Sequence record: NC_100327.1
Direction: 5' to 3' (one strand)
Length of the DNA: 64,000 bases
Source: a phage
Shown one piece after another: positions 1-64,000 of this stretch. The notes below the pieces were generated by a model, which saw only the letters and a program-made list of their open reading frames with translations, made no database searches and was not told the DNA's origin. The first letter of the stretch is position 1. Each line of letters starts with the position of its first letter. The translations under genes were made by a program, and so were the position numbers.

Positions 1-923
1 AACGAGGCTTCCGGATAGATCTTGACCTCACCACAGACACAGTCCTCACTCAGTGTCATTGTTGCCGGACCATAATATGCACCTACCAGCAGTCCATACT
101 TACCAGCTACATAGCTGAGATCTGCACCACAAGCTTTCAGCATTTCTGCCATAATACTTGCTGGGGCCTCATCCATATCGAACTCGCCATTAATGGTGTA
201 ACGGCGCTCACTGGTTCCGTCTGCGTTTTTTACCGCCTCGTCGCATATGTTGGCAGCCTCCTTGAAGGACTCCCAGTTGATGGTTTCGTCAGGACATTTA
301 AGGTACGTTCTTAAATAGTCTAGGATCACCAAGGCAGCGTTATTGGTGTACACCTCTTTACTGATACGAGGATCATAGCATTTTTTACCAATCTTGACGA
401 GTGTAACGTTTGGCAACCCAAAAGGAAACTTGTTAGGGTCAAACCTGAAGCTGGCACGTAGCCAACTGATCCCTCTACCTATCATGTCAGGTGACCATGA
501 TGGGCAGTGTGTACCCATGAAAGGATCAGATGTTTTTCTGTCGTTATGTAGCTCCCACGATACCAGATCTCCATACGAGGAAATAGGATTACCGTCGATA
601 AGTATATCTTCTATACCTTCCAGAGGGTGATTGGCAAGAACAATAGCACAATGGAGGGTTCTGTCGCTATCCTGCTCCAAAAACGCAAGCAATCCAGATG
701 TGCGTGTCTTTCCATACACTACAGAGCAAGGTGCAGCAGAAGATCTGAGAAGCTTTTGTCTATCTTGCTGACTTCTGTAAGATTTGTTGCCCTCAAAAAT
801 CTTATCCAAAGTTCTGGTGGTCACAGTGTTCAGGCTGTCAGCCAGAGCTGCCTTGGATGCGTTCCAGTCATAACTTGAAGATCTTGCAGAAGCAACGATG
901 TTATCAATCATTGCAATTGGCAT
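1..923 (-). CDS. large tail/baseplate structural protein, N-terminal part (3' end lies beyond the window start)
   Basis: ATG at 923-921 preceded by GGAGG-type RBS; minus-strand frame appears open to position 1 on manual translation; only short, junk-like plus-strand ORFs in the track here; last gene of the tail module. Confidence 0.45.
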   Translation of the reverse strand, partial: MPIAMIDNIVASARSSSYDWNASKAALADSLNTVTTRTLDKIFEGNKSYRSQQDRQKLLRSSAAPCSVVYGKTRTSGLLAFLEQDSDRTLHCAIVLANHPLEGIEDILIDGNPISSYGDLVSWELHNDRKTSDPFMGTHCPSWSPDMIGRGISWLRASFRFDPNKFPFGLPNVTLVKIGKKCYDPRISKEVYTNNAALVILDYLRTYLKCPDETINWESFKEAANICDEAVKNADGTSERRYTINGEFDMDEAPASIMAEMLKACGADLSYVAGKYGLLVGAYYGPATMTLSEDCVCGEVKIYPEAS

Positions 924-1360
924 TAATACCTCCAGACATCAACAATGATAGAATCTTTCATGTCGAACATAAAGACCCCTTTATCACCTTTCGCCCAAAT
1001 CTGGTTGTTCCAGAACACACCAGCGGTGAGCCCGTTCAGACCTTCGAAAATAACAATATCGCCACGCTGAACCTGTTTAGGAGTATCCAGTCGAGTCATA
1101 AAGAGATCAAAAATAGTAGGCAGGTGTGTAGTTTTGAAACGAAGCATGCACCATCTTTTGCTTTCCAACTCTGTTTTATACGTTCCTTCGAAGTTGGAAA
1201 GAAAATCTGTTCCGTATTGGGCATCAACACACTTAGCCGCAAAGGTGCAACAATCGTGGAATCCCCATTCAAAAGGTATGGTGGCCTCTTCGTCAAACAC
1301 TTTCCACAATCTTTCTTGCCAATCCACTAAACGAGGGTGTGTGCTCATTAAACCTCCCAA
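923..1360 (-). CDS. hypothetical tail-associated protein with Cys/His motif (HDCCTF), possibly peptidase-like
   Basis: 145-aa ORF tightly packed in the tail module; stop overlaps the downstream start (TAATG). Confidence 0.35.
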   Translation of the reverse strand: MGGLMSTHPRLVDWQERLWKVFDEEATIPFEWGFHDCCTFAAKCVDAQYGTDFLSNFEGTYKTELESKRWCMLRFKTTHLPTIFDLFMTRLDTPKQVQRGDIVIFEGLNGLTAGVFWNNQIWAKGDKGVFMFDMKDSIIVDVWRY

Positions 1361-1914
1361 ATGATCGGGCGGCTCGCCACCTGATCCACATATTTAAAAA
1401 ATCTGTCATTATCGTTTCTTGAGCTGTGGCTTTCCTCCGTGTACCGATAAGGAAAACCTCTTAACCAACTGTTGAAGATGGAAGAGATGGATATGGACAA
1501 AGCACTATTCTCACCTGTCTGAATAGCCATATCTGTTATAAGGCCGTCAAACAAGCCATTAGTTGTGACAGGTAGACCATTCTCCATAGCGGTAATGTAC
1601 AACGTGGCACGACAACCAGAATACTCCGTCTTCAGCAGATCACCCACATACTTAGGATCAAACCCGTTCAATGTTGCTACCACAGATCCGAAGTTGGTGG
1701 CATCTTTCTCAGACACAGCAGTTAATGTTGCTGATCCCCCTATCCCTATAAAATGTTGCCCCTCAATTACTACAACACCAGTGCCTGAGCACACCCTGAC
1801 AGTTCCTGTCGGTAGCTCCAGCTTTGCAGCAATTAAGATCTCAACACCATCAAGCTCCAGCTTTTCAAGAAATAAATTATCTAATGGCGCTCTGATCATC
1901 TTAGAAATCCTCAA
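1348..1914 (-). CDS. hypothetical virion/tail protein
   Basis: 188-aa ORF overlapping its neighbours in the minus-strand structural operon. Confidence 0.35.
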   Translation of the reverse strand: MRISKMIRAPLDNLFLEKLELDGVEILIAAKLELPTGTVRVCSGTGVVVIEGQHFIGIGGSATLTAVSEKDATNFGSVVATLNGFDPKYVGDLLKTEYSGCRATLYITAMENGLPVTTNGLFDGLITDMAIQTGENSALSISISSIFNSWLRGFPYRYTEESHSSRNDNDRFFKYVDQVASRPIIWEV

Positions 1915-2491
1915 AGAAGTTGATAACTATATTATCCCCTTTTTGCATAGCATCGACTTTTTGCTTAATTTTATAAATATCTCTGATATGAAACCTACCC
2001 TTCGGGGATTGAGTTATTATCTTCATAGTGTCCCCTGCGGCAATAGGTTTTCTAAGTCTTGGAGATATGCTTATAACAGCAGACCCAACACCATCGCTAC
2101 GCACTGGAGCTGTTACCACTTTCAATTCATCATTGACAGATATTTTATCCCCAGCTCTGGCTATGTCTCTGTTTGGCTCCCACCCAACCGTCTTCAAAAA
2201 ATCGTCGTTACCAGTAGGCCCAAGGGCGATTGGCTCATTAGCTGTAACTGAGTGACCGTAAGTTTTAATAAGAAAGATGTTTCCATCTTTATACACCTGA
2301 TCAACAAAGCTCTTAAGCTCTAACAACTGTGACTCGCTGATATTAGAGACCGTCAAAGTGCCTTTCCAATTAGGTGTGGCATAGGTTACTTTTTGCGTTT
2401 TACCTGTAAACGGACTTTTAAACGTAACAATATCTGCCAGCAGCTCCAATCTAATATCTGGAAGGTATCTAGGCCTTTCCCATAAAAACAT
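1901..2491 (-). CDS. hypothetical protein, possibly tail fibre assembly
   Basis: 196-aa ORF immediately downstream of the large fibre gene; position only. Confidence 0.3.
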   Translation of the reverse strand: MFLWERPRYLPDIRLELLADIVTFKSPFTGKTQKVTYATPNWKGTLTVSNISESQLLELKSFVDQVYKDGNIFLIKTYGHSVTANEPIALGPTGNDDFLKTVGWEPNRDIARAGDKISVNDELKVVTAPVRSDGVGSAVISISPRLRKPIAAGDTMKIITQSPKGRFHIRDIYKIKQKVDAMQKGDNIVINFFEDF

Positions 2492-2550
2492 TGTGCCTCC
2501 GGGTTAAACAATCATGATAGTTATTTTACCAGATTTTGAGTTAATACGCA

Positions 2551-2583
2551 ATACAAACAAAAAGCCCCCGCCGAAGCGAGGGC
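2551..2583 (-). terminator. rho-independent terminator candidate after the fibre gene
   Basis: GC hairpin (gcccccgc cgaa gcgagggc) followed on the minus strand by a U-tract (complement of acaaacaaaaa). Confidence 0.5.
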
Positions 2584-2590
2584 AAAACAG

Positions 2591-5500
2591 TTACTTCAAT
2601 TTCTCTTGCAACCCAGTAACAACCTCTGTCAATTTTTTAACCTGCTCCTCAAGGGCGGTTATTTTATCATCCTGTTCCCTGCAAACCTGGACAAGCAAGC
2701 CTGTTACAGCTGCGTAATCCACGCTGTAGAATCTTTCCTCTGTTATCAAAGGAGTTCCATCTTGATCAGGGTTTGGGATTTCCTTTCTTTGCACGAAAGA
2801 GCTAACCGCTTCCGGCAGAGCTTCAAGCACTTCTTGTGCTATAACACCTGCATAAGGCATACCGTTCTCTTTAAGAGTGTAAGTATAACCCTTCATCTTC
2901 CGGATAGCTTCTAACGCATCAGGAATAACAGCTATGTTATCTTTCAGGTCTCTGTCAGAACTCTGATTGACAGATGTGCAATTCACAGCGCCGTTTACAG
3001 AAAGATATCTTGATTTATCCGGCAAGGTACCGCAATGCCATACCCAATTTGATTGAGACTCGTCAAGAACCTTAAACTCTAACACGTTTGGACGATCTCC
3101 TGTGCTGCCGTTACCCCAATAATACATATGGGCGGCATTAGCAGGCATGTTGCCACCGTTATTAGTAACATGGCTTCCAGAAATATACACCTTTAACTCT
3201 GGGGTTGGTATTTCCCCTTCTGGGGTTGTTCCTCCATACCTGAAGCTAACACCATTACCACCTGTTTGGGTCCACGGGCCCCAAGTGAAGACCTGTTTCA
3301 CCATATTCCCATAACGTGTGAATCTATCGCCATGGTAGGTAATATACTCTTGAACACACCCATTACCGTTATTGGCGTTATTTTGCAACACAATAAGTGT
3401 TCCGGCCTCATTTACGGGATAATGACGATCATATGTTGCATCATTATTTGCAGGCTGATGGTAAATACCTTCCCACAATCCGTGATAGGTGTTAAGGTCT
3501 GAAGAACCAAGACCTTGACCCCTGTGTTGCATGGCCTTATTCCAGGGATGGTGATTACCACCTTCTATAGACCTGGTGTATAAGTTACTTTGTCTGCCAG
3601 CAATCTGGAAAGCGTAGTTTCCCGAGAATCCTACAGATAAACCTCCTACAACCATGGTGTCTTGTGGACCGTTAACATTACCAGCCATTATTTTTGACGG
3701 GTTATTAGGCCCGAACTGGTTGTTCCAGTCTCCACCAGTATGACATACAAAACCACCTGGGGCTGAAAAAGTACCATCCTTATTGAAGTTGTAGAATCTA
3801 TGAGCTGTGCCCACAACATCTCGAACAATAACTTGACCAGCCTCTGGAGTAGACCTGAACTCTGCTTGACCTTTAAGGCCAGCACCATTACCGCATTTAG
3901 AGGTAAACGTGCCGTTAGTTAGATCCTCTGTTCCATCTGATGCACACTGGAATCCTGCGTTAGAGAATAGCGCCTTTCTAGGACCACTGTAGCACAAATA
4001 GTCAAAACCGTCAGCCCATAGCTCTACTTTAGGCATGTTCATTTTGCTCATTATCGCATAGCGTTCAGCAGTGCCTACATAGTGCCACTGTGTGCCGCCG
4101 CCAGTGTAGAACCCAGAGGTACCTTTGAAGTCAACAATAGGTCTGGTGTTGGTATTGTTATCTCCGAGAACAGCCAGATTTAAATCTGCTGACTGGAGAG
4201 GTGCAACGAACTTAACACCGTCCTGATTGTCTGTTACAGAGCCAACCTGGTAATCTTGCTCCCTGGTAAACACCTCGACAACATTTCTACTTGCGTATAT
4301 GCTGACAGGGAAAGCACGCGCCTCTGCATAGAAAGCAACATATTCTTGTTTACCCCTTGTTGGAGCAACCATCCCAAGAAGTGCTTTTTCATTCTGGTAG
4401 AAATTTACTACCCCGTAGAAAGAGTCTCCTCTGTCTGTCCAACCACCAGTTCTATAGTGACACTGTAAGGTAGCACAGTTCATAGGGTCATTTCCAGATG
4501 ACGATCTGGTAACTATGGTAATATCAGTACCAGTTGCTGGAGCATAGTACGGATCTGTTCTAACGATGATCGGGTAGTATTTCCCATCTTCCATCCCTGC
4601 GGTTCTTGGCAGTGTTAAGAAGTCTTTCACACCTGCTGCTATAGGAACTTTGAACAGATTCTGAGCATCTGCTAGAGTTGTAGCCCCGGTGCCACCTGCG
4701 GCTTGAGGTAGAGGTTCCCACTTGGCCTTCCGGTTGTTATAAACACCCCATTCCAGAGTGCCGTTACCGGATTCGTCCATCCCGCCATCCCAGATAACCA
4801 TCTTGGCGGCTTTCTTAGATCCCCAGAAGCCTCTTTCTGCTCCTGAACTACGTATCCACTCTCCAAGTCCCCAGTTTGTCAGCTGACCAGTAAGATCCCC
4901 AACCTGCATGTATTTAGGGCAGTCTAATACACCGTCTTCGCGGAAACCCAAATATCTATGAGTTTCAGATCCTTTTGCACCTTTGTGGAGGTGGATTGTC
5001 AACCAAGCCTTATTGTCGTTTCTTACCTCAGAGTAGATCCTATATCCATGCTCAAGGACACCGTCAGCGCTGTATTTGTCCCCGTTAACAATACCGGATG
5101 CTGACTTAACATCAGCAGAACTTTGAGACAGGTAAAGGTGCCCGAAGGTAGGAGAATTTCTAGACCCGAGACCGATGTGCGATCTAAAGGTATCATCGTT
5201 ACGAGGTCTAACCATCGGCTGCCATGCAGTCCACTGATTTGTGTTGGCCTGATAGGTTCTCAAATACCAAACATCTACGTTAGAGAATGGGTAGTATTCC
5301 TGACGACAACCTGTACCGCCGTTAGCATTGTTCTGCCAAACAATCAAGTGACCAGCACCAGAACCTGCAGGGTAACCATTTGCCTCAGTTGCATAAGCAG
5401 TCATCGGCTGGTAGTATACACCATCCTGATTACCAGTCAAGTTATTGATATTGAAATTTGGCTCAAGGGCTGCACGTTGCTTATAGAAAGCACCGATATT

Positions 5501-6403
5501 GATACGGACTCCAGCGGCATCTCTAGCCCCTGTGCCGCCTTGCTCTATAGCAAGAGGTTGCCACGAAGCTGTTTGTTGGTTCCACATACCCCAACGGCCT
5601 GTTGCATCAAGCTGCAAGTACCCTGCCGTATTTAAATCATCTCCAGCACGGATAACTGTTCTTGTTGGGTTGTTTGCCTCTAGGCGTTTAAATTCATCAC
5701 GAAGTGCTATTCTTTTCGTTGTTGCTACACCGTTGGTTACTGCAATGGTGTACATGGCTCCGGTGGTAGCGCCACGGAAAATACCATCAACAGTTGTAGT
5801 ATCACGGCGAGATACCACACCGTTCAGAAATTTTTCACCAGCTGCTACAGAAGGGTAGTTGGTGGTTCTTCCCTCTTCAATAACTGCAGGGCCAACAAAG
5901 TTATCAAGGTGAATAACATCGCCTACGGTGTGCACTGTACCAAAATCTACACGCTGTGCAAGTGCTTTAGCATCGTTAGCTGTCTGAACAGTAACATCCA
6001 TTACATCCTGGACAGACTGCCCTTCGGCTGTCATGATCATAGATGCGCCAATGGTAGATTCCAGCTCCTCCCTTAAGGACGGGTCAGTATATACCATCCA
6101 TGCAGCGTCAGTAATCCCACCATCAGCGTACGGTGAAGACAGTGCAGGAACAGTGTGCGGAAATTCGCCTTTCCAACGCAGGTAGAGGTCTTCCTCTTCG
6201 AAGTAGGCAAAATCCATTGGGCCGTTTAACTTACCACCTTCCTTAAAGGAGATTACATGAGAAACAGTCCCATCCACATGGACAACATCGCCAATTTTTA
6301 CACGACGGGTCAGGTCTGGTTGCTGAACAACCAGGTAATCATCCTCTGTCACTGCGGTAGTGGCAGGAAGAGATTCAATTCTGACAACTTTAATATCAGC
6401 CAT
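2591..6403 (-). CDS. long tail fibre / tailspike with C-terminal intramolecular chaperone (peptidase S74-like) domain
   Basis: 1270 aa; ATG with AGGAGA RBS; C-terminus (SDRDLKDNI...coiled coil) resembles the auto-cleaving chaperone domain of phage fibres; two internal copies of a W.PL...GGTGA / LIV.QNNAN.G.GC.QEY module. Confidence 0.7.
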   Translation of the reverse strand: MADIKVVRIESLPATTAVTEDDYLVVQQPDLTRRVKIGDVVHVDGTVSHVISFKEGGKLNGPMDFAYFEEEDLYLRWKGEFPHTVPALSSPYADGGITDAAWMVYTDPSLREELESTIGASMIMTAEGQSVQDVMDVTVQTANDAKALAQRVDFGTVHTVGDVIHLDNFVGPAVIEEGRTTNYPSVAAGEKFLNGVVSRRDTTTVDGIFRGATTGAMYTIAVTNGVATTKRIALRDEFKRLEANNPTRTVIRAGDDLNTAGYLQLDATGRWGMWNQQTASWQPLAIEQGGTGARDAAGVRINIGAFYKQRAALEPNFNINNLTGNQDGVYYQPMTAYATEANGYPAGSGAGHLIVWQNNANGGTGCRQEYYPFSNVDVWYLRTYQANTNQWTAWQPMVRPRNDDTFRSHIGLGSRNSPTFGHLYLSQSSADVKSASGIVNGDKYSADGVLEHGYRIYSEVRNDNKAWLTIHLHKGAKGSETHRYLGFREDGVLDCPKYMQVGDLTGQLTNWGLGEWIRSSGAERGFWGSKKAAKMVIWDGGMDESGNGTLEWGVYNNRKAKWEPLPQAAGGTGATTLADAQNLFKVPIAAGVKDFLTLPRTAGMEDGKYYPIIVRTDPYYAPATGTDITIVTRSSSGNDPMNCATLQCHYRTGGWTDRGDSFYGVVNFYQNEKALLGMVAPTRGKQEYVAFYAEARAFPVSIYASRNVVEVFTREQDYQVGSVTDNQDGVKFVAPLQSADLNLAVLGDNNTNTRPIVDFKGTSGFYTGGGTQWHYVGTAERYAIMSKMNMPKVELWADGFDYLCYSGPRKALFSNAGFQCASDGTEDLTNGTFTSKCGNGAGLKGQAEFRSTPEAGQVIVRDVVGTAHRFYNFNKDGTFSAPGGFVCHTGGDWNNQFGPNNPSKIMAGNVNGPQDTMVVGGLSVGFSGNYAFQIAGRQSNLYTRSIEGGNHHPWNKAMQHRGQGLGSSDLNTYHGLWEGIYHQPANNDATYDRHYPVNEAGTLIVLQNNANNGNGCVQEYITYHGDRFTRYGNMVKQVFTWGPWTQTGGNGVSFRYGGTTPEGEIPTPELKVYISGSHVTNNGGNMPANAAHMYYWGNGSTGDRPNVLEFKVLDESQSNWVWHCGTLPDKSRYLSVNGAVNCTSVNQSSDRDLKDNIAVIPDALEAIRKMKGYTYTLKENGMPYAGVIAQEVLEALPEAVSSFVQRKEIPNPDQDGTPLITEERFYSVDYAAVTGLLVQVCREQDDKITALEEQVKKLTEVVTGLQEKLK

Positions 6404-6438
6404 TCTTTCTCCTGAAAGGGGGCAAACAGCCCCCTATG

Positions 6439-9036
6439 TTAAAGGTACAATCCACGGTATTGAGCATAAAGGCCCAGACCGCGAAGGATTTCGCCAGAGT
6501 GATAGCCAACCGGATCAGAAACTGCCCAGCAGCCGTTTAAAATATTATCCCCATTAATGAAGTGGTGCTTTTGCAGTAGCTTCACACAGGCTTCTACAAC
6601 AATATCTATTTGAGGTATTGTCTCTGAATACCCGCACAGACCTAGCCAGCAGCAACCTGCAAGCCATTCACCTACCACCCACATCCTGTCTCCTCTGTCC
6701 TGATAAGAATATCCCCCAGAGGTGTTAAAGTCTGTAGGCAGATTTCCTGAATGAGATGACTGGAATCTGTTGAGGAACCATGCCCATTTCTGGCAGAACA
6801 GGAATAGTCTTTCATCAACAGGTTCTTTATGTTTCTTGAGCTCATATATTGTGCGGCACGCAGCAACAAAAGATCTTGACTGGAGCTTAGAGTTATCTAC
6901 CATCTCCCACCAACCAGTCAACCCTTCATTGCCTCTTTGCCATACATAACGTGAGGCAACTGGACCCTCTGTCTTAAATGTATTATTATACCAGACTTGA
7001 GCGTCATACAGAAAGCCTATTGTATTTGACAATCTATGGCGATCTATGTTTTCTGCACCCATGCAGTAGACTGCTGGGTATTGCATGCCAGGGTAGGGCC
7101 AATTTGGCTTTTCCTCTAAGAGATAGTTTTCCTTATCTATCACCTTTCCGGCAGGGAACACACCCGGTGTGTGCCTGTATGCACCTTGCTTGTAGTTTCT
7201 GACATAGCAATCTCCAACCTTAGCGGTTGATTCTGTCTTGCTTGCCATCCATACACTAAACCAGATTAGATAAGCATCCCTATCTGCAATATAGAATTGC
7301 GGCAGCGTGTTGACGCAATATAGATCAAACAAGCCATTACCTATCTGCCTGTCGCTTAGGCTGAAATCCACAGAGGTGAGCCCCTTAGGATTAGCAAAGA
7401 AAGGTTTAATCTCTTCTTCGGTGTGATGAGGTTGTGTCGGATCTAGTTTGAAATCTCCTAGAGTAAGAGTTTCTGTTATCCATTGTCCATTAGTGGCATA
7501 TAGATCAGCATACCATAACCACCTGTCTTTGTCAAGAAATTTGACCCTTACCATCTCATCATCTGATCGATAAGTTACTGAGTTTAAAGAAATCTCTCTT
7601 CCAAAATTGAAAGTTACTTTACCTCTTGCTATATTACAACGGGTGAAGTTGTCAGAGTGGTTGTAAATGTCGGTATCATACTGCATACTGACACTAGCGC
7701 CACCGCTCACGGCAATGTTTTCCTCTTTAGGTAAGAGATACGGATTACCGTCTTTACCAACCACCTCTACGAAATCGGTAACCTTGGCAACTATTTCTGT
7801 TACCTCTGCCCCTCCAAAAGGAACCCCTATCCTGTACTGTTTTTTGTTATTGTTGCCATCATTAAGGATGAAATGTGGCTGGAACAGAACCCCTTCTCCT
7901 CCGAAATTCATAACAATTTCAGCATCTCTGCCTATTTTGTATGTAGTCCCTTTTTGGATTATTTCGCAAGGCTGGCGTGCGTTCATTCTAAAATTGATAT
8001 ACCCGTCACTGTCCCTGCTCATGACAGGAACTGTTCCTGCAACAAGACAAGTACCATCTGTAAACGGTGCCTTAATCAACGTGGTCTTTCTAAACAGTTT
8101 GTCGTAGGCGTTTATATCACTGAAATTAAGCAACTTGTTGTAAGACTGTTCAAACGCGGTGTAATACTTTTCCTCACCTGTTAAGGTGTAGAGTTGATAA
8201 CAAGCGTCACACCACATCTCTTCCCCGTCCAACTCTGGGGCTTGATTATCTGCAACCACGTTTATAGGATTTACAATTACAGGCGATCCTGCAGGTATCA
8301 CCGATCCACCCTGCTCTTGGGGTAATCTTACACAATAGGTCACCTTGTGGCTGCCTGTAACACCCTTATCTTGTAATTGGATTGTGCCGAACTCTACAGA
8401 CGTATGACCACTGTCGGCTATGCTACCGTTAGCCCAATAGCGGTTACCATCCCATGCTATATACCACTCAACCCACCAACTTAATCCAGATGTTGTCCAA
8501 TCTGGGTTAGCATCTGTGCCGCCGTAAACATCAGCGTCTACAGTGTTTCTTCCTAACACACCGTTATATGCTTGGAAGGCCTTGTCCAGGTATTCTCCCC
8601 ATGTCGGAGATCCAGCTGGGATTTTTCCTCTACCGTTAGTAAAAGACACCACCACATCTTTAAACCCACCATGTGATGGGACCCCGTCTGTGGATAGAGG
8701 GTAGTGGGACAATCTTTGCATTTTACTTTCTACAGCATATGCGCCCAGAAGATGACTATTGTAAGCTTCCCAAGCATCTTTTGCCCTATCCAGATAGAAA
8801 TCGCTTTTCGATGCCCTGTATGCTTCAATGTATCCCAGAATCAACACAGCTTGGGACTCATGCATTGCCCAATCATTATTTATCTTATTACCTGCCCACC
8901 CTGCAGCTATAAGACCATCAGGGTTTACTAGCTTATTTTGTGTAGGGGTGTTGGTAATACCTGTGTTGTTATCGAGGCACTTCCTGTGCCCCTCAATCAT
9001 CTGAAATACGTTATCAATGTTGTGTTGAATACGCAT
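6439..9036 (-). CDS. large tailspike-like protein, possible polysaccharide-degrading enzyme
   Basis: 865-aa ORF between two fibre-like genes; lacks the N-terminal anchor motif of its neighbours; enzymatic assignment is a guess. Confidence 0.4.
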   Translation of the reverse strand: MRIQHNIDNVFQMIEGHRKCLDNNTGITNTPTQNKLVNPDGLIAAGWAGNKINNDWAMHESQAVLILGYIEAYRASKSDFYLDRAKDAWEAYNSHLLGAYAVESKMQRLSHYPLSTDGVPSHGGFKDVVVSFTNGRGKIPAGSPTWGEYLDKAFQAYNGVLGRNTVDADVYGGTDANPDWTTSGLSWWVEWYIAWDGNRYWANGSIADSGHTSVEFGTIQLQDKGVTGSHKVTYCVRLPQEQGGSVIPAGSPVIVNPINVVADNQAPELDGEEMWCDACYQLYTLTGEEKYYTAFEQSYNKLLNFSDINAYDKLFRKTTLIKAPFTDGTCLVAGTVPVMSRDSDGYINFRMNARQPCEIIQKGTTYKIGRDAEIVMNFGGEGVLFQPHFILNDGNNNKKQYRIGVPFGGAEVTEIVAKVTDFVEVVGKDGNPYLLPKEENIAVSGGASVSMQYDTDIYNHSDNFTRCNIARGKVTFNFGREISLNSVTYRSDDEMVRVKFLDKDRWLWYADLYATNGQWITETLTLGDFKLDPTQPHHTEEEIKPFFANPKGLTSVDFSLSDRQIGNGLFDLYCVNTLPQFYIADRDAYLIWFSVWMASKTESTAKVGDCYVRNYKQGAYRHTPGVFPAGKVIDKENYLLEEKPNWPYPGMQYPAVYCMGAENIDRHRLSNTIGFLYDAQVWYNNTFKTEGPVASRYVWQRGNEGLTGWWEMVDNSKLQSRSFVAACRTIYELKKHKEPVDERLFLFCQKWAWFLNRFQSSHSGNLPTDFNTSGGYSYQDRGDRMWVVGEWLAGCCWLGLCGYSETIPQIDIVVEACVKLLQKHHFINGDNILNGCWAVSDPVGYHSGEILRGLGLYAQYRGLYL

Positions 9037-9037
9037 C

Positions 9038-9706
9038 TTAGATAGCTCCTGCGATAATCAGTGCCCCGTACCAAGTTAACCCGTTGTCGTAGGTTTCCAA
9101 CTTGAAAATGTCTGTTGCACCAGCTGTAAATGTTAGGATAGGATCTCTTCCGTAGGACCATTTAACATTATCAGGCCAATAGACTTTGTTGCCGCCAGAG
9201 GTCTGAGTAATGCATACGGTTATAGTTCTCGCCACCCCTTCAAGACCTTCTGTTTGATTTTCAAAAGAGATTGTGGTATTTGAAGTTAGTCGAACCTTAA
9301 AGGTATCCGCAACTTCAAGATCCATATCAAGCTGACCACCGATAGATCCGTAATCAACTATTCTGCCAGAAGAAGTTGCAGCAAGCTCACCAAAAACAGA
9401 CCAGGCATTTGCAGACACGCCCCCAGCACCCTCTACAGTGGAGTCTGGTAGGATTATTTTAGGATAATCCCCGTTCCACGTGTAGTAGCGCTTAGTCTCT
9501 GGGTCATAAGCAAAGTCCTTCTTGCTCTTAAGATAACCACCCTCTGTGAAATAGACTATCTTAGTAATACTAAGATCGTTGACAACATCGTCAATCTTAG
9601 CCTTTCTTGTCCCATCAGTCTGGTTGACAACCAAGAAGTCATCACTCAGGACTGTTTCTGCATCTTCAAGATCTGGAATTGGTATTGTAGGATAAGCTAC
9701 AGCCAT
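9038..9706 (-). CDS. tail fibre N-terminal anchor/adaptor-like protein
   Basis: N-terminus (DDFLVVNQTDGTRKAKIDDVV...FTEGG...DFAY) is paralogous to the N-terminus of the 2591..6403 fibre; stop abuts the start of the 6439..9036 gene. Confidence 0.45.
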   Translation of the reverse strand: MAVAYPTIPIPDLEDAETVLSDDFLVVNQTDGTRKAKIDDVVNDLSITKIVYFTEGGYLKSKKDFAYDPETKRYYTWNGDYPKIILPDSTVEGAGGVSANAWSVFGELAATSSGRIVDYGSIGGQLDMDLEVADTFKVRLTSNTTISFENQTEGLEGVARTITVCITQTSGGNKVYWPDNVKWSYGRDPILTFTAGATDIFKLETYDNGLTWYGALIIAGAI

Positions 9707-9715
9707 GATTTCTCC

Positions 9716-10432
9716 TTAGTTAACATCAATAGCACGACCAGACTGGTTGGCAATAGCCTCATCATTGGAGGTAGCAATAACACCAGAGTATTCGCGCTCA
9801 TCTGGAGCAAGCGTCCAGGTATTGCGGTTAATGGTTTGTTCTGCCTCAGTCATCAGCAGATCTTTATCCTGAGTCAACAGAGAGCCTACAGGGATCGGGT
9901 TTTCCATCTCAGGACCAGCATACTGGTTCCACCATGTGGCATCTCCGGTTCTAGGTAATCTGAAGTTGATCAGGTAGTACAGTTTATTAGCCCACTTAAT
10001 CCAACCCTCATCATCACAGAGAGAGGTTGTCCCAGAATCAGGTTGTGGGTAGGTGAACTGATCAAGACCTACGAAAGCCAGCCTTACAATCTCGTTCTCT
10101 TTGGTAACAACCTCAAAGAACGCTTGGTATGTTCTCGATCTTCGGTCCATGGTAGACTGGAAGTTTATGATGTTTAGCACATCCGGCTCTTGTCTTGCCA
10201 CTTCCATAATCTTGTTATCAAGAACAGTCTTCATGACCTTCTTACTGAGAAAGTCCATATAAGGGAAGCCAAACAGTTCGTCAAAGTACCAGCTCCCCTT
10301 CCACGTATTAAACCTCATCCACAAGCGCTGGCGCAGACTTACCTGGTTTGAATCTATCAACTCAAGACCTTTGTCTATCGCCAAATCGCCTGTCTGTGGG
10401 TCCATCAATATATCACTATAAAGCGTAGCCAT
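9716..10432 (-). CDS. hypothetical baseplate protein
   Basis: 238-aa ORF in the baseplate region; position only. Confidence 0.3.
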   Translation of the reverse strand: MATLYSDILMDPQTGDLAIDKGLELIDSNQVSLRQRLWMRFNTWKGSWYFDELFGFPYMDFLSKKVMKTVLDNKIMEVARQEPDVLNIINFQSTMDRRSRTYQAFFEVVTKENEIVRLAFVGLDQFTYPQPDSGTTSLCDDEGWIKWANKLYYLINFRLPRTGDATWWNQYAGPEMENPIPVGSLLTQDKDLLMTEAEQTINRNTWTLAPDEREYSGVIATSNDEAIANQSGRAIDVN

Positions 10433-10444
10433 GAAAGCCCTCTA

Positions 10445-11122
10445 TTAGTGCGGTCCACTTGTCTCGCCATCAGGGCAAGAGTGGGTATGACCTTTATATT
10501 CTGCATAGAATGAATCCAAATCCACGCCAGCAGCAGTTATAATTCTACCAGATGGGTCTATTGTAGCACCATTCATTCTGATATTCCCATCCACAGCAGC
10601 TCGCAAATTGGCAGCCCCGTTAGTGAAAGAAAACTCCCCGCTGCTGTCGCACCGTAATGTCCCACCAGGTGTTTGAAGCTCAAAATCGCCAGAAGGTGTC
10701 AGTTTAAAATAAACCCTATCATTCCATAACTCTACATTATCAGGATCGATCTGTAAGGCGTTTGAGTCTGAATGAACAGAGGTGATTGCCCACCCTGGAA
10801 ACAGGCCGTGAGTTTGTTGATCGTCGTTATTGTTTTCATTTCTCTCTGAAAACTGCAATCCTACAACATCTCCAGCCTTAATAGGGAGTGTTAACCTTGC
10901 CTTTCCGCTGTTTGCAGACATCACCTGAATTGGAACGTCATAGATAAGAGGGTATCTCTCCACATCTCCGTCATCAAACGTAGTTTCAGCTATTGGCTGC
11001 ACGGCTGCAGAAGGTATACTGTAGTCAACACTGACAACTCTGGCCCTGATACTGGTGTGGTAGTCCCTCATTATTTTTTCTATAAAGGATCTTACAGCAG
11101 CATCTTTCCTATTTATTGCCAT
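10445..11122 (-). CDS. hypothetical baseplate/spike-like protein
   Basis: 225-aa ORF with C-terminal HTHS..PDG motif; comparable in size to myovirus spike proteins. Confidence 0.3.
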   Translation of the reverse strand: MAINRKDAAVRSFIEKIMRDYHTSIRARVVSVDYSIPSAAVQPIAETTFDDGDVERYPLIYDVPIQVMSANSGKARLTLPIKAGDVVGLQFSERNENNNDDQQTHGLFPGWAITSVHSDSNALQIDPDNVELWNDRVYFKLTPSGDFELQTPGGTLRCDSSGEFSFTNGAANLRAAVDGNIRMNGATIDPSGRIITAAGVDLDSFYAEYKGHTHSCPDGETSGPH

Positions 11123-12126
11123 TATACCTCCTCAGTTTTGTCAACAACTCCACCCACTGTTTCCCCAAGGCCAAGCTCTGTAGTGTAATCACCTCCTTCT
11201 ATGGTGCCCTTATGATGCACCGTGATCACCTTATAGAATCCTGTATATTGCTTGCTTTTAAGGTAAATGGTGGACTCTGGGAGGATAGCTCCGTTAAGGC
11301 ATGTGGTTACAGTAAGGCCAACATCCTCTCTCGGGTTTTTCTTTTTCTTTTTAGATGTCGAACCACCTTTGGCAGCAGCTTTAGCTTTTCGTTTTTTAGC
11401 AGGTTCTGGATTTTTAGGGGTAGGAGATCCGTGCATCCCAGACTCTGCACTTATTTCAAACACAGAGTCTTTGAACCTTTTTCCAACCTTGGTCCAATAC
11501 AAAGCCCCATCCTGAACGCTAAATGTTGAGTTAGTCAGCCTTGCAAACCTGCGGAGGTTCTCTGCAGTGTTTCCAGAGAAAGCCATAGAGTATTGCAAAG
11601 TCTGGTTTCCAAAACCAACAACCCTACCTTTTGGCAAGTTCATATCCTTCAGTAGATCATTAAGCACAGAGTTCAGAGGTGTGCCTTTCTGATAAGATCT
11701 TGTGCTTTGGCACTTAATGATGTTCTCAGTACCATCCCCAAAGATGAACTTAGTTTTTCTGGTCGGACCTTCCCATCTGTCTTCAACAAACTCCACAGTT
11801 CCGGAGAATATCAACTGGTTCTCATTATCATAGCCAGCTTCAAACATAACTGCAAGGGCATCAGCCTGATGCATATCCAAATAGTTAACTGTATCGTCAG
11901 ATAGGTTGTAAACTGTCACATAACCTTTGTTTGGCTCTTTGGTATTGTCCTTTTGTATGTCAAACTCTATATTGGCAGCACCAGTGTCCGAGCTAACTTC
12001 ATAAACTCCGGAATCACTCTCCCCTTTCTTTTCAACAGATTTTGGGATATTGGTTTTTGATTTGCCGCCATGTTCTACAGGACGACCAAACAATAATCGC
12101 CATGTTCTACGTCTGTACTCTGCCAT
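11122..12126 (-). CDS. hypothetical baseplate hub-like protein with Lys-rich tract
   Basis: 334-aa ORF; KKRKAKAAAKGG..KKKKK low-complexity segment; position after the tape measure. Confidence 0.3.
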   Translation of the reverse strand: MAEYRRRTWRLLFGRPVEHGGKSKTNIPKSVEKKGESDSGVYEVSSDTGAANIEFDIQKDNTKEPNKGYVTVYNLSDDTVNYLDMHQADALAVMFEAGYDNENQLIFSGTVEFVEDRWEGPTRKTKFIFGDGTENIIKCQSTRSYQKGTPLNSVLNDLLKDMNLPKGRVVGFGNQTLQYSMAFSGNTAENLRRFARLTNSTFSVQDGALYWTKVGKRFKDSVFEISAESGMHGSPTPKNPEPAKKRKAKAAAKGGSTSKKKKKNPREDVGLTVTTCLNGAILPESTIYLKSKQYTGFYKVITVHHKGTIEGGDYTTELGLGETVGGVVDKTEEV

Positions 12127-12506
12127 TATTCTAACCCTTGCTGTTCCTTGTAAAGATCAACCGGGGTGCCGTATACAAGTTGTAGCTCAGATCTCGCCCC
12201 AAGGTTATATCTTCCAACCCTGCCCCAATATTGATCGTCTTTAAACGACAGCGCCATCAGTCTACCTTTCGGTAAATCATCTCTGTAATGCAGTCCGTCT
12301 AAAATATCTTGACAAGCTGTTACTTTTCTAGTTACTAAAGGGCTGTCACCTACTGGACCAAGAGATAACCACCAGGACTCATCCCTCTCATTCCATTGCA
12401 TACGCATTTCATACGTTTCGTTGTCTAAAACAACACGCATGGTTTGGTCAGGAAAGCCGTCAATGTCCCACACAAAGGTTATTATGCACCAATCTTTAAG
12501 CTCCAT
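12126..12506 (-). CDS. hypothetical tail protein
   Basis: 126-aa ORF overlapping its neighbour, tail module. Confidence 0.3.
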   Translation of the reverse strand: MELKDWCIITFVWDIDGFPDQTMRVVLDNETYEMRMQWNERDESWWLSLGPVGDSPLVTRKVTACQDILDGLHYRDDLPKGRLMALSFKDDQYWGRVGRYNLGARSELQLVYGTPVDLYKEQQGLE

Positions 12507-12518
12507 TATACGCTCCCC

Positions 12519-13430
12519 TTATTTCCCGTTAACTTTGTTGTAGTTTCCCTGCTCAGATGGGACTATGGTAGAAGGTCTTCCATATTCCTGATAATACCAA
12601 TCCGCAGCCGATTGGGTAACACCGTTTTCATCTGTCCACATCATAGACTTGTATGGCTGCCACTCCTCTGCAGCGTTTGTGGATGCAGTGTCTGCGAATG
12701 CTCCTGTGTCCCTCTTGTTACCTACGTTACTACCATTCTTACAGTCGTTGACAGCACCTTTTTGCTGGGTTTTGCCTACTTTCTTAGGATTGCTGTATAC
12801 AGTTGCATTAACAACCTTATTCAAGTAGAATGTGCGGAACTCTGTAAGCTCTACATCAAACACCATTGCAGCGCCTTCACCAACAGACTTGTTGGCAGAA
12901 AGACTGGTTATGATGTAGTTCTCAAGAAGTCTCTCCTCGGTAACCAAAGAAACCAACTGTCGCTTATTGATAATCTCAGTCAAAGCCTCCAATGCAGCGC
13001 CTGGTCGCATAGATGCTGCAGGGTTTTTAGAGTCAGTATTCCTGTCAATGTAGTTTTGCTCATAAATTATGTGTGGGGATGTATTTACCCTACCAGTAAA
13101 AGAAAATACACCATCTTTAATTACAGCGTGGTCTGACAGGGTAGATTTATCTTCCACCGCAAACCCAGTCTTATCAACAGAATGTTTGAAAGAGTAATTC
13201 TCAACCTGATCGAAGATAATGGCAAGATCGTTAGTAAAGTTTTTACCCTTCATCTCCGTATTGCGACCGCCATAGTTAAGACCGCTGACAAACATAGTGT
13301 ACTTTACATCGCTTTCAGTTTGCTGCTCTGCCTTTTCAGCCTTTGGAGATTTAACCTCTTGAGGCTTGTACAGGTCTTTTTCATCAACTATATTGCTTGG
13401 CATAACCTCTCCAGGACACTCCGATACCAT
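12519..13430 (-). CDS. hypothetical tail protein (post-tape-measure)
   Basis: 303-aa ORF directly downstream of the tape measure gene. Confidence 0.3.
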   Translation of the reverse strand: MVSECPGEVMPSNIVDEKDLYKPQEVKSPKAEKAEQQTESDVKYTMFVSGLNYGGRNTEMKGKNFTNDLAIIFDQVENYSFKHSVDKTGFAVEDKSTLSDHAVIKDGVFSFTGRVNTSPHIIYEQNYIDRNTDSKNPAASMRPGAALEALTEIINKRQLVSLVTEERLLENYIITSLSANKSVGEGAAMVFDVELTEFRTFYLNKVVNATVYSNPKKVGKTQQKGAVNDCKNGSNVGNKRDTGAFADTASTNAAEEWQPYKSMMWTDENGVTQSAADWYYQEYGRPSTIVPSEQGNYNKVNGK

Positions 13431-13467
13431 CTAGATATTGTATCATAAAATAGCCGTTTTTACAACA

Positions 13468-13496
13468 CCGATAAAATAAAGGGGGCCGGAGCCCCC
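13468..13496 (-). terminator. rho-independent terminator candidate after the tape measure gene
   Basis: Hairpin gggggc-cgga-gccccc (13481-13496) followed on the minus strand by a U-rich tract. Confidence 0.5.
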
Positions 13497-13507
13497 TGCA
13501 CAGTTTA

Positions 13508-15844
13508 TTACCAAAGGTCGGTAGACATGAAGTTGATATCTTTATTGTTCTCCCACTCAAGTTTTGCATCAAATATTTTGTTAAACTCACCCTCATCTAT
13601 TGAAATCGTGATTTTCCCATCACTGATCTCTAAAGGTAGCATTTCCATAGTTCTTAATTGAGAAGCAAAACCAGGGCCACCCGGCAACGGAAGAGTCCCG
13701 CCCGGTAAGGTGTCCAAAGGATTAACAAACCCGTTACCTCCCGATATGATATCTTTGCGAATCATATCGCTGATAGTATCCAGCTGCTGATTTCTTTCAC
13801 TTAGTGGGTTGTAACGGTCATTAAATAATTCCCCGGCGCTTAGTATTGTACCGATAATGCCCAGCTTACCGAGCAGACCAACTTTGCCACCAGGTGTCTT
13901 GAGGCCACCTCCACCTTTTCCTGCCGGAGCTCCACCACCAGATCCTTCTGTAGTAGCGGCACCCGCTGCTCCAGCTGCACCTCTTAGAGAGTTAAGGAAT
14001 TTAAAGGTTTTTACAAGCATGGATGCCATGACAAAACCTTTTGTTAGGGCGTTGACTACCAGCATGATGGCAGCAGCAAACCCTGCCCATTTAGCATAGC
14101 TAAAGGTGTCATGAAGCTCTTCAGAATATTCCTTCGTCTTAGCTGTTATGAATCCCCATTTAATCCCCCATTCAAGGAAAAACATGCGGATCTTGACTAT
14201 AGTGTTGTTTAGTTCACCAACTACCCAGTTAAGGCCTCTCACAAACCCGCTAACAAAATCACCAGAGGCATCCCACACAAATTGCAGAGTCTCACCCGTG
14301 CGGATCAGTGTATAATAGAACTCTGTTAGTTCGTCAGACCAACGGGTGAACAGTTTCTGACGAGTCAGTTCGATGAAGGTTTTCAGTCTGTTTTCTGCCA
14401 GCACGTTAGACTTCTGCATTCTTTCATAACCAGCTGCAGATGCCTCGTTCATGTACTTAGCCACATACTTCATGATCTTGGCTGTTTTAACCTCACCTTT
14501 CTTCATCATGTCCATGAACTGATCCATGGAGAGTTCAGAAAGACCAAAAGCCTCTTTGGTGGCCTTGATAAAAGGTTCGTATGCACCAGGCAATGCTTCA
14601 GCAAGTTGTTGCTTCAGTTCTTCGGACATTACTTGTCCTTTCCCAAGCATCTGTTGGATTGCCATAATACCGCGCTGGTATTTTACCTCATCGGCACCAT
14701 AAGCAGCAGCATACTGTGAGTATGCAGAAAACAGCTCATGCACTTCCTGATTTGTCATCTGGTTTTTGGCGTTTACCGACATCTGGGCGTAACCTTGAAG
14801 ACCAGATTTGAGATCAAAACCAAGACGCATAGCCTCTTGCTGGACAAACGCAACCTCACTGTTGGCTTTGTTTGGATCTCCAGTAACAGCAGTAAGAGCA
14901 GCACTTGCCCCCTCCATCATGTGACCGGATCTGTTAACCGCAGCAAATCCAGAAAAAGCTGTATACGCAGCTGTTGCATTAATAACAGATCTACGTAAGT
15001 CTCTCATGGCATCGCCTAGTGTAAGCGTTTGGCTGGTGGCGCTTTTAAACCCAGACTGCAGCGCTGACAGGTGGGCGTTAAAGGTTGACTTCTTCATCTC
15101 CCCGCGAGCAAACCTGGACTCTAACTCTGAGTATCCTGGCAAGCTTCCACGGAATCCGGCCCCATACTTGGCAGAAAGTCTTATCGCGGAGTTGTAGAGG
15201 TGGGTTCTCCTTGCCTCACGATCCGACATAAGCCTATTATCCATACCAGCTTTACTGTCTCTTCTTAGCTGTCTATGATAACGATTCATAGCGGCTGTCT
15301 GAGCTTTCACAAGGTTAGGGTCGGAAGCTACACCACCCATATTAGGGTTACCGGGGATATATTTGAAAGCTTTGGCATTAGCCAGAACTCTTGCCTTAGG
15401 TGCCTTATAACCGCCGTAAGACACTGGTGCAGATTTGGCAGCCTTTTTGGCCTCTTTAGCTTGCTGCTGGTAGAACTTACGCATCCTAGCCATTTCTGGA
15501 TTTTTAGCGGTAAGATTACCTACAGCTTGTTTACGTCTCGCATTCTCCCTACGTTCTATTGCAGCCCTTACTGCAGCCTCTTTCTTGGCCTGTGCTACGC
15601 TCTCTCTGTGCAGTTTAGCATTTGCCTGAGATTGCTGTCTGGCAACCCTCTGCATTGTCTGCTGGGTTTTAACAGCTACCGCCTGCCATCTACTCATGGG
15701 GTTGGCTGAGTTAAAATCCTCGCCCAGTTTCCTGAACTCCCTCCCAATACTGCGAATTTTCTCTACAGCTTTTTTGTAGGAGGAGTTCTCTATCTCAAAG
15801 CCAATCTTGTTGACTGTTGTGGCAACTATTTTGTTTGTAGCCAT
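13508..15844 (-). CDS. tail tape measure protein
   Basis: 778 aa, downstream of a chaperone pair with a frameshift site; long helical/charged regions and a Gly/Ala-rich block (AAGAAGAATTEGSGGGAPAGKGGGG). Confidence 0.7.
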   Translation of the reverse strand: MATNKIVATTVNKIGFEIENSSYKKAVEKIRSIGREFRKLGEDFNSANPMSRWQAVAVKTQQTMQRVARQQSQANAKLHRESVAQAKKEAAVRAAIERRENARRKQAVGNLTAKNPEMARMRKFYQQQAKEAKKAAKSAPVSYGGYKAPKARVLANAKAFKYIPGNPNMGGVASDPNLVKAQTAAMNRYHRQLRRDSKAGMDNRLMSDREARRTHLYNSAIRLSAKYGAGFRGSLPGYSELESRFARGEMKKSTFNAHLSALQSGFKSATSQTLTLGDAMRDLRRSVINATAAYTAFSGFAAVNRSGHMMEGASAALTAVTGDPNKANSEVAFVQQEAMRLGFDLKSGLQGYAQMSVNAKNQMTNQEVHELFSAYSQYAAAYGADEVKYQRGIMAIQQMLGKGQVMSEELKQQLAEALPGAYEPFIKATKEAFGLSELSMDQFMDMMKKGEVKTAKIMKYVAKYMNEASAAGYERMQKSNVLAENRLKTFIELTRQKLFTRWSDELTEFYYTLIRTGETLQFVWDASGDFVSGFVRGLNWVVGELNNTIVKIRMFFLEWGIKWGFITAKTKEYSEELHDTFSYAKWAGFAAAIMLVVNALTKGFVMASMLVKTFKFLNSLRGAAGAAGAATTEGSGGGAPAGKGGGGLKTPGGKVGLLGKLGIIGTILSAGELFNDRYNPLSERNQQLDTISDMIRKDIISGGNGFVNPLDTLPGGTLPLPGGPGFASQLRTMEMLPLEISDGKITISIDEGEFNKIFDAKLEWENNKDINFMSTDLW

Positions 15845-15898
15845 GGTTTCCTCATAATAAAAAGGGCCAGATCCCAGAAAAGGAATCCGGCCCTTAGA

Positions 15899-16147
15899 TT
15901 ATCCTCTCCTGCGCTTAGCTTTCGCAGCAGCTGCGGCAGCCTTCTGCTCCCGCTCCATTTCCCTGTTTTGGACGGTATCTAGGAATTCTTCGATATCAAG
16001 ATACTCACAGAGCTTCAGGAAATACGCCATATCTGCAAGATTTAGCGATTCAAAATTTTCCCCTTTGAAATTCTTGAGCACCCTACACCAAAGAAAGTCG
16101 AACCAGTTGAGTGAACTGTTCTTGGCTGCCCACTCACTGGCCCTCAC
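15899..16147 (-). CDS. tail assembly chaperone, -1 frameshift extension (T-like part of a G/GT pair)
   Basis: Frame is -1 relative to the upstream chaperone and stays open back to the slippery site near 16258-16264. Confidence 0.5.
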   Translation of the reverse strand: MRASEWAAKNSSLNWFDFLWCRVLKNFKGENFESLNLADMAYFLKLCEYLDIEEFLDTVQNREMEREQKAAAAAAKAKRRRG

Positions 16148-16158
16148 AACAACCTTGC

Positions 16159-16632
16159 TTATTCCTGCTCTTCCGGAGTCTGATCCAGGTTGTTCACCTG
16201 CTGAATCATACCCATCTGCTGTAACATCTCCAGAAGGCTTCCTAAACCGTCTTGTGTGAAAAAACAGCCGTAGTTAACCTCCAGAACCTTACCTGCCAGC
16301 TTAATCATCTCCAGCAGATGCCCTGCAAACACAACATCTGGGTTAAGCTTATCCACACCATCTACGGTAATATCTTCGAACAAGATTTTAAATAACTCTT
16401 CAATAGAGCTATCATCAAGTTCTTGGAACAGGTAAGCCAGAGCAGTAGGAAGGACCTCTGCCATATTCTGACCACCAGAGATAATAGATCCACCGATAGC
16501 ACCTAGCGGGACAGCCACAATCTTACCGATTTTAGGCATGTTTTTCATTGCTTTCATCGGTCCCCAGTGGGTGATCACAAAGTTGTGCCCTGCTAAATCA
16601 ATCTCTGTTGTAGGTCTAAAGTTTATAGCCAT
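16159..16632 (-). CDS. tail assembly chaperone (G-like)
   Basis: 157-aa acidic protein between tube and tape measure; contains a U_UUU_UUC slippery heptamer about 35 codons before its stop. Confidence 0.5.
   Translation of the reverse strand: MAINFRPTTEIDLAGHNFVITHWGPMKAMKNMPKIGKIVAVPLGAIGGSIISGGQNMAEVLPTALAYLFQELDDSSIEELFKILFEDITVDGVDKLNPDVVFAGHLLEMIKLAGKVLEVNYGCFFTQDGLGSLLEMLQQMGMIQQVNNLDQTPEEQE
16258..16264 (-). promoter_or_regulatory. candidate -1 programmed ribosomal frameshift slippery site (T_TTT_TTC on the minus strand)
   Basis: Heptamer in the G frame (codons tgt ttt ttc); the -1 frame has no stop from here through the 15899..16147 ORF. Confidence 0.5.
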
Positions 16633-16744
16633 TTTATAGCATCCTTATTAGTCATGTTGTGCACCATATTTGTGTATTTTACCATGATTATGGTGCATTG
16701 TCAATTTAACCTTTCAAGCAATTCAAGAACGTGTGTCAAAACCA

Positions 16745-16778
16745 TAAAAGCAAAAAGCCCCACCCGAAGGTGAGGCTT
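16745..16778 (-). terminator. rho-independent terminator candidate after the tube gene
   Basis: Imperfect GC hairpin (aagccccacc cgaa ggtgaggctt) followed on the minus strand by a U-tract. Confidence 0.45.
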
Positions 16779-16794
16779 ATGCTAAAGTGTGCCC

Positions 16795-17268
16795 TTAGAT
16801 AATACCTGCAAGACCTGCGAGGCCAGTAAGAGCACCAGTGATGTTATCACGGTTGAGCCATGCATCCAGAATACCGATATCCCAGTCCAGCTGACCTACT
16901 TCGGTTCCGTAAGTCAGGTCAGGCTGTTTCTGGATCCAACCAATTGTGGAAATACCAGGACCCTGGCTACCTTCCAGCAGAACTGGGAAGAATACCAGAC
17001 CAGTAATCGATGCCTGTTTCTGCCAGTCAGAAAGGTAAGCGTTCCATACAGAAGTGTTCTGCAAAGATACAGTCATAACACCAGATTGGTTACGAGACAG
17101 GGCCGCAGACATTTCGCCATCCACACCGACGTGAGGGTAGATGTTGTCTTCGTTTCTTGAAACAACGATCTTGGTGTCAGCAGCGAAGCCAGTGACACGC
17201 TGCTGCATCAGGTACAGTTTGACCTTTTTAGGGTCATACGCATAAGGAGTTAAAATTTGAGTTTCCAT
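16795..17268 (-). CDS. tail tube protein (contractile-tail type)
   Basis: 157-aa ORF directly downstream of a 458-aa ORF and upstream of the chaperones and tape measure (sheath-tube-chaperone-TMP order). Confidence 0.45.
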   Translation of the reverse strand: METQILTPYAYDPKKVKLYLMQQRVTGFAADTKIVVSRNEDNIYPHVGVDGEMSAALSRNQSGVMTVSLQNTSVWNAYLSDWQKQASITGLVFFPVLLEGSQGPGISTIGWIQKQPDLTYGTEVGQLDWDIGILDAWLNRDNITGALTGLAGLAGII

Positions 17269-17278
17269 CTAGTCTTCC

Positions 17279-18655
17279 TTATTCAGTCATTGCAACAGCA
17301 TTGGTGGATTTAGAACCAACTTTGTCCAGAAGAACGTTGATCCGGATACGAACGAAGTGCAGGGCGTTGTTATACACCAGTTCCACTTTCACACCTTCCA
17401 GAACACGAGCAGCCAACTGATTGGTTGGGATTTCTGCACGTTTAGGAACTGTGATGATCGGGTCGTAGAATACATTATTGTCTTCGTCGAAACCTGTCAG
17501 GATCGCACCATTCTTAATGCCAGTGTTGATTGGGTTGTTCATCAGGACAGACTTGATAACCGGAAGATCATCATCAGACATCTTCATGCTTAAACCCATG
17601 TTGGAGCGACGATGCATGTACCCAAACATAGATTCTTCAGATCTGAACTTGATCCAGTGTGCAAAACGAATAGCGTCTGCATACTGACCTGAAGCACACT
17701 TACCTTCCCAGAAAGCGCCAACACCGTTAATCATTCTGTAGAAGTTAACGTGGTTTTCCCAAATAGCCATACGCTGAGTTAAAGTCAGAGACGGTGCAAT
17801 CACACCTGGCATCTGTTTTAAGTGCAAGCTGTCGCCGTAAGACGGATCGTTGGATGCCATAGCACCTATGATACCACCCTCCGGGAAGTCCTTATCTGCG
17901 CGAGGATCGTACATGCCGACACTGTCATATTGTGCAGCTTTCAGTTTGGTGGCGATGTTATTATCTTTACCAGTCACATCTTCTGCAGTAGAGTAGACGT
18001 GCAGCTTGTAGTTGGCCTGAGCCCACTTAGCACATGCTTCAATGTCGGTGTGGTCTTCATGGCACAGGAAGTACCAATTGTCCCGCTCAGCATTGATCTT
18101 ATCAACTACTGTAGAAGGTTTTTCAGCATTGGCGATATTTTTAATTGTATAGTTACCAGTATGATAACCTACAGTGCAGTCACCAGTGATGGTGATAACA
18201 CCGTCTTCAGCCGCTACAGTGATATCGTCCAAGTTATCATCTGCTTCGATTTTAGTCTTCATGGACTCTGCGATCTGAGTTGCAGCTGTCCCACCAGAGA
18301 TAGGAACTATCAAAGAGGTATTGTAGCCACCTTTTGCAATAGTCATTACTACATCGGTATCAGCTGCGGCAGCAATACCTTTAAAATCTACAGTGGTTTT
18401 TTCTTTGGCCTGTCTGCCGATCATAACATATTGTGGAGGGAATACACCACCAAAAGCTTTTGCTGCAAACTCATACGCTGCAGAGCCTTGTGCGAAACCA
18501 TCTTCCACCATCTGATCCAGCTCCGCATATACGCGAGCTCGCTCAGTAAAGTTGTTGTGGATAGCGATGAACAGGGGAGTTTCGAAACCTACAGTGTCAA
18601 TAGGTTGGGTTCCGAGGTTAACTGTAACATCTACCACTTTATCTAAATATGGCAT
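17279..18655 (-). CDS. tail sheath protein
   Basis: 458 aa, immediately upstream of the tube gene; assignment by size and gene order only. Confidence 0.45.
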   Translation of the reverse strand: MPYLDKVVDVTVNLGTQPIDTVGFETPLFIAIHNNFTERARVYAELDQMVEDGFAQGSAAYEFAAKAFGGVFPPQYVMIGRQAKEKTTVDFKGIAAAADTDVVMTIAKGGYNTSLIVPISGGTAATQIAESMKTKIEADDNLDDITVAAEDGVITITGDCTVGYHTGNYTIKNIANAEKPSTVVDKINAERDNWYFLCHEDHTDIEACAKWAQANYKLHVYSTAEDVTGKDNNIATKLKAAQYDSVGMYDPRADKDFPEGGIIGAMASNDPSYGDSLHLKQMPGVIAPSLTLTQRMAIWENHVNFYRMINGVGAFWEGKCASGQYADAIRFAHWIKFRSEESMFGYMHRRSNMGLSMKMSDDDLPVIKSVLMNNPINTGIKNGAILTGFDEDNNVFYDPIITVPKRAEIPTNQLAARVLEGVKVELVYNNALHFVRIRINVLLDKVGSKSTNAVAMTE

Positions 18656-18727
18656 TTGTTTCCTCTTAATATCTGTGCACGGATATCAAACACGCAGTGT
18701 AATCATTACACTACACAATTATAACGA

Positions 18728-19279
18728 TTACTGACCACTGTCTGTAACCGATTTATCAGAATTGGGTGAAGGGAAGTGTGTGGTTATTTCAGCCTTAATT
18801 CCCTGAAGATCCTCAAAAGCCCCAATGTCTGTCTCAACAAACCTTACGTTAAATGTCAGCATTACCGTGGCTCTATTTTCATACGTCTGCTTATTCAACG
18901 GCACTCTTTGAGGTGAGATTGTTGAATTGTTAGAGTAGGCAAAGCACGATCCCAGAGGGAAATACTTGTCATAAAACATTGGAAGGTTTATTGCTTGCAA
19001 TACTCTGCTAAGTGCAGCATATGCCCTGCCGCGATAAGCTGTTAACAGATAAGTAACAGTGTAACTGTGGGTGACGTAAGCATTACCTTCCGCATCTTGA
19101 AACTCATTATCTTCCCAAGTGGTGGGATTGATCGCCAGGGTTTGCAAAAGTACAAACTCACCTTCCGGCTTCGGTATGGTAGAGCTTTCTGCCAGAACTA
19201 CAGTTCTTCCTGTGGCAACCTTGACAAGCTTAGCGATGGTTGTTTCAAGATCAGAAAAAACTTTTTCGAAAGCTTCCAT
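18728..19279 (-). CDS. hypothetical virion protein (head-tail joining or tail completion region)
   Basis: 183-aa ORF between capsid and sheath genes. Confidence 0.3.
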   Translation of the reverse strand: MEAFEKVFSDLETTIAKLVKVATGRTVVLAESSTIPKPEGEFVLLQTLAINPTTWEDNEFQDAEGNAYVTHSYTVTYLLTAYRGRAYAALSRVLQAINLPMFYDKYFPLGSCFAYSNNSTISPQRVPLNKQTYENRATVMLTFNVRFVETDIGAFEDLQGIKAEITTHFPSPNSDKSVTDSGQ

Positions 19280-19704
19280 CAGTTTTCTCCTTCAGGCTCT
19301 TCTACCACAAAAAATCTATATCTTCCACCACCAGACGTGACATAAGCATCACATTTTAAAACGGTAAACCACTTCAGGTCACCACGGATGTCGGGCAGTT
19401 GAATTTGATCAGCCATTGCATATGTTCCTTCGTCTGGACTATACAACTTGGTTGAGGAGTAAACTGTAAAAGCCTCGTACTGTCTGTCACCCTCAGGATT
19501 TATCTGGGAGGAGTAATCTTTAGCTGCCCTTCCTGTCAACGGCTGCACAACACACTCTAAGACATCAAACTCTTCATACTCAAGTTCTAACCCCTCGTTA
19601 GCAAAAGGACCACCAACTGTTTTGTTATACACTCTGTGGCGACCTTTGAATGTTTTACGGGGTATTAGCCTGTTCTTTCCTATCAGCTTATAACCTGCTG
19701 CCAC
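19279..19704 (-). CDS. hypothetical virion protein
   Basis: 141-aa ORF, stop/start coupled to neighbours. Confidence 0.3.
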   Translation of the reverse strand: MAAGYKLIGKNRLIPRKTFKGRHRVYNKTVGGPFANEGLELEYEEFDVLECVVQPLTGRAAKDYSSQINPEGDRQYEAFTVYSSTKLYSPDEGTYAMADQIQLPDIRGDLKWFTVLKCDAYVTSGGGRYRFFVVEEPEGEN

Positions 19705-19713
19705 TCAACCCCC

Positions 19714-20190
19714 TTATTTTTGCTGTCCAATTTTAAAGGTTGCAGATTCCAGCAGCACATCGTAATGCCGCATAGCCTCGTTGAAGCCCTTCTCTTGTGC
19801 CCACTGCTCACTAACAGTAGGGTTACTAAACTGACCAGCCTCAATAACAAACTGGATAGCTTTGGCCCCTGTGTCCCCCATCTGCTTAAGAATAGCCTCT
19901 GCACTTGATCCTCTAGCCATAGCTCTCAACAATTTTTCTGTCAAGGTCTGTAGTTGAGTGCTGTGAAATGCAAAAGCTGTCTCCATGAAATTGCGAACAG
20001 GCAGCCCGTTCCAACCGAAGTTGTGAATGGCTGCCAATGTTGCCATATTTAAGCCTGACGGGTGAGGTTCGTCATAAAAGCCGTAGGTTATTGTTTTACT
20101 TTCAAGTCTCACAAGTTCTTTGTAGAAGCGATCTAAACGCTTTAGGTTGAACCTTGTTTGACATTTAACCTTTAGCATTATATCCCTCAC
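19714..20190 (-). CDS. hypothetical virion protein
   Basis: 158-aa ORF in the head-tail connector region. Confidence 0.3.
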   Translation of the reverse strand: MRDIMLKVKCQTRFNLKRLDRFYKELVRLESKTITYGFYDEPHPSGLNMATLAAIHNFGWNGLPVRNFMETAFAFHSTQLQTLTEKLLRAMARGSSAEAILKQMGDTGAKAIQFVIEAGQFSNPTVSEQWAQEKGFNEAMRHYDVLLESATFKIGQQK

Positions 20191-20231
20191 TAATGTATTT
20201 TACCACAAAGATACATCAAAAGCAACAATTT

Positions 20232-20909
20232 TTAAAAACTGCGTTTGCGTCTTGGGTGGCGAGGAGGTTGGTTATTTAGACCGCTGATAGGTGTAATCCC
20301 CTGGACATCGAACGGTCCGTTGCTGTTTTCATTAAATTTAACCCGAATTCCTTCGTCTACACGAACACCACCAATGATAATCATTCTGCTGTAAGCATCT
20401 AGCTCAGAATCTACATAGTCTGGGTGTGCCAGCAGCCAATCAAGGAAATCCTTCCATTGGGCGTAGGAAGATCCACCACGAATCTCTATGGTCTCATCAC
20501 CTATTTTTTCCAGACGGGAAGTTATACTTGCATTACCGCTGGACACTTCCTGCATCATCAGCCACCGCACAAGCTGCACAAGCACATTGTACTTAAGTAG
20601 AGGTAGCTTATCAGGATCTGCCGGATAATTTAGTTTCAACTTCTCCATGTCAAGGAATGTTTTAATTACCTCATCAGGGAGGGTTTCCTCATCAACATTG
20701 CCAAGCAACAACCTCATAATATTAATAAGAGGTTGGTCTGGATCAGGTTCCGGAGGTACAGGATCTTCTTTTGGTGGTTCTTCTGGGGTATCGACTACAC
20801 CATCATGGTTAGGCGGTGACGGGATAATCTCTTCATCTTCATACCATGCCATTTGAAAATACCTCGTAAAAATAAAGCCCCATTCCTGATTTGGAAGGGG
20901 CCTTAACAA
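20232..20909 (-). CDS. hypothetical virion protein
   Basis: 225-aa ORF with an acidic Pro-rich N-terminal region. Confidence 0.3.
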   Translation of the reverse strand: MLRPLPNQEWGFIFTRYFQMAWYEDEEIIPSPPNHDGVVDTPEEPPKEDPVPPEPDPDQPLINIMRLLLGNVDEETLPDEVIKTFLDMEKLKLNYPADPDKLPLLKYNVLVQLVRWLMMQEVSSGNASITSRLEKIGDETIEIRGGSSYAQWKDFLDWLLAHPDYVDSELDAYSRMIIIGGVRVDEGIRVKFNENSNGPFDVQGITPISGLNNQPPRHPRRKRSF

Positions 20910-20911
20910 AA

Positions 20912-21757
20912 TTATGCCAGTGCAGCCTCAAAATCTTTCATCATATTTTGGAAAGTTTTTGCCTTACTTAAGATAACACCGTGCTCTTTGGCGAAGGTTT
21001 GGAGTGCATCTTTTGAACCACTTTTGTCATCTTCGTTGTTAAGAGCTGCGGCCTGCTGCAGTATGGCATCAACATCACTGCGAGAAGATCTTGATTCTTG
21101 TGCCTGTTCAGGATCCTGCTCAGTGCCTCCCGGTGCAGCCGGATCTGGGGATTCTCCACCCCCACCACCTGGTTCAGTAGGACCTACAGGTGGCTCCGGC
21201 TCTGGTTCAGGCAGTGGAGCTACCGTAGAAACCAGCCCAAGATTTACAACCTGAGAACGTTTCTTAGGCCACTCGATGGTGAAAGTTTGGGTATCTTCTT
21301 CATAAACAATGTTGCATTGCTCATCGTTTATGGTCACTTTTTTAGGCATACCTTCAGGGTCCCACAGATGGCCCTCTGCCACGGAAACTTTGAAAGCAGC
21401 ATCTACCTCTTTAAACACTGACGGAGTGAGTGTAATATTGACATCCCCGCTTTGCAGTGTTAAAGTGCTTTCATCAAGGTTCTCTGTGAAGAACAGAAGA
21501 ATAACACCCATACGGATAGTTGAAATACCAGTATCAATTGGCAGGCCTGTGTGTTTTGCAATCTTCTCGAAGAAGTCTACAATCGTTCTACATGGATAGT
21601 GAACACTGCCGATAACGAATTCTGTTGGTGGCAGCAGGGCTGATAAACCAACATTGATTTCTGGATTATATTGTGCTAAAAATTGATAAAAACTTAACTG
21701 ATTGTTGAAAACTCTTAATAGAGGATCATACTCAACTGGGTAGACGGTTCGCTTCAC
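20912..21757 (-). CDS. hypothetical virion protein with Pro/Glu-rich linker
   Basis: 281-aa ORF directly downstream of the capsid gene; PEPEPEPPVGPTEPGGGGG low-complexity linker. Confidence 0.3.
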   Translation of the reverse strand: MKRTVYPVEYDPLLRVFNNQLSFYQFLAQYNPEINVGLSALLPPTEFVIGSVHYPCRTIVDFFEKIAKHTGLPIDTGISTIRMGVILLFFTENLDESTLTLQSGDVNITLTPSVFKEVDAAFKVSVAEGHLWDPEGMPKKVTINDEQCNIVYEEDTQTFTIEWPKKRSQVVNLGLVSTVAPLPEPEPEPPVGPTEPGGGGGESPDPAAPGGTEQDPEQAQESRSSRSDVDAILQQAAALNNEDDKSGSKDALQTFAKEHGVILSKAKTFQNMMKDFEAALA

Positions 21758-21780
21758 GGGACACTCCTGTTAAACCCTAA

Positions 21781-21815
21781 TAAATAAAAAAGGGGAGGGG
21801 GAGAACCCCCTCCCC
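21781..21815 (-). terminator. strong rho-independent terminator after the major capsid gene
   Basis: 10-bp GC stem (ggggaggggg agaa ccccctcccc) followed on the minus strand by UUUUUUAUUU. Confidence 0.65.
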
Positions 21816-21839
21816 ATATGGGATGAATCACCTCAGTGA

Positions 21840-22850
21840 TTATTCACCACCTTTCAGAGTTGCTTTAACAACCAGCTCTGGACGGGTGTTAACTGCCAGC
21901 ATGGAAGTTTCAGATTCAATCTTCTCTTCACGCAGGTATGCAGAGTGTTTATACCACATGTACAGTTCCTGTGCTGGAGTGTTTGCTTCGTTAACATCGT
22001 CTGCCGGAGCAAAGTGCAGCTGGAACATCTGATCAATACCCATCGGCAGAATGCGAGCTTCTTTCTTAGGAATATTGCCAGAGATATCTTCGATAAAGGT
22101 GATACCTTTATGCTCAAACACACGGTATACGCTGTCTTGACCGCCAGCACCCAGACGGCGACGCAGAGGTTCCTGAGCAGAGCCGTAATAGGTATATGCC
22201 AGTTCTACCAGCGGGTGATGGGTAATAGCACTGAAGAACTCTGGTGAGCACAGGGCTACAATACGATAGCCAGCTGCGTTATCGCCAGCTTGCAGCGCGA
22301 TGTGCAGACGAGCTTCTTCCAGAACCTCCATAGGATCCTGATCTGCTTTTGCAGGGTCAATCTCAACAGACTTCTGAGACACACCCCACAGAGTGTAGTA
22401 GTCATACTGACAGGTTGTGTCACCAGGTGCATAGGATTTACCCAGAATAGCCTGGAACAGCGCTTTCTCACGCAGTGCTTCATGAGAAACACGGATACGG
22501 CGAACAACGCGGGTTACTACATCCTGAACAGTTTTCGGAGCATCTGGAGTGAAGTAACGACGGAAGTTCTGAACATCTGCTGCGGTGATGCCTTTGTCCA
22601 GAGGGAAGAACGGGATGTTCAGGTTTTTAACCTGAGCACGTTCACTACCAACGTAGTTACGCTCACCACCACGACGGCGTGCCGGAATATCGGTTACAAC
22701 TTCATCAACACGCTCAATCTGAGCAATTGTTGAGGTGCCGAGACGGGTTTCGAACAGATCCATACCAGTAATCAGTCGGAATTGACGCGGAACAAGGTCC
22801 AGAGTAGCACCTAAATCAACAATGCCAAATTCATCTTTACGAGTAATCAT
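21840..22850 (-). CDS. major capsid protein
   Basis: 336 aa; position after portal, scaffold and decoration genes; followed by a strong terminator; size typical of HK97-fold coat proteins. Confidence 0.6.
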   Translation of the reverse strand: MITRKDEFGIVDLGATLDLVPRQFRLITGMDLFETRLGTSTIAQIERVDEVVTDIPARRRGGERNYVGSERAQVKNLNIPFFPLDKGITAADVQNFRRYFTPDAPKTVQDVVTRVVRRIRVSHEALREKALFQAILGKSYAPGDTTCQYDYYTLWGVSQKSVEIDPAKADQDPMEVLEEARLHIALQAGDNAAGYRIVALCSPEFFSAITHHPLVELAYTYYGSAQEPLRRRLGAGGQDSVYRVFEHKGITFIEDISGNIPKKEARILPMGIDQMFQLHFAPADDVNEANTPAQELYMWYKHSAYLREEKIESETSMLAVNTRPELVVKATLKGGE

Positions 22851-22898
22851 TTATTTCTCCAAAGTAAAACTTAAATATTTTCCCGAACAATTTAGGAC

Positions 22899-23288
22899 TT
22901 ACTCTTCACCAAGAGTCTGGACGTGAACTTTGTTACCCAGAGCTTCCAGCTTTTCAATAACAGCCTGCTTAGCTGCTTCACCGTTAGACCCCAGCAGCTT
23001 ATCTTTTGCAAAGGTAACACCGTGAACTGCAACAACCAGTTTATATTTCTGACCTGTTTGCAGAGGCTCAGCAAGATGAACTTTTCCTGCATCTTTTACC
23101 AAAGCTCGGTCTACAAGAACACCATAAACGTCTGAGCCATCATCGTTAGCGATAGTGCCAGTTTTTGTTACAACAGTACCAGCATGGTGGTGCTCTGTCA
23201 GTGTAATTTCCATCTCTTTAAAATTGTAGCCAGCATCGCTAGAATCAACTTTGCCGAGCACGATATCAGAATATTGAGCGGTAATCAT
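22899..23288 (-). CDS. head decoration protein-like
   Basis: 129-aa ORF immediately upstream of the capsid gene (lambda D-like position). Confidence 0.4.
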   Translation of the reverse strand: MITAQYSDIVLGKVDSSDAGYNFKEMEITLTEHHHAGTVVTKTGTIANDDGSDVYGVLVDRALVKDAGKVHLAEPLQTGQKYKLVVAVHGVTFAKDKLLGSNGEAAKQAVIEKLEALGNKVHVQTLGEE

Positions 23289-23308
23289 TTATTTCCCCCG
23301 TTAATGTC

Positions 23309-24286
23309 TTATTTGGTAGATTCTGCACGTGCACGAGCAAGTGCTTTTGCAACGTTTTCAGCAAGAATTTCTTCTGCGGATTTTGCAATATCATCCACAA
23401 CAGGTTCGCCATCATTACCATGTTCAGTGGTGGCAAACTCTTCTTTAGTTTTATGCACCTCTGCTTCCAGCTCTTCAATTTTTGCTTGAGCTTTCTCCAG
23501 CATAGCTACGATAGGTTCGTTAGCTTTTTCCAGCATGAAGTCAACCAGGGTTGCATGATCTTCTTCACCAACAAAGCTTAAAGCTTGAGCCTTAGTCAGC
23601 ATTTTAGCTTTTTCAACTTCAACCTGGGCCTTGATGATTTCTTCAGCTTTACTCTGGGTTGCTTTCAGCTCTTCTACTTGCTTCAGCAGATCCAGATACT
23701 CTTTAGTTTTGGTTACGTCCACCGGATTCTCCTCGGTATTTGCGGATTTTGCAACATCATCCACCTCGGTAGTTTTATCCACCTCAGCAGGTTCCTGTAC
23801 CGCCTTGATCAGGTTCCCTTCTTTATCGAAGAGATCAGCGGTTACTTGTTCAAAAATCTGTTGTGTTTTTAACAGGCTGTACTGATCTGCCACACTAAGC
23901 TGCTTGCCTTCTTTTGCAGCTTTATGAATGGTCACGTTATCACAACGCTCTTCCAGCCATGCAATACAAGACTCTGCGTCAGCTTGCGCCCATTCCCAAT
24001 CAGGATGCTCTTTAGCCCAAGCCTCCTCTTCAATCTCAAAACCAAGCATGTGTGCAAGTGCTTTAGCATCATCATACCACATATCGAAGAAACGACGCAG
24101 GTATTCTTCAAAACTAAGCTCCACAGTAACTTGGCGAAGTGCCTTAACAATATCGTCTGTTAACTGCTCAGGCTTAAGATCACTCTTCATCAAAAGAGAT
24201 ACAGGTCTGTTGTTAGCGCTATAGCCTTGCGCCTTATGGCACAGGGCAATCCCCTTCTCTTTAATAGTAATCGTTTTTTCAGACAT
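23309..24286 (-). CDS. scaffolding protein
   Basis: 325 aa, highly charged with helical repeats (EELKATQSKAEEIIKAQVEVEKAK), between portal/protease and capsid. Confidence 0.45.
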   Translation of the reverse strand: MSEKTITIKEKGIALCHKAQGYSANNRPVSLLMKSDLKPEQLTDDIVKALRQVTVELSFEEYLRRFFDMWYDDAKALAHMLGFEIEEEAWAKEHPDWEWAQADAESCIAWLEERCDNVTIHKAAKEGKQLSVADQYSLLKTQQIFEQVTADLFDKEGNLIKAVQEPAEVDKTTEVDDVAKSANTEENPVDVTKTKEYLDLLKQVEELKATQSKAEEIIKAQVEVEKAKMLTKAQALSFVGEEDHATLVDFMLEKANEPIVAMLEKAQAKIEELEAEVHKTKEEFATTEHGNDGEPVVDDIAKSAEEILAENVAKALARARAESTK

Positions 24287-24861
24287 TATTCATTGCCCTC
24301 TTCTACAACACTGATCCCGAAGTTTACGTTGGTAATTTCACCAGTTTCTTCATCAACATTACCTGTTGCCTGAATGCTTAGGCCACCAACAATGCCAGCC
24401 TTCTTAGCTTCCCATAATTCAGGATTATTGTATTTAACTTTAGCAACCCAAGAGCCAGCCTTGATGACCTGCTCAGTGCCAATTACTACAACATCAAACT
24501 CTTCTTGAATCCACGTCTTTTCAATAGTGAAAGCATCTGTAGAGGTCAAGTGAAAAAGGTTTTCAGAAACTAGGCCTGCGGCGTATGCTGCGTCCCAGTT
24601 ATCTTTAGCCTTTTTGATGGTGTCTTTACTCATCCACTCACCGTGAGCATCTTTAGTGTCAGGTTCGTAGATGATTTCGTAGGAAATCATTTCTTCCTGT
24701 GGCATCTTATTCCCCATGTGGATTATTTTATCACGCCAAAGGAGGTTTTGCAACCCCCTGTGTTGATAATTTTTAATTTTCCATGTTGGATATGGAATTA
24801 TCTCTGGTTGATGATATTTTAGAAGTGCCGTTTCCAGTGGATCCTGCAGCCATTCCATCAC
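24286..24861 (-). CDS. putative prohead protease (XkdF-like); true start probably internal (~24690-24717)
   Basis: ORF directly downstream of the portal gene; the track start overlaps the portal ORF by ~90 nt, so an internal Met is more likely. Confidence 0.35.
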   Translation of the reverse strand: MMEWLQDPLETALLKYHQPEIIPYPTWKIKNYQHRGLQNLLWRDKIIHMGNKMPQEEMISYEIIYEPDTKDAHGEWMSKDTIKKAKDNWDAAYAAGLVSENLFHLTSTDAFTIEKTWIQEEFDVVVIGTEQVIKAGSWVAKVKYNNPELWEAKKAGIVGGLSIQATGNVDEETGEITNVNFGISVVEEGNE

Positions 24862-26329
24862 CAGCCCTACTGATGTCCTGGCCCAAGAGCTTCATCAGCT
24901 CTTCCTGATCCATGTCCTCGTCAAATCTTTCATCAAACCCGCCTACTTCAAGAATCTTATTAATTACTGCAGGAGTTTTTGGCAAGTAACCTACAGCACC
25001 GATCCTCTGGACAAACTTGGAGAAGCTCTCCATGTCCACTTCTTCGATCAGACCAGGTTTCAGTTTAGGCATATCATCATCTTCAAGGATGATACCATTC
25101 AATGCCAGAAGCTGTGGGATAAGATCTTTATTGAAGGCCTCAGTGATAATATCTATATCACGCTGAACAAAATGACCATGGATAGACTGTTTTGACTCAG
25201 ACAGAGAGAAAGATCCGACGTTATCGTTACCGAGGTTAATAAAGCCAGCACCGAAACGGTCAAGAATCGCCTTCTTACGGGCATCAATCAAATCTTTAGT
25301 GGAATACTGCTTACCCATACCGTCAACCCCCTTCAGGGTCATGGAGTAAAGCTCTTTACCAGACTTATCTCTATCAGACGGAAGTATAAAGAAACTTTGC
25401 TCACCACTATGGGCGTTTGCTGCGTCAAGCATAAGGTCTGCAACCATTCTCCCTTCCATTGAATTCGGGTCAATGCTGGCCTTGTTCAAAATATTGGAAG
25501 GAATTTTCAGCTCAAGCACACCACCAAGGTCTTTGGAACAGCCAACAACCTCAAGGTTTTCAATCAGAACTTTCTCACGGAAAGATCTGTAGCAACCTAT
25601 CATTGGCGACACACCTGCAGGGTTAGATTCTGTTCCTGACAGAGTCATGAGCATAAGCTTTTTAGCAGGGATGAAAATTTCAGGCTCATTAAAGCCTTTT
25701 GAAGGCATTGCAGCAAGAGGTCCAGCCCAGCGTGCATTCTGAGTGTTTAGAAATGCATTAGGTGACTGATAAATACCTGTCAGTGTTCTACTATTCTTGT
25801 CAAAGACAAACGGCTCTGATCTGGACAAACTGGCCTGAGGTCGGAATGCAATTTTATCAATAAGAAGCATCCCGGCATATTTACCTTCTTTCTCTCTGCG
25901 GTATACTTTCTCAAACAGTGAAAAACCATACTCGTTAAAGGTAGCTGCGCTTCTTGCAATATCTCGAAGAGTTTGTTGGTTTGCCAAATTACGCAAAGAA
26001 TACTCTATAAGCTCGGCAGCTTTCTTAGAGTCTTCACTTTTAACATTATAAAGGATCTTAAAATCATTGAATGCTTTCGTGATGAAAACATACTTTGTAT
26101 CTAAGGCAGTAGCAACTGTGGAATCACATTTCATAGTCTCCACTGTAGCAATCAGCTGAGGCCAACGCAATTCCTCAACCATCATAGATTGCGATTCTGC
26201 CATAATTTGGGAAAGTGCGCCAGAACCGATCTCACTCATACGAACATTATGAGTTGGTGCGCCTGCGTTCCCAGATTTATTCACAGTTTTGGCTGTGGCG
26301 TTGTGTTTCCTGCGGTTCTTTTTGGACAC
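24773..26329 (-). CDS. portal protein
   Basis: 518 aa, immediately downstream of the terminase large subunit; size and position typical. Confidence 0.7.
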   Translation of the reverse strand: MSKKNRRKHNATAKTVNKSGNAGAPTHNVRMSEIGSGALSQIMAESQSMMVEELRWPQLIATVETMKCDSTVATALDTKYVFITKAFNDFKILYNVKSEDSKKAAELIEYSLRNLANQQTLRDIARSAATFNEYGFSLFEKVYRREKEGKYAGMLLIDKIAFRPQASLSRSEPFVFDKNSRTLTGIYQSPNAFLNTQNARWAGPLAAMPSKGFNEPEIFIPAKKLMLMTLSGTESNPAGVSPMIGCYRSFREKVLIENLEVVGCSKDLGGVLELKIPSNILNKASIDPNSMEGRMVADLMLDAANAHSGEQSFFILPSDRDKSGKELYSMTLKGVDGMGKQYSTKDLIDARKKAILDRFGAGFINLGNDNVGSFSLSESKQSIHGHFVQRDIDIITEAFNKDLIPQLLALNGIILEDDDMPKLKPGLIEEVDMESFSKFVQRIGAVGYLPKTPAVINKILEVGGFDERFDEDMDQEELMKLLGQDISRAGDGMAAGSTGNGTSKISSTRDNSISNMEN

Positions 26330-26431
26330 AAGCTTTACCCCTCAAAACAGTATAACAAAATAGCCCTCGTGTTAGAGGGCTAGTATCTCCGATTACTCTA
26401 TTCTACCACATCTAATTAAGATTGGCAACAC

Positions 26432-27217
26432 TTAGATAAAACGCTTGAACATAGAAGGTGATGAGATTGATGGAATCACACAAGGAAGTGCTACCTCCTC
26501 TTTCTCCAGGAAATTAATCGCAGAAGCTACACAGTCAGCCCAGTCGTCTTTTCTGTTAAATGTTGATCTTTCCCCGTTGAATTTTTCAAGTTCGGTCAGA
26601 AATGCTTCCAGAGTATCAGGATGGAAACTGGATTTTACAATCCTTACCATTCCTTGTTGGGCAAGATTGGCAAAAGGTGAGAACCTTGTCAGTTTAGACT
26701 TGTTGGAAGGCATTGGGTCTTCTTCAACCCTAAACCCTTCGGCGAGCAAGGATCTGGAGGAGGTTAAGAACTCACTCTTACCTGCCTGACCGGGGTCCAC
26801 AGAGAATACGATTATACAATCATCACCATCAAACTGCGCCTGTTTCCTGATGATCACATCTCGTTCACCAGCCTTTTTACAGAACTTGCCTTCCAGACCT
26901 GTGGAATACCTCCCGTCATCCACGTTCTCAGGACAATAATCACCGGACAGGTAATAAAAGCCGTCGCTATCTTTACTTACCTTAACACTGGCGGTAAAGT
27001 CAGGAAATTTATTACCGGAAGTTCTCTCGGTTCCTGCCTTATCCCATGCCCTGCAAGATACTGACCCAAGAGGTACTCTATCGGCATCACGAAGGAAAGA
27101 TCTTTGAAAATAGTTTGCACCCTCAGGCTTTGCAAACCAGTTACCATGGAGAAGCTGAGCTTTTTCCAGCTCTGGTAGACCTTCGAGGAAAGCAAGGTAT
27201 TCTGGGTTGTCTCTCAA
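26432..27217 (-). CDS. terminase large subunit, exon 3 (nuclease domain)
   Basis: Contains the RNase-H-like nuclease region (IIVFSVDPGQAGKSEF); the track start is TTG, so the real exon boundary lies upstream and is set by splicing. Confidence 0.75.
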   Translation of the reverse strand: MRDNPEYLAFLEGLPELEKAQLLHGNWFAKPEGANYFQRSFLRDADRVPLGSVSCRAWDKAGTERTSGNKFPDFTASVKVSKDSDGFYYLSGDYCPENVDDGRYSTGLEGKFCKKAGERDVIIRKQAQFDGDDCIIVFSVDPGQAGKSEFLTSSRSLLAEGFRVEEDPMPSNKSKLTRFSPFANLAQQGMVRIVKSSFHPDTLEAFLTELEKFNGERSTFNRKDDWADCVASAINFLEKEEVALPCVIPSISSPSMFKRFI

Positions 27218-28208
27218 ACAGACAGGATTATCGAATCCTTATATTCAAAGGTGGTCGCAACACCACCCTCCGCACCATTACGTGCTGCTGCATGTTACCA
27301 TGCAGAGTAGACTATATCACCACCCATCTCAGGGTGCTTCGCTTTTCGAGCGCCATAAGCTTGCGCCCTACTCCCTCTCGGGATAGTCGTTGAACTACAT
27401 TACCAATCGTAATTGTTTGAAATATAGGTGTAAGTCTTACGGTCTTTTATTCCTTTAACAACACTAAAACTTACTCCCCACTTCTTAGCTATTTTATTTA
27501 CACACAAAACCCTATCACTAAGATCCTCGCAGATACCTATTATCTTGTGCTCACTTATCCTATTAGAGGTTGGCACTTTTCTAAAGTTAAACTCTTTAGA
27601 AATATCTGGGTATACTGAGCCATTCTTTATACCACTTACAAGTGGTTGATTGACACCAAACATTTCACAAATGTCTTTTACCCTTGCACCTTGCTCTAAC
27701 AGCCTACATATTTCAAGAGCAGTGGCATCATCTAGGGACCTGTATTTATTGACATAGTCCTTTTTAAGTCCCATTTCATGAGCGTGATGTGTGTTTTCCT
27801 CAGGCGTTGTCCACTCAAGGTTCCATGCGGCGTTATTCAACTTATTACCATCCAGGTGGTTTACTTGAGTTTTCACGCTGGGATTATCATTATCAACAAA
27901 AGTCATAGCGATAACTCTATGGACTAGCACTTGGAACTTTTTCCCGCCCTCGCACAAAGTGACCATAGCATAGCCAGTCTTTTTCTGCACATTAGGATGG
28001 AGGAATTTATTAGAATACAGACTGTAAATTCTGCCATCGTATGTAGCACAATAATGATTGTAGCCTAAAAAGCCTAAATTTCTCATTTCAAACATCTCCC
28101 TACTACAGGTTCGGAAGGGTAATTATAGCTGCTGATTGTCCGTTTAGCAATCGGATTTTCCAGCAATTAACGAAGTTATTCGACGTGCATTTCTGCACGA
28201 AGCCACTA
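27218..28208 (-). mobile_element. group I intron (second intron in the terminase gene) carrying an HNH endonuclease ORF; boundaries approximate
   Basis: On the minus strand, in 5'-3' order: P-like AATTGCTGGAAA (28157-28168), Q-like CAATCAGCAGC (28128-28138), the ORF, R GTTCAACGACTATCC (27381-27395), S GATATAGTCTAC (27307-27318). Confidence 0.65.
27400..28095 (-). CDS. HNH homing endonuclease (intron-encoded)
   Basis: 231 aa; His/Asn-rich catalytic region (NHLDGNKLNNAAWNLEW) plus a C-terminal DNA-binding-like region; lies inside the intervening sequence. Confidence 0.75.
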   Translation of the reverse strand: MFEMRNLGFLGYNHYCATYDGRIYSLYSNKFLHPNVQKKTGYAMVTLCEGGKKFQVLVHRVIAMTFVDNDNPSVKTQVNHLDGNKLNNAAWNLEWTTPEENTHHAHEMGLKKDYVNKYRSLDDATALEICRLLEQGARVKDICEMFGVNQPLVSGIKNGSVYPDISKEFNFRKVPTSNRISEHKIIGICEDLSDRVLCVNKIAKKWGVSFSVVKGIKDRKTYTYISNNYDW

Positions 28209-28499
28209 TCATTTAATGGTTGCGCCTATAAACGAGAATGACAACGGTCTTGGCTTGATCTCCACACCCAGTCCGTTAACCGTGGTGTATTTCTCTATCA
28301 ACTCTTCTTTAGAGTCTCCCCAGATAAATTCACCGTCGCGTCGGATAAAATATCTTTTCTTACCGCATTTCTCCGGATCTGGATACCCTTCATCGTCCAA
28401 CCACCATCTAACCAGTTTGGCAAGCATGTGTTCTGAATCGGGGTTACAGCTGATAACCATTCTTGATGGATACTTTGACTGAGATCGCAGACGAGACAT
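28209..28499 (-). CDS. terminase large subunit, exon 2 (ATPase C-terminal segment)
   Basis: Contains RMVISCNPDSEHML, resembling the conserved ATPase coupling motif of large terminases; reading frame is interrupted on both sides. Confidence 0.7.
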   Translation of the reverse strand: MSRLRSQSKYPSRMVISCNPDSEHMLAKLVRWWLDDEGYPDPEKCGKKRYFIRRDGEFIWGDSKEELIEKYTTVNGLGVEIKPRPLSFSFIGATIK

Positions 28500-29412
28500 C
28501 AGGTAGTCTATCTGCTCCCATTCGAACTGTGTCGTTTATGTTCGGGCAAGGTCGCTAGTCTTGCCCCGCCATTTTCAGGCAGCTGCATGTCTCCATGCAG
28601 ACCAGACTATATCTTATGAATGTGCAAATACTCTGCCGCTCTAAGAATAGTTTCCTCATCCTCTTGGAAGAAACCTAAAGCTCTGTTGCATTTATCACAA
28701 AGCAACCCTCTTACAGCACCAGTTTTATGGTCATGATCAACACAAAAGAAATCTCTGTACCCTTGCGTCCTATACTCATCAAGAGATATTCTACAAATGG
28801 CACACTTATGATCTTGATCTGAGAGTAGACGATAGTATTCATCTTTTGTTATGTGAAATTTCTTCTCAATCTGATAAAACTTTTCACACATCTTACACCT
28901 GTTCGTAACCAGATATACTTTACCATAGTCACGTTTTGTGTAAAAACTATCAGCGAGCATACTTTCATGACAAGATTTGCATTCAAAAAGTTCACCTTTC
29001 TTCAGCAAGTCTTGAATAAATAATGCTGCGTCATCTCTCTTAACCATATTTTTGTTTCTACGAGATCCACCATTCCTGTAGTACATATAGCATTCCTTGC
29101 ATGTACCTGAGTATCCATCCTTGCTCTTAGATGATAAAAAGAAATCATCAATAGGTAGAACTCTTTGGCAATCCATACATTTTTTAGTATTACACATTCA
29201 CCCTCCCGTTTCGAATCGCTTGATTCTACGTCTTTCGACTAGTCGTTGAACGTTCATCCTCTCGGATGCTTCGCTGCGGATTATCTAAATTAACACACTG
29301 TTACCATACCTTCGATCTCTCTTCGAAGCCTCTATCATGTTACCATGACAGGTTGGTGGTGTCAATAATAAAGATTTCCCCGCAATTAGGGAGGTTTTAC
29401 GAGAGCTACAAA
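28500..29412 (-). mobile_element. group I intron (first intron in the terminase gene) carrying an Endo VII-type HNH endonuclease ORF; boundaries approximate
   Basis: Minus strand: P AATTGCGGGGAAA (29375-29387), Q AATCCGCAGCG (29272-29282), R GTTCAACGACTAGTC (29237-29251), the ORF, S AAGATATAGTCTGG (28602-28613) overlapping the ORF stop codon. Confidence 0.7.
28607..29197 (-). CDS. HNH / endonuclease VII-like homing endonuclease (intron-encoded)
   Basis: 196 aa, Cys-rich; DHDHKTGAVRGLLCDKCN matches the T4 endonuclease VII / HNH core as I recall it. Confidence 0.75.
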   Translation of the reverse strand: MCNTKKCMDCQRVLPIDDFFLSSKSKDGYSGTCKECYMYYRNGGSRRNKNMVKRDDAALFIQDLLKKGELFECKSCHESMLADSFYTKRDYGKVYLVTNRCKMCEKFYQIEKKFHITKDEYYRLLSDQDHKCAICRISLDEYRTQGYRDFFCVDHDHKTGAVRGLLCDKCNRALGFFQEDEETILRAAEYLHIHKI

Positions 29413-29841
29413 TTAACCCTCATCGAAGCAAACCATGGTGTACTCAAGCCCCTGATGGTTAAGCTTATCTTGTACATACTCCATATGGCAGTATTTTACA
29501 ACAGCTCCCTTTTTGCTTCTATCCCACTTACCAGTGTTCGGATCAAACCGTGGAAAAATGAACTTATGATCCTTCTCTCTGAACTTTGGCTTAATGTTTT
29601 CAGGCAGATCACTATAAATAGCTACTGCTTTAGGCCATAGTCCACCCTCACCTTCCAACTGTGGGGTTGTTCTTCGGAACATAACCACAGAGCTGTGGGG
29701 GTCATCAATAATTTTAAGTGGCATCAACTGCAAGAGGAACGACTTGCCAGACCCTGCGGCACCGCCGATTACCAAAATATCTGCATCGTTTTCTAGGATC
29801 ATCTTCTGCTTTTCAGAACACGGTCCGTAAATCTTAGACAT
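29413..29841 (-). CDS. terminase large subunit, exon 1 (ATPase N-terminal segment)
   Basis: ATG with AAGGAGAG RBS; Walker A (GGAAGSGKS) and Walker B (MVCFDE); frame ends in a stop just after the Walker B motif, where the intron begins. Confidence 0.85.
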   Translation of the reverse strand: MSKIYGPCSEKQKMILENDADILVIGGAAGSGKSFLLQLMPLKIIDDPHSSVVMFRRTTPQLEGEGGLWPKAVAIYSDLPENIKPKFREKDHKFIFPRFDPNTGKWDRSKKGAVVKYCHMEYVQDKLNHQGLEYTMVCFDEG

Positions 29842-30128
29842 TAACCTCTCTCCTTTGGAAACAGTGTTCTAATATAGTCTTGCAAAATGATCAATTTAGC
29901 TCTATCATTGCTACAAGACAGATTATTATCCCTCATAATGCCAGAATTCACTGCATCTGGCGCACCTTTCTTCAAAGGCATAGCTTTAGCAGGTGGTTTC
30001 ATGGCACCTTCCGGGGGTTTAACAATCAACCTTCCTACATCCGGAGGGTCAATCTTGTATTCTCTCTCAACGCTGGTTGCACACCCACATAATAACAAGC
30101 ACACAATAAACAGTGTAGCAACTCTCAT
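29841..30128 (-). CDS. o-spanin (Rz1-like outer-membrane lipoprotein) candidate
   Basis: 95 aa; signal-like N-terminus with LLLCGC Cys motif; Pro-rich (PPDVGRLIVKPPEGAMKPPAKAMP); 4-nt overlap with the upstream gene. Confidence 0.5.
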   Translation of the reverse strand: MRVATLFIVCLLLCGCATSVEREYKIDPPDVGRLIVKPPEGAMKPPAKAMPLKKGAPDAVNSGIMRDNNLSCSNDRAKLIILQDYIRTLFPKERG

Positions 30129-30523
30129 CTACCCTCCTGATTAATACTCTCATTATAAATATCTATAAGCTGATCAGGGAGTGTTGACTTCTTACCCTCA
30201 GGTGACTGGAGGTAAATAATCTGCTTTTCTTTACCTGCCTTCTCAGCCATATTTAATTTATCCTGTAGATCAGAAAGGGATTTTTCAAGGTTTTTAACCT
30301 CCTCTGCGTGGCCCATTTTAATTTTGTCGGCCTGCTTTTGTTGCTGATCAAGGATCCGTTCCCACTTTAACTCTGTTGCTGACACACCTTCTTGGTAGGC
30401 ATCATTAAGCTTAGAGTTAAACCAATACACGGCCCCAAGATAAGCTGTACCTATCGCAGCTGCAAAAACTAAACCTTTTATGATCCCTCTATACCTGCTC
30501 AGCCATGTTAAAACTGAAATCAT
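30125..30523 (-). CDS. i-spanin (Rz-like) candidate
   Basis: 132 aa; N-terminal transmembrane segment (GLVFAAAIGTAYLGAVYWF) followed by a charged coiled-coil region; overlaps the o-spanin candidate. Confidence 0.55.
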   Translation of the reverse strand: MISVLTWLSRYRGIIKGLVFAAAIGTAYLGAVYWFNSKLNDAYQEGVSATELKWERILDQQQKQADKIKMGHAEEVKNLEKSLSDLQDKLNMAEKAGKEKQIIYLQSPEGKKSTLPDQLIDIYNESINQEGR

Positions 30524-30540
30524 TTTAAGGCTCCAGAAAC

Positions 30541-30572
30541 GAAAAAACCCCGCAGCTATACAGCTAACGGGG
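30541..30572 (-). terminator. rho-independent terminator candidate
   Basis: ccccg...cgggg stem enclosing a palindromic loop, followed on the minus strand by UUUUUU. Confidence 0.4.
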
Positions 30573-30628
30573 CGGGTTAAAATTGAGTAACCTAAATAGA
30601 TCGAAACTAACTAAAAGGAGACTAATAC

Positions 30629-30898
30629 TTATCGAGGCACTCGGTGGATGATTCTAACAGTAACTGCATTTTCATTCATCAAGTATGCATCTACATCTCT
30701 GTAAATATAAAACTTCTGCTCACTATCAACAACACAAGCTACCGCCCCTTCAGAGTTGTCTTCAAAAAAGACCACCACTGCATCGCAGCTGAGTTCATGA
30801 TATGACTCTCGAAGATTTACAGCCAGAGGATTGAAATCGTCACGAAAATCTACGGTATGGGTTGGATTTACACGCTCTACAATTTTAAGTGTATACAT
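30629..30898 (-). CDS. hypothetical protein
   Basis: Track ORF 30629..30988 trimmed to the internal Met (MYTLKIV...) because its N-terminal extension overlaps tRNA-Pro. Confidence 0.3.
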   Translation of the reverse strand: MYTLKIVERVNPTHTVDFRDDFNPLAVNLRESYHELSCDAVVVFFEDNSEGAVACVVDSEQKFYIYRDVDAYLMNENAVTVRIIHRVPR

Positions 30899-30944
30899 TT
30901 TAAAGGTTCCTTTTGTTTGTATATGTTTAAAGTATAACTGAAAG

Positions 30945-31021
30945 TGGTCTCCACGGAGTGATTCGAACACTCGACCTCCTGATCCCAAATCAGGCGCTCT
31001 ACCAAGCTGAGCTACGCGGAG
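30945..31021 (-). tRNA. tRNA-Pro (anticodon UGG)
   Basis: Manual fold: acceptor CTCCGCG/CGTGGAG with C1-G72, anticodon loop TTTGGGA, T-loop TTCGAAT, encoded CCA. Confidence 0.8.
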
Positions 31022-31032
31022 TATTTATTATT

Positions 31033-31107
31033 TGGTGGCCCTGGGTGGAATTGAACCACCGTCTGGCGATTATGAGTCGCTTGCTTGAACCTTCCAGCTA
31101 CAGGGCC
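31033..31107 (-). tRNA. tRNA-Met (anticodon CAU; could be Ile-lysidine type)
   Basis: Acceptor GGCCCTG/CAGGGCC, anticodon loop CTCATAA, T-loop TTCAATT, encoded CCA. Confidence 0.7.
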
Positions 31108-31108
31108 A

Positions 31109-31184
31109 TGGTGCTGATGGCAGGACTTGAACCCGCAACCTATTGATTACAAATCAATTGCACTACCGATTGTGCTACATCAGC
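31109..31184 (-). tRNA. tRNA-Thr (anticodon UGU)
   Basis: Acceptor GCTGATG/CATCAGC, anticodon loop TTTGTAA, T-loop TTCAAGT, encoded CCA. Confidence 0.8.
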
Positions 31185-31189
31185 AAAAA

Positions 31190-31288
31190 GGTGCTAGGTG
31201 ATGGAATCGAACCACCTATGTATTCAACGACTACCTCGTCTATTTTCAGGATTAAAAATCCTCGCCCTTGCCAAAGGGCTTACCTAGC
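31190..31288 (-). ncRNA. non-canonical tRNA-like RNA (99 nt; identity unresolved)
   Basis: 7-bp acceptor-like helix GCTAGGT/ACCTAGC, D-like hairpin, canonical T-arm (GGTGG TTCGATT CCATC), but ~20 nt too long with a GGATT-TTT-AATCC hairpin in place of a normal anticodon arm. Confidence 0.4.
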
Positions 31289-31295
31289 TCAGTAT

Positions 31296-31382
31296 GTTGA
31301 CCATGTTGCTAGTCGGCGATGACGACTGTAACATTTGATAATCCGGTTCTGCTTCCGACTTTCGCTTAATTACAAGGTCAAC
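31296..31382 (-). ncRNA. structured small RNA candidate closed by a 7-bp terminal helix (not a canonical tRNA)
   Basis: GTTGACC...GGTCAAC terminal inverted repeat with internal hairpins (AGTCG-N7-CGACT); sits inside the tRNA operon between the element above and tRNA-Ser. Confidence 0.3.
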
Positions 31383-31386
31383 AATG

Positions 31387-31477
31387 TGGCGGAGAGTAAT
31401 GGAATCGAACCATCATCGAGTCATCCTCAACGGGACGGTTTTCAAGACCGCTTGAGCACCATTGCTCCCTACCCTCC
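31387..31477 (-). tRNA. tRNA-Ser (anticodon UGA), class II with long variable arm
   Basis: Anticodon arm CGGTCTTGAAAACCG, long variable arm, T-loop TTCGATT, encoded CCA; 91 nt. Confidence 0.75.
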
Positions 31478-31591
31478 TTTATAAATTATACTGATAATGA
31501 CACTGATTTTCGAGCAGTTAGTGACTAGTATAAACGACGATAAATATCAATGCCATTATCTGTATTATTTATGCATCTAAAAATATAAATT

Positions 31592-31678
31592 TGGTGGGGA
31601 GTGGTGGAGTCGAACCACCCGAGTCGCAATGACAATAGATTTACAGTCTACACCGCTACCTCTACGGGATAACTCCCC
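31592..31678 (-). tRNA. tRNA-Tyr (anticodon GUA), class II
   Basis: Anticodon arm GTAGACTGTAAATCTAT, long variable arm, T-loop TTCGACT, encoded CCA; 87 nt. Confidence 0.8.
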
Positions 31679-31682
31679 AATT

Positions 31683-31757
31683 TGGCACCCCGTACTGGAC
31701 TCGAACCAGTGTCAACGGCTTAGAAGGCCGCTGCTTTATCCACTAAGCTAACAGGGC
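31683..31757 (-). tRNA. tRNA-Arg (anticodon UCU)
   Basis: D-arm GCTTAGTGGATAAAGC, anticodon loop CTTCTAA, T-loop TTCGAGT, encoded CCA; acceptor has two G-U pairs. Confidence 0.75.
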
Positions 31758-31815
31758 ACTGGGTGGCTTTCTTTTACACCTTAGCCGCCAGAAAAGGTGG
31801 GAGACCATGTTTACA

Positions 31816-31844
31816 ATATTACACTGTTAAGCAAAGTTTGTCAA
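31816..31844 (-). promoter_or_regulatory. sigma70-like promoter candidate for the tRNA operon
   Basis: Minus strand TTGACA (31844-31839), 17-nt spacer, TAATAT (31821-31816), about 55 nt upstream of tRNA-Arg. Confidence 0.45.
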
Positions 31845-31853
31845 GAAAATATT

Positions 31854-32192
31854 TTAGCTATTGCTAACAGGTTGTATTTCTGTGGTAAATGGCATAAAAG
31901 GTGCTGGTTTTTCAGCCTCTTCTACTACCACCTCTTCCTCTTCACCAAACATCTCATCATATTCTTCCTGCATTCGGTCTGCCTTATCAAGAACATACTC
32001 TGCAATGCTTTGACGAATATTTTGTTTGGTTTTCGGGTCCAACATCAGCTCTCTTAGAACTTTGTGAGCTTCTGGAACCATCGCTATAAAAGATTCCTTC
32101 ATATCGAGGATGTTCTTCTCTAGCTGAATGGCGTTGGACTCCTCTTTCAGAGGTCTGCCTCTACGGCGACGCTTTTTAGTTGTATCCGCCAT
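31854..32192 (-). CDS. hypothetical small protein with basic AT-hook-like N-terminus and acidic C-terminus
   Basis: Track ORF trimmed to MADTTKKRRRRGRP...; upstream part of the track ORF overlaps a GC-rich structured non-coding region. Confidence 0.35.
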   Translation of the reverse strand: MADTTKKRRRRGRPLKEESNAIQLEKNILDMKESFIAMVPEAHKVLRELMLDPKTKQNIRQSIAEYVLDKADRMQEEYDEMFGEEEEVVVEEAEKPAPFMPFTTEIQPVSNS

Positions 32193-32540
32193 GTTTCCTC
32201 CATTATCACGTGATAGGTGGATTTTATCATAGCAAATACTGATTGTCAAGTTCGCCGCAGGGTGGTATTCCCTGCGACTTGTCCAGCGTCCTGGACCAGC
32301 AAGACCCAACAAGTGGGTTTTCCAGCTATACCCATTACCGCGCACAGGCTCGACCTTATTACAGGTTGGCTGGGGTCACATCGTCATGTGCTGGCTGCCC
32401 CTACCATTTTAAGTGTGGTGCACTATCAAGCCCTCTAAGGGGAACTCAGTCTTCTCCGAACCCTGTTTCAAAGCATCCAGAGATAAAGCCATCAAATTCA
32501 TCTTTAAATTGGATATTCATCATGATACACGAAAACAACC

Positions 32541-32783
32541 TCATTGTAAAGCACAAATAAATAAAACATACTTAATTTGTTTGTTATCAGGCTCAGGGTA
32601 GAAGTAGAAGATCTTGCTATCACCGATCTGAACACCACCATCCCAACAACATAGCCCATAACCTGTATTCATACAAGCTAAGTCGTTGGCAAAATCTATT
32701 GCATCATCCAGTGCACGAAATTCACCTTCATCTTCTAAATAATCCTCATTCATGGAACGAAAAACGAGCTTAACCTTAAACAT
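32541..32783 (-). CDS. hypothetical protein
   Basis: 80-aa ORF in the minus-strand operon. Confidence 0.3.
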   Translation of the reverse strand: MFKVKLVFRSMNEDYLEDEGEFRALDDAIDFANDLACMNTGYGLCCWDGGVQIGDSKIFYFYPEPDNKQIKYVLFICALQ

Positions 32784-32859
32784 AGCATTACCTGTAGACC
32801 TCGTAAGTTAAAATTGCATCACATCATATTGCAGATCTTATCAGGTAACACTATTTTTG

Positions 32860-33069
32860 TCAACAGATTCCGGCCTTATCCTTCCTGTCTGCGTATTCTT
32901 TAATCGCAACCTCATCTGCATTAGTGACCAGGTCTTCAAAGTAACTCTCAAGCTCCTCGTCAATGTCAGGAGACCAGCTCTTTTTCCTGTCAGTGTGAAT
33001 TGCAGACTTGTTGAACTTATTACAGTTCTTTGCTACCGGGTTGTTCATTAAGCGCTCCTCAGCGTTCAT
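32860..33069 (-). CDS. hypothetical protein
   Basis: 69-aa ORF overlapping the stop of the upstream gene. Confidence 0.3.
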   Translation of the reverse strand: MNAEERLMNNPVAKNCNKFNKSAIHTDRKKSWSPDIDEELESYFEDLVTNADEVAIKEYADRKDKAGIC

Positions 33070-33637
33070 AGTAAATTTTATTTAACATTACCTCATCTTT
33101 TGCAGAAAGAATACCGAGATATGCATCACCGAATCTACCTGCAACAACCTCTGCATGATACATCACTTCGTTAATATCGTCAAGAGTGATAACTGGATGA
33201 CCGTATCTCTCTGAGTATTGTCTCAGAGTGCGATGTAGAGAGTCATCATCATAGGCAGACTTTTTAATATCACAAACACGACGAATAGCCTTGATGTCGA
33301 AAAAACCTGTGCGATACCACCCAAGAAAAAGGTTTCGTGCAGTGTCAACATCTACATTGATACCATCAAGAACCTTATCTACAAGATAGCTGTCATCCTT
33401 TGGACCAGCGTCCTTAGTGCGAATGTAGTTGCCATCTTTTCCAGGCGACATCTCCTTCTCATCCCCAACCTGCATGCCATCATTTGGCGGTGTTAGCCAC
33501 TTATCCGGATGCTTACGATCACGAGCGTTAGAATGATTACGCTGGAAACCGGGCTTCCACTTGAAAGTTTTCTCCATCTGTTCTTCATTCTGATAACGTT
33601 TTGCAATCTTTTCACGGTCATCTTTGCGTGAACCCAT
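33059..33637 (-). CDS. hypothetical protein (first gene of the minus-strand late operon)
   Basis: 192-aa ORF immediately downstream of the large non-coding block. Confidence 0.35.
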   Translation of the reverse strand: MGSRKDDREKIAKRYQNEEQMEKTFKWKPGFQRNHSNARDRKHPDKWLTPPNDGMQVGDEKEMSPGKDGNYIRTKDAGPKDDSYLVDKVLDGINVDVDTARNLFLGWYRTGFFDIKAIRRVCDIKKSAYDDDSLHRTLRQYSERYGHPVITLDDINEVMYHAEVVAGRFGDAYLGILSAKDEVMLNKIYYER

Positions 33638-34140
33638 AGCTGCCTCCTCTTCAAGTTATAGAAAAACTCACTGTATCGCTTTGTAACGAGCTTTTCTATC
33701 AAACTGGTGCGATTGCATTACCTGGTATAGTTTATATAGCTGTGGAGCGATTTAGGGGCCTTCTTGTCAGTTTCCACACATAAACTTCATCCAAGCTCGC
33801 GCGGGAGACTCTCAACCGACTCCTTACGGCGCTGGCAAGCTTTCGTCGGTGGTCCACATCAGTGCTCGGCCTTTGGCCTGCGCTATCGCTTCGCTCCCAC
33901 ACATGTTAACAGACCTGCATGTATGAACTTCTGTTATTGTGTGCACCAAGGAGGCCCGGCATCTCGCCCCTCGTAGGCGAGTGCCAATGAAGGGCCGACA
34001 CTGCCCATAGTAAGTAATAAATTTAAAACATGGTACTTAGGATCTAGTATATTCTACATAAGTTAAGTATATGTACTTAGTACCATAAGTACTAGATCTT
34101 TTATTTTTTATTATTTAGTTATTTTAGTTATATTCTTTAT

Positions 34141-34250
34141 GTGTCCGTATCACGGACAGTTAGTGTCCGTATTACGGGCAGATGTGTCCGCGTGACGGAC
34201 AGTAGTGTCCGTATCACGGACAGTTAATAGTATCCGTTCCATGACGAACA
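34141..34250. repeat. array of palindromic iteron-like repeats (TGTCCGT-N3-ACGGACA) with ~21-bp phasing
   Basis: Copies at 34143-34159, 34165-34181, 34185-34201 and 34206-34222, plus a degenerate copy at 34231-34250; adjacent AT-rich tract at 34085-34140. Confidence 0.6.
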
Positions 34251-34297
34251 TAAAACATACGAATCCTTATAGTACAGATATTTAAGTTTTTACTGGT

Positions 34298-34648
34298 CTA
34301 ACCAGTTGTTGACATCCGAATAACTTCTTCTGGTGGCAAAACTTTGGAAAATGTGCATCTTTTACCTCTCCCTTGTGTGGATGTTTCAACCACTCCTGCA
34401 CATTCTAAAGTTTTAACGCACGCTGCTGCTTTTGTTTTCTTTATCCCAACATCTGCTGCAATTTTCCTTGTGCTTGGTGTGAAGCGTGAATTTCCTCCAA
34501 GCTTATACCAGTTGTGCAGGTAGCAGTATACGATCTTGTCATACAAGTCAAGAACAACAACCTCCCCAGTTGTGTCATTCAAAACTTTTGACATAGATAG
34601 TATTTCAAGGGGGACTTTAAGATATAGCAGCTTATCCCCATCTTTCAT
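34298..34648 (-). CDS. putative helix-turn-helix DNA-binding protein
   Basis: 116-aa ORF; RKIAADVGIKKTKAAACVKTLECAGVVE segment looks like an HTH; gene ends ~50 bp from the iteron array. Confidence 0.35.
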   Translation of the reverse strand: MKDGDKLLYLKVPLEILSMSKVLNDTTGEVVVLDLYDKIVYCYLHNWYKLGGNSRFTPSTRKIAADVGIKKTKAAACVKTLECAGVVETSTQGRGKRCTFSKVLPPEEVIRMSTTG

Positions 34649-34695
34649 ATCTCCTGATTCTCCTTGTGTGGCAATTTTCTTTAAAATAGCAGGGA

Positions 34696-35250
34696 TTACT
34701 CCCTGCTGTCAATATCAAAACTCATTGCAATACGGTATGCCTCTTCTAATGGTAAGAGTCTCCCCCACACATCCCAACCGACATCAAGCTGCCTGCCAAA
34801 CAACTGTTGTGTGGTTCCGTGAGCATGACCGAACAGTTGGACTGATCCGTGAGGCTTTCTGTTCCACTTTGCAAACTGGTAATGGCTCATACAGATCAAA
34901 TTCTTGTTGTGGCGAAGCTCGTAATAATCTACAACCTCATGACCGAACTCTTTCATAATTCTGACAGTCGTCCTTGTGTCATGGTTGCCACGAACAAGAA
35001 TAATATGTCCGTTCAACATATTTAGAATATCTGGAAGTAAGTTGTTGATATTCTTATCATTAGTGCACGCAATATCTCCCAAGTGGAACACAGTGTCTGC
35101 AGGTGACACAACAGAGTTCCACTCGGCGATGATTCCCGCATTCATACTGTCAAGATTGTGATCATACTGAGATCTGTGTTTTTGACATGAATCAAACTCC
35201 ATGACCCGCTGGTGGAGAAAGTGTGTGTCGCTTGTTACAAAGTATTTCAT
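34696..35250 (-). CDS. calcineurin-like metallophosphoesterase (putative 2',3'/3'-phosphatase partner of the kinase)
   Basis: Motifs DTHF, GDIA and GNHD; start placed at MKYFVTSDTHF (ATG 35250, GAGGA RBS) rather than the track start, which overlaps the kinase gene. Confidence 0.6.
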   Translation of the reverse strand: MKYFVTSDTHFLHQRVMEFDSCQKHRSQYDHNLDSMNAGIIAEWNSVVSPADTVFHLGDIACTNDKNINNLLPDILNMLNGHIILVRGNHDTRTTVRIMKEFGHEVVDYYELRHNKNLICMSHYQFAKWNRKPHGSVQLFGHAHGTTQQLFGRQLDVGWDVWGRLLPLEEAYRIAMSFDIDSRE

Positions 35251-35257
35251 ACATTCC

Positions 35258-35668
35258 TCATTTAAGTTTAATGCAGTTTTTAAGCTGGCGTTCCATACGA
35301 TCCACAACCTTGTCTGGAACATCATGAATGCTTTTATTACCGTGGCGGTTTTCAACCACGATCACGGTATAACTATACCCATGACTGATTGCCATGTCAA
35401 CATATTCCTGCACATGTTTTTCTTTTGTAAACGTATTACTTACCACGATACGGTCGTATCCCATACGCATCATATCTTCTACGTTATCTTTGCACCATTT
35501 TGCTGCGAGTGTTACTTTACTTGCATCCCAGTTGTAATTGCCGTCATCGTCATACCAGAACATGTCGTTCTCAAAATGTGGATACAGACCCTCTAAAGAT
35601 AGCGCATTTGCCAGTGTTGATTTGCCAGACCCTGGTAGACCACGCACGATATATAGCATTTTAGACAT
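35258..35668 (-). CDS. polynucleotide 5'-kinase (P-loop kinase domain, T4 Pnk N-terminal-like)
   Basis: Start at ATG 35668 with GGAGGG RBS; Walker A GLPGSGKST; size and motifs resemble the kinase half of T4 Pnk. Confidence 0.6.
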   Translation of the reverse strand: MSKMLYIVRGLPGSGKSTLANALSLEGLYPHFENDMFWYDDDGNYNWDASKVTLAAKWCKDNVEDMMRMGYDRIVVSNTFTKEKHVQEYVDMAISHGYSYTVIVVENRHGNKSIHDVPDKVVDRMERQLKNCIKLK

Positions 35669-35768
35669 AGTGACCCTCCGTTTTAATTTCAACGGTAGTA
35701 TACCTAACTGTTTTGTTAATTTCAAGTGTTGACACTAGGTTATTTGTGTGGCAGGATAGACTGACAAA

Positions 35769-36704
35769 ATGACAAATGAGGAACATATAATGAAGTATTT
35801 TAATGCAGACGACCTAGTTGACAAAGGTCTTGTAACCAGTAGGTATTACCCAGATCTCGGGTTAAAGATCTATAAATATGCTAGAAAAGTATTTTACAAC
35901 AATTTATGGCATTTGTCCCCTCGTTTACTGGAGTGCCGAGGCATTGTTGTAGGTAATGAAGGAAATGTTGTGGCATGGCCCTTCACAAAAGTGTTTAACT
36001 TGGGAGAAAACTCCACCAACCTGCCTGACAATAAGCTTGTGACTGCGGTAGAGAAAAAGAACGGATTCCTTGGTGTGGTATCATCTCATAAAGGTGACCT
36101 ATTGTTCTCAACAACCGGGTCTCTTGATTCTCCATATTGTAACCTTGCAAAGGAAACCATCCAAGAGCAATGTGGTAATTTAGATCTTATCAAGAAGGTT
36201 ATGGGCAATGAAAACATGACATTCATGTTTGAAATTTGTCACCCTTCAGATCCGCATATTGTTCAAGAAGACCATGGCGCATATTTGATAGGTTGCAGAT
36301 ATAATGATTCTGGAATAATGCTACCAGAAGCCGCTTTAGATGGGATTGCCAAATACCTTGGTGCAAAACGTCCTCACACTGTGCGTGAAATTCCGTTCAG
36401 CTATGCAAAAGAGTTAGCTGCAGAAACAAGAGGTGAAGGATATATGATTCGTAAGCCTTACTACCCTTATGATCTGCAGTTGAAGATCAAGTCTCCATAC
36501 TATCTGGCACGAAAGGCCGTAATGAGGGGTAAAGCTTGGAAGATTTGGGATGATGATATCTTTAAACGTGTTGACGAAGAGTTTTACGGCATGGTAAACT
36601 TCATTCGTAACAACTACACAGAGGATGTATGGAACTGCCTCCTGGAGCAGGAACGCCGTGAGATACTTGACTGCTATTTCCACAACGAGGACTATATGCA
36701 ATGA
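35769..36704 (+). CDS. RNA ligase 1 (T4 RnlA-like)
   Basis: Conserved blocks shared with T4 Rnl1 as I recall them (LLECRGIVV, KVFNLGEN, nucleotidyl-transferase lysine motif EKKNGFLG); sits opposite the kinase/phosphatase genes. Confidence 0.6.
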   Translation: MTNEEHIMKYFNADDLVDKGLVTSRYYPDLGLKIYKYARKVFYNNLWHLSPRLLECRGIVVGNEGNVVAWPFTKVFNLGENSTNLPDNKLVTAVEKKNGFLGVVSSHKGDLLFSTTGSLDSPYCNLAKETIQEQCGNLDLIKKVMGNENMTFMFEICHPSDPHIVQEDHGAYLIGCRYNDSGIMLPEAALDGIAKYLGAKRPHTVREIPFSYAKELAAETRGEGYMIRKPYYPYDLQLKIKSPYYLARKAVMRGKAWKIWDDDIFKRVDEEFYGMVNFIRNNYTEDVWNCLLEQERREILDCYFHNEDYMQ

Positions 36705-37051
36705 AGAAGTTGATTGTGTGGCTGGATGACTTGAGAGATCCGTCAAATTACGAGCTCCAAGACGCTGTTTGGCTAAAGAATTCCTCCGAGTTTATAGATT
36801 TTATTAACGATAATAGAAAGCTCTACAGACGCGTTTCTGAGTGGCACATGGACAACGACCTTGGAGAGTTGTTCGAAGGGTACGATTGCCTATCTATGTT
36901 GGAGGAAAAATTTGTATTTGGTAAGCCCCCTGTAGTTGACAACGTGAAGATTTTCGTGCATACTTCTAACCCATCAGCGGCTCGTAAATTCATGCTTGCA
37001 GCTGACTCGTTTAAAAAGTTTGGAATAGAGATTAAACAAAACATCTACTGA
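36701..37051 (+). CDS. hypothetical protein, small Rossmann/receiver-like fold
   Basis: 116-aa ORF translationally coupled between the RNA ligase and the Sir2-like gene. Confidence 0.3.
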   Translation: MKKLIVWLDDLRDPSNYELQDAVWLKNSSEFIDFINDNRKLYRRVSEWHMDNDLGELFEGYDCLSMLEEKFVFGKPPVVDNVKIFVHTSNPSAARKFMLAADSFKKFGIEIKQNIY

Positions 37052-37059
37052 GGACACTT

Positions 37060-37821
37060 ATGCGACGACTGATTATTATCTCCGGTGCTGGTTTGAGCGC
37101 TGAATCTGGTATTCCCACTTTCCGATCTGGTAGCACTGCAATGTGGGAGAATTTCAGCATCGATGAGGTGTGCAACATCCACACCTTTGCCAAGAACTAC
37201 TACAAGGTGCATGACTTTTACAATGCACGTCGTGTAGCTCTAGGCGGTGTTGAGCCTAACCTTGCACATCTTCGGATCGCTGAGTGGTATTCCCGCTGGT
37301 CTGGTCGTGTGATCAACCTTACCACCAATGTAGATGATTTGCTGGAGCGTGCGGGTGTAAAACATGAAGATATTTTACATGTTCACGGGTATTTGCCAGA
37401 AATAGTCTATGAGGACGACGAAGGAAGTAACGTCATTAAGGACATTGGATACTCTGAGGTAGATGCAGGAAAGTATACCTGGGTTAAGCCTAATGTGGTG
37501 TTCTTCGGAGAAGTAGCTCCGAAGTATACAGACATGTATGACCTGTTGACTTCTCTTACGAGTAATGATATGGTTATCCTTGTAGGGTGTTCCAACACAG
37601 TTATCAATTTTAACTGGGAGCTATTCCCTGCCTGCAATAAGGGAACCAAACTGCTGATCGTTAACAAATACGACTCACAGCAGCTAGGGGAGAATGGTAT
37701 TTCACGTAGTGATATTTACCAATATGAGGATCGCGGCATCCCAGTTTGGTTTAACGGGGCGGTTGATGCTTTCTCTGATAAAACATTCATTGAGACCGTA
37801 GAAAACTTTATGGAACTTTAA
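37060..37821 (+). CDS. Sir2-family (sirtuin-like) NAD-dependent protein
   Basis: Sirtuin motifs GAGLSAESGIPTFR, TTNVD, HVHG and VVFFGE; 253 aa. Confidence 0.65.
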   Translation: MRRLIIISGAGLSAESGIPTFRSGSTAMWENFSIDEVCNIHTFAKNYYKVHDFYNARRVALGGVEPNLAHLRIAEWYSRWSGRVINLTTNVDDLLERAGVKHEDILHVHGYLPEIVYEDDEGSNVIKDIGYSEVDAGKYTWVKPNVVFFGEVAPKYTDMYDLLTSLTSNDMVILVGCSNTVINFNWELFPACNKGTKLLIVNKYDSQQLGENGISRSDIYQYEDRGIPVWFNGAVDAFSDKTFIETVENFMEL

Positions 37822-37834
37822 AAGGAGACCTTTA

Positions 37835-38548
37835 ATGCTGAATACCAAATTAATTGACAACCTGGAAAAACTGTCCCAACCTGAAAACTACCTTTGGTCT
37901 GCCAACTGGGTGGAAAACTGGAACCGTGTGGCAGCTAAAGTGAAAAAATCATACACACCATTCGAATTACAGCTTAGCTTCATTGAGGAAGAGTTCAATG
38001 AAGTTTTGGAAGAGCTGGAGAAAGGTGATGGCGGAGATCACCTGCTAAAAGAGGCCTGCGATCTTCACGTTGTCACAAGTTATGCCGCTTATCTTGTTAA
38101 TGATAATCACGAAAAGTGGTCAAACCTGTTTGATAATCCACAGGGTCTTAAGTTCAAGATCGGTGAGTTCTATGATACACTGATCGCTGCGAAAAACACC
38201 TCTAAGCAAAAAGCGTCCGCTTACCGCTTAGCAGAGTTGTCAACAGCTTTGCTGTTCCAGCTTCGCGGCGATGTGTGCGGGATGATGCGTAAGGTTCTCA
38301 AATCGAATGACAGCAAGTTTGCACGGGTCAACCATCTACAGTATTCACACGGTGCCAGTGCAGATATGCCTGCTGAACAACTCATCGAGTTGGAGATTAA
38401 AGATCTTGAGCGTCGTTTTGGTGGTCGCTACGAAGGTTTCGTTGCTAAAGAGGAGTTCTACAACGGCAATAAAGTTATTATATTCCTTGACAGTAAAGGT
38501 AAGATTATGAAGCCTTCGAGCTTCAAGGATGTAACAGAGTATATTTAA
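37835..38548 (+). CDS. MazG-like nucleotide pyrophosphohydrolase domain protein
   Basis: N-terminal EExxE...E...D helix motif (FIEEEFNEVLEELEKGDGGDHLLKEACDL); C-terminal half of unknown function. Confidence 0.45.
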   Translation: MLNTKLIDNLEKLSQPENYLWSANWVENWNRVAAKVKKSYTPFELQLSFIEEEFNEVLEELEKGDGGDHLLKEACDLHVVTSYAAYLVNDNHEKWSNLFDNPQGLKFKIGEFYDTLIAAKNTSKQKASAYRLAELSTALLFQLRGDVCGMMRKVLKSNDSKFARVNHLQYSHGASADMPAEQLIELEIKDLERRFGGRYEGFVAKEEFYNGNKVIIFLDSKGKIMKPSSFKDVTEYI

Positions 38549-38554
38549 CAACAT

Positions 38555-38581
38555 AGCCGGGATTACCCGGCTTTACTTATT
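38555..38581 (+). terminator. rho-independent terminator
   Basis: agccggg atta cccggct hairpin followed by a T-rich tract, directly after the stop of the 37835..38548 gene. Confidence 0.6.
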
Positions 38582-38610
38582 ATGGAAAGTATGCAGTGAG
38601 GTAGTCAGTT

Positions 38611-38919
38611 ATGTACAAGCATTCCAGAGATCTTGAAAAAGATGCTGTGTTTGGCGACCAGATGAAGGAGCTGATCAAACTTATTGGTAGAATGGAAGAT
38701 AAGTTTGACACTAAAATCTACATCGATAGCAAGGTCTTCAACCACAAAATATGGACAAATGTGTGTGTTGGGCTACATGGTGATAAAGATATTGTAAATT
38801 TGGTTGTAATAAAGTTCATAGTGTGGCAGAATAGGACTATACGTTATTACGACCCACACTTACTTGTTTATCCTATAAAAGACCTACTACAGAAGGAGGA
38901 CTGCAATGCCGTTATTTAA
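38611..38919 (+). CDS. hypothetical protein
   Basis: 102-aa ORF with an upstream GAGG RBS. Confidence 0.3.
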   Translation: MYKHSRDLEKDAVFGDQMKELIKLIGRMEDKFDTKIYIDSKVFNHKIWTNVCVGLHGDKDIVNLVVIKFIVWQNRTIRYYDPHLLVYPIKDLLQKEDCNAVI

Positions 38920-39175
38920 TCTTGCTAAACCTGTAGAAGCACATCAGTTTGACGGAAGCTCTTCATCAGTATCTGATCTGCAACGGTGGATTGATACAGG
39001 TGTGTTTACATCGTCACCTGTTCGGACCAGAGATCTTCGTCGCATGTGTGAGCTTGTCGAGCCTTTTGGTAACCTTGTCTTGTACCAGGGAGATTGGCTA
39101 GTTGACTTTATGGGAGACTGGTTGGTAATGAGTAAAGAAGAGATGTTTAAAATTTTTAAGGAAGAGGCCGAGTAA
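38906..39175 (+). CDS. hypothetical protein
   Basis: 89-aa ORF overlapping its neighbours. Confidence 0.3.
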   Translation: MPLFNLAKPVEAHQFDGSSSSVSDLQRWIDTGVFTSSPVRTRDLRRMCELVEPFGNLVLYQGDWLVDFMGDWLVMSKEEMFKIFKEEAE

Positions 39176-40458
39176 TGCATCAGATCAAAACAACACTGTA
39201 CGCACTGAATAAAGATGGCAGCTACCAACAGTGGAAAGTATTCACGGATGGTGATAAGGTTATCGTAGAGTTTGGCAAGCTTGATGGTAAACTGCAGTAC
39301 AAAGAGACGGTATGCACACCTAAGAACGTAGGTCGTGCCAACGAGACTACAGCTGAGCAACAGGCCGAGCTTGAGGCTATCAGCAAGTGGGAAAAACAAG
39401 TCCGTCTGGGGTATGTTGAAAACATGGAAGATTGCGAGCAGGGTGTTGATCTTTTACCCATGCTGGTGCATGACTACCTGAAGCGTGGCAAGGCACTTAA
39501 ATTACCTTGCTGGATCTTGCGTAAGTTAGATGGCCTTCGTCTGCTTGTTGTTTTCCAAAATGGTGAGCCTAAATTTATTTCCCGTGGTAATAAGTCCTAC
39601 CCTATTCAAGGAAAGCTTTTAGAGCAACTTCGTTCTTTCCATTCTACCACTGGGATTAAACAACTTGATGGGGAACTATACATTCATGGTCTTCCTTTGC
39701 AGAAAATAGTGTCTCTTGCTAAACGGTGGCGCACACAGGAAGAGATTCAGGCCGAGATCGATAAAGACTATGAGGCAGATAAAAAACGCCGTCATGCAGC
39801 AATTAAGGCAGGCTTATCAACATACAAAAACTTCAACAAGGTAGATATTCCTGTCGATGTTGAGCCTGTTCGTGATGATTTGCGTTACGGTGGGTACTGT
39901 AGCTACGATCTGGAGTATCACATTTTTGATATTCCTAGCGACAAGGTGTGGTGGGATCCAGAAACAGAGTCTGGACGCTGCAAGGATCTTATGGATGCAG
40001 AGGATACCGTTACCACTCTGATGCTTGACCATATCAAGGTTGTTGACGCAGAGCTTGCGTACACAGTTGATCATTGCGAAGAATCTGTTGGTATATTCAT
40101 GTCCGAAGGATATGAAGGTACTATCATGCGTAATTTCTGCGGTAAATACGAGTACGGTCAGCGAACATCTGAAGCATTGAAATGGAAAAAGTTCAACGAC
40201 GCAGAGGTGAAAGTTATTGACGTTGAGAAAGATAAGAATGATGAAGGTGTTCTTATCTGTGTTGACAAGGAAGGTGTTATTGTTAAAATGAAGATGAAAG
40301 GCACGCACGAGGAGCGTAGCTATGACAGGATGCAGGAAATGATCGGCAAGTTTGTCACCTTCAAATATCAATCAAGGACAGAAGACAACAACTACCAATT
40401 CCCTGTCGGTATCTGCGTCCGAAATGTTGACCCAGACACTTGGGAGGTTCTGGAATGA
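39175..40458 (+). CDS. ATP-dependent DNA ligase (KxDG nucleotidyltransferase)
   Basis: Motif I RKLDGLR and motif III-like LDGELYIHG; 427 aa. Confidence 0.55.
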   Translation: MHQIKTTLYALNKDGSYQQWKVFTDGDKVIVEFGKLDGKLQYKETVCTPKNVGRANETTAEQQAELEAISKWEKQVRLGYVENMEDCEQGVDLLPMLVHDYLKRGKALKLPCWILRKLDGLRLLVVFQNGEPKFISRGNKSYPIQGKLLEQLRSFHSTTGIKQLDGELYIHGLPLQKIVSLAKRWRTQEEIQAEIDKDYEADKKRRHAAIKAGLSTYKNFNKVDIPVDVEPVRDDLRYGGYCSYDLEYHIFDIPSDKVWWDPETESGRCKDLMDAEDTVTTLMLDHIKVVDAELAYTVDHCEESVGIFMSEGYEGTIMRNFCGKYEYGQRTSEALKWKKFNDAEVKVIDVEKDKNDEGVLICVDKEGVIVKMKMKGTHEERSYDRMQEMIGKFVTFKYQSRTEDNNYQFPVGICVRNVDPDTWEVLE

Positions 40459-40582
40459 TGTAGGAAGGTTTAGTAGGTAACGGTAGCCAATCGAATGATG
40501 GTTTTTCAATTGGCACCTACATAACCACACTGTGTAGTGTTGTTGATCTGGTTAGTTATGAGTAAACTGGAGAGTATGAAAA

Positions 40583-41053
40583 ATGAAACTTGATAAAAAT
40601 GTTCAACGAAAAGCTTTCTTGGATATGATCGCATATTCAGAAGGCACAGATAATGGTAGACAACCCACCAAGGATCGGGGCTATGATGTCATAGTTGGTG
40701 GCAAGCTGTTTAGCGATTACAGCAAGCATCCAGGTGTGTACGTTAAGCTAAATGCTAAACTTACCTCCTCCGCTGCTGGGCGTTACCAGGTTTTGGAGAA
40801 GTTTGCTAAACACTACATGGAACAGTTAGGATTGCCAGATTTTGGCCCTGCCAGTCAGGACAAGATTGCGTTGCAACTGATCCGTGAGTGCAAGGCTCTC
40901 GCCGACATTGACGAAGGGCGTATCCACGAGGCTATCCATAAATGCCGTTCCCGCTGGGCTTCGTTACCTGGTGCTGGATATGGTCAGCATGAACAGAAGA
41001 TTGAGAAGTTGATCGAGGTGTTTAAAAAGGCAGGCGGTGTTGTCCTTGATTGA
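40583..41053 (+). CDS. endolysin, lambda R-like lytic transglycosylase
   Basis: Collinear with lambda R as I recall it (QRKAFLDMIAYSEGTDNGRQ...YDVIVGG...ASLPGAGYGQ). Confidence 0.8.
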   Translation: MKLDKNVQRKAFLDMIAYSEGTDNGRQPTKDRGYDVIVGGKLFSDYSKHPGVYVKLNAKLTSSAAGRYQVLEKFAKHYMEQLGLPDFGPASQDKIALQLIRECKALADIDEGRIHEAIHKCRSRWASLPGAGYGQHEQKIEKLIEVFKKAGGVVLD

Positions 41054-41116
41054 TCATTGACATAACCACACGGACGTGGTATTGTTGCCTCATAAAATGT
41101 TTAGGAGGGTTTAACC

Positions 41117-41323
41117 ATGAAAGATTTTCTGTTGGCAATTTTGTTCATGGCAGCATGTCTGGCCTGTGGTGTCGTGTTTGCAGGTGAAACAGCGTATCTT
41201 GTCGATGTATATCGGGACAATGGTAAACGTATTTGCCTTTATGAGACAAGCCAAGGTGAGCTCTACGAGCTTGTGAAACAAGGCGAGGCTGGATCTTGTC
41301 CTCGCACCCATTTCTTTGAATGA
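41117..41323 (+). CDS. small secreted or membrane protein next to the endolysin (possible lysis accessory)
   Basis: 68 aa with hydrophobic N-terminus (FLLAILFMAACLACGVVFAG); AGGAGG RBS. Confidence 0.35.
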   Translation: MKDFLLAILFMAACLACGVVFAGETAYLVDVYRDNGKRICLYETSQGELYELVKQGEAGSCPRTHFFE

Positions 41324-41332
41324 GGAGAATAC

Positions 41333-41797
41333 GTGGAAGACGGACGTTTAATGAAGTCTGAACGCAGGCTTATTGTGCAACTGATCCCAGAAACAGCTTG
41401 GTATAATAACCTACGAAACGCTGTGAAGAAGAGTGAGTGGGATAAGATCCGTAAGAAGTGCTACAGAGAAGCCAACTACACTTGTGAGGTGTGCGGAGGT
41501 AAAGGCAGCAAACACCCAGTGGAGTGTCATGAACTTTACACTTTCGAAGATGGAGTGATCCGTCTTGTCGGACTGATAGCGTTGTGCCCGGATTGTCACA
41601 CATCGGTGCACCCTGGGTTAGCAAATATCCGTGGAAAGTATGCTCAGGCAGTTAATCAGTTGGCTAAGGTGAATAAGATCACCAAGGGCATGGCAGAGGC
41701 TTATTATCGAGACTGCTTTGCAGAGTGGCGGGAGCTTAGCAAGGTTCCGGAATGGAAGACTGACTTTTCTTGGATACATCAGTATTTGGAGAATTAA
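41333..41797 (+). CDS. zinc-finger protein, HNH-like (possible free-standing endonuclease)
   Basis: CxxC...H...H...CPDCH arrangement (CEVCGG...ECHE...ALCPDCH). Confidence 0.35.
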   Translation: MEDGRLMKSERRLIVQLIPETAWYNNLRNAVKKSEWDKIRKKCYREANYTCEVCGGKGSKHPVECHELYTFEDGVIRLVGLIALCPDCHTSVHPGLANIRGKYAQAVNQLAKVNKITKGMAEAYYRDCFAEWRELSKVPEWKTDFSWIHQYLEN

Positions 41798-41799
41798 GT

Positions 41800-42654
41800 G
41801 TGGTATACTACAATGACAATGATAAAGATGCAGTTGCTTGGTTGAAGAATCTAATATCTTTAGGACTACTTCCTCAAGGCGAGGTGGATGATCGTTCTAT
41901 TACAGAGGTTACTGTAGAAGATCTTAGAGGTTTCACACAGTGGCACTTCTTCGCTGGCATAGGTGGATGGCCTTTGGCCTTGAAACTTGCTGGCATTCCA
42001 GAAACTTGGTCGGTATGCACAGGATCTCCGTGCTGCCAACCTTTCTCTCAAGCAGGTAAGCAACGTGGAAAATTTGACCCAAGACATCTTGCACCAACAT
42101 ACCTCCGGCTCGTTAAACAGCTTAAACCTGAGTTCATGTTTGGAGAGCAGGTTGCAAAAGCGATTGAATCCGGATGGCTCGACGATATGCAGAATGAAAT
42201 GGAAAACGCTGGTTACAGCTTCGGGGCTTCCATACTTAATGCTGCAATCCTCAACGCCCCGCACCGCCGCGAACGACTTTACTTCGGGGCAGTTAGCAAC
42301 GTGGTTAACCCCTACGGTAACTCAGGTAGGGTGCAGATCTCAGGAAGCGATGGAAAGGCGCAAGCAACAACGCTTAGCAACTGGCAGGAAGTCATTAAGT
42401 CCTGGGAATCTGTGGGAGCAGGTGAGGATGTATTACGGGTGTGGGAGCATACAAGACAGTATCTATGCCGAGACGGAAAATGGCGTAAACTTCCTGAACC
42501 CGGCATTCCCTTGTTGGTTGATGGGCTATCCACCCCAATGGGATTGTCTCGCCACAAAGGCTTCGGTAACGCCATAGTTCCTCAAATAGGGGCACTTTGG
42601 GTGCAAGAGTTTATGAAGTCAGTGGATGATTGTGTGAGAGGTGAGCATGGCTAA
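41800..42654 (+). CDS. DNA cytosine-C5 methyltransferase (orphan)
   Basis: Motif I FFAGIGG, motif IV GSPCCQPFSQAGK, RERLYFG block; start set at GTG 41800 with GGAGA RBS (track start is an upstream TTG). Confidence 0.6.
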   Translation: MVYYNDNDKDAVAWLKNLISLGLLPQGEVDDRSITEVTVEDLRGFTQWHFFAGIGGWPLALKLAGIPETWSVCTGSPCCQPFSQAGKQRGKFDPRHLAPTYLRLVKQLKPEFMFGEQVAKAIESGWLDDMQNEMENAGYSFGASILNAAILNAPHRRERLYFGAVSNVVNPYGNSGRVQISGSDGKAQATTLSNWQEVIKSWESVGAGEDVLRVWEHTRQYLCRDGKWRKLPEPGIPLLVDGLSTPMGLSRHKGFGNAIVPQIGALWVQEFMKSVDDCVRGEHG

Positions 42655-42937
42655 GAAACCTGTAAAAGAGAAATTTGATAAGACAGCTTTTGTATTCGAT
42701 ACACCTCTGGACGACATCATTAGAGGTATGCAATCATTGTATCGGAAGGCTGAATCTGAGCAGCTGTCGGAATCAGAACTTTACTGGCTCGGTTGGTGGG
42801 AGTTAAACCTGCCTAAAGCTGAAAGTTCTTCTCTGAGAACTGTTAAAACGTGCGCCCAAGAAAACGCTGCACTTGGAATCTACCACAAAAGGAAAAGATC
42901 AACAAAAAGCTCTCCAAGAAAGACTAAAAAGTCTTGA
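42641..42937 (+). CDS. hypothetical protein with basic C-terminus
   Basis: 98-aa ORF overlapping the methyltransferase stop. Confidence 0.3.
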   Translation: MSMAKKPVKEKFDKTAFVFDTPLDDIIRGMQSLYRKAESEQLSESELYWLGWWELNLPKAESSSLRTVKTCAQENAALGIYHKRKRSTKSSPRKTKKS

Positions 42938-42963
42938 CAAAAGTGTTATTAATCTGATATTAT
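42934..42963 (+). promoter_or_regulatory. sigma70-like promoter candidate
   Basis: TTGACA (42934-42939), 18-nt spacer, TATTAT (42958-42963), ~35 nt upstream of the 42997 start. Confidence 0.5.
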
Positions 42964-42996
42964 CAGTCAGATATTTATAAACTAGGAGAACTAGAC

Positions 42997-43305
42997 ATGC
43001 TTAAAATTTTTATTGTTGAAGATAAAGATATTGTCCAGTTGTATGCAAACGAGAATCATAAAGGTATTATTCTGAAGAAGGAAAGCAACCTCTATGAAAA
43101 CACAATTCAACCTGGTGATGTAATTAAGATCTGTGGCTATCTGCTACCAGACTCATTGATGAAAATAACCCACCACTGGGGGTCTAATCCGTTCCTTTTT
43201 GAAAAGTATTGGGATGTTGAGTCACTTATTGCAGAGAGTGATGATGCATTTCATTACAGCATCCAACCATCTTGCAGAATAACTAACAGGAGGGTCTTTG
43301 AGTAG
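42997..43305 (+). CDS. hypothetical protein
   Basis: 102-aa ORF with ATG, AGGAGA RBS and an upstream promoter-like element. Confidence 0.35.
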   Translation: MLKIFIVEDKDIVQLYANENHKGIILKKESNLYENTIQPGDVIKICGYLLPDSLMKITHHWGSNPFLFEKYWDVESLIAESDDAFHYSIQPSCRITNRRVFE

Positions 43306-44437
43306 AGAATATCCACTTATTGAGTCCATAGATTGTCTAGCTGATCTTCTTGAACCTGACGCTATAGTTTATTATGACTTCGATCAGGTTGCATATCAAG
43401 CTGCAGCAAGTTGTGAAAAAAGGACAATTGAGGTAACACACAAAGCCTCCGGACGTAAGAAGATGTTTAAAACACGAACAGAGTTCTGGGGGCGGCAGAA
43501 GAACACCGTTGGTGGTTGGTTAAAAGCTGAGAATACCAACCGTGAAGCTGCATGTAAAAAGGCTGGCAAGGAGTTTATTCCGTGGACACGAGAAGATTTC
43601 GATGTCTTGGATATCCAAACCCCTGATCCTGTAGAGAACTGCTTGCACACAATTAAGTGTAAAGCTAATGCAGTCCTTAATTATCTCGGTATTCCGGAAG
43701 ATCGGTGCGTGGGGGTACTTGGAGGCACAGGTAATTTCAGACTAGATCTTCCCATGCCGGAAAGATATAAAGCCAACCGTAACAATACTCTTCGACCACT
43801 GCTGCTTGGAGATGCAAGACAGTATCTCCAAAAGCAGTATAATGCTCAAGTGATCAACGGTATCGAGGCTGACGACTGGTTAGCTATCCAGCAATTTGAA
43901 GGTTGGAACCACTACCAAAAAACAGGTAAGTTCAACAAGTTTATTATCTCTATTGATAAGGACCAAAGAACACTACCGGGGCTTGTGTTCGATCCCATGC
44001 GAAACGATAAGGGAGATTTTGTAAGGGAAACCCCTATGCTGATCGATAACGGTATGGGGAACATCTTCATGAAGCCTAATGGAGAGGTTGGCGGTTACGG
44101 GATGCTGTTCTTCGGATACCAAATGCTGTGTGGTGACTCTGCTGACAACATCAAGCCGTATCAAGGACTTATCGGTAAGGGTAAGTTCGGGGATGCCTCA
44201 GCATTCTACCTACTGTCTCAGTGCAGCACTCCAAAGGAGATGTGGGTGGCTATTATTGATCAGTACAAGAAGTGGTTCCCGAAAGGTGTTGTTAAGTATA
44301 CTGACTTCAATGGTATTGATCGTAGAATTTCCGTAGGTCAATGGATGAGTATAATTTTTGACTGTTTGTATATGAAGCGGACATTTAATGACCAGACAAA
44401 ACTTGTTAACGTTCTTAGAAATGTTGGAGCAATCTGA
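43298..44437 (+). CDS. 5'-3' exonuclease / flap endonuclease (RNase H-like)
   Basis: TTG start with AGGAGG RBS; GIEADDWLA matches the conserved acidic motif of 5' nucleases. Confidence 0.55.
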   Translation: MSREYPLIESIDCLADLLEPDAIVYYDFDQVAYQAAASCEKRTIEVTHKASGRKKMFKTRTEFWGRQKNTVGGWLKAENTNREAACKKAGKEFIPWTREDFDVLDIQTPDPVENCLHTIKCKANAVLNYLGIPEDRCVGVLGGTGNFRLDLPMPERYKANRNNTLRPLLLGDARQYLQKQYNAQVINGIEADDWLAIQQFEGWNHYQKTGKFNKFIISIDKDQRTLPGLVFDPMRNDKGDFVRETPMLIDNGMGNIFMKPNGEVGGYGMLFFGYQMLCGDSADNIKPYQGLIGKGKFGDASAFYLLSQCSTPKEMWVAIIDQYKKWFPKGVVKYTDFNGIDRRISVGQWMSIIFDCLYMKRTFNDQTKLVNVLRNVGAI

Positions 44438-44769
44438 TGACTAAAAATGCTGTAGATAACGCAATTATGGAAGCTGTTTTTGAGGATGATCACACAACAG
44501 GGACACTTAAAACAAAAAATACATTCGTTGTTGCCACAGGTATGTGGCGGTTGTATGAAGATGACACCATTTCATACATCCTGTACACGGATGATTACGC
44601 AGATGACCGTGTATGGTCTGCTGTTTTAAAAGAGGATTGTGAGCTGATTGAGGGCGAGCGGTTATGCATGTTCACCAGTGTGGAAACAGATGTTAAGCTT
44701 TGCTCTCTCGTCTTGTTCAAAGATAAGGCTTATGCTCCTGATGAAGGAGAGGAGGACGAGGAAGCATGA
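44437..44769 (+). CDS. hypothetical acidic protein
   Basis: 110-aa ORF, translationally coupled to neighbours. Confidence 0.3.
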   Translation: MTKNAVDNAIMEAVFEDDHTTGTLKTKNTFVVATGMWRLYEDDTISYILYTDDYADDRVWSAVLKEDCELIEGERLCMFTSVETDVKLCSLVLFKDKAYAPDEGEEDEEA

Positions 44770-45395
44770 GAGAGCGTCTATTATCCATAGACCAGTCGTT
44801 GACACACACAGCTTGCGTTGTATGGGACGATGGAAAGCCTGTTCATAAGGTTGTGTTACGAACTCAAAGCTCATCTGCAAAAGAGAAGAAACCAGGGACG
44901 GTTTCTTTTGCAACAGCTGCTGAGCGTATTGACTGGATCTGCAAACAGGTCAGATATTACATCCACACGCACGGCGTTGACACCGTGGTTATGGAAGGGC
45001 TTTCCTTTGGATCACGCGGGGATGCCACACGCGAACTGGCTGGGTTGTTTTACGGTCTTGAAGTTATGCTTTGGGATGCTTTAGCTGATTGTGAAAATGA
45101 CGGCCTGTTTAAGGTCCACACCGTGACACCAACAACTGCCAAAAAGTTTGCTCGTAGTCATCTTCCTGAGGAACTTGCTTTTGAGGAGAAGAAAAAGCTT
45201 GACAAAAAGACAGGTAAAGAGCATACTGTGAAGAAACCTGTTACGATGGATAAAAAGTTGATGGTTAAGGCCTGCGAAGTATCTGAACCTGGGTTCCTAG
45301 ATGGGATCAATTTGGTACAAGGTAAGGCCGATCTCGCAGATGCTTATTGGATAGGCAGGGCGCATCTGGAGGGGTTATCGCAAAGCGTAAAATAA
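44766..45395 (+). CDS. RuvC-like Holliday junction resolvase
   Basis: N-terminal LSIDQSLTHTACVVWD and acidic residues in a RuvC-like arrangement; 209 aa. Confidence 0.5.
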   Translation: MRERLLSIDQSLTHTACVVWDDGKPVHKVVLRTQSSSAKEKKPGTVSFATAAERIDWICKQVRYYIHTHGVDTVVMEGLSFGSRGDATRELAGLFYGLEVMLWDALADCENDGLFKVHTVTPTTAKKFARSHLPEELAFEEKKKLDKKTGKEHTVKKPVTMDKKLMVKACEVSEPGFLDGINLVQGKADLADAYWIGRAHLEGLSQSVK

Positions 45396-45472
45396 GAAAG
45401 AAAGCTGTCAAAGCCCCCGTTCATAGCGGGTGGCTAAAAGATTCTAAGGACATAGCCAACTTTCGAAAAGAA

Positions 45473-45952
45473 TTGTCAGAGGAGCAGGATGGTCTTGATC
45501 CGATCTTGTGCGAGCCACTTCGTAAGCCTTGTTTAGATCATGATCATCTGACTGGTCGTTGCAGGGGTGTTTTGTCTCAGTGCACTAATACCTTTGAGGG
45601 GTATGTGCTTAAATACTGGATGAAATACTGTAACGAGTATACAGATTGCAGTTTATCAGAGGCGTTGCGCCGGATGGCTGACTATCTGGAGAAAGACTAC
45701 AGCGACTTCCCGCTCCACAAAAACTACAGAGATGATATGACAAAGTTCTTGAGGAGATGCTCTAAAGCTACGATTATTGCACGAGCAGAATCAGATCTCA
45801 ATCTTGTCATTAATCCAGAGTGCACCAAGCATGAGGCTATTGAGTCCTACATGCAGGAGTTTATAAAGAAAACTGAGGAGAGAGATTTCTATGGGGATGA
45901 AAAAGGTATTCAATCCTTGCGACTCAGTCCTGATCAGGATGAAATACCGTAA
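45473..45952 (+). CDS. endonuclease VII-like HNH nuclease; start uncertain (track ORF begins at 45347 inside the RuvC-like gene)
   Basis: CLDHDHLTGRCRGVLSQC matches the T4 endonuclease VII core as I recall it; no ATG in the 5' region, nearest in-frame TTG at 45473. Confidence 0.45.
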   Translation: MSEEQDGLDPILCEPLRKPCLDHDHLTGRCRGVLSQCTNTFEGYVLKYWMKYCNEYTDCSLSEALRRMADYLEKDYSDFPLHKNYRDDMTKFLRRCSKATIIARAESDLNLVINPECTKHEAIESYMQEFIKKTEERDFYGDEKGIQSLRLSPDQDEIP

Positions 45953-46112
45953 CTGGAAAGGTGTTGTTGCAGATCGCTGCGTTACTGAGCCTAATTTATG
46001 GTTTGGCTCTACAGAGTATCATAAAGAAGAGCAGTGGTTGATGCATGCCTTTGATGTAGACAAGGGCGAATATCGTGACTTCGCTTTAAAAGACATTCTT
46101 CAGTTTTACTAA
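45891..46112 (+). CDS. hypothetical protein
   Basis: 73-aa ORF. Confidence 0.25.
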   Translation: MGMKKVFNPCDSVLIRMKYRNWKGVVADRCVTEPNLWFGSTEYHKEEQWLMHAFDVDKGEYRDFALKDILQFY

Positions 46113-46118
46113 GGAATT

Positions 46119-47108
46119 TTGACGATGATGACAAAGTTAACTCTTGAGCAAATTTTAACACTAAAGCAGCAGGGATACACTAATAGACAAATTGCTCGTG
46201 AATTTTTAGGCCGTGAGTCACGTGAGAGTTGGATCCGACTACAGCTTAAACGTGCACAAGAGAATATGTCAGAGATTGTAGGAGAAGCAACGGAGCGCTT
46301 CCTTGAAGAACACAAAGGAGCTAAAGTTTGGGTGTATGATACAGAAACATCACCAACAAACGGCTGGTTCTTTGGGCACTATAAGACCAACATTCAAACC
46401 TGCGGTATTGAAATTATGCCCTATATGCTAACTTTCGCAGGTAAGTGGTTAGACAGTCCTAGTGTGGTTGACTGCGCTCTTCCCGATTACAAAATGTGGG
46501 ATGAGGATATTCACAATGACCTCGAATTGATTCAGGACTTGTGGTATTATCTGGATAAATGTGATGTCGCAGTAGCCCACAATTCAGGTTTTGACTGTGG
46601 GTGGGCAAACCAACGATTTGCATTTCACGGGTTGCCTCCAACAAGCCCATACAAAGAGGTTGACACCCTTAAAATGATCAAGAAGGCATTCCGTTTGAAT
46701 GCAAACACTTTGGAGTATGCATGCAAATACTTCCAACTTGCCCGACAGAAACTGATTGACCACACATTTGAAATGTGGATCAAGTGTGTTCATGGTGATC
46801 TTGAGGCGTTTAAACAGATGCGGGAGTACAATGTTGGTGATATCCTATCTCTGGAAGGCCTGTATTTGCTGGCACGCCCGTTTGCTAAGCAGCACCCCAA
46901 CATGTCATTGTACTACCAGGATGAGGAGCCAAAAGTTCGTTGCCCACGCTGCGGTGGAGAACACCTTCACGAGGAAGAAGCTTTGGCGTATACTCAACTG
47001 AGTGCATTTAAAACATATCGCTGCGAAGGTTGTGGATCTGTTGTTCGTGACCGTAACAACATCCGTACCAGAGAAGAAATGAAAAACACCCTGATTCAGA
47101 TAATCTAA
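46119..47108 (+). CDS. DEDD-family 3'-5' exonuclease with N-terminal HTH and C-terminal zinc ribbon
   Basis: Exo motifs VWVYDTETS and AHNSGFDCGW; C-terminal CPRCGG...CEGCG. Confidence 0.5.
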   Translation: MTMMTKLTLEQILTLKQQGYTNRQIAREFLGRESRESWIRLQLKRAQENMSEIVGEATERFLEEHKGAKVWVYDTETSPTNGWFFGHYKTNIQTCGIEIMPYMLTFAGKWLDSPSVVDCALPDYKMWDEDIHNDLELIQDLWYYLDKCDVAVAHNSGFDCGWANQRFAFHGLPPTSPYKEVDTLKMIKKAFRLNANTLEYACKYFQLARQKLIDHTFEMWIKCVHGDLEAFKQMREYNVGDILSLEGLYLLARPFAKQHPNMSLYYQDEEPKVRCPRCGGEHLHEEEALAYTQLSAFKTYRCEGCGSVVRDRNNIRTREEMKNTLIQII

Positions 47109-47117
47109 TCAAGTATA

Positions 47118-47145
47118 GGGAGGCTTGCGCCTCCCTTTTCCTTTT
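47118..47145 (+). terminator. rho-independent terminator
   Basis: gggaggc ttgc gcctccc hairpin followed by TTTTCCTTTT. Confidence 0.6.
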
Positions 47146-47154
47146 GGAGGCACT

Positions 47155-47973
47155 TTGAGCAAGAAAGAGTCCAACGACAAATATTACACAAACCCTGAGT
47201 ATGCAGAATATCTTGTTGGTAAAGTAAAAGATAAGTATGGAAATTGTGCATACGTTGAGCCTTCTGCTGGAAGGGGTTCTTTTTCAAAACTATTTTCAGA
47301 GATACTGTCTTACGATCTAGTACCAGATCCTGAATTTGAAGGACCAACACCGTGCATTCAGGCAAACTTCTTGGAGGTGCATCCCAAGGCAGATGTCTTC
47401 ATAGGTAACCCACCATTTGGCAAGAATTCATCTTTAGCTTGCAAATTCTTTAACCATTGTGCATCATTGCTAGAGCTTGGAGGGGCTATAGCCTTCATCT
47501 TGCCACGGACATTTGAAAAAATATTTTTTGCAAACAAACTGGACATGTCGATGCACCTTGTCTACAGTGAAAGGTGCCCTAAGAACTCGTTTCTACTTAA
47601 TGGCAAACCTTATGACGTGCCGTGTGTTTTCCAAATTTGGGAGAAAAAGGCGTGCAACAGGGATCCTGTAGAGATTGGGGAGAATAAGTTATTTTCTTTT
47701 AGCACTCCAGATGACTACGACTTCTGTGTAAGACGTGTTGGGTATAATGCTGGAAAAGTATTGGGGGAGGATGACCCAAAATCTGAAGAATCAACATATT
47801 TCATAAAATCTTTAGTTGACGGTGTTGACAGAGTGTTTGCTGAATGCTATTCTTCTTTTCAAGAAGAAGCAGGTAAGACTGCCGGAATGAAGAGTATAGG
47901 TAAGAAAGAACTACAATACATTTTGGAGACTAGGTATGATCAAAAGCATAGACTTGACCAAAGAACTTACTGA
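47155..47973 (+). CDS. DNA N6-adenine methyltransferase (NPPF catalytic motif)
   Basis: Motif I VEPSAGRGSF and motif IV IGNPPFG; start set at TTG 47155 after a GGAGG RBS (track start lies inside the terminator hairpin). Confidence 0.55.
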   Translation: MSKKESNDKYYTNPEYAEYLVGKVKDKYGNCAYVEPSAGRGSFSKLFSEILSYDLVPDPEFEGPTPCIQANFLEVHPKADVFIGNPPFGKNSSLACKFFNHCASLLELGGAIAFILPRTFEKIFFANKLDMSMHLVYSERCPKNSFLLNGKPYDVPCVFQIWEKKACNRDPVEIGENKLFSFSTPDDYDFCVRRVGYNAGKVLGEDDPKSEESTYFIKSLVDGVDRVFAECYSSFQEEAGKTAGMKSIGKKELQYILETRYDQKHRLDQRTY

Positions 47974-48394
47974 TGCAAAAGCTTTTGGTGAGACAGCGGT
48001 ACAAAGGGGGCAGGCGATGGGACTGGCACTACCTTTCGTATTAAAAGAGCACTTTACAGATTTTCAACTTATCAAGGGTGATAAGGGAATGCTTATCCTG
48101 GAGCATAAGTTGAGTAAGAAACGCTATAAAGTTGTTTTTAATTCTAAAGCTCCAACAAAACTGGGATTCAGAACTTACAATCTTAACCCATCCTACACTA
48201 AGGGTGTTGGAAGGGTAGAACAACAGCATTTCAGTGCCAGAGCTTCTTTAGCCCCTTTGATGCTAAATTTCTCAGGGGTGGCTTTAGGATACCTTGATAA
48301 GAAAAGAGTTCTTCATGTCCGTTTCACAGACTTTGTAACGCTTCTAGCCAACAACGAGGTTGATGAAAAGGGACGTGTAAAAACAAACTTCTAA
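47936..48394 (+). CDS. hypothetical protein
   Basis: 152-aa ORF. Confidence 0.3.
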   Translation: MIKSIDLTKELTDAKAFGETAVQRGQAMGLALPFVLKEHFTDFQLIKGDKGMLILEHKLSKKRYKVVFNSKAPTKLGFRTYNLNPSYTKGVGRVEQQHFSARASLAPLMLNFSGVALGYLDKKRVLHVRFTDFVTLLANNEVDEKGRVKTNF

Positions 48395-48409
48395 TAACGC
48401 ATAGTATGA

Positions 48410-48613
48410 TTGGAGAACGCAATGACACTAAAGTTAACAATTCCAGACAGCTTTTCAGAAGACTTTATCCCAGAAATGATGGGTAAGATGCGATCATTGC
48501 TTGATCAGATCGAGGAAGCTGTTTGGGAAGACGATGCTGTAGTGGCTAACGAGCTGGTAGATAAGTGTAAAAGTATTATTGATGCAGTTGAAGAATACCA
48601 CGGAGGTTTTTGA
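48410..48613 (+). CDS. hypothetical small acidic protein
   Basis: 67-aa ORF, coupled to the downstream kinase gene. Confidence 0.3.
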   Translation: MENAMTLKLTIPDSFSEDFIPEMMGKMRSLLDQIEEAVWEDDAVVANELVDKCKSIIDAVEEYHGGF

Positions 48614-49227
48614 TGGATATTATTGTTCTTAACGCCCCACCCAGCAGTGGTAAGGATCACATTGCAGATCTCTTGTTGGAAGCTATTCCTAACTCACACC
48701 ACCGTGAGGTTAAGGAGATGCTCTTCAGTGTGGCAATTAAGGCAGCTGGTGTAACTCCTCAACTCTGGAATGCACTTTATGACCGCCACTACAAAGAAGA
48801 GCCTTGCCCTTTCTTAATGATAGACGGCAAGCATGTTTCTCCGCGAGAATGGATGATCCATTGTAGTGAAAATCTGATTAAACCTATCTTTGGTGAAGAT
48901 GCTTTCGGTAAAGCCGCAGTCGCATCTTTGAAGAAAGATTTCCCTAAAGGTAAAGGGGTTGTTGTTTACTCCGATGGTGGATTCAAAGAGGAGCTGGCAT
49001 GCCTTAGCGAGTACGCGTACAGCACAGGTGGAGATCTGTTGTTGTTCCGTATTCACCGTGTCGGATATGACTGGGGAAATGATTCCAGAACCTATCTAAG
49101 TCTGGAAAAGAACGGAATAAAAGGAATTGAGTTCGATGTTGTAAACCCTGAAGGTGCACCTTGGGAATGTGCATCGGAGATTGTGTGCAAGTATATTGAT
49201 GCTAAAGAGGCCCAAGAAGAATGTTAA
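48610..49227 (+). CDS. deoxynucleoside monophosphate kinase-like P-loop kinase
   Basis: N-terminal P-loop VLNAPPSSGKD resembles phage dNMP kinases; nucleotide-metabolism context. Confidence 0.5.
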   Translation: MMDIIVLNAPPSSGKDHIADLLLEAIPNSHHREVKEMLFSVAIKAAGVTPQLWNALYDRHYKEEPCPFLMIDGKHVSPREWMIHCSENLIKPIFGEDAFGKAAVASLKKDFPKGKGVVVYSDGGFKEELACLSEYAYSTGGDLLLFRIHRVGYDWGNDSRTYLSLEKNGIKGIEFDVVNPEGAPWECASEIVCKYIDAKEAQEEC

Positions 49228-49814
49228 TCGGTATTGATGTAGATTTGACACTGGTAGATTCAGGAACAGCATGGTGGGAGTGGTTGGAGCGTTTATATGG
49301 TCCAGCCAGTAAGACAGTCACTAAACCTTCTAATGGGTTAATGTATTACGATCTGTCAAAGTATTGGCCTGATCGCCCCAAAGAAAACATCATAGGGCCT
49401 TTTGATTTCTGGAGTGACCCGTTCCTCTACGACTTTCTTAAGCCTGAAGAGGGGGCTATTGAGGTTATGAAAGATTTGGTGGCTCGTGGTCACAAGCTTG
49501 CATTTATCTCGGTATGCAAGAAAGGTCACCTTGCATCTAAATCAAGGTTCTTAAAGCGTTGGACTAGTGATTTTATGGATCTGGACGATCACACCCAGGG
49601 TCACGGCTTCTACGCCACGCATTTCAAGGGAAATGTGGCTGTAGATGTTATAATTGACGACAGGCATGAATACCTGAACCAATTCGCTTCACGCCCTGAA
49701 GTTATTAAAATCCTAAAAGATACGCCTTATGAGCAATTTGAGGAGTTAAAGGTCAGTGTTGACTATACCGCTAATAGCTGGTATAAAATAGGAAAGTTTT
49801 TAGAAGGTATTTGA
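49221..49814 (+). CDS. HAD-superfamily 5'(3')-nucleotidase-like phosphatase
   Basis: HAD motif I IDVDLT at the N-terminus; 197 aa. Confidence 0.45.
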   Translation: MLIGIDVDLTLVDSGTAWWEWLERLYGPASKTVTKPSNGLMYYDLSKYWPDRPKENIIGPFDFWSDPFLYDFLKPEEGAIEVMKDLVARGHKLAFISVCKKGHLASKSRFLKRWTSDFMDLDDHTQGHGFYATHFKGNVAVDVIIDDRHEYLNQFASRPEVIKILKDTPYEQFEELKVSVDYTANSWYKIGKFLEGI

Positions 49815-49815
49815 A

Positions 49816-50016
49816 ATGGGCAGATGTTCTAAAGGTGGCGATCCTGTAGTCAGATACGGTGACTGGCTAGAGGTGTATGATCTGGGAGGTAAGCTGGTGT
49901 ATGCCTCCAGGATCACCCAAGACATGTGCTCCGATATGTTCAACAGATACCTTGCATTTAAGGCCAACATAAACCCAGACGAAATTTCCAAAATTAAAAC
50001 AAGGAGAGCTAAATAA
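49816..50016 (+). CDS. hypothetical protein
   Basis: 66-aa ORF coupled to thyX. Confidence 0.3.
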   Translation: MGRCSKGGDPVVRYGDWLEVYDLGGKLVYASRITQDMCSDMFNRYLAFKANINPDEISKIKTRRAK

Positions 50017-50999
50017 TGCTAAAACTGTGCACTGCAAAGATCATTGCTGACAGCATTTCCGAGAAAGGTAAGCGCATCACCACTTTTGAGCTAGAGTATC
50101 CTCGAATTATTCACTCAGAGCTTATGACGCACCGAGTGTTCAGCCGAAACGCCATGTCTTCCCGTGCAGTGCCTGTCGGAAAGATGCTGCAACAGATTGT
50201 GGAGAATCCGGCAATGCCAGTTCGCTTCGGTGTAAATAAGCGAGGAATGGAAGATGGTGGGGAACACGATCAAAAGATCCGTGTAGAGTACACTGATATG
50301 GAGCTAACTCCGGAAGAGTTTTGGAAAGAAGCTGCAAAAAACGCCGCTTGGCATGCAGAGAAGTTTGCCCTTGCTGGTTACCATAAGCAAGTATGTAACC
50401 GCTTAGTGGAGCCTTTTCAGCGCATGAAAACAGTTGTAACAAGCACCGAGTGGAATAATTTTTTCCACCTCCGTTGCTGGCACGATGCGGATCCTACGAT
50501 TCAGATGTTAGCTAATTGTATGTGGGAGGCTCTTGTGAATAGCACTCCTGAAATCCTTAAACCGGGTCAATGGCACACTCCATATGTAGAGCACGTTTAT
50601 TTGGACGGGGAGTTTAACTACGCTGTACGTGACACAGAAGGAAAGCTCTGCATTCTCGATACTAAAGAAGCTCTGTCTATCAGTGCTAGTTGCTGTGCAC
50701 AAGTATCTTATCGAAATATTGACAGCACGTTTGAAAAGGCAGACAGTGTGGCTAAAAAATTGATTGGTGGGGATCGTATTCATGCAAGCCCTTACGAGCA
50801 CCAGGCAACACCTATGGATCACGATAACGCAATGGAACGTTTAAACTACTACCTGTCTTCATGTGAAATCACACAAGACATCAGTACTTGGCAGGAAGGT
50901 GTAACCCATCAAGACCGTGATGGTAAATTCTGGTCTGCCAACTTTTGTGGGTGGGTTCAGCACAGACAACTGCTTAATAACCACTTCGTGAAAGGTTAA
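50016..50999 (+). CDS. thyX: flavin-dependent thymidylate synthase ThyX
   Basis: ThyX signature RHRx7S (HRVFSRNAMSSRA); 327 aa. Confidence 0.8.
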   Translation: MLKLCTAKIIADSISEKGKRITTFELEYPRIIHSELMTHRVFSRNAMSSRAVPVGKMLQQIVENPAMPVRFGVNKRGMEDGGEHDQKIRVEYTDMELTPEEFWKEAAKNAAWHAEKFALAGYHKQVCNRLVEPFQRMKTVVTSTEWNNFFHLRCWHDADPTIQMLANCMWEALVNSTPEILKPGQWHTPYVEHVYLDGEFNYAVRDTEGKLCILDTKEALSISASCCAQVSYRNIDSTFEKADSVAKKLIGGDRIHASPYEHQATPMDHDNAMERLNYYLSSCEITQDISTWQEGVTHQDRDGKFWSANFCGWVQHRQLLNNHFVKG

Positions 51000-51000
51000 T

Positions 51001-51027
51001 CCTATCACAGCGATAGGTAACTTTTGT
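51001..51027 (+). terminator. terminator-like hairpin after thyX
   Basis: cctatc acagc gatagg hairpin followed by a T-rich run. Confidence 0.45.
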
Positions 51028-51028
51028 G

Positions 51029-51057
51029 TTGACTAATAGTATTAGATAATCTATAAT
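51029..51057 (+). promoter_or_regulatory. sigma70-like promoter candidate
   Basis: TTGACT (51029-51034), 17-nt spacer, TATAAT (51052-51057). Confidence 0.55.
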
Positions 51058-51058
51058 A

Positions 51059-51559
51059 ATGGCTCACTTTGTTGGTGAGCCAGAAATGGAGACAGATATG
51101 AGTAATGTTATGATTCCTAAAAAGACATTTATTTCAGTTACTTTGGATTTCCTATCTACCGTTCCCGGGTTTAACGTTCGCACACGAAACGGTCTCCGAG
51201 CTGCACTCTTTGCCGTAGGGTTTGATTTAAAAAGTATTGATGTTCTTCGTGGAAAAAACGTTCGATGCAAAAATAAGCCAACACATTATCGAAAGGCAGA
51301 TGTATTTGCTGGTGTCATGCGTGCAGACTTTAGATACCCGCAAATGTATAACGGTGTAGATATTTTAGATGTGGATAAAGCACCTGGTGAGGCAATGCTT
51401 GTTCAAGATCTTCCGTATGATATTCCTGTAGAGGATCGTGTTAATGTAAGAAAGTATACAAAACAATCTGAAAAGGCTGAAGATATTCATATTGTTGATG
51501 AACCTTTCAATTTTGAAGATCTGCATCGCCTGGAAAAATTATTCGGTATTGAAAGCTAA
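51059..51559 (+). CDS. hypothetical protein
   Basis: 166-aa ORF downstream of a promoter-like element; real start may be the internal Met near 51095. Confidence 0.3.
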   Translation: MAHFVGEPEMETDMSNVMIPKKTFISVTLDFLSTVPGFNVRTRNGLRAALFAVGFDLKSIDVLRGKNVRCKNKPTHYRKADVFAGVMRADFRYPQMYNGVDILDVDKAPGEAMLVQDLPYDIPVEDRVNVRKYTKQSEKAEDIHIVDEPFNFEDLHRLEKLFGIES

Positions 51560-51800
51560 GGTGGTGAAGATGAGTCATAACTCCAAGTGGAAGGATCTTG
51601 GTTTTGCAAGTCGGTCAGAGTATGTTGGTTGGCTTTGGTTCAACGGCCTGACAAACGATATTAAAATGTATGATGATGTTTATTATGACGAGTATACAGG
51701 CAAAATTATAAATATCTCTGTAGAAGAGGATACCTTTATCCAGCAAGATACTGATACCTGCCTTGATAAATACGTTGATGAAGTGGAGGAAGCAAATTGA
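51492..51800 (+). CDS. hypothetical protein
   Basis: 102-aa track ORF; likely start at MSHNSKWKD (~51570). Confidence 0.3.
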   Translation: MLMNLSILKICIAWKNYSVLKAKVVKMSHNSKWKDLGFASRSEYVGWLWFNGLTNDIKMYDDVYYDEYTGKIINISVEEDTFIQQDTDTCLDKYVDEVEEAN

Positions 51801-54112
51801 TCACCAAGGTAATTAAAAGCAACGGATGTGAAGTGGCATTCGATCCAGAACGTTTAAATAAGGCAGCTATTTTCGGTGACGACGGTAACGGCAATTGGTC
51901 ACATATTGCACTGGATGCATACAAACGACTGTATGATGGATGTACAACCAAAGAAGTTAACCAAGCTATCATAGACTCCTGTGTTAGCCGTAAAGACGAA
52001 GCACATTCCCGTATGGCTGGTCGTGTTCTTATTGGTCAGATTTATAAAGAGGCTTTTGGAGGGTTTACAAAGATCCCTTCCTTACCATCATTTTACAACG
52101 ACATGGTTGAGAAAGGGTATTGGGAGGATATGGGATATAGCTTTACCGAGCTAAACACTTTAGACGCTGTTATTGACCACAGTAAAGATCTCGGTTATGG
52201 CTATGCAGTCCTTAAACAGTTTCGCGACAAATACGGGATCAAGGATACTCTTAAAGACACCTTGTTTGAATCTCCCCAGATGATGTTTATGGGGATAGCA
52301 ATGGCTGTCATGAAGAATATGCCGAAAGAACGTCGTATCAACGATGTTGTAAAATTATACACTTATCTGTCCGACTTAAAGATCAATGCCCCGACACCGT
52401 ACTTAAACGGGCTGCGCACAGGTAAGACAGGGTATGCATCTTGTTGTGTAATAAAAGCTGACGATACAGCAAAATCTATTGGTGTGGCACGTGAAGTTGC
52501 GTACACAATGACGGTTAACCAAGCAGGTATCGGCTACTATTTATCATCAAGATCTGCAGGTGATGGTGTTCGCGGTAACACTATTAAACACATGGGTAAG
52601 ATTCCATATTATCGAGGTATTGATGCTGGTGTTAAGGAGAACAGACAACAATCACGTGGCGGTTCTGCAACAGTATCATTCCTTGCACTGGACCCGCAGA
52701 TTGATGAGCTAATCCGTTTGAGAAACCCTATGACTGTTGCTTCAAAAAGAATCAACACCATGGACTACTCCATCGGTATTAATAGGTCGTTTATCAACCG
52801 TGTGGCTAAGAATTTAGATTGGATGCTTGTTTCTTATAAGCACGCTCCTCAACTGCATGAGGGTATCTTCACCATGTCTATGGAGGAGTTCGATGCAGAG
52901 GTTGAGCGTATTGCTAAAGATGACAGTATTCCTAAGACATGGATCCGGGCTAGAGATCTTGCTGTTGAGCTGATCACGCAGCGTACTGAGGTGGGAAGGC
53001 TGTACGTATACTGGACAGATGAGATGAATAGACATACACCTTTTAAAGATGTGATCTATTCAAGCAACCTGTGTGCAGAAATAGCCCTCCCGACAAAAGG
53101 CTATTCAGATATGCGTAATATCTTCAAGTACGATGTTGATGATGGTGAGGTTGCATTGTGCTTCCTGTCATCTCTTGTAGCTGGAAGGGTTACCCCAGAG
53201 GAGTATGAGGATGTTGCATACTACACGGTGCTTATGATTGACAATGTTATGGAAATCATGACATATCCGTATGAAAACATGGAGAGTACTGTTAAAAAAC
53301 GCAGATCCATCGGGGTTGGCCTTACCAATGTTGCACATTTTATTGCCAGCCACAAGGTTACTTACGGATCTCCTGAAAGTAAACAGCTTGTTCACGATCT
53401 TGCAGAACTTCACAGCTACAGCTTGCATAAGGCAAGTTTACGGTTGGCAAAAGAGCGTGGTGTCTGCGAGTGGATGTATAAAACAAAATATCCAGAAGGT
53501 TGGTTACCAATCGACACTTATAACAAAGAGGTCGATAGTGTGGTGAAAGATCCTTCTCTTAAACAGGATTGGGAAGGGTTACGTAAAGAAATCATTGAAA
53601 ATGGTGGGCTACGTAATAGCGTTCTTGAAGCATATATGCCTAATGAAAGCTCTTCGCTGGCAACAAACACCACTAACGGGGTTTATCCTGTCCGTGAGCA
53701 CATTATCTTTAAAAAGTCGCCACAAGGGCAGGTGCTGTTTATCGTTCCTGAATACGATGAGTTGAAAGAGTATTACACTTCGGCTTGGGACGTTGATACT
53801 AACGACATGATCGATATGTATGCTGTGATTCAAAAATTCACAGGTCAGGCAATCAGCGCGGATTTATACATAGACTACACCAAGTTGAAAGATGGTAAAA
53901 TTTCAATGAAGGAGCAGCTAGGGTACCTTATCCGTGCCACTAAATTCGGGATGAAGACATGGTATTATTTAAACTCTAGGGTTGGTGCTGGTGACTCCTT
54001 GGCAGAGGAACTTCATGCCAAGAAACAGGCTGAAGATGAAACCAGAAAGAACTATCCTTTGATTGCAGATAGTTCAGTTGAAGATCCGTATTGCGAAAGC
54101 TGTGCACTATAA
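51797..54112 (+). CDS. nrdA: ribonucleotide reductase class I alpha subunit NrdA
   Basis: 771 aa; N-terminal ATP-cone-like region; active-site block SNLCAEIALP. Confidence 0.85.
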   Translation: MITKVIKSNGCEVAFDPERLNKAAIFGDDGNGNWSHIALDAYKRLYDGCTTKEVNQAIIDSCVSRKDEAHSRMAGRVLIGQIYKEAFGGFTKIPSLPSFYNDMVEKGYWEDMGYSFTELNTLDAVIDHSKDLGYGYAVLKQFRDKYGIKDTLKDTLFESPQMMFMGIAMAVMKNMPKERRINDVVKLYTYLSDLKINAPTPYLNGLRTGKTGYASCCVIKADDTAKSIGVAREVAYTMTVNQAGIGYYLSSRSAGDGVRGNTIKHMGKIPYYRGIDAGVKENRQQSRGGSATVSFLALDPQIDELIRLRNPMTVASKRINTMDYSIGINRSFINRVAKNLDWMLVSYKHAPQLHEGIFTMSMEEFDAEVERIAKDDSIPKTWIRARDLAVELITQRTEVGRLYVYWTDEMNRHTPFKDVIYSSNLCAEIALPTKGYSDMRNIFKYDVDDGEVALCFLSSLVAGRVTPEEYEDVAYYTVLMIDNVMEIMTYPYENMESTVKKRRSIGVGLTNVAHFIASHKVTYGSPESKQLVHDLAELHSYSLHKASLRLAKERGVCEWMYKTKYPEGWLPIDTYNKEVDSVVKDPSLKQDWEGLRKEIIENGGLRNSVLEAYMPNESSSLATNTTNGVYPVREHIIFKKSPQGQVLFIVPEYDELKEYYTSAWDVDTNDMIDMYAVIQKFTGQAISADLYIDYTKLKDGKISMKEQLGYLIRATKFGMKTWYYLNSRVGAGDSLAEELHAKKQAEDETRKNYPLIADSSVEDPYCESCAL

Positions 54113-54119
54113 TTTTAAA

Positions 54120-54138
54120 GGGGCTTCGGCCCCATTTT
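54120..54138 (+). terminator. intercistronic hairpin / attenuator between nrdA and nrdB
   Basis: ggggc ttcg gcccc hairpin followed by ATTTT. Confidence 0.45.
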
Positions 54139-54150
54139 AGAGGTAGAATA

Positions 54151-55239
54151 ATGGCTGTATTTAATGCTGAGAACACCGCTCATAAAACTGGTGACTATCC
54201 GCTGTTTCTGGGACAGCAAATGGGTATGTACGACTCTATCAACAAAAAATATCCACAACTGTTTGAACTATACAAAAAACAAAAAGAGCAAGATTGGGCA
54301 GAGGATGAAGTGGATTTGTCGCAATCTATTTCAGATTTTGTAACATGCTCAAAGTCAACTTATGACGTGATGGTGCAGACCTTGATGTGGCAATGGGAGG
54401 CTGATAGCGTTGCGGCAAGATCGATCATCTGCCTCTTTTCACCATTCATCACTAATAGTGAGCTTTTCACTCTATTGATGAAACAGTCAGAGATTGAAGT
54501 TCTTCACGCACTAACTTACTCAGAGATTGTTAGACAATGCCTCCCCAATGCCCGTGAGATTATAGAAGAGATTCAGGAAAACCAAAACGTTCTGAGCAGA
54601 TCTGGCGTTATTGTCAAATACATGCAAGAGCTTGAGGATATTGGTGCAAAATACCGACTGGATCCTTCTAGTGTTGAAGAAGATATTGTGCGGAAATGCA
54701 TTCTTAGAGCGCTTTTTGCACTTTTAGCCCTGGAAAGTATTGAGTTTATTGCAAGTTTTGCATGCACTTTCGCAGTAGCTGAACAGGGTATTTTTGTTCA
54801 GGTGGCGCAGCTTGTTCAAAAAATCATGCTTGACGAAATGCTACATTCGAAAGGTGATTTTGCCATCATTGATATCTTGCTTAACGATCCCGCATGGGAG
54901 AAAAGCTTCCTGGAGATAAAAGGGGAGTTAAAAGAGATTCTTGATGAAGTACGAACCAAAGAGTACGGTTGGAGTGACTATATTTTCAGCGAAGGAAGAG
55001 CGATTATAGGTCTTAACTCACCGTTGCTTAAAGAATGGGTTGACTATAACTGTTCACCGATTTATGATTACTACGACATCGACAAAGACTTTGTGCCGCC
55101 AACAAAGGACCCGCTACCGTTTATGCAGGTGTGGATGAAACCTTCATTGCAACAGACGGCGAACCAAGAAATGTCGAACACTGACTACCGCGTCAACACA
55201 ACTGTTAACGACGCTGAAGAAGAAATTTGGGAGTTTTAA
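54151..55239 (+). CDS. nrdB: ribonucleotide reductase class I beta subunit NrdB
   Basis: Start at ATG 54151 with GAGG RBS (track start is an upstream TTG); ~360 aa immediately after nrdA. Confidence 0.75.
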   Translation: MAVFNAENTAHKTGDYPLFLGQQMGMYDSINKKYPQLFELYKKQKEQDWAEDEVDLSQSISDFVTCSKSTYDVMVQTLMWQWEADSVAARSIICLFSPFITNSELFTLLMKQSEIEVLHALTYSEIVRQCLPNAREIIEEIQENQNVLSRSGVIVKYMQELEDIGAKYRLDPSSVEEDIVRKCILRALFALLALESIEFIASFACTFAVAEQGIFVQVAQLVQKIMLDEMLHSKGDFAIIDILLNDPAWEKSFLEIKGELKEILDEVRTKEYGWSDYIFSEGRAIIGLNSPLLKEWVDYNCSPIYDYYDIDKDFVPPTKDPLPFMQVWMKPSLQQTANQEMSNTDYRVNTTVNDAEEEIWEF

Positions 55240-55242
55240 TAT

Positions 55243-55521
55243 ATGAGCTGCGAAAAATCTTTTTTCATCATCATTTACGGTAAGGATAACTGCCCACATT
55301 GTGTCAGAGCAAAAGAATTTGCAATCAGCAAAGGTCTGCCTTTTGTATATAAGACACTTGGCGAGGGATACACAAAAGAAGAGCTTATTGAGAAGTGTAG
55401 TCCAATCGTCCCCAGAACGTTGCCGCAGATCTTCTTAGAAAGCGATCTTGACAGTATCCATATAGGCGGTGCCGACGATTTCATCTCTTTTGTTAAGAAT
55501 GGTTTTGGAGAGAAAAAGTGA
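55243..55521 (+). CDS. glutaredoxin (NrdH/Grx-like)
   Basis: 92 aa with CPHC active site (YGKDNCPHCVRAKEF). Confidence 0.7.
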   Translation: MSCEKSFFIIIYGKDNCPHCVRAKEFAISKGLPFVYKTLGEGYTKEELIEKCSPIVPRTLPQIFLESDLDSIHIGGADDFISFVKNGFGEKK

Positions 55522-57641
55522 AAGTTGTAAAACGGGACGGTAGAGAAGAGTTCTATAACGGAATTAAGGTGATCAAGGCGGCAGAGTCCGCCTTACTTGA
55601 GTCTGGACATACTGAAGAAGAAGCTTACCGGATCGCTTGTGCGGTTAATGAAGTTGTTGCTAACAATCTACCAACCGACCAGTGCACGATCTCTGTAAAA
55701 AATATCCATATCCTTGTTGAAGATGCTCTTATGGATATGGGTTTAAAATGTGCAGCCAGAGAATACATCCAGTATAGACAGACAAGAGATAATAACAGAG
55801 AGGCAGGTGGAAAACTGCTTGCAGATATTAGTGGCTTCTTGGATCGAACTTGTGATGAATTTACAAAAGAAAACGCAAATAAGCCTACCAATCATGTACA
55901 CACTCATCGTGACCTGCTTGCAGGCATCCTTAGCAAACACCTTGCATCAACACAGATCCTGCCAGACCGTGTCTCAGAAGAGCACAATAAAGGCTTCATC
56001 CATGTGCATGATCTTGACTACTTGATCAGTCCGTTAACAAACTGTTGTTTGGTAAATTATCCAGATATGTTGGAAAACGGATTCAACATTGGTAACGCCC
56101 ATGTCAGTAAGCCGAAGTCAATAGGGGTTGCAACAACAATCCTTAGCCAAATCTCTAGTGCGGTAGCTAGTGCTCAATATGGGGGTCAGACTATGAGCCA
56201 TATTGATCATTATCTGGCACAGTATGCTGAGGCGACTTATGAGAAGAACCTTAAATTTTGCCAGGAACATTGGTTGCCAGATGCTGAGACTGTTGCAATG
56301 CAGATGACAGATAAAGACGTATTTGACAGCATGCAGACTTTACTCTATCAAATCAATACGTTAACTTCTGTCAACGGGCAAACCCCATTCATCACATTAA
56401 GTTTAGGTCTGGACACCTCAGTCTTTGGTAGAATGATTACCAAAAACTACTTGAAAGTCCACAAAATGGGTCTTGGTGAAGAACGTATCACACCTGTGTT
56501 CCCTAAAGTGTTGTTCTTCCTAGAAGAGGGTGTCAACATGAACCCTGGAGATCCTAACTATGATTTGAAACGATTAGCTCTGGAATGCTCTGCAGAGCGG
56601 ATTTATCCTGACTTTGTTTCTGTTCCACTAAATCGTAAAGTGACAGGCTCGACAGATGGTAAAGTAACGAGCATGGGTTGCCGGAGTTTTCTTAGCAAAT
56701 ACAATGACTTGGAAACAGGCGAGGAGAAATACCTTGGCAGATTTAACTTAGGCGTTGTTAGCCTTAATCTGCCAATGATTGCGGCAAAAGCTAAAACGGA
56801 AGGTGTTGATTTCTTTGCAGTTCTTGACGAATACCTAGATCTTGCATACGAGGCTCACCTTGTAAGGGTTGATCGTCTAAAAGGGACAAAGGCAGGGCAG
56901 AACCCTATCATGTGGTGTGAAGGCGCTCTTGCTCGCCTGGGCCCTGAAGAGAGTATTGATAAACTCTTCTACGACGGGTACGCTTCCATCAGTATTGGGT
57001 ATATTGGTGTGTATGAAACCTGTCAGATTTTGGGCAGGGAGGGTGACAAGGCTTTAGCTCTTGGAATACTTCAGCACATGAGAGATGCTTGTGAGAGATA
57101 CAAGAAGGAAAGTAGACTAGCGTTTAGCTTGTACGGCACCCCTTCTGAGAGTCTATGCTATAAAGCTGCAACCTGTCTGGATCGTGAATATCCTGAAGTG
57201 TTGAAGCACGAGCATGAATATCTCACCAACAGTTTCCATCAGCCAGTATGGATCAATAGCTCTCCTTTTGATAAGTGGGAGTATGAGGAAGGTTTTGCTA
57301 TGATCTCCTCTGGTGGCAACATCGGATACGTAGAGACACCAAATCTGAAAAACAACTTAGATGCTTTGGAAGCTCTTGTTGATTTCGGATATAAACACAT
57401 TATGTATTTTGGTATCAACCAGCCTGTGGATAAATGTCTCAAGTGTGGTTTCTCTGGTGAGTTCAGTGCAACAGCTAAAGGCTTTGTATGCCCAGAGTGT
57501 GGAAACCATGAAGAGGGAACGATCAGCGTAATTCGACGTGTGTCTGGATACCTTTCCAGTCCTAACTCTCGTCCTTACAATAAAGGTAAGCAAGCGGAAG
57601 TTATCGAGCGAGTTAAGCACTACGGAAGTTGTGGTTGCTGA
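55518..57641 (+). CDS. nrdD: anaerobic ribonucleoside-triphosphate reductase NrdD
   Basis: 707 aa; C-terminal zinc ribbon (CLKCGF...CPECG) and glycyl-radical motif RRVSGY. Confidence 0.85.
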   Translation: MKVVKRDGREEFYNGIKVIKAAESALLESGHTEEEAYRIACAVNEVVANNLPTDQCTISVKNIHILVEDALMDMGLKCAAREYIQYRQTRDNNREAGGKLLADISGFLDRTCDEFTKENANKPTNHVHTHRDLLAGILSKHLASTQILPDRVSEEHNKGFIHVHDLDYLISPLTNCCLVNYPDMLENGFNIGNAHVSKPKSIGVATTILSQISSAVASAQYGGQTMSHIDHYLAQYAEATYEKNLKFCQEHWLPDAETVAMQMTDKDVFDSMQTLLYQINTLTSVNGQTPFITLSLGLDTSVFGRMITKNYLKVHKMGLGEERITPVFPKVLFFLEEGVNMNPGDPNYDLKRLALECSAERIYPDFVSVPLNRKVTGSTDGKVTSMGCRSFLSKYNDLETGEEKYLGRFNLGVVSLNLPMIAAKAKTEGVDFFAVLDEYLDLAYEAHLVRVDRLKGTKAGQNPIMWCEGALARLGPEESIDKLFYDGYASISIGYIGVYETCQILGREGDKALALGILQHMRDACERYKKESRLAFSLYGTPSESLCYKAATCLDREYPEVLKHEHEYLTNSFHQPVWINSSPFDKWEYEEGFAMISSGGNIGYVETPNLKNNLDALEALVDFGYKHIMYFGINQPVDKCLKCGFSGEFSATAKGFVCPECGNHEEGTISVIRRVSGYLSSPNSRPYNKGKQAEVIERVKHYGSCGC

Positions 57642-57710
57642 TACTTGACAAAAGCCACAAGGATGTGGCATATTATTGACACACAGTGAGCTAGGAGTAG
57701 GAGGTGCAGT

Positions 57711-57827
57711 ATGTCTACAGGTATTTATAAAATTTGCAAGTGCGGCTGTCATTGCAATCTTCGTTGGTGCAAGGCACTGGACGATTTTATTTGGCATTGC
57801 CCTGAATGCGATGCGGAGTACTTATAA
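57711..57827 (+). CDS. small Cys-rich (zinc-ribbon-like) protein, 38 aa
   Basis: ATG 7 nt after AGGAGG; MSTGIYKICKCGCHCNLRWCKALDDFIWHCPECDAEYL; not in the ORF track because it is short. Confidence 0.35.
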   Translation: MSTGIYKICKCGCHCNLRWCKALDDFIWHCPECDAEYL

Positions 57828-57978
57828 GCATAAGGGGTCGAAATGCGGAAATCTATCAAGAAAATCAAGATAAAATTGTTAGCACTGAAGCGTAAGTATA
57901 AAAAGTTATACGGCTTCATCAAATGGACTTTTATAAGTTTATCTTGAATAGAAGCACACCACAGAAGAGAGGTTCCTT

Positions 57979-58215
57979 ATGATAGGTGTCTGTGTAAAAG
58001 CTAACAGATGGTTTACATTCGGTAAGGATTACGAAATTATCTTTCATTCGGACAGAGCCACAACAGTAGAAAGTAATGATGGGTGCTACTGGTTCGTTAG
58101 TTACCAGGGTGATGGGTATTATAGATCTACTGATTCCAGAGGGGAAGAAGCTGTTTTCTTAGATAGAGCTTATTGTGGGCCTGAATATCCCTATCTCAAA
58201 GAGGGTAAGGCATGA
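57979..58215 (+). CDS. hypothetical protein
   Basis: 78-aa ORF coupled to nrdG. Confidence 0.3.
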   Translation: MIGVCVKANRWFTFGKDYEIIFHSDRATTVESNDGCYWFVSYQGDGYYRSTDSRGEEAVFLDRAYCGPEYPYLKEGKA

Positions 58216-58685
58216 ATGTTGTCAATATTATAGAGTGTAGCATGGTTGACGGCCCAGGTATCAGGACAACAGTGTTCTGTTCTGGTTGTCCACATCACTG
58301 CGTCGGTTGCCAAAACAAAAGTGTTTGGTCCCCCGCTAAAGGGGAACCGTTAACAAATGACACAATCGAGAGCATACTTAGCTCTATAGAACCAAACCAT
58401 ATTACCGGCGTTACATTATGCGGTGGAGAGCCTTTAGCACCTTACAATATTGATGGTATGTATTCAATCATTTGCGCTATCCGTGAACGCTTCGGCAACA
58501 CAAAAACTATCTGGGTGTACACAGGGTATTTGTTTGAAGAAGTCCCCGATTACATTAAAGATAGTGTTGATTACATTATGGACGGTAAGTACGAAAAAGA
58601 TAACCCCACCAAAAAACCCTTTAGAGGCAGTGATAACCAAAGAATGTTTAAAAAGGTAGCAGATGGTTGGGTTCAGGTTGACTAA
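58212..58685 (+). CDS. nrdG: anaerobic ribonucleotide reductase activating protein NrdG (radical SAM)
   Basis: Cys cluster CSGCPHHCVGC near the N-terminus; ~157 aa; adjacent to nrdD. Confidence 0.75.
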   Translation: MNVVNIIECSMVDGPGIRTTVFCSGCPHHCVGCQNKSVWSPAKGEPLTNDTIESILSSIEPNHITGVTLCGGEPLAPYNIDGMYSIICAIRERFGNTKTIWVYTGYLFEEVPDYIKDSVDYIMDGKYEKDNPTKKPFRGSDNQRMFKKVADGWVQVD

Positions 58686-58688
58686 TCG

Positions 58689-58718
58689 TTGACAAAGCTT
58701 TGTTAAGTCGGTTATAAT
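58689..58718 (+). promoter_or_regulatory. sigma70-like promoter candidate
   Basis: TTGACA (58689-58694), 18-nt spacer, TATAAT (58713-58718). Confidence 0.55.
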
Positions 58719-58747
58719 TGTCGTAATGAAAGCAGAGGAGGTGCCAA

Positions 58748-58861
58748 ATGGCTAAAAAAGCCTTGAAGAAGGCGTACAAGAAAGAGATTGCGCTTGAGCT
58801 TAAGAAAAAACACAAGCGTGAAAATAAACATCATGAAGATGAAGAGGGGGTGCAACAGTGA
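58748..58861 (+). CDS. small basic protein, 37 aa
   Basis: ATG after GAGGAGG RBS and a consensus promoter; MAKKALKKAYKKEIALELKKKHKRENKHHEDEEGVQQ. Confidence 0.35.
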   Translation: MAKKALKKAYKKEIALELKKKHKRENKHHEDEEGVQQ

Positions 58862-59208
58862 CACAAGAACGTATCGATTTGGCTAATAAGTTTGTAGATC
58901 TCATTTTGCCACGGTTAGTTACTCAACATGCAGATGCTATTTCTACTAATCTTGATGGCTTACGCCTAATGCTGAATCGCACAGATGACCCTCGTATTCG
59001 GGCTGATTTAGAAGCCTCTGCCAACAAACTGGAAAAGTTCTTGCAAGTAGACACGCAAGAAGCCTTGCACAAGATTATGGTGGAAGGTTTCTCTAAAGAA
59101 TTTACCATTAAAGAGCTTAAGGAGCTGATCCACCAAGAAGAGATGAATATCCGAGTTCAGGCTGTTGCAAGCAGCATGGAAGCGGCTATTGAAAAACTGT
59201 TGCAGTAA
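58858..59208 (+). CDS. hypothetical protein
   Basis: 116-aa ORF with GTG start overlapping the small ORF stop. Confidence 0.3.
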   Translation: MTQERIDLANKFVDLILPRLVTQHADAISTNLDGLRLMLNRTDDPRIRADLEASANKLEKFLQVDTQEALHKIMVEGFSKEFTIKELKELIHQEEMNIRVQAVASSMEAAIEKLLQ

Positions 59209-59246
59209 AAGTACTTGGCACATCTCAATCTGAAAGGAGTCCCAAC

Positions 59247-60035
59247 ATGGGTCGAGCTAAAGAAACAAAACGCATGCGTGATGAAGCTAGAGAGGCTCGC
59301 AAATCTGATCGCCTGCGTAAGGCTGCTGAGAAATTTGCTGACGAAAGAGAGCACACCGCTCCAGCTCTCCGACCAATGAATAAGAAGCAGCAAAAGTATC
59401 TTGATTATCTAGGGTCACGTAAGATTATTATTGTAAACGGTGTGTTTGGATCCGGTAAGACATTTATGGCATCTGCATATGCAGGTGATCTTCTGCGTAA
59501 GAACGAGATTGATAAGATCATTGTTGCACGTCCTTACGTCCAGACAGGAAAGACTTCAGGATTTAAACCCGGAAATGCAATGCAGAAACTGTGGCCCTAT
59601 CTTCGAAGCATGATGGACACGATTTGTCGTCGTGTTGGCAAAGGTGCTTTTACCGCAATGCTGGGAGACGGTCAGAACAGTCGTATCGAGATTTGTGAAG
59701 TTGAAAGCATTCGTGGTCGTAGTTTCGATGAGCGATGCTTTGTCCTGATTGACGAGGCACAGCAAACTAACCCTGAAGAAATGTTGTCAATTATCACAAG
59801 GATCTCTGATCAAGCCACCCTTGTAATTATGGGTGATAATAGCCAACGTGACATCCCTGGTAAATCTGGCCTCGCATGGGTGACGGATTTCTTTACTCGT
59901 CATCCAGATCCTGAGGTTGGAATGATTAGCTTTGATAGTCCAGACGATGTCGTTCGTTCCGGGTTGGGTCGTCAGATTGCACTCAATCTTATTGAAGATC
60001 GTGCAAATCATATTTGGACCCCTGTTTCCGAGTAA
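59247..60035 (+). CDS. phoH: PhoH-like ATPase
   Basis: Walker A GVFGSGKT, LIDEAQ and IMGDNSQRD blocks in PhoH-like order. Confidence 0.8.
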   Translation: MGRAKETKRMRDEAREARKSDRLRKAAEKFADEREHTAPALRPMNKKQQKYLDYLGSRKIIIVNGVFGSGKTFMASAYAGDLLRKNEIDKIIVARPYVQTGKTSGFKPGNAMQKLWPYLRSMMDTICRRVGKGAFTAMLGDGQNSRIEICEVESIRGRSFDERCFVLIDEAQQTNPEEMLSIITRISDQATLVIMGDNSQRDIPGKSGLAWVTDFFTRHPDPEVGMISFDSPDDVVRSGLGRQIALNLIEDRANHIWTPVSE

Positions 60036-60080
60036 TACAGAAGGGTGGTTATTCCACCCTTAAAATATCTAAAACAGTTG

Positions 60081-60109
60081 TTGACAAACAGGTAAGCTTT
60101 AGATATTAT
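60081..60109 (+). promoter_or_regulatory. sigma70-like promoter candidate
   Basis: TTGACA (60081-60086), 17-nt spacer, TATTAT (60104-60109); preceded by a hairpin at 60042-60060. Confidence 0.5.
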
Positions 60110-60139
60110 CATCGGACAAAACAAGGAGAAGGAGATAGT

Positions 60140-60451
60140 ATGGCTACAATACAAGAGAGACTGAATAAAATATACTGCCTGTTCGTCTACAACGGTGAGA
60201 CAATTTTGGCAAATAAAGGATCCAAGAATGTGTGGATCAAGGACAGTGGTGGTAATATAATCAACTTAGCGTTGCTACGTGAGCGCCGACACAGATTCTT
60301 TATCGAGTCTCGAATTATTGAAAGCAGCACCTGCTACAGAACAGGCGATAAAGTAATTGTTGACAATGATACGTGGTATGTGGTAGACTGGCAATCATTG
60401 AGTTGTGATGCTTCTGACAATCGTAAGTATTCCATAGTGATTGCTAAATAA
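60140..60451 (+). CDS. hypothetical protein
   Basis: Track ORF 60014..60451 trimmed to the first ATG (MATIQERLNK) after the promoter and GGAGAAGGAG RBS. Confidence 0.35.
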   Translation: MATIQERLNKIYCLFVYNGETILANKGSKNVWIKDSGGNIINLALLRERRHRFFIESRIIESSTCYRTGDKVIVDNDTWYVVDWQSLSCDASDNRKYSIVIAK

Positions 60452-60511
60452 AGGTAAATGTGAATCAGGTTTAAATAAATAGCTTTCAACTTCCAATATT
60501 AAGGATTTCTC

Positions 60512-61558
60512 ATGAATTTAACACCTCGCAGCACCATGGTACACGGCATGAAAGAAAAACAGAACGGTTTCGAACCTATGAGTAATAAAATGTTTGGTAT
60601 GCCGGGCGGTATCATGGAAACATACAGCTACCCAACACCTGTTGTTGACCACGTTCTTTATATCGACGATTTGGAAGACCTGCAGGATCATATGTCTCGT
60701 CTGCAGACGATCCGTATGGCTCAGCCGGAAGAAAGCATTCGGGTGATCATCAATAGCCCTGGTGGTTGCGTGCACATTGCAATGGCTTATCTACAGGCAT
60801 TCCGCGAGTCTCAGGCAAGCGTTGTTGCACATGCTGAAGGGATGTGCTGCTCTGCGGGAACAATCTTATGGCTGGGTTGTAAAGAACGCACTGTGGCTCC
60901 GGACACAGAATTTATGTTCCACTACTATCAAGGTGGCACTTATGGTAACGGTGTGAACATGAATACTCAGGTCAGCTACTGGAAAAAACGTTTTGAACGC
61001 CTGATCGAAAAATACTACGGTGGGGTGCTGACAGAAGATGAGATCGCATCCATCACAGCTGGTGGTGAAGTGTGGTTGGACGGAGAGGAGCTGGCAGCTC
61101 GAACTGGAGCCATCATTCTGGATGAAGGTAACATACAGCGCATCCAGAACGGACAAAAACCTAAAAAGCTTCTGGCAAAAGGTGATGAAGGCGTGTTAGG
61201 TGAAGCAGGTCTTCCTGAGATTCACCAGTGCACCTCTTTAGATGAGCTAGTTCATGCTGTTGAATCTGCGAAAGCGGTTGGTTCGAAAGGTGATGTTCAC
61301 ACTGTGTTCCTAAATCTGCAGATGGAAAGTGGTGAGACCATTAAGATTGCCTTAGGTGAGATTACCTCAGAAGATCTGCAGCGATTCTCTGTCGTTGAAC
61401 TTCAAGACATTCTGTCCCAATTGAAGACAACCCTGAACGGCGGTGAAGAGGTTAAGGTAAAAGATAAGACTCGCAAGCGTCTGGTGGACAATATTATTAA
61501 AACAGCAAAAGAGCTCAATGAAAAAATCCTGGGTGCAGGAATTGTCGAAGAAGCTTAA
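60512..61558 (+). CDS. ClpP-like serine protease with C-terminal extension
   Basis: ClpP-type blocks INSPGG, AEGMCCSAGT and EFMFH, followed by a ~170-aa helical C-terminal region. Confidence 0.5.
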   Translation: MNLTPRSTMVHGMKEKQNGFEPMSNKMFGMPGGIMETYSYPTPVVDHVLYIDDLEDLQDHMSRLQTIRMAQPEESIRVIINSPGGCVHIAMAYLQAFRESQASVVAHAEGMCCSAGTILWLGCKERTVAPDTEFMFHYYQGGTYGNGVNMNTQVSYWKKRFERLIEKYYGGVLTEDEIASITAGGEVWLDGEELAARTGAIILDEGNIQRIQNGQKPKKLLAKGDEGVLGEAGLPEIHQCTSLDELVHAVESAKAVGSKGDVHTVFLNLQMESGETIKIALGEITSEDLQRFSVVELQDILSQLKTTLNGGEEVKVKDKTRKRLVDNIIKTAKELNEKILGAGIVEEA

Positions 61559-61570
61559 ACATTAATTCTA

Positions 61571-61594
61571 AAGCCCTCTTCGGAGGGCTTTTAT
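61571..61594 (+). terminator. rho-independent terminator
   Basis: agccctc ttcg gagggct hairpin followed by TTTTAT. Confidence 0.6.
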
Positions 61595-61609
61595 GATCTG
61601 GAGATTTGC

Positions 61610-62143
61610 ATGACTTGTGCTAGAAAACCTGATGAACAACGTAACGCTTACGATGAGTATGTGACACCGGAGTGGTGTGCAGAAGGGCTGTATGACCTTA
61701 TTCCGTTCCCAGAAGACTGGACCTATTTAGAGCCTTGCAGGAATAGTGCCTCAGGTGTGTTCTACTCACGTATGCCGTTAGGATCTGCATGGGGAGAAAT
61801 CCAAGAAGGTGTTGACTATCTGAATACAGAATACAACCATGTTGACTGTATTATCACCAACCCACCATACAGTTTGGCTCGTGAGTTTGTAGACAAGGCG
61901 TTGAAAGATGCTGACGTAGTTATTATGCTTTTGCGTCTTAATTTTCTGGAAAGCAAAGCCAGATTTGAATGGTGGCTTGATAATGCACCTACCACTGTGA
62001 TCACAATATCTAAGCGTCCATCTTTTCAATCAAATGGCAGAACTGACGGGCAAGCATATGCATATTTTGTCTGGGATAAGAAAAACCGTTTAGACTTGCC
62101 GCCATTTATGTGGTTGGCACCTCCAGAGGTAGACCTGAAATGA
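61610..62143 (+). CDS. phage Dam-like DNA N6-adenine methyltransferase (small, NPPY)
   Basis: 177 aa with YVTPEW and IITNPPYS motifs. Confidence 0.55.
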   Translation: MTCARKPDEQRNAYDEYVTPEWCAEGLYDLIPFPEDWTYLEPCRNSASGVFYSRMPLGSAWGEIQEGVDYLNTEYNHVDCIITNPPYSLAREFVDKALKDADVVIMLLRLNFLESKARFEWWLDNAPTTVITISKRPSFQSNGRTDGQAYAYFVWDKKNRLDLPPFMWLAPPEVDLK

Positions 62144-62424
62144 AAATGAGTGCTAAGGACAAATTACACCAGTTAGCGCTAAAACGTCCTGTAACGCTTC
62201 CTGACGAGCTTAACTCTATTTATGATGCGATTGTAGGGGAGATACAAAATAAAGCGTTAGCAGGCTTTCTGGGGTGCGGATTTTCGATAAATCTACCATC
62301 GCATCTCTCAGATTACTTCCCGCACATTGTTGGAGATTTAAGGGCAGGAGGTCTGCAGGTAGATGTTGTTGGCATCTCCCCAGAGAAAAATAATACGGTT
62401 GCCTACTTGACAGTAACCTGGTAG
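62110..62424 (+). CDS. hypothetical protein
   Basis: Track ORF; likely start at the internal Met (~62141). Confidence 0.3.
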   Translation: MVGTSRGRPEMKMSAKDKLHQLALKRPVTLPDELNSIYDAIVGEIQNKALAGFLGCGFSINLPSHLSDYFPHIVGDLRAGGLQVDVVGISPEKNNTVAYLTVTW

Positions 62425-62700
62425 TTGTGTATTGTTGTTTTCAACAAGAGGGGGTCATTTATGTACAAGTCATTTTCAATCTACTCAAGACAGTCGAAAC
62501 ACTACACAGAGATCCTGATCACTCAGAAAAAATCTGTGGAAGGTGAGTGGGAATATCACCATAAAATGTTGCGTCCAGACTGGGTTTTTGATAGACTTAT
62601 TGCTATGATCCCTCTCGGAGAAGTATACCCTCTGACAGCCCATCGCGATGCTTGGGATTTAATTGATTACATAGATTCATTTAAGGAGCCTAGATTATGA
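62425..62700 (+). CDS. hypothetical protein
   Basis: 91-aa track ORF; probable start at MYKSFSIY (~62461). Confidence 0.3.
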   Translation: MCIVVFNKRGSFMYKSFSIYSRQSKHYTEILITQKKSVEGEWEYHHKMLRPDWVFDRLIAMIPLGEVYPLTAHRDAWDLIDYIDSFKEPRL

Positions 62701-63098
62701 AGATTGAGATTACTAAAGAAGGTAAGAAAGTGTCCGGCAACTATGCAACAGTAATTCGGGATTTAATGTTTGAAGCCACCAAGATCGGTACATCTAAAGT
62801 TGGTCAAACTGTTAGTGTGCAAAGTAATATCGCCACAGGAGAGAAGGTATTCATTGTGGTCAAAGGGCAGGATCCTGTGGAAGGAACAGTGGGCCGAGGA
62901 GGTTACCTGTGCATTTCTGAAGAGCCTCGTATGCTAGTGGCTGACTCCGCTACTATAGGTGGGAAACGTGTGTGCGAGGCGGATGAGGTGATGATTATCC
63001 AGCCTGTTGACCCAGATGATCCAGCAACTTGGGTGGTAGGAAATGAAATCTTCTCTTTAGAAGAGTTATCCTTCCTAGCCCCGCGCTCTGTTCAGTAA
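62697..63098 (+). CDS. hypothetical protein
   Basis: 133-aa ORF coupled to the upstream gene. Confidence 0.3.
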   Translation: MKIEITKEGKKVSGNYATVIRDLMFEATKIGTSKVGQTVSVQSNIATGEKVFIVVKGQDPVEGTVGRGGYLCISEEPRMLVADSATIGGKRVCEADEVMIIQPVDPDDPATWVVGNEIFSLEELSFLAPRSVQ

Positions 63099-63137
63099 TA
63101 ATTTATCTTACCAGGGACGGTAGAAGCAGGAGGTAGC

Positions 63138-63371
63138 ATGAAAGTTAAATTTCTTACAGATTTAGGGTACCCTTCCTTGGTTGACTGTGTTGGTAAAATT
63201 GTGGAAGCAAAACGGCTATCTGCAAACGAGAATGTTGTCCTGGTTAAAGGGAAGGATTTACTAGCTGCAGGTGCAGAGTCTGGCAGGATCTCTCCTGATT
63301 ATATGTATTACCTATCTTTAAGTAATCTGCCAGAGCGAGGCGGTAAAGGCCTTGAAGTTGTGGAGGGGTGA
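63138..63371 (+). CDS. hypothetical protein
   Basis: 77-aa ORF with GGAGG RBS. Confidence 0.3.
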   Translation: MKVKFLTDLGYPSLVDCVGKIVEAKRLSANENVVLVKGKDLLAAGAESGRISPDYMYYLSLSNLPERGGKGLEVVEG

Positions 63372-63901
63372 CAGGTATGCTTCTGATTAACTGGGAAGAC
63401 CTCTATGGGGACAAAGACCCTGTTGCGTTTGTTGATCGTAGGTGGAGATACACTGAAGAACAACTGGCGGCAAAAAATTTAACTGCAAAACGCAGAAAGA
63501 TCATCCAGTGCAAGTACAAATACGCACAGTTTGCTGCAAAAGTGTCTCCACAAATCGAGAGCTTTGTGCTTAAATTGTATGACGAGTACCTCAAATTCAA
63601 ATTGGATTTTGTACAGGTGTACCGTGCACAGATACGACCAGATACCAACATATGTAGATGGAAGGTTGTTTGTGACGGTAAAGATTTGCCGCTCAGCTTG
63701 ACAATTGAGTGGCGTTATGGGTATCATGAGTGTGGTCTGTATGATATTTGGGATGTCATTGTAGATCCTGCTAAGCATCTGAACACAGAGGAGCTGGAAT
63801 ATATCAATAAGGTTATTCTCGATATGTTTTTCAGCTACACCCATGAAAACTCTGAGAAAGAACGGGATAATTTTCTTGACACCCTCAGTTGCCATTTGTA
63901 G
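63368..63901 (+). CDS. hypothetical protein
   Basis: 177-aa ORF overlapping its neighbour. Confidence 0.3.
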   Translation: MTGMLLINWEDLYGDKDPVAFVDRRWRYTEEQLAAKNLTAKRRKIIQCKYKYAQFAAKVSPQIESFVLKLYDEYLKFKLDFVQVYRAQIRPDTNICRWKVVCDGKDLPLSLTIEWRYGYHECGLYDIWDVIVDPAKHLNTEELEYINKVILDMFFSYTHENSEKERDNFLDTLSCHL

Positions 63902-63931
63902 TATACAATTTAACCTACAAAGGGAGGACCA

Positions 63932-64000
63932 ATGAGTATAAATGTTGTGCTAATAGGTTACCTGGTAATGTCCGTTATAACAGCGGTATTCTTGACAGGT
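63932..64000 (+). CDS. hypothetical membrane protein, 5' end only (continues beyond the window)
   Basis: ATG after GGGAGGA RBS; hydrophobic N-terminus MSINVVLIGYLVMSVITAVFLTG. Confidence 0.3.
   Translation, partial: MSINVVLIGYLVMSVITAVFLTG

Follow-up and report, generated by a model that had tools for sequence, protein, structure and literature searches.

An endonuclease VII gene that probably initiates at an AUC codon overlaps a RuvC-like resolvase gene in rV5-like phages

Two genes for different families of junction-resolving nucleases lie side by side, and overlap, in an rV5-like E. coli phage (Vequintavirus) whose sequence, NC_100327.1, is the source of the 64,000-nucleotide stretch analyzed here (the window). 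On the evidence of its sequence and modeled fold, the second of these is a gene in its own right, encoding a full-length T4-type endonuclease VII with predicted cleavage activity. We consider it likely that its translation starts at the near-cognate AUC at position 45377, placed there by the Shine-Dalgarno sequence GGAGG at 45368 to 45372, and that initiation is probably weak. In this linked pair, rV5-like phages retain junction-resolving nucleases of two different kinds, and the AUC/AUA start is a deeply conserved candidate, with unusually clean comparative support, in phages of E. coli that are easily grown.

The RuvC-like gene (44766 to 45395, plus strand as are all features described here) encodes 209 amino acids between an ATG and a TAA stop codon at 45393 to 45395, and is followed by the overlapping endonuclease VII open reading frame (ORF), which is in the -1 frame and ends at 45952. 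The open stretch of the endonuclease VII frame begins at 45326, just after a TAA at 45323 to 45325, and the first canonical start codon in it is a TTG at 45347 to 45349; upstream of the DHDH motif (45536 to 45547), the only others are TTG codons at 45473 and 45506. Inspection of the window ORF shows no ATG and no GTG before this motif, and the first in-frame ATG lies 3' of it. Both of these features, the adjacency of two nuclease families and the lack of an ATG ahead of the catalytic motif, had been pointed out in a first-pass annotation of the DNA, and both hold, as do the family assignments. The proposed initiation codon is the in-frame ATC at 45377 to 45379, 4 nucleotides after GGAGG (extended to GGAGGGG, 45368 to 45374), which lies within the 3' end of the RuvC-like gene. 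So delimited, the endonuclease VII gene runs from 45377 to 45952 (191 codons plus stop) and overlaps the RuvC-like gene by 19 nucleotides. Its 3' end is in turn overlapped, by 62 nucleotides, by a small gene at 45891 to 46112 (73 amino acids, PHROG 3715); the overlapped residues, 172 to 191, are modeled with pLDDT below 50 except at residue 175 and show no conservation outside the genus.

The first protein is assigned to its family by profile and by fold. It matches PHROG 159 ("RuvC-like Holliday junction resolvase") with an E value of 3e-39, and the eleven best Foldseek matches of its AlphaFold model (pLDDT 92) are all bacterial RuvC proteins (E values of 4e-8 to 1e-5; target-normalized TM scores of 0.72 to 0.79), with further matches to E. 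coli RuvC (1HJR) and the RuvC of phage bIL67 (4KTW). Across 31 homologues, residues E77, D189, and D192 of the acidic tetrad are invariant and D9 is nearly so; from their motifs (IDQS, VMEG, and DxADAY), we take D9, E77, D189, and D192 to be the counterparts of E. coli D7, E66, D138, and D141. Direct searches of Pfam returned no matches at E values up to 0.01, the protein falling below detection by PF02075, a domain that its distant homologues P0030 and P0032 carry, and phmmer returned none among PDB sequences; fold comparison was used instead.

The second ORF scores 31.7 bits against the Pfam family PF02945 (Endonuclease_7; cutoff of 23.6) and matches PHROG 423 with an E value of 3e-37, the profile match starting at residue 29 of the 201-residue version of the ORF. 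An alignment with T4 endonuclease VII by phmmer (E value of 9e-5) covers T4 residues 37 to 153, and the AlphaFold model (pLDDT 88) matches 1E7L, 1EN7, and 2QNF in Foldseek with E values of 6e-7 to 4e-6 and target-normalized TM scores of 0.70 to 0.76 over 152 to 157 columns. The DHDH motif (D54, H55, D56, and H57) aligns with the T4 LDHDH motif (D40, H41, D42, and H43), and the catalytic residues D54, H55, H57, N71, and E74 correspond to T4 D40, H41, H43, N62, and E65. Neither alignment A1 nor alignment A3 shows any variation at D54, H55, H57, or N71, and there is little or none at E74; only A1 is free of variation at D56. Ahead of this core, residues 1 to 18 (45377 to 45430) form a Lys/Arg-rich N-terminal tail, (M/I)AKRKIRKKAVKAPVHSG, that extends the protein relative to T4 endonuclease VII and that is basic and in frame in every relative, its length and sequence being variable.

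To place the start of this gene, we compared about 35 distinct relatives, or junctions. Wherever the gene overlaps the RuvC-like stop codon or directly adjoins it, the lineage has the same arrangement, consisting of GGAGG or GGGGG, 4 nucleotides (6 in lineage L025), an in-frame ATC or ATA, and the basic tail, a pattern present in 24 distinct sequences of about nine lineages drawn from Vequintavirus, Seunavirus, Mydovirus, Henunavirus, the Stephanstirmvirinae, and uncultured clades. GGAGG is kept as nucleotides in all overlapping lineages despite variation in the RuvC-frame amino acids around it, and because its phase differs in L025 and phiTE, it does not reflect a conserved Gly-Gly peptide. 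The spacing is also the commonest geometry in the window, where 11 of the 22 GGAGG-led ORFs of at least 60 amino acids start 4 nucleotides after the motif. ATC 45377 itself is invariant in all 10 sampled Vequintavirus-like sequences, and the codon before it varies (GTT, ATT, or TTT). The pattern of variation within the genus changes along the junction: 5' of the ATC, seven of eight variable sites are third positions of the RuvC frame, and seven of eight alter a residue or stop status in the endonuclease VII frame; 3' of the RuvC stop, six of seven are synonymous in the endonuclease VII frame.

Variation among relatives excludes starts 5' of the ATC. In L025, the endonuclease VII frame is interrupted by a TAA one codon ahead of the ATC, which itself overlaps the RuvC-like stop as TAATC; in neither L095 nor TH18 does an ATG, GTG, or TTG occur ahead of the conserved Trp, and L095 has none at any point up to DHDH. 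Where canonical codons occur, they occupy the homologous position, namely, GTG in the phiTE clade, TTG in L047 and L103, and ATG in L022 (MARTSKRK), L027 and L101 (MAVRP), and L116 (MAYKRKVK), as well as in the homologues P0061 (MARTSKRR), P0064 (MAKRNKVR), and P0079 (MAKKPIIRK), against IAKRKIRKK in the window. A conserved ATG-initiated gene in related genomes had been named in the first-pass annotation as a pointer to a sequencing or interpretation error. Among the lineages, ATG is found only in the distant L022, L027, L101, and L116, where it marks the position of the start and does not indicate an error. The arrangement is no sequencing error, being present in the locus sequence of 120 phage records at 90 to 100% identity.

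No other gene in the window convincingly starts with ATH, and 45377 is the sole Shine-Dalgarno-led ATH that opens a long ORF without a nearby canonical start. Some strains leave more than one candidate for the exact initiating triplet, since those of rV5 type have an ATT immediately 5' of the ATC as well as an ATA over the RuvC stop. The locus of L108 is ambiguous, having a GTG with its own AGGAG 8 codons further downstream.

Public annotation of the gene is inconsistent, with at least four different starts among 120 genomes, which the conserved ATC start would explain. Ile-codon starts are already present in curated RefSeq records, at the ATC for PVP-SE1 and at the adjacent ATT for rV5. We found nothing on a start codon, endonuclease VII, or frameshifting in the text of the rV5 genome paper (PMC3606486), and a literature search on the PVP-SE1 ATC start codon returned nothing. 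The C-terminal 92 residues of the ORF match the 92-position profile of phrog_29095 from end to end, and this family appears to be a spurious one seeded by truncated versions of endonuclease VII.

Among the alternatives, initiation at a point further 3', yielding a shorter N terminus, is improbable. Its candidates are the ATA at 45392, which as ATAA over the RuvC stop would suit termination-reinitiation and is common to the window, KB57, pEp_SNUABM_01, and KP13-16, and the TTG codons at 45473 and 45506, the former being the annotated start in the ECP2309 and S127 BCL3 records. The ATA is not conserved, however, with GTA lying over the RuvC stop in PVP-SE1 and L010 to L013, and neither 45392 nor 45473 has a Shine-Dalgarno sequence at a usable distance. 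A start at 45473 would moreover forfeit the conserved, Trp-anchored N-terminal helix, and the tail 5' of this codon is under purifying selection in the endonuclease VII frame. The earlier suggestion of expression from a noncanonical start is supported by the conserved arrangement of Shine-Dalgarno sequence, 4-nucleotide spacer, and ATC or ATA, but the TTG codons then named are not that start, the most likely one being ATC 45377.

It is still less probable that the second ORF dispenses with a start codon of its own and is translated by programmed -1 frameshifting close to the 3' end of the RuvC-like gene, yielding a RuvC-endonuclease VII fusion, as had also been suggested. Every overlapping lineage does have endonuclease VII in the -1 frame with respect to the RuvC-like gene, the window and some relatives contain short A- or G-runs along with the internal Shine-Dalgarno-like element, and this model, too, predicts canonical starts where the RuvC overlap is lost. 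The candidate sites would be G_GGG, inside GGAGGGG, or the A_AAA_TAA that contains the RuvC-like stop (45389 to 45395, where ATA and TAA overlap), with GGAGG acting as the stimulator. Yet none of the approximately 35 distinct junctions shares a conserved slippery heptamer or P-site slip site: L010 to L013, KB57, L095, pEp_SNUABM_01, KP13-16, and L032 are without a re-pairing site at a common position, KB57, L095, pEp_SNUABM_01, KP13-16, and L025 have no such site at all, and the A-run of A_AAA_TAA is missing from L010 to L013, pEp_SNUABM_01, KP13-16, and L025. There is essentially no room to shift in L025, where tRNA-Lys would have to re-pair on UAA, and this lineage effectively excludes a shift. 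RNAalifold predicts no conserved pairs around the start among 12 relatives, and the window's own RNA fold there is not significant (z = -1.7). With neither a conserved slippery site nor a conserved RNA structure, the fusion is unsupported, and it leaves unexplained both the fixed 4-nucleotide distance from GGAGG to the Ile codon and the Met-initiated homologues that begin exactly at the ATC position.

Initiation at TTG 45347, which would give a 201-residue product, is the choice of most GenBank records (e.g., inoa, CarlMeissner, and Murica) and of automated gene callers, as the first canonical codon available in the open frame, but we give it very little credence. It has no upstream Shine-Dalgarno sequence, and the Murica record marks ribosome-binding sites for the neighboring genes but none for endonuclease VII. 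In 4 of the 10 sampled Vequintavirus-like sequences (ECP2309, S127 BCL3, A147, and L009), a TAG falls in frame between this TTG and GGAGG, having arisen by a GGC-to-GGT change that is synonymous in the RuvC frame, and this polymorphism rules out the TTG as the start. The codon is fixed by the conserved RuvC-like motif DAYWIG, sites that vary from there to the Shine-Dalgarno sequence do so in accordance with the RuvC-like frame alone, and its equivalent is absent from PVP-SE1, KB57, L095, and TH18.

Finally, the earlier proposal of a free-standing, mobile HNH/endonuclease VII-type homing endonuclease inserted beside the RuvC-like gene, for which there speak the inclusion of HNH homing endonucleases in the His-Me finger superfamily, to which endonuclease VII belongs, and the presence of other HNH genes nearby in the phage, can be set aside with near certainty, because the presence/absence polymorphism named as a sign of mobility does not occur among related phages (the gene is present in every one of the 120 related genomes found, with coverage of a 1.8-kb query at 80% or more in each, and is thus a core gene), the same syntenic block (exonuclease, hypothetical, RuvC-like, endonuclease VII, hypothetical, DnaQ-like exonuclease) recurs in five genera, and the match to T4 endonuclease VII spans the whole chain with no added DNA-binding modules.

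Under initiation at AUC 45377, the GGAGG within the last RuvC-like codons would position a ribosome at the AUC 4 nucleotides on, where, we infer, initiator tRNA would read the codon during infection. In E. coli, GFP made from an AUC start bears an N-terminal Met (bioRxiv 10.1101/063800), and the product here would be a 191-residue protein, fMet-AKRKIRKK..., with a basic tail, a beta-beta-alpha-Me core, and a helical C-terminal domain. Since AUA, AUC, and AUU initiate at about 1 to 2% of the AUG level in E. coli reporters (bioRxiv 10.1101/063800), the codon most likely keeps expression of endonuclease VII, a potentially toxic, branch-cutting nuclease, low; as AUC is so poor an initiator in reporters, an unrecognized mechanism could also contribute. 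Initiation may possibly be coupled to translation of the RuvC-like gene, such that endonuclease VII synthesis would be tied to ribosomes finishing that gene. Canonical starts have reappeared at least twice, in the Certrevirus clade and in L022, each time with loss of the direct RuvC overlap, as judged from a rough neighbor-joining tree that is midpoint rooted and without support values. A stronger version, which we put forward tentatively and regard as rather doubtful, is that coupling is obligatory: ribosomes ending the RuvC-like ORF would be caught by the internal GGAGG and restart at an AUC or AUA too weak for efficient free initiation, holding endonuclease VII at a low, constant ratio to the RuvC-like protein, and a canonical start would be required once the overlap is lost. 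If this is true, the locus would offer a natural and conserved example of reinitiation at a noncanonical codon, used as a dosage device for two resolvases that act together.

The closest known counterpart of the second protein is T4 endonuclease VII (gp49; 1EN7 and 2QNC; PF02945), with which it shares its fold along the entire chain, the helical C-terminal domain included, and the catalytic residues (D, H, H, N, and E), at an identity of about 22 to 24%. Its gene, like that of T4, belongs to the phage core and is annotated as encoding a debranching nuclease for packaging and recombination. It differs in its extra 18-residue Lys/Arg-rich N-terminal tail, in its overlap with a RuvC-like gene and its putative AUC in place of a canonical start codon, and in its zinc site, since T4 cysteines C23, C26, C58, and C61 are not conserved at the aligned positions: C58 is replaced by Ser and C61 by Thr, and the N-terminal CxxC reads GLDPILC. 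The zinc-site columns are variable across the family, with KP13-16 keeping just one of the four cysteines. Other cysteines in the window protein are C45, C52, C62, and C69. Expression of T4 gene 49 is also restrained at the level of translation, as Barth et al. are said to have reported in 1988. The first protein has the fold and the D-E-D-D tetrad of the RuvC family (E. coli, Thermus thermophilus, and lactococcal phage bIL67, 4KTW), but at 209 residues it is longer, with insertions, than RuvC proteins of roughly 160 residues (query-normalized TM scores of 0.56 to 0.61), and its gene is linked to a second resolvase gene, a link that we propose extends to translation.

AUH is, to our knowledge, an accepted start codon in very few genes of bacteria or phages. 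Those confirmed in E. coli are only infC and pcnB (bioRxiv 10.1101/063800), in each of which a phylogenetically conserved AUU start is preceded by a Shine-Dalgarno sequence (bioRxiv 10.1101/063800; PMC5499595). The endonuclease VII gene resembles both in having no plausible start but an AUH, in the Shine-Dalgarno sequence ahead of that codon, and in a conservation of the codon that sets it apart from an accidental occurrence. It differs in that the candidate codon is AUC or AUA, the product is a phage nuclease, the start falls within the 3' end of the preceding gene or adjoins it, and nothing like the autoregulatory logic of IF3 is evident. In comparison with translationally coupled ATGA or TAATG pairs, the relatives with TAATC (L025 and L023) and those with ATAA or ATAG (pEp_SNUABM_01, KP13-16, L032, and L033) display the classical geometry of stop/start overlap with the ATG swapped for ATC or ATA, whereas in the window the proposed start lies 16 nucleotides upstream of the RuvC-like stop rather than at it, and the codon at which translation would restart is noncanonical.

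The window belongs to a Vequintavirus (an rV5-like E. coli phage), and over 44400-46200 it shares 100% identity with phage inoa and 90-100% with 120 phage records. Profiles, residues, and predicted folds place two junction-resolving nucleases of different families side by side here, as the first-pass annotation had proposed: a RuvC-like protein (ORF 1) and a T4-type endonuclease VII (ORF 2). ORF 1 (44766-45395; 209 aa) starts at an ATG, and its product, which returned no match in a Pfam search, matches PHROG 159 (“RuvC-like Holliday junction resolvase”; E 3e-39). PF02075 is present in its most distant homologues, among the homologues D9 is nearly invariant and E77, D189, and D192 are invariant, and the best eleven PDB matches to its AlphaFold model (pLDDT 92) are bacterial RuvC, with E. 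coli RuvC and phage bIL67 RuvC also matched.

The ORF 2 protein qualifies as a member of the T4 endonuclease VII family by profile, catalytic residues, and fold: it exceeds the Pfam Endonuclease_7 threshold, aligns with T4 residues 37-153, belongs to a family that retains the catalytic D, H, H, N, and E, and yields a model (pLDDT 88) superimposing on the T4 enzyme over 152-157 columns (TM 0.70-0.76, normalised to target). It is predicted to work like T4 endonuclease VII, from which it differs in having an additional basic N-terminal tail and in lacking the Cys4 zinc site at the aligned positions. Those four zinc-binding cysteines are not conserved at these positions across the family. Residues 40-71 of the 191-aa product contain four other cysteines (C45, C52, C62, and C69), which vary among relatives, a single Cys being left in the whole corresponding region of KP13-16; the family may dispense with zinc or bind metal at a rearranged site.

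The endonuclease VII frame, in the -1 register relative to ORF 1, ends at 45952 and overlaps the RuvC-like gene. It opens at 45326 and not, as previously described, at 45347, which is the first TTG. The account of a frame with TTG alone before the catalytic DHDH motif (45536-45547) is correct: TTG 45347, 45473, and 45506 are the only canonical in-frame starts 5' of the motif, and ATG and GTG are absent. Public records disagree on the start, annotating TTG 45347 (inoa, CarlMeissner, and Murica), ATT directly 3' of GGAGGG (rV5 RefSeq), TTG 45473 (ECP2309 and S127 BCL3), or an ATG 3' of the catalytic motif (V18; the coding sequence of TH18, a more distant phage, is similarly truncated). An alignment of ten Vequintavirus-like sequences rules out TTG 45347, since four of them (ECP2309, S127 BCL3, A147, and L009) carry a GGC-to-GGT change that is silent in the RuvC-like frame but puts an in-frame TAG between this codon and GGAGG. 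ATC 45377, 4 nt 3' of GGAGG (45368-45372), is invariant in all ten, and the codon preceding it is GTT, ATT, or TTT. Seven of the eight variable sites 5' of 45377 lie at RuvC-frame third positions, and seven of eight alter a residue or stop status in the endonuclease VII frame; 3' of the RuvC-like stop, 6/7 are synonymous in the latter. By this switch of frame in the substitution pattern, second-frame coding constraint sets in between GGAGG and the RuvC-like stop. The downstream codons ATA 45392 and TTG 45473 are either not conserved or would delete constrained coding region. The earlier suggestion of a noncanonical start therefore survives with AUC 45377 as the candidate, whereas its example, TTG 45473, falls to the latter objection.

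Junctions from GenBank phages, IMG/VR, and metagenomes (35 distinct N-terminal sequences) extend this pattern across genera. Genes overlapping or abutting the RuvC-like stop show GGAGG, 4 nt, ATC or ATA, and a Lys/Arg-rich tail in 24 distinct sequences from about nine lineages, with GGGGG replacing GGAGG in two lineages and a 6-nt spacing in locus L025; a further locus, L108, agrees with the pattern, although ambiguously. Since the GGAGG nucleotides are kept while surrounding RuvC-frame residues vary, and since its phase differs in L025 and phiTE, GGAGG behaves as a Shine-Dalgarno sequence rather than a Gly-Gly peptide. The endonuclease VII frame of L025 contains a TAA one codon 5' of ATC, which the RuvC-like stop overlaps as TAATC. 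ATG, GTG, and TTG are all absent 5' of DHDH in L095 and 5' of the conserved Trp in TH18. Homologues with canonical starts begin at the residue aligned with the ATC of the window (IAKRKIRKK): MARTSKRK (L022 and P0061), MAVRP (L027 and L101), MAYKRKVK (L116), MAKRNKVR (P0064), MAKKPIIRK (P0079), GTG-AIRTGRRRR (phiTE clade), and TTG-RRRYRKK (L047). Within the window, GGAGG-N4-start is the commonest geometry (11/22 GGAGG-led ORFs of at least 60 aa), and among Shine-Dalgarno-led ATC, ATA, or ATT codons, only 45377 begins a long ORF that has no canonical start close by. GGAGG-N4 also leads two TTG-initiated genes, a 379-aa exonuclease at 43298 (site 43289-43300) and a methyltransferase ORF near 47155 (site 47146-47157).

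A -1 frameshift yielding a RuvC-like/endonuclease VII fusion, also raised by the first-pass annotation, is attractive in that the -1 register of the second frame never varies and some lineages carry short runs of A or G, but it is not supported: no slip site common to the lineages was found (several have none), a search for conserved RNA structure found none, L025 leaves essentially no room for a shift, and neither the fixed distance from GGAGG to the Ile codon nor the Met-initiated homologues would be explained. The free-standing homing endonuclease likewise suggested is excluded by the presence of the gene in 120/120 relatives and its synteny across genera.

The nuclease block (5' exonuclease, hypothetical, RuvC-like, endonuclease VII, small hypothetical, and DnaQ-like exonuclease genes) is kept in Seunavirus, Mydovirus, Henunavirus, and one Stephanstirmvirinae phage. 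Because the six genes are bracketed by promoter-like (42934-42963; near-consensus sigma-70-like TTGACA-18-TATTAT with extended -10 TG) and terminator-like (47117-47136; GC-rich hairpin, then T-run) sites, both consensus matches only, a single transcription unit is suggested. The small conserved gene (45891-46112; 73 aa; PHROG 3715, function unknown) shares 62 nt with the 3' end of the endonuclease VII gene, whose residues 172-191 under this overlap are predicted to be disordered and are genus specific. The DnaQ-like 3'-5' exonuclease gene (46119-47108) has weak, subthreshold C-terminal zinc-ribbon matches (CxxC...CxxC). Metagenomic locus L103 has the reverse order, endonuclease VII upstream, with a canonical start.

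Overall, the endonuclease VII gene is a well-supported new candidate for near-cognate-codon initiation, itself of a known kind; the locus represents neither a mobile element nor a fusion and involves no novel mechanism. The Ile-codon start was partly anticipated in two curated RefSeq annotations, of which that of PVP-SE1 already places it at ATC, and no discussion of an AUC/AUA start at this gene turned up in the literature searched. As a natural example of a candidate AUC/AUA start, the locus is clean and open to testing, and it corrects a widespread misannotation. Gene callers give homologues of 129 to 201 aa, and phrog_29095 (“endonuclease”; 92 positions), whose full length is covered by the C-terminal 92 residues of ORF 2 (45674-45952), seems to have arisen from annotations cut short at the first ATG (compare V18 and TH18). 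Twenty GenBank MG0656xx “Campylobacter phage” records (hits H41, H105-H107, H114, H115, and H118) share 97-98% identity with rV5-like phages of E. coli at this locus; the one examined (A147) is flagged UNVERIFIED, and the host assignment looks doubtful.

In the conserved anatomy of the start, AUC follows a strong Shine-Dalgarno sequence after 4 nt, and the gene overlaps the RuvC-like one by 19 nt. In E. coli, initiation at AUA, AUC, or AUU reaches about 1-2% of that at AUG, and a protein initiated at AUC bears an N-terminal Met (bioRxiv 10.1101/063800); rare start codons, when conserved, can have a regulatory role (PMC5499595). The weak AUC probably limits the amount of a branch-cutting nuclease, and initiation there may require ribosomes that are completing the RuvC-like gene. 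In a rough neighbour-joining tree without support values, Ile-codon starts fall in two clades, and a link between start-codon type and overlap is supported by the return of canonical starts in the Certrevirus clade, with a gene inserted between the pair, and in L022, which has no RuvC-like gene within 2 kb. All Certrevirus loci with the insertion (L006 phiTE, 903-1454; L026-L031) have canonical starts, as does L047, which also has an additional gene there; in L116, the two genes abut without overlap and the start is ATG. Given the lack of support values, and since a frameshift would predict an equal correlation of canonical starts with lost overlap, we keep coupling of endonuclease VII initiation to RuvC-like translation as a hypothesis, and a rather doubtful one. 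The AUU starts of infC and pcnB are similar, though here the codon is AUC/AUA and lies inside a gene overlap, and the TAATC, ATAA, and ATAG junctions of relatives are classical coupling overlaps in which ATG has been replaced.

Follow-up and report, generated by a model that had tools for sequence, protein, structure and literature searches.

Two small conserved genes near nrdD and nrdG of an rV5-like phage: coding evidence, gene modules and public annotation

Organization of the locus

The window analysed comprises a stretch of 64,000 nucleotides of phage DNA (NC_100327.1). By its sequence, the source phage is a Vequintavirus, i.e. an rV5-like phage of E. coli, and the region was 99.9% identical to the phages pangalan, CarlMeissner and MaxTheCat. 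The features of the locus, all located on the plus strand, are listed in Table 1. NrdD is intact. It has a zinc-ribbon motif (CLKC...CPEC) at its C-terminus, together with RRVSGY as the glycyl-radical motif and an additional YGSCGC tail. The sigma-70-like site behind nrdD contains a hairpin, GCCACAAGGATGTGGC (57654-57669), within its spacer, and its sequence is retained in phage EmilHeitz; this element in front of ORF1 may be either a putative internal promoter or an RNA hairpin. An Rfam scan of positions 57400-59300 gave no match to an RNA family.

Two further ORFs of 34 and 78 aa occupy the gap between nrdD and nrdG. They had been missed by an earlier sequence-only reading of this DNA, as had the overlap between the stop codon of ORF2 and the GTG start codon of p116 (GTGA). 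The 34-aa ORF is annotated in related phages (rV5 gp110, bas48_0184, LL12_115). It is restricted to the cassette of the window-type lineage and not found in FV3-type genomes.

Table 1. Genes and expression signals between nrdD and p116 (positions in the window)
Feature	Position	Strand	Basis
nrdD, class III (anaerobic) ribonucleotide reductase large subunit, 707 aa	55518..57641	+	ORF list; same annotation in relatives
Sigma-70-like site TTGACA-18-CATATT (10/12, TG-extended), directly 3' of the nrdD stop codon	57645..57674	+	consensus scan
Shine-Dalgarno sequence of ORF1, AGGAGGT, 5 nt 5' of ATG	57699-57705	+	
ORF1, 38 aa, PHROG 20137	57711..57827	+	
Lys-rich 34-aa ORF with hydrophobic tail (MRKSIKKIKIKLLALKRKYKKLYGFIKWTFISLS), cassette member	57843..57947	+	
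78-aa ORF, PHROG 3249, same cassette as the 34-aa ORF; stop codon overlaps the nrdG start	57979..58215	+	
nrdG, radical-SAM activase, 157 aa	58212..58685	+	
Perfect sigma-70 consensus promoter TTGACA-18-TATAAT (P118 of rV5)	58689..58718	+	consensus scan, rV5 record
Shine-Dalgarno sequence of ORF2, GAGGAGGT, 5 nt 5' of ATG	58735-58742	+	
ORF2, 37 aa, PHROG 7670, first cistron 3' of P118	58748..58861	+	
p116, gene for an all-helical 116-aa protein, PHROG 7650, GTG start	58858..59208	+	

Coding evidence and public annotation

The sequence-only reading had proposed a 38-aa Cys-rich ORF behind an AGGAGG motif between nrdD and nrdG, whose coordinates and Shine-Dalgarno sequence were confirmed, and a Lys-rich 37-aa ORF behind TTGACA-18-TATAAT and a GAGGAGG ribosome-binding site, for which all elements were present. 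ORF1 and ORF2 carry the only two occurrences of the motif AGGAGGT-N5-ATG in the 64-kb window, compared to an expectation of 0.15 in shuffled sequences, where two or more matches were obtained in 2 of 100 shuffles. A perfect TTGACA-N16-19-TATAAT arrangement was found once (shuffles: 0.10), at the ORF2 promoter, which matches the sigma-70 hexamer consensus at 12 of 12 positions with a spacer of 18 nt. This promoter is P118, which was predicted for rV5 (Table S4 of PMC3606486) and has an entry as a feature in NC_011041.

The ORF1 protein, MSTGIYKICKCGCHCNLRWCKALDDFIWHCPECDAEYL, comprises 38 aa, including seven Cys residues (C9, C11, C13, C15, C20, C30 and C33) that are invariant across all 13 variants (13/13), among them forms of 41 aa and 53-54 aa. 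It matched the profile of PHROG 20137 over its entire length (E 3.1e-30; residues 1-38 versus profile positions 1-38 of 38). In the ORF1 core, pN/pS was 0.093 in frame versus 1.09 and 1.64 out of frame, with a pS of 0.53, a pN of 0.049 and 17 of the 26 variable columns at codon position 3. The high pS, low pN and codon-position-3 bias are the mark of selection on the protein and do not fit simple homogenisation of the DNA. ORF2 matched PHROG 7670 (E 1e-19; residues 1-37 versus profile positions 1-37 of 46), and its pN/pS within the genus was 0.087 in frame versus 2.44 and 2.31 out of frame. Lack of conserved reading frames had been named in advance as a result that would speak against the two ORFs; both were found to be conserved in frame, with pN/pS values of ~0.09 as opposed to 1.1-2.4 out of frame. 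ORF1 and ORF2 are thus most probably (at a probability of roughly 0.8, by our estimate) genuine protein-coding genes of Vequintavirus that have already been catalogued and that form part of separate gene modules. ORF1 was also considered as a read-through extension of nrdD, with which it shares the frame, and this was rejected on account of two in-frame TGA codons between them. No transcriptome or ribosome-profiling study of any Vequintavirus was found in the literature; the proteomics of rV5 covers virions only.

The claim that the two ORFs are unannotated did not hold, since GenBank records of near-identical phages list both as CDSs for hypothetical proteins, and both have a PHROG family. 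ORF1 corresponds to bas48_0185 of CarlMeissner, CPT_LL12_114 (LL12_114) and pangalan_107; these entries and PHROG 20137 represent the same protein at the same position, with 92-100% identity. ORF2 corresponds to bas48_0181 of CarlMeissner, LL12_118, pangalan_104 and rV5 gp113 (ORF 118), and PHROG 7670 and rV5 gp113 with P118 represent the same gene and the same promoter. In some records, the ORF2 homologue is missing from the annotation. ORF1 bears the name 'ribonucleotide reductase' in PHROG and, in GenBank, names of the type 'putative anaerobic ribonucleoside-triphosphate reductase'. These names appear to be inherited from neighbouring genes or older records (the note in pangalan cites APCEc02). 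In our assessment, the label 'ribonucleotide reductase' is unsupported for ORF1, whose similarity to NrdD is a generic zinc-knuckle pattern only. An alternative frame of 65-75 aa over ORF1, called as gp109 in rV5, was rejected as non-coding, with a pN/pS of 1.09 and with nrdG taking the place of the DNA 3' of ORF1 in FV3-type genomes. The gp109 annotation of the rV5 reference follows an incorrect frame across ORF1. With the genes and the promoter already public, the importance of the locus is small, and two conserved phage micro-proteins remain. The useful yield lies in the codon-level evidence for both genes, their assignment to separate modules (ORF1 to nrdD-nrdG, ORF2 to the 116-aa gene) and the corrections to the annotation.

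Distribution and neighbourhood of the two genes

ORF1 was detected by tblastn in 121 phage records, all of them Vequintavirus-type, and its range comprises only Vequintavirus and one divergent sister lineage; IMG/VR contributed a single related locus. A HMMER profile scan of 1.84 billion representatives yielded no relatives beyond this family, and the sole extra match (P0013, a 248-aa repeat protein, E 7e-4) was judged spurious. ORF1 lay between nrdD and nrdG at every locus inspected. Most commonly, the stop codon of ORF1 and the start codon of nrdG overlap (ATGA or GTGA); this holds for FV3, EmilHeitz and typing phage 14 and for loci L007, L010, L011 and L017. In the window lineage, a cassette consisting of the 34-aa ORF, the 78-aa ORF and another nrdG allele starts exactly at the ORF1 stop codon. 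This allele is ~53% identical to that of most Vequintavirus genomes, and ORF1 has remained unchanged despite the allele swap and the uncoupling from nrdG. Compared to EmilHeitz, the window showed 92% identity for ORF1, 96% for the NrdD C-terminus and 53% for NrdG. Comparison with the divergent lineage L011 gave 51% for PhoH, 34% for p116, 90% for the ORF1 core and 87% for the NrdD C-terminus. Between the window and L011, the similarity of the nrdD 3' end and ORF1 is much higher than that of their flanks, which suggests lateral exchange of this segment.

Differing endonuclease-type genes reside in the nrdD-ORF1 spacer of typing phage 14 (where the insertion starts directly 3' of the hairpin), WalterGehring, PMBT16, L010 and L017, and many relatives have an nrdD gene that is interrupted by an intron or endonuclease. 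ORF1 persists 3' of no fewer than four distinct insertions of the endonuclease type, and a Shine-Dalgarno sequence of its own precedes it in all contexts, including those with replaced upstream DNA. Nearly all other nrdD-nrdG systems lack ORF1; Seunavirus (the sister genus), Phapecoctavirus and T4-like phages have nrdD directly abutting or overlapping nrdG. In a metagenomic contig (P0012), a deletion fuses the first 20 residues of ORF1 to the 78-aa ORF, which would mean, provided that the contig is correctly assembled, that loss of ORF1 is possible.

ORF2 encodes a basic protein (11 Lys, pI 9.7) with a net charge of +9 in its first 27 residues and an acidic tail (net -4). Its homologues form 40 protein clusters, including those of Erwinia phage Hena1, Salmonella phage GEC_vB_MG and Erwinia phage pEa_SNUABM_56. 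Common to all 40 is the N-terminal motif M-[SA]-K-K-x-L-[RK]-K-A-Y-x-K-E-[LI]-A-[LM]-x-L-[RK], which is conserved across Vequintavirinae and retained even in genera whose neighbouring protein is only 23-31% identical; the C-terminal half is poorly conserved. Across genera, the N-terminal 19 residues gave a pN/pS of 0.37 (pN 0.32, pS 0.89, i.e. saturated). At an identity of at least 90%, the DNA comprising the promoter and ORF2 was found in 119 phage records. The promoter is likewise conserved in relatives, with an analogous TTGACA-17-TATGAT sequence in front of the ORF2 homologue of L010/L011.

ORF2 always abuts or overlaps the start of p116 or its homologue, also in Mydovirus, Henunavirus and Seunavirus and in the L010/L011 lineage. 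The Shine-Dalgarno-like sequence of p116 (GAGGGGG) is situated within the last codons of ORF2. This coupling was seen in genomes with or without nrdD/nrdG, and its constancy assigns ORF2 to the p116 module rather than to nrdG. The description of ORF2 as lying around nrdG does not hold in a functional sense, since ORF2 is present and coupled to p116 in phages that lack nrdD/nrdG. Searches of p116 against Pfam, PDB sequences and Foldseek gave no significant match, so that the ORF2 module comes without a functional anchor in the form of a recognisable fold relative. ORF2 was also considered as an amphipathic helix and rejected as such (hydrophobic moment 0.39 versus a shuffled mean of 0.70).

Possible roles and alternative readings

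The fold of ORF1 is probably zinc-ribbon-like, although support for this is weak. An AlphaFold model of low confidence (mean pLDDT 63) contains three beta-strands (residues 16-20, 25-30 and 35-37), and its nearest Foldseek matches were zinc ribbons and small zinc-finger proteins, none of them significant (E 1.5 or worse). The best hmmsearch match was likewise non-significant (E 0.18). The zinc ribbon proposed by the sequence-only reading is hence compatible with the three-strand model and the nature of its best matches, but these matches lack significance. Of the two knuckles, the second (CP[EK]C) does not vary. As the first, forms of 38 aa have CxC, and those of 41 aa and 53-54 aa have CxxC (CK[DH]C). 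Zinc-ribbon and rubredoxin-like small proteins, for example small CPxCG-type zinc-finger proteins, ZifS, the Rpb9/TFIIS ribbons and eL43, gave the best, though non-significant, matches both in fold and in sequence; ORF1 has two Cys knuckles, the second of them CPxC, that flank a predicted three-stranded sheet. In contrast to zinc-ribbon and rubredoxin-like proteins, ORF1 has three additional invariant Cys residues (C13, C15 and C20), and the first knuckle in the window is CxC instead of the canonical CxxC. A duplication of the NrdD C-terminal zinc ribbon was rejected as the origin of ORF1: the knuckles align in hhalign, but with a probability of 7.7%.

That ORF1 keeps strictly to the nrdD-nrdG operon suggests a role linked to this module. 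In the overlapping arrangement, it would be made together with the activase NrdG, and it would fold as a small metal-binding module of the zinc-ribbon or rubredoxin type (CxC/CxxC...CPxC plus three further Cys). As a plausible speculation, at clearly less than even odds, ORF1 might be a dispensable accessory of the phage anaerobic ribonucleotide reductase that would act more likely via NrdD than via NrdG. Its absence from most nrdD-nrdG systems means that it cannot be a required subunit of the reductase. Action via NrdD is favoured because ORF1 travels together with the nrdD 3' end, and the exchange of NrdG for a 53%-identical protein with ORF1 unchanged argues against a specific contact between ORF1 and NrdG. 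If ORF1 does work with the reductase, the short list of glycyl-radical enzymes with Cys-rich accessory subunits would grow. Such subunits are listed for only three glycyl-radical enzymes, with no ribonucleotide reductase among them (review PMC13450708). HPAD gamma (HpdC), BSS beta/gamma and MASS beta/gamma/delta resemble ORF1 in that they are small and Cys-rich and have their genes next to those of a glycyl-radical enzyme and its activase, and MASS delta is rubredoxin-like, with one Fe on four Cys (review PMC13450708). By analogy, ORF1 could be a seven-Cys Zn- or Fe-binding subunit of the class III reductase that docks on the glycyl-radical/zinc-ribbon region of NrdD or relays electrons to the NrdG cluster. 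We consider this specific proposal improbable; if true, ORF1 would be the first small subunit described for a glycyl-radical enzyme of the ribonucleotide reductase type, analogous to the rubredoxin-like MASS delta. The likeness to these accessory subunits is one of gene context only: ORF1 had no PDB sequence match to known HiPIP-like or rubredoxin-like subunits at E values up to 10, and such subunits were absent among the 50 Foldseek matches listed. For ORF2, its strict coupling to the 116-aa gene likewise points to a module-linked role, and it is conceivable, if doubtful, that the ORF2 and p116 proteins are co-produced and work together.

The sequence-only reading had instead suggested host-takeover factors. 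According to this explanation, both ORFs would be free-standing, a small zinc-ribbon protein and a small basic protein that bind and inhibit host machinery, and would owe their operon positions to an accident of genome packing. The very strong translation signals of both ORFs, the early expression implied by a consensus host-type promoter before ORF2, a possible promoter of ORF1's own, the indifference of ORF1 to the nrdG allele that follows and the narrow taxonomic range of both families, which is typical of phage accessory genes, are consistent with it. Nonetheless, we consider it unlikely. Nothing specifically supports it: neither ORF resembles a characterised takeover protein, and neither matched a Pfam or NCBIfam family or, in a PDB sequence search, a solved structure. 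Moreover, ORF1 is never seen outside the nrdD-nrdG interval, with translational coupling to nrdG in most genomes, and ORF2 is never found apart from a p116 homologue. The traffic of homing endonucleases through the nrdD-ORF1 spacer and the split nrdD genes of many relatives raise another explanation for ORF1, namely that it is a by-product of this traffic (a zinc-finger remnant, a target or a co-conversion tract) whose protein is functionless and which is preserved by repeated gene conversion at an insertion hotspot. The similarity of the nrdD 3' end and ORF1 between the window and L011, which far exceeds that of the flanking genes, would fit this view. It is, however, very unlikely, given that substitutions in ORF1 are predominantly synonymous and mostly at codon position 3, that a Shine-Dalgarno sequence and ATG are re-established before ORF1 in each new upstream context and that ORF1 shows no similarity to the inserted endonucleases.

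We attach hardly any likelihood to the idea that the ORFs are non-functional or purely regulatory, either as chance ORFs or as leader cistrons, with ORF2, for example, serving only to load ribosomes for p116. The overlap of the ORF2 stop codon with the p116 start codon, the position of the p116 Shine-Dalgarno-like sequence and the poor conservation of the ORF2 C-terminal half agree with a leader function, but the amino-acid sequences of both ORFs are under strong purifying selection. A leader peptide would keep its position and be free to vary in its sequence, whereas the N-terminal 19 residues of ORF2 are conserved across genera and its motif has persisted at saturated synonymous change.

Gene order, annotation and expression signals

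The region 57400-59300 matched the Escherichia phages pangalan, CarlMeissner and MaxTheCat at 99.9% identity and rV5 at 97%; these phages are all Vequintavirus myophages of ~137 kb. The elements described in the sequence-only reading, among them the Cys-rich ORF1 (38 aa) and the Lys-rich ORF2 (37 aa), were all recovered where it had placed them. The arrangement AGGAGGT-N5-ATG occurred twice in 64 kb, precisely at the starts of ORF1 and ORF2 (expected 0.15), and the single perfect TTGACA-N16-19-TATAAT promoter of the window was located upstream of ORF2 (expected 0.10). The expression signals of both ORFs are exceptional within the window and unusually strong. A weaker site with a hairpin embedded in it (TTGACA-18-CATATT) was found directly 3' of the nrdD stop and 5' of ORF1.

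The same reading had considered both ORFs unannotated, which did not hold. They are listed as CDSs in public phage records (ORF1: bas48_0185 in CarlMeissner, CPT_LL12_114 in LL12, pangalan_107 in pangalan and many more; ORF2: bas48_0181, CPT_LL12_118, pangalan_104 and rV5 gp113) and match PHROG families (ORF1: 20137, E = 3e-30; ORF2: 7670, E = 1e-19). The ORF2 promoter is annotated as P118 in the rV5 RefSeq record and also appears in the rV5 genome paper (PMC3606486, Table S4). Both ORFs are known hypothetical genes, which comparative analysis now places in their modules with codon-level support. In the rV5 record, a 75-aa product, gp109, is called in another frame over ORF1, overlapping nrdD and gp110; since pN/pS in this frame was ~1.1, without coding constraint, the call is probably wrong and the real gene ORF1. 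PHROG 20137, pangalan_107 and several GenBank records label ORF1 'ribonucleotide reductase' or 'putative anaerobic ribonucleoside-triphosphate reductase', a label that seems inherited from earlier records because homology between ORF1 and NrdD was not detectable. The Vequintavirus region is also present in ~19 records named Campylobacter jejuni phages (MG0656xx; C9, A12a, A140 and others); its 92-99% identity to coliphages there points to mislabelling or to contamination with E. coli phage sequence.

Features of the window and of compared loci
Feature	Sequence	Coordinates	Strand	Remarks
nrdB	window	54091-55239	+	
glutaredoxin gene	window	55243-55521	+	
nrdD	window	55518-57641	+	start overlapped by glutaredoxin gene
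NrdD C-terminus	window	57621-57641		...VKHYGSCGC; tail YGSCGC (YGSCSC in typing phage 14) holds Cys and begins beyond the ends of the L010/L011 proteins (VKHV, VKHFH)
ORF1	window	57711-57827	+	
34-aa ORF	window	57843-57947	+	third micro-ORF; pI 11, Lys-rich, hydrophobic tail; with the 78-aa ORF and window-type nrdG, a cassette starting at the ORF1 stop codon
78-aa ORF	window	57979-58215	+	PHROG 3249
nrdG	window	58212-58685	+	
promoter	window	58689-58718	+	
ORF2	window	58748-58861	+	
p116 (116-aa gene)	window	58858-59208	+	
phoH	window	59247-60035	+	
gp109	L002 (rV5, NC_011041)	1739-1966		
nrdG	L005	2114-2587		~53% identical to the window allele, coexisting in one genus; flanking genes 92-100% identical
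pangalan_107	L016	512-628		
P0012	L018 (ENA metagenome contig)	652-840		62-aa ORF; first 20 ORF1 residues fused to C-terminal part of the 78-aa ORF
ORF2 homologue	L012 (Cronobacter phage EspYZU15)	3475-3615		clear 46-aa homologue directly 3' of the nrdG stop (TAGATG), missing from GenBank annotation
spacer insertions 3' of nrdD	L006; L014; L015; L010; L017	779-1939; 580-1572; 566-1593; 2779-3471; 45-1259		endonuclease-type or unannotated

Coding selection

Homologous segments from nine loci (ORF1) and seven loci (ORF2) were compared by Nei-Gojobori counting. For the gap-free 27-codon core of ORF1, pS was 0.53 and pN 0.049, giving an in-frame pN/pS of 0.093 as opposed to 1.09 and 1.64 in the other frames, with 7/2/17 variable columns at codon positions 1/2/3. 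The corresponding values for ORF2 within Vequintavirus were 0.20, 0.018 and 0.087, as opposed to 2.44 and 2.31, with 1/3/12 variable columns. Low values in frame and high values out of frame place both ORFs under clear purifying selection. The constraint detected in this check of reading-frame conservation, which the sequence-only reading had itself proposed, lends comparative backing to the view that the two small genes are real and expressed; the host-takeover role suggested for them was not supported.

ORF1 and the nrdD-nrdG operon

ORF1 (MSTGIYKICKCGCHCNLRWCKALDDFIWHCPECDAEYL; seven Cys) was detected by tblastn in 121 phage records, each of the Vequintavirus type. Searching 5.8 billion proteins with a profile returned 12 clusters, and when 1.84 billion representatives were scanned in full with HMMER, a spurious repeat protein was the sole match beyond the ORF1 family. 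Natural lengths include 38, 41 and 53-54 aa, with a Lys/Glu-rich N-terminal extension on the longest, and all variants share the core C-K-(x)-C-G-C-x-C-N-L-R-W-C-x-x-L-D-D-[FL]-I-W-[HY]-C-P-x-C-[DG]-A-E-Y-L, including seven invariant Cys.

The gene lay between nrdD and nrdG in all loci inspected; in Phapecoctavirus, T4-like phages and the sister genus Seunavirus, no gene separates nrdD from nrdG, the two abutting or overlapping. The ORF1 stop overlaps the nrdG start (ATGA or GTGA) in FV3, EmilHeitz, typing phage 14, one IMG/VR contig and three Logan contigs. The window lineage departs from this arrangement precisely at the ORF1 stop codon (TTATGA to TTATAA), followed by the 34-aa and 78-aa ORFs, which FV3-type genomes lack, and by an nrdG allele that is 53% identical to the common one and present in only 32 phage records. 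Across the breakpoint, identity is 92% for ORF1 and 96% for the NrdD C-terminus, and the activase gene nrdG looks like a clean allelic replacement.

Insertions recur in the nrdD-ORF1 spacer, a hotspot with differing endonuclease-type genes in typing phage 14, WalterGehring, PMBT16 and the contigs L010 and L017, and after every such insertion ORF1 is kept, preceded by a Shine-Dalgarno sequence. The inserted products include one with DUF723 and HNH matches, one with DUF723 only and one annotated as a putative homing endonuclease; a 386-aa repeat protein in the spacer was read as T5orf172/GIY-YIG-like. An intron/endonuclease splits nrdD in FV3, EmilHeitz, WalterGehring and L010/L011, whereas the window gene is intact. 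In the divergent L010/L011 lineage, the ORF1 core (90% identity to the window) and the NrdD C-terminus (87%) are far more conserved than PhoH (51%) and p116 (34%), so that ORF1 moves together with the nrdD 3' end.

An AlphaFold model of ORF1, based on an 11-sequence family alignment, comprised three beta-strands at low confidence (pLDDT 63). Its best PDB matches, namely 3cng (a NUDIX N-terminal ribbon), ZifS 8yoz and Rpb9, are zinc ribbons and small zinc-finger proteins, and none of them was significant. In profile searches, a CPxCG-type small zinc-finger protein, eL43, L37ae and the DnaJ zinc finger matched below threshold. When ORF1 was aligned with the C-terminal zinc ribbon of NrdD, the knuckles lined up non-significantly (probability 7.7%). 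We infer that ORF1 forms a small module for metal binding, its Cys exceeding by three the four that one site would need. In most cases its translation appears coupled to that of the activase gene, and it was never seen outside the nrdD-nrdG operon.

The mechanism favoured here, with a probability of roughly one in three, is that ORF1 would act as a non-essential metal-binding accessory to the anaerobic reductase. A class III ribonucleotide reductase accessory in the stricter sense, a Zn/Fe subunit docking on NrdD or relaying electrons to NrdG, is the one reading with real upside, if an improbable one. According to a recent review (PMC13450708), no more than three glycyl-radical enzymes have known Cys-rich accessory subunits, such as the rubredoxin-like MASS delta, and none of the three is a ribonucleotide reductase; ORF1 resembles these subunits in gene context alone, and the homology test failed. 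Speaking against an accessory function, most NrdDG systems do without ORF1, the nrdG allele swap leaves it indifferent, and the metagenomic ORF P0012 has lost the second knuckle, being either a natural deletion or an assembly chimera.

ORF2 and its downstream gene

ORF2 (MAKKALKKAYKKEIALELKKKHKRENKHHEDEEGVQQ; 11 Lys, pI 9.7) carries a net charge of +9 in its first 27 and -4 in its last 10 residues, and its N-terminus is not amphipathic. The DNA comprising promoter and ORF2 was present in 119 phage records at at least 90% identity. Homologues beyond the genus were traced via the conserved downstream gene p116 in four other lineages, namely Mydovirus (MSKKALRKAYTKELALELRGKK..., 46 aa), Henunavirus Hena1 (MSKRTLRKAYQKELAMALR..., 49 aa), Seunavirus (46 aa, unannotated in the EspYZU15 record) and L010/L011 (MSKKSRKAKRAYDKEFKLEIK..., 41-44 aa), in all of which they overlap or abut the start of the p116 homologue. 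A profile search returned 40 clusters (37-65 aa) with the N-terminal motif in common, after which come a basic segment and a tail that is acidic or variable.

At the Hena1 and Mydovirus locus, nrdD and nrdG are absent and ORF2 follows the glutaredoxin gene, so that it has no specific tie to nrdG. ORF2 heads an ORF2-p116-(endolysin)-phoH module, with the nrdD-ORF1-nrdG block upstream in some genera. Conservation of the peptide sequence makes a purely regulatory role as a leader ORF unlikely. The p116 protein was modelled as a four-helix protein (pLDDT 83), with no significant relative by family, sequence or fold; joint production and joint action of ORF2 and p116 are a tentative proposal, less likely than not. 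In L010/L011, too, a consensus-like promoter (TTGACA-17-TATGAT) lies upstream of the ORF2 homologue.
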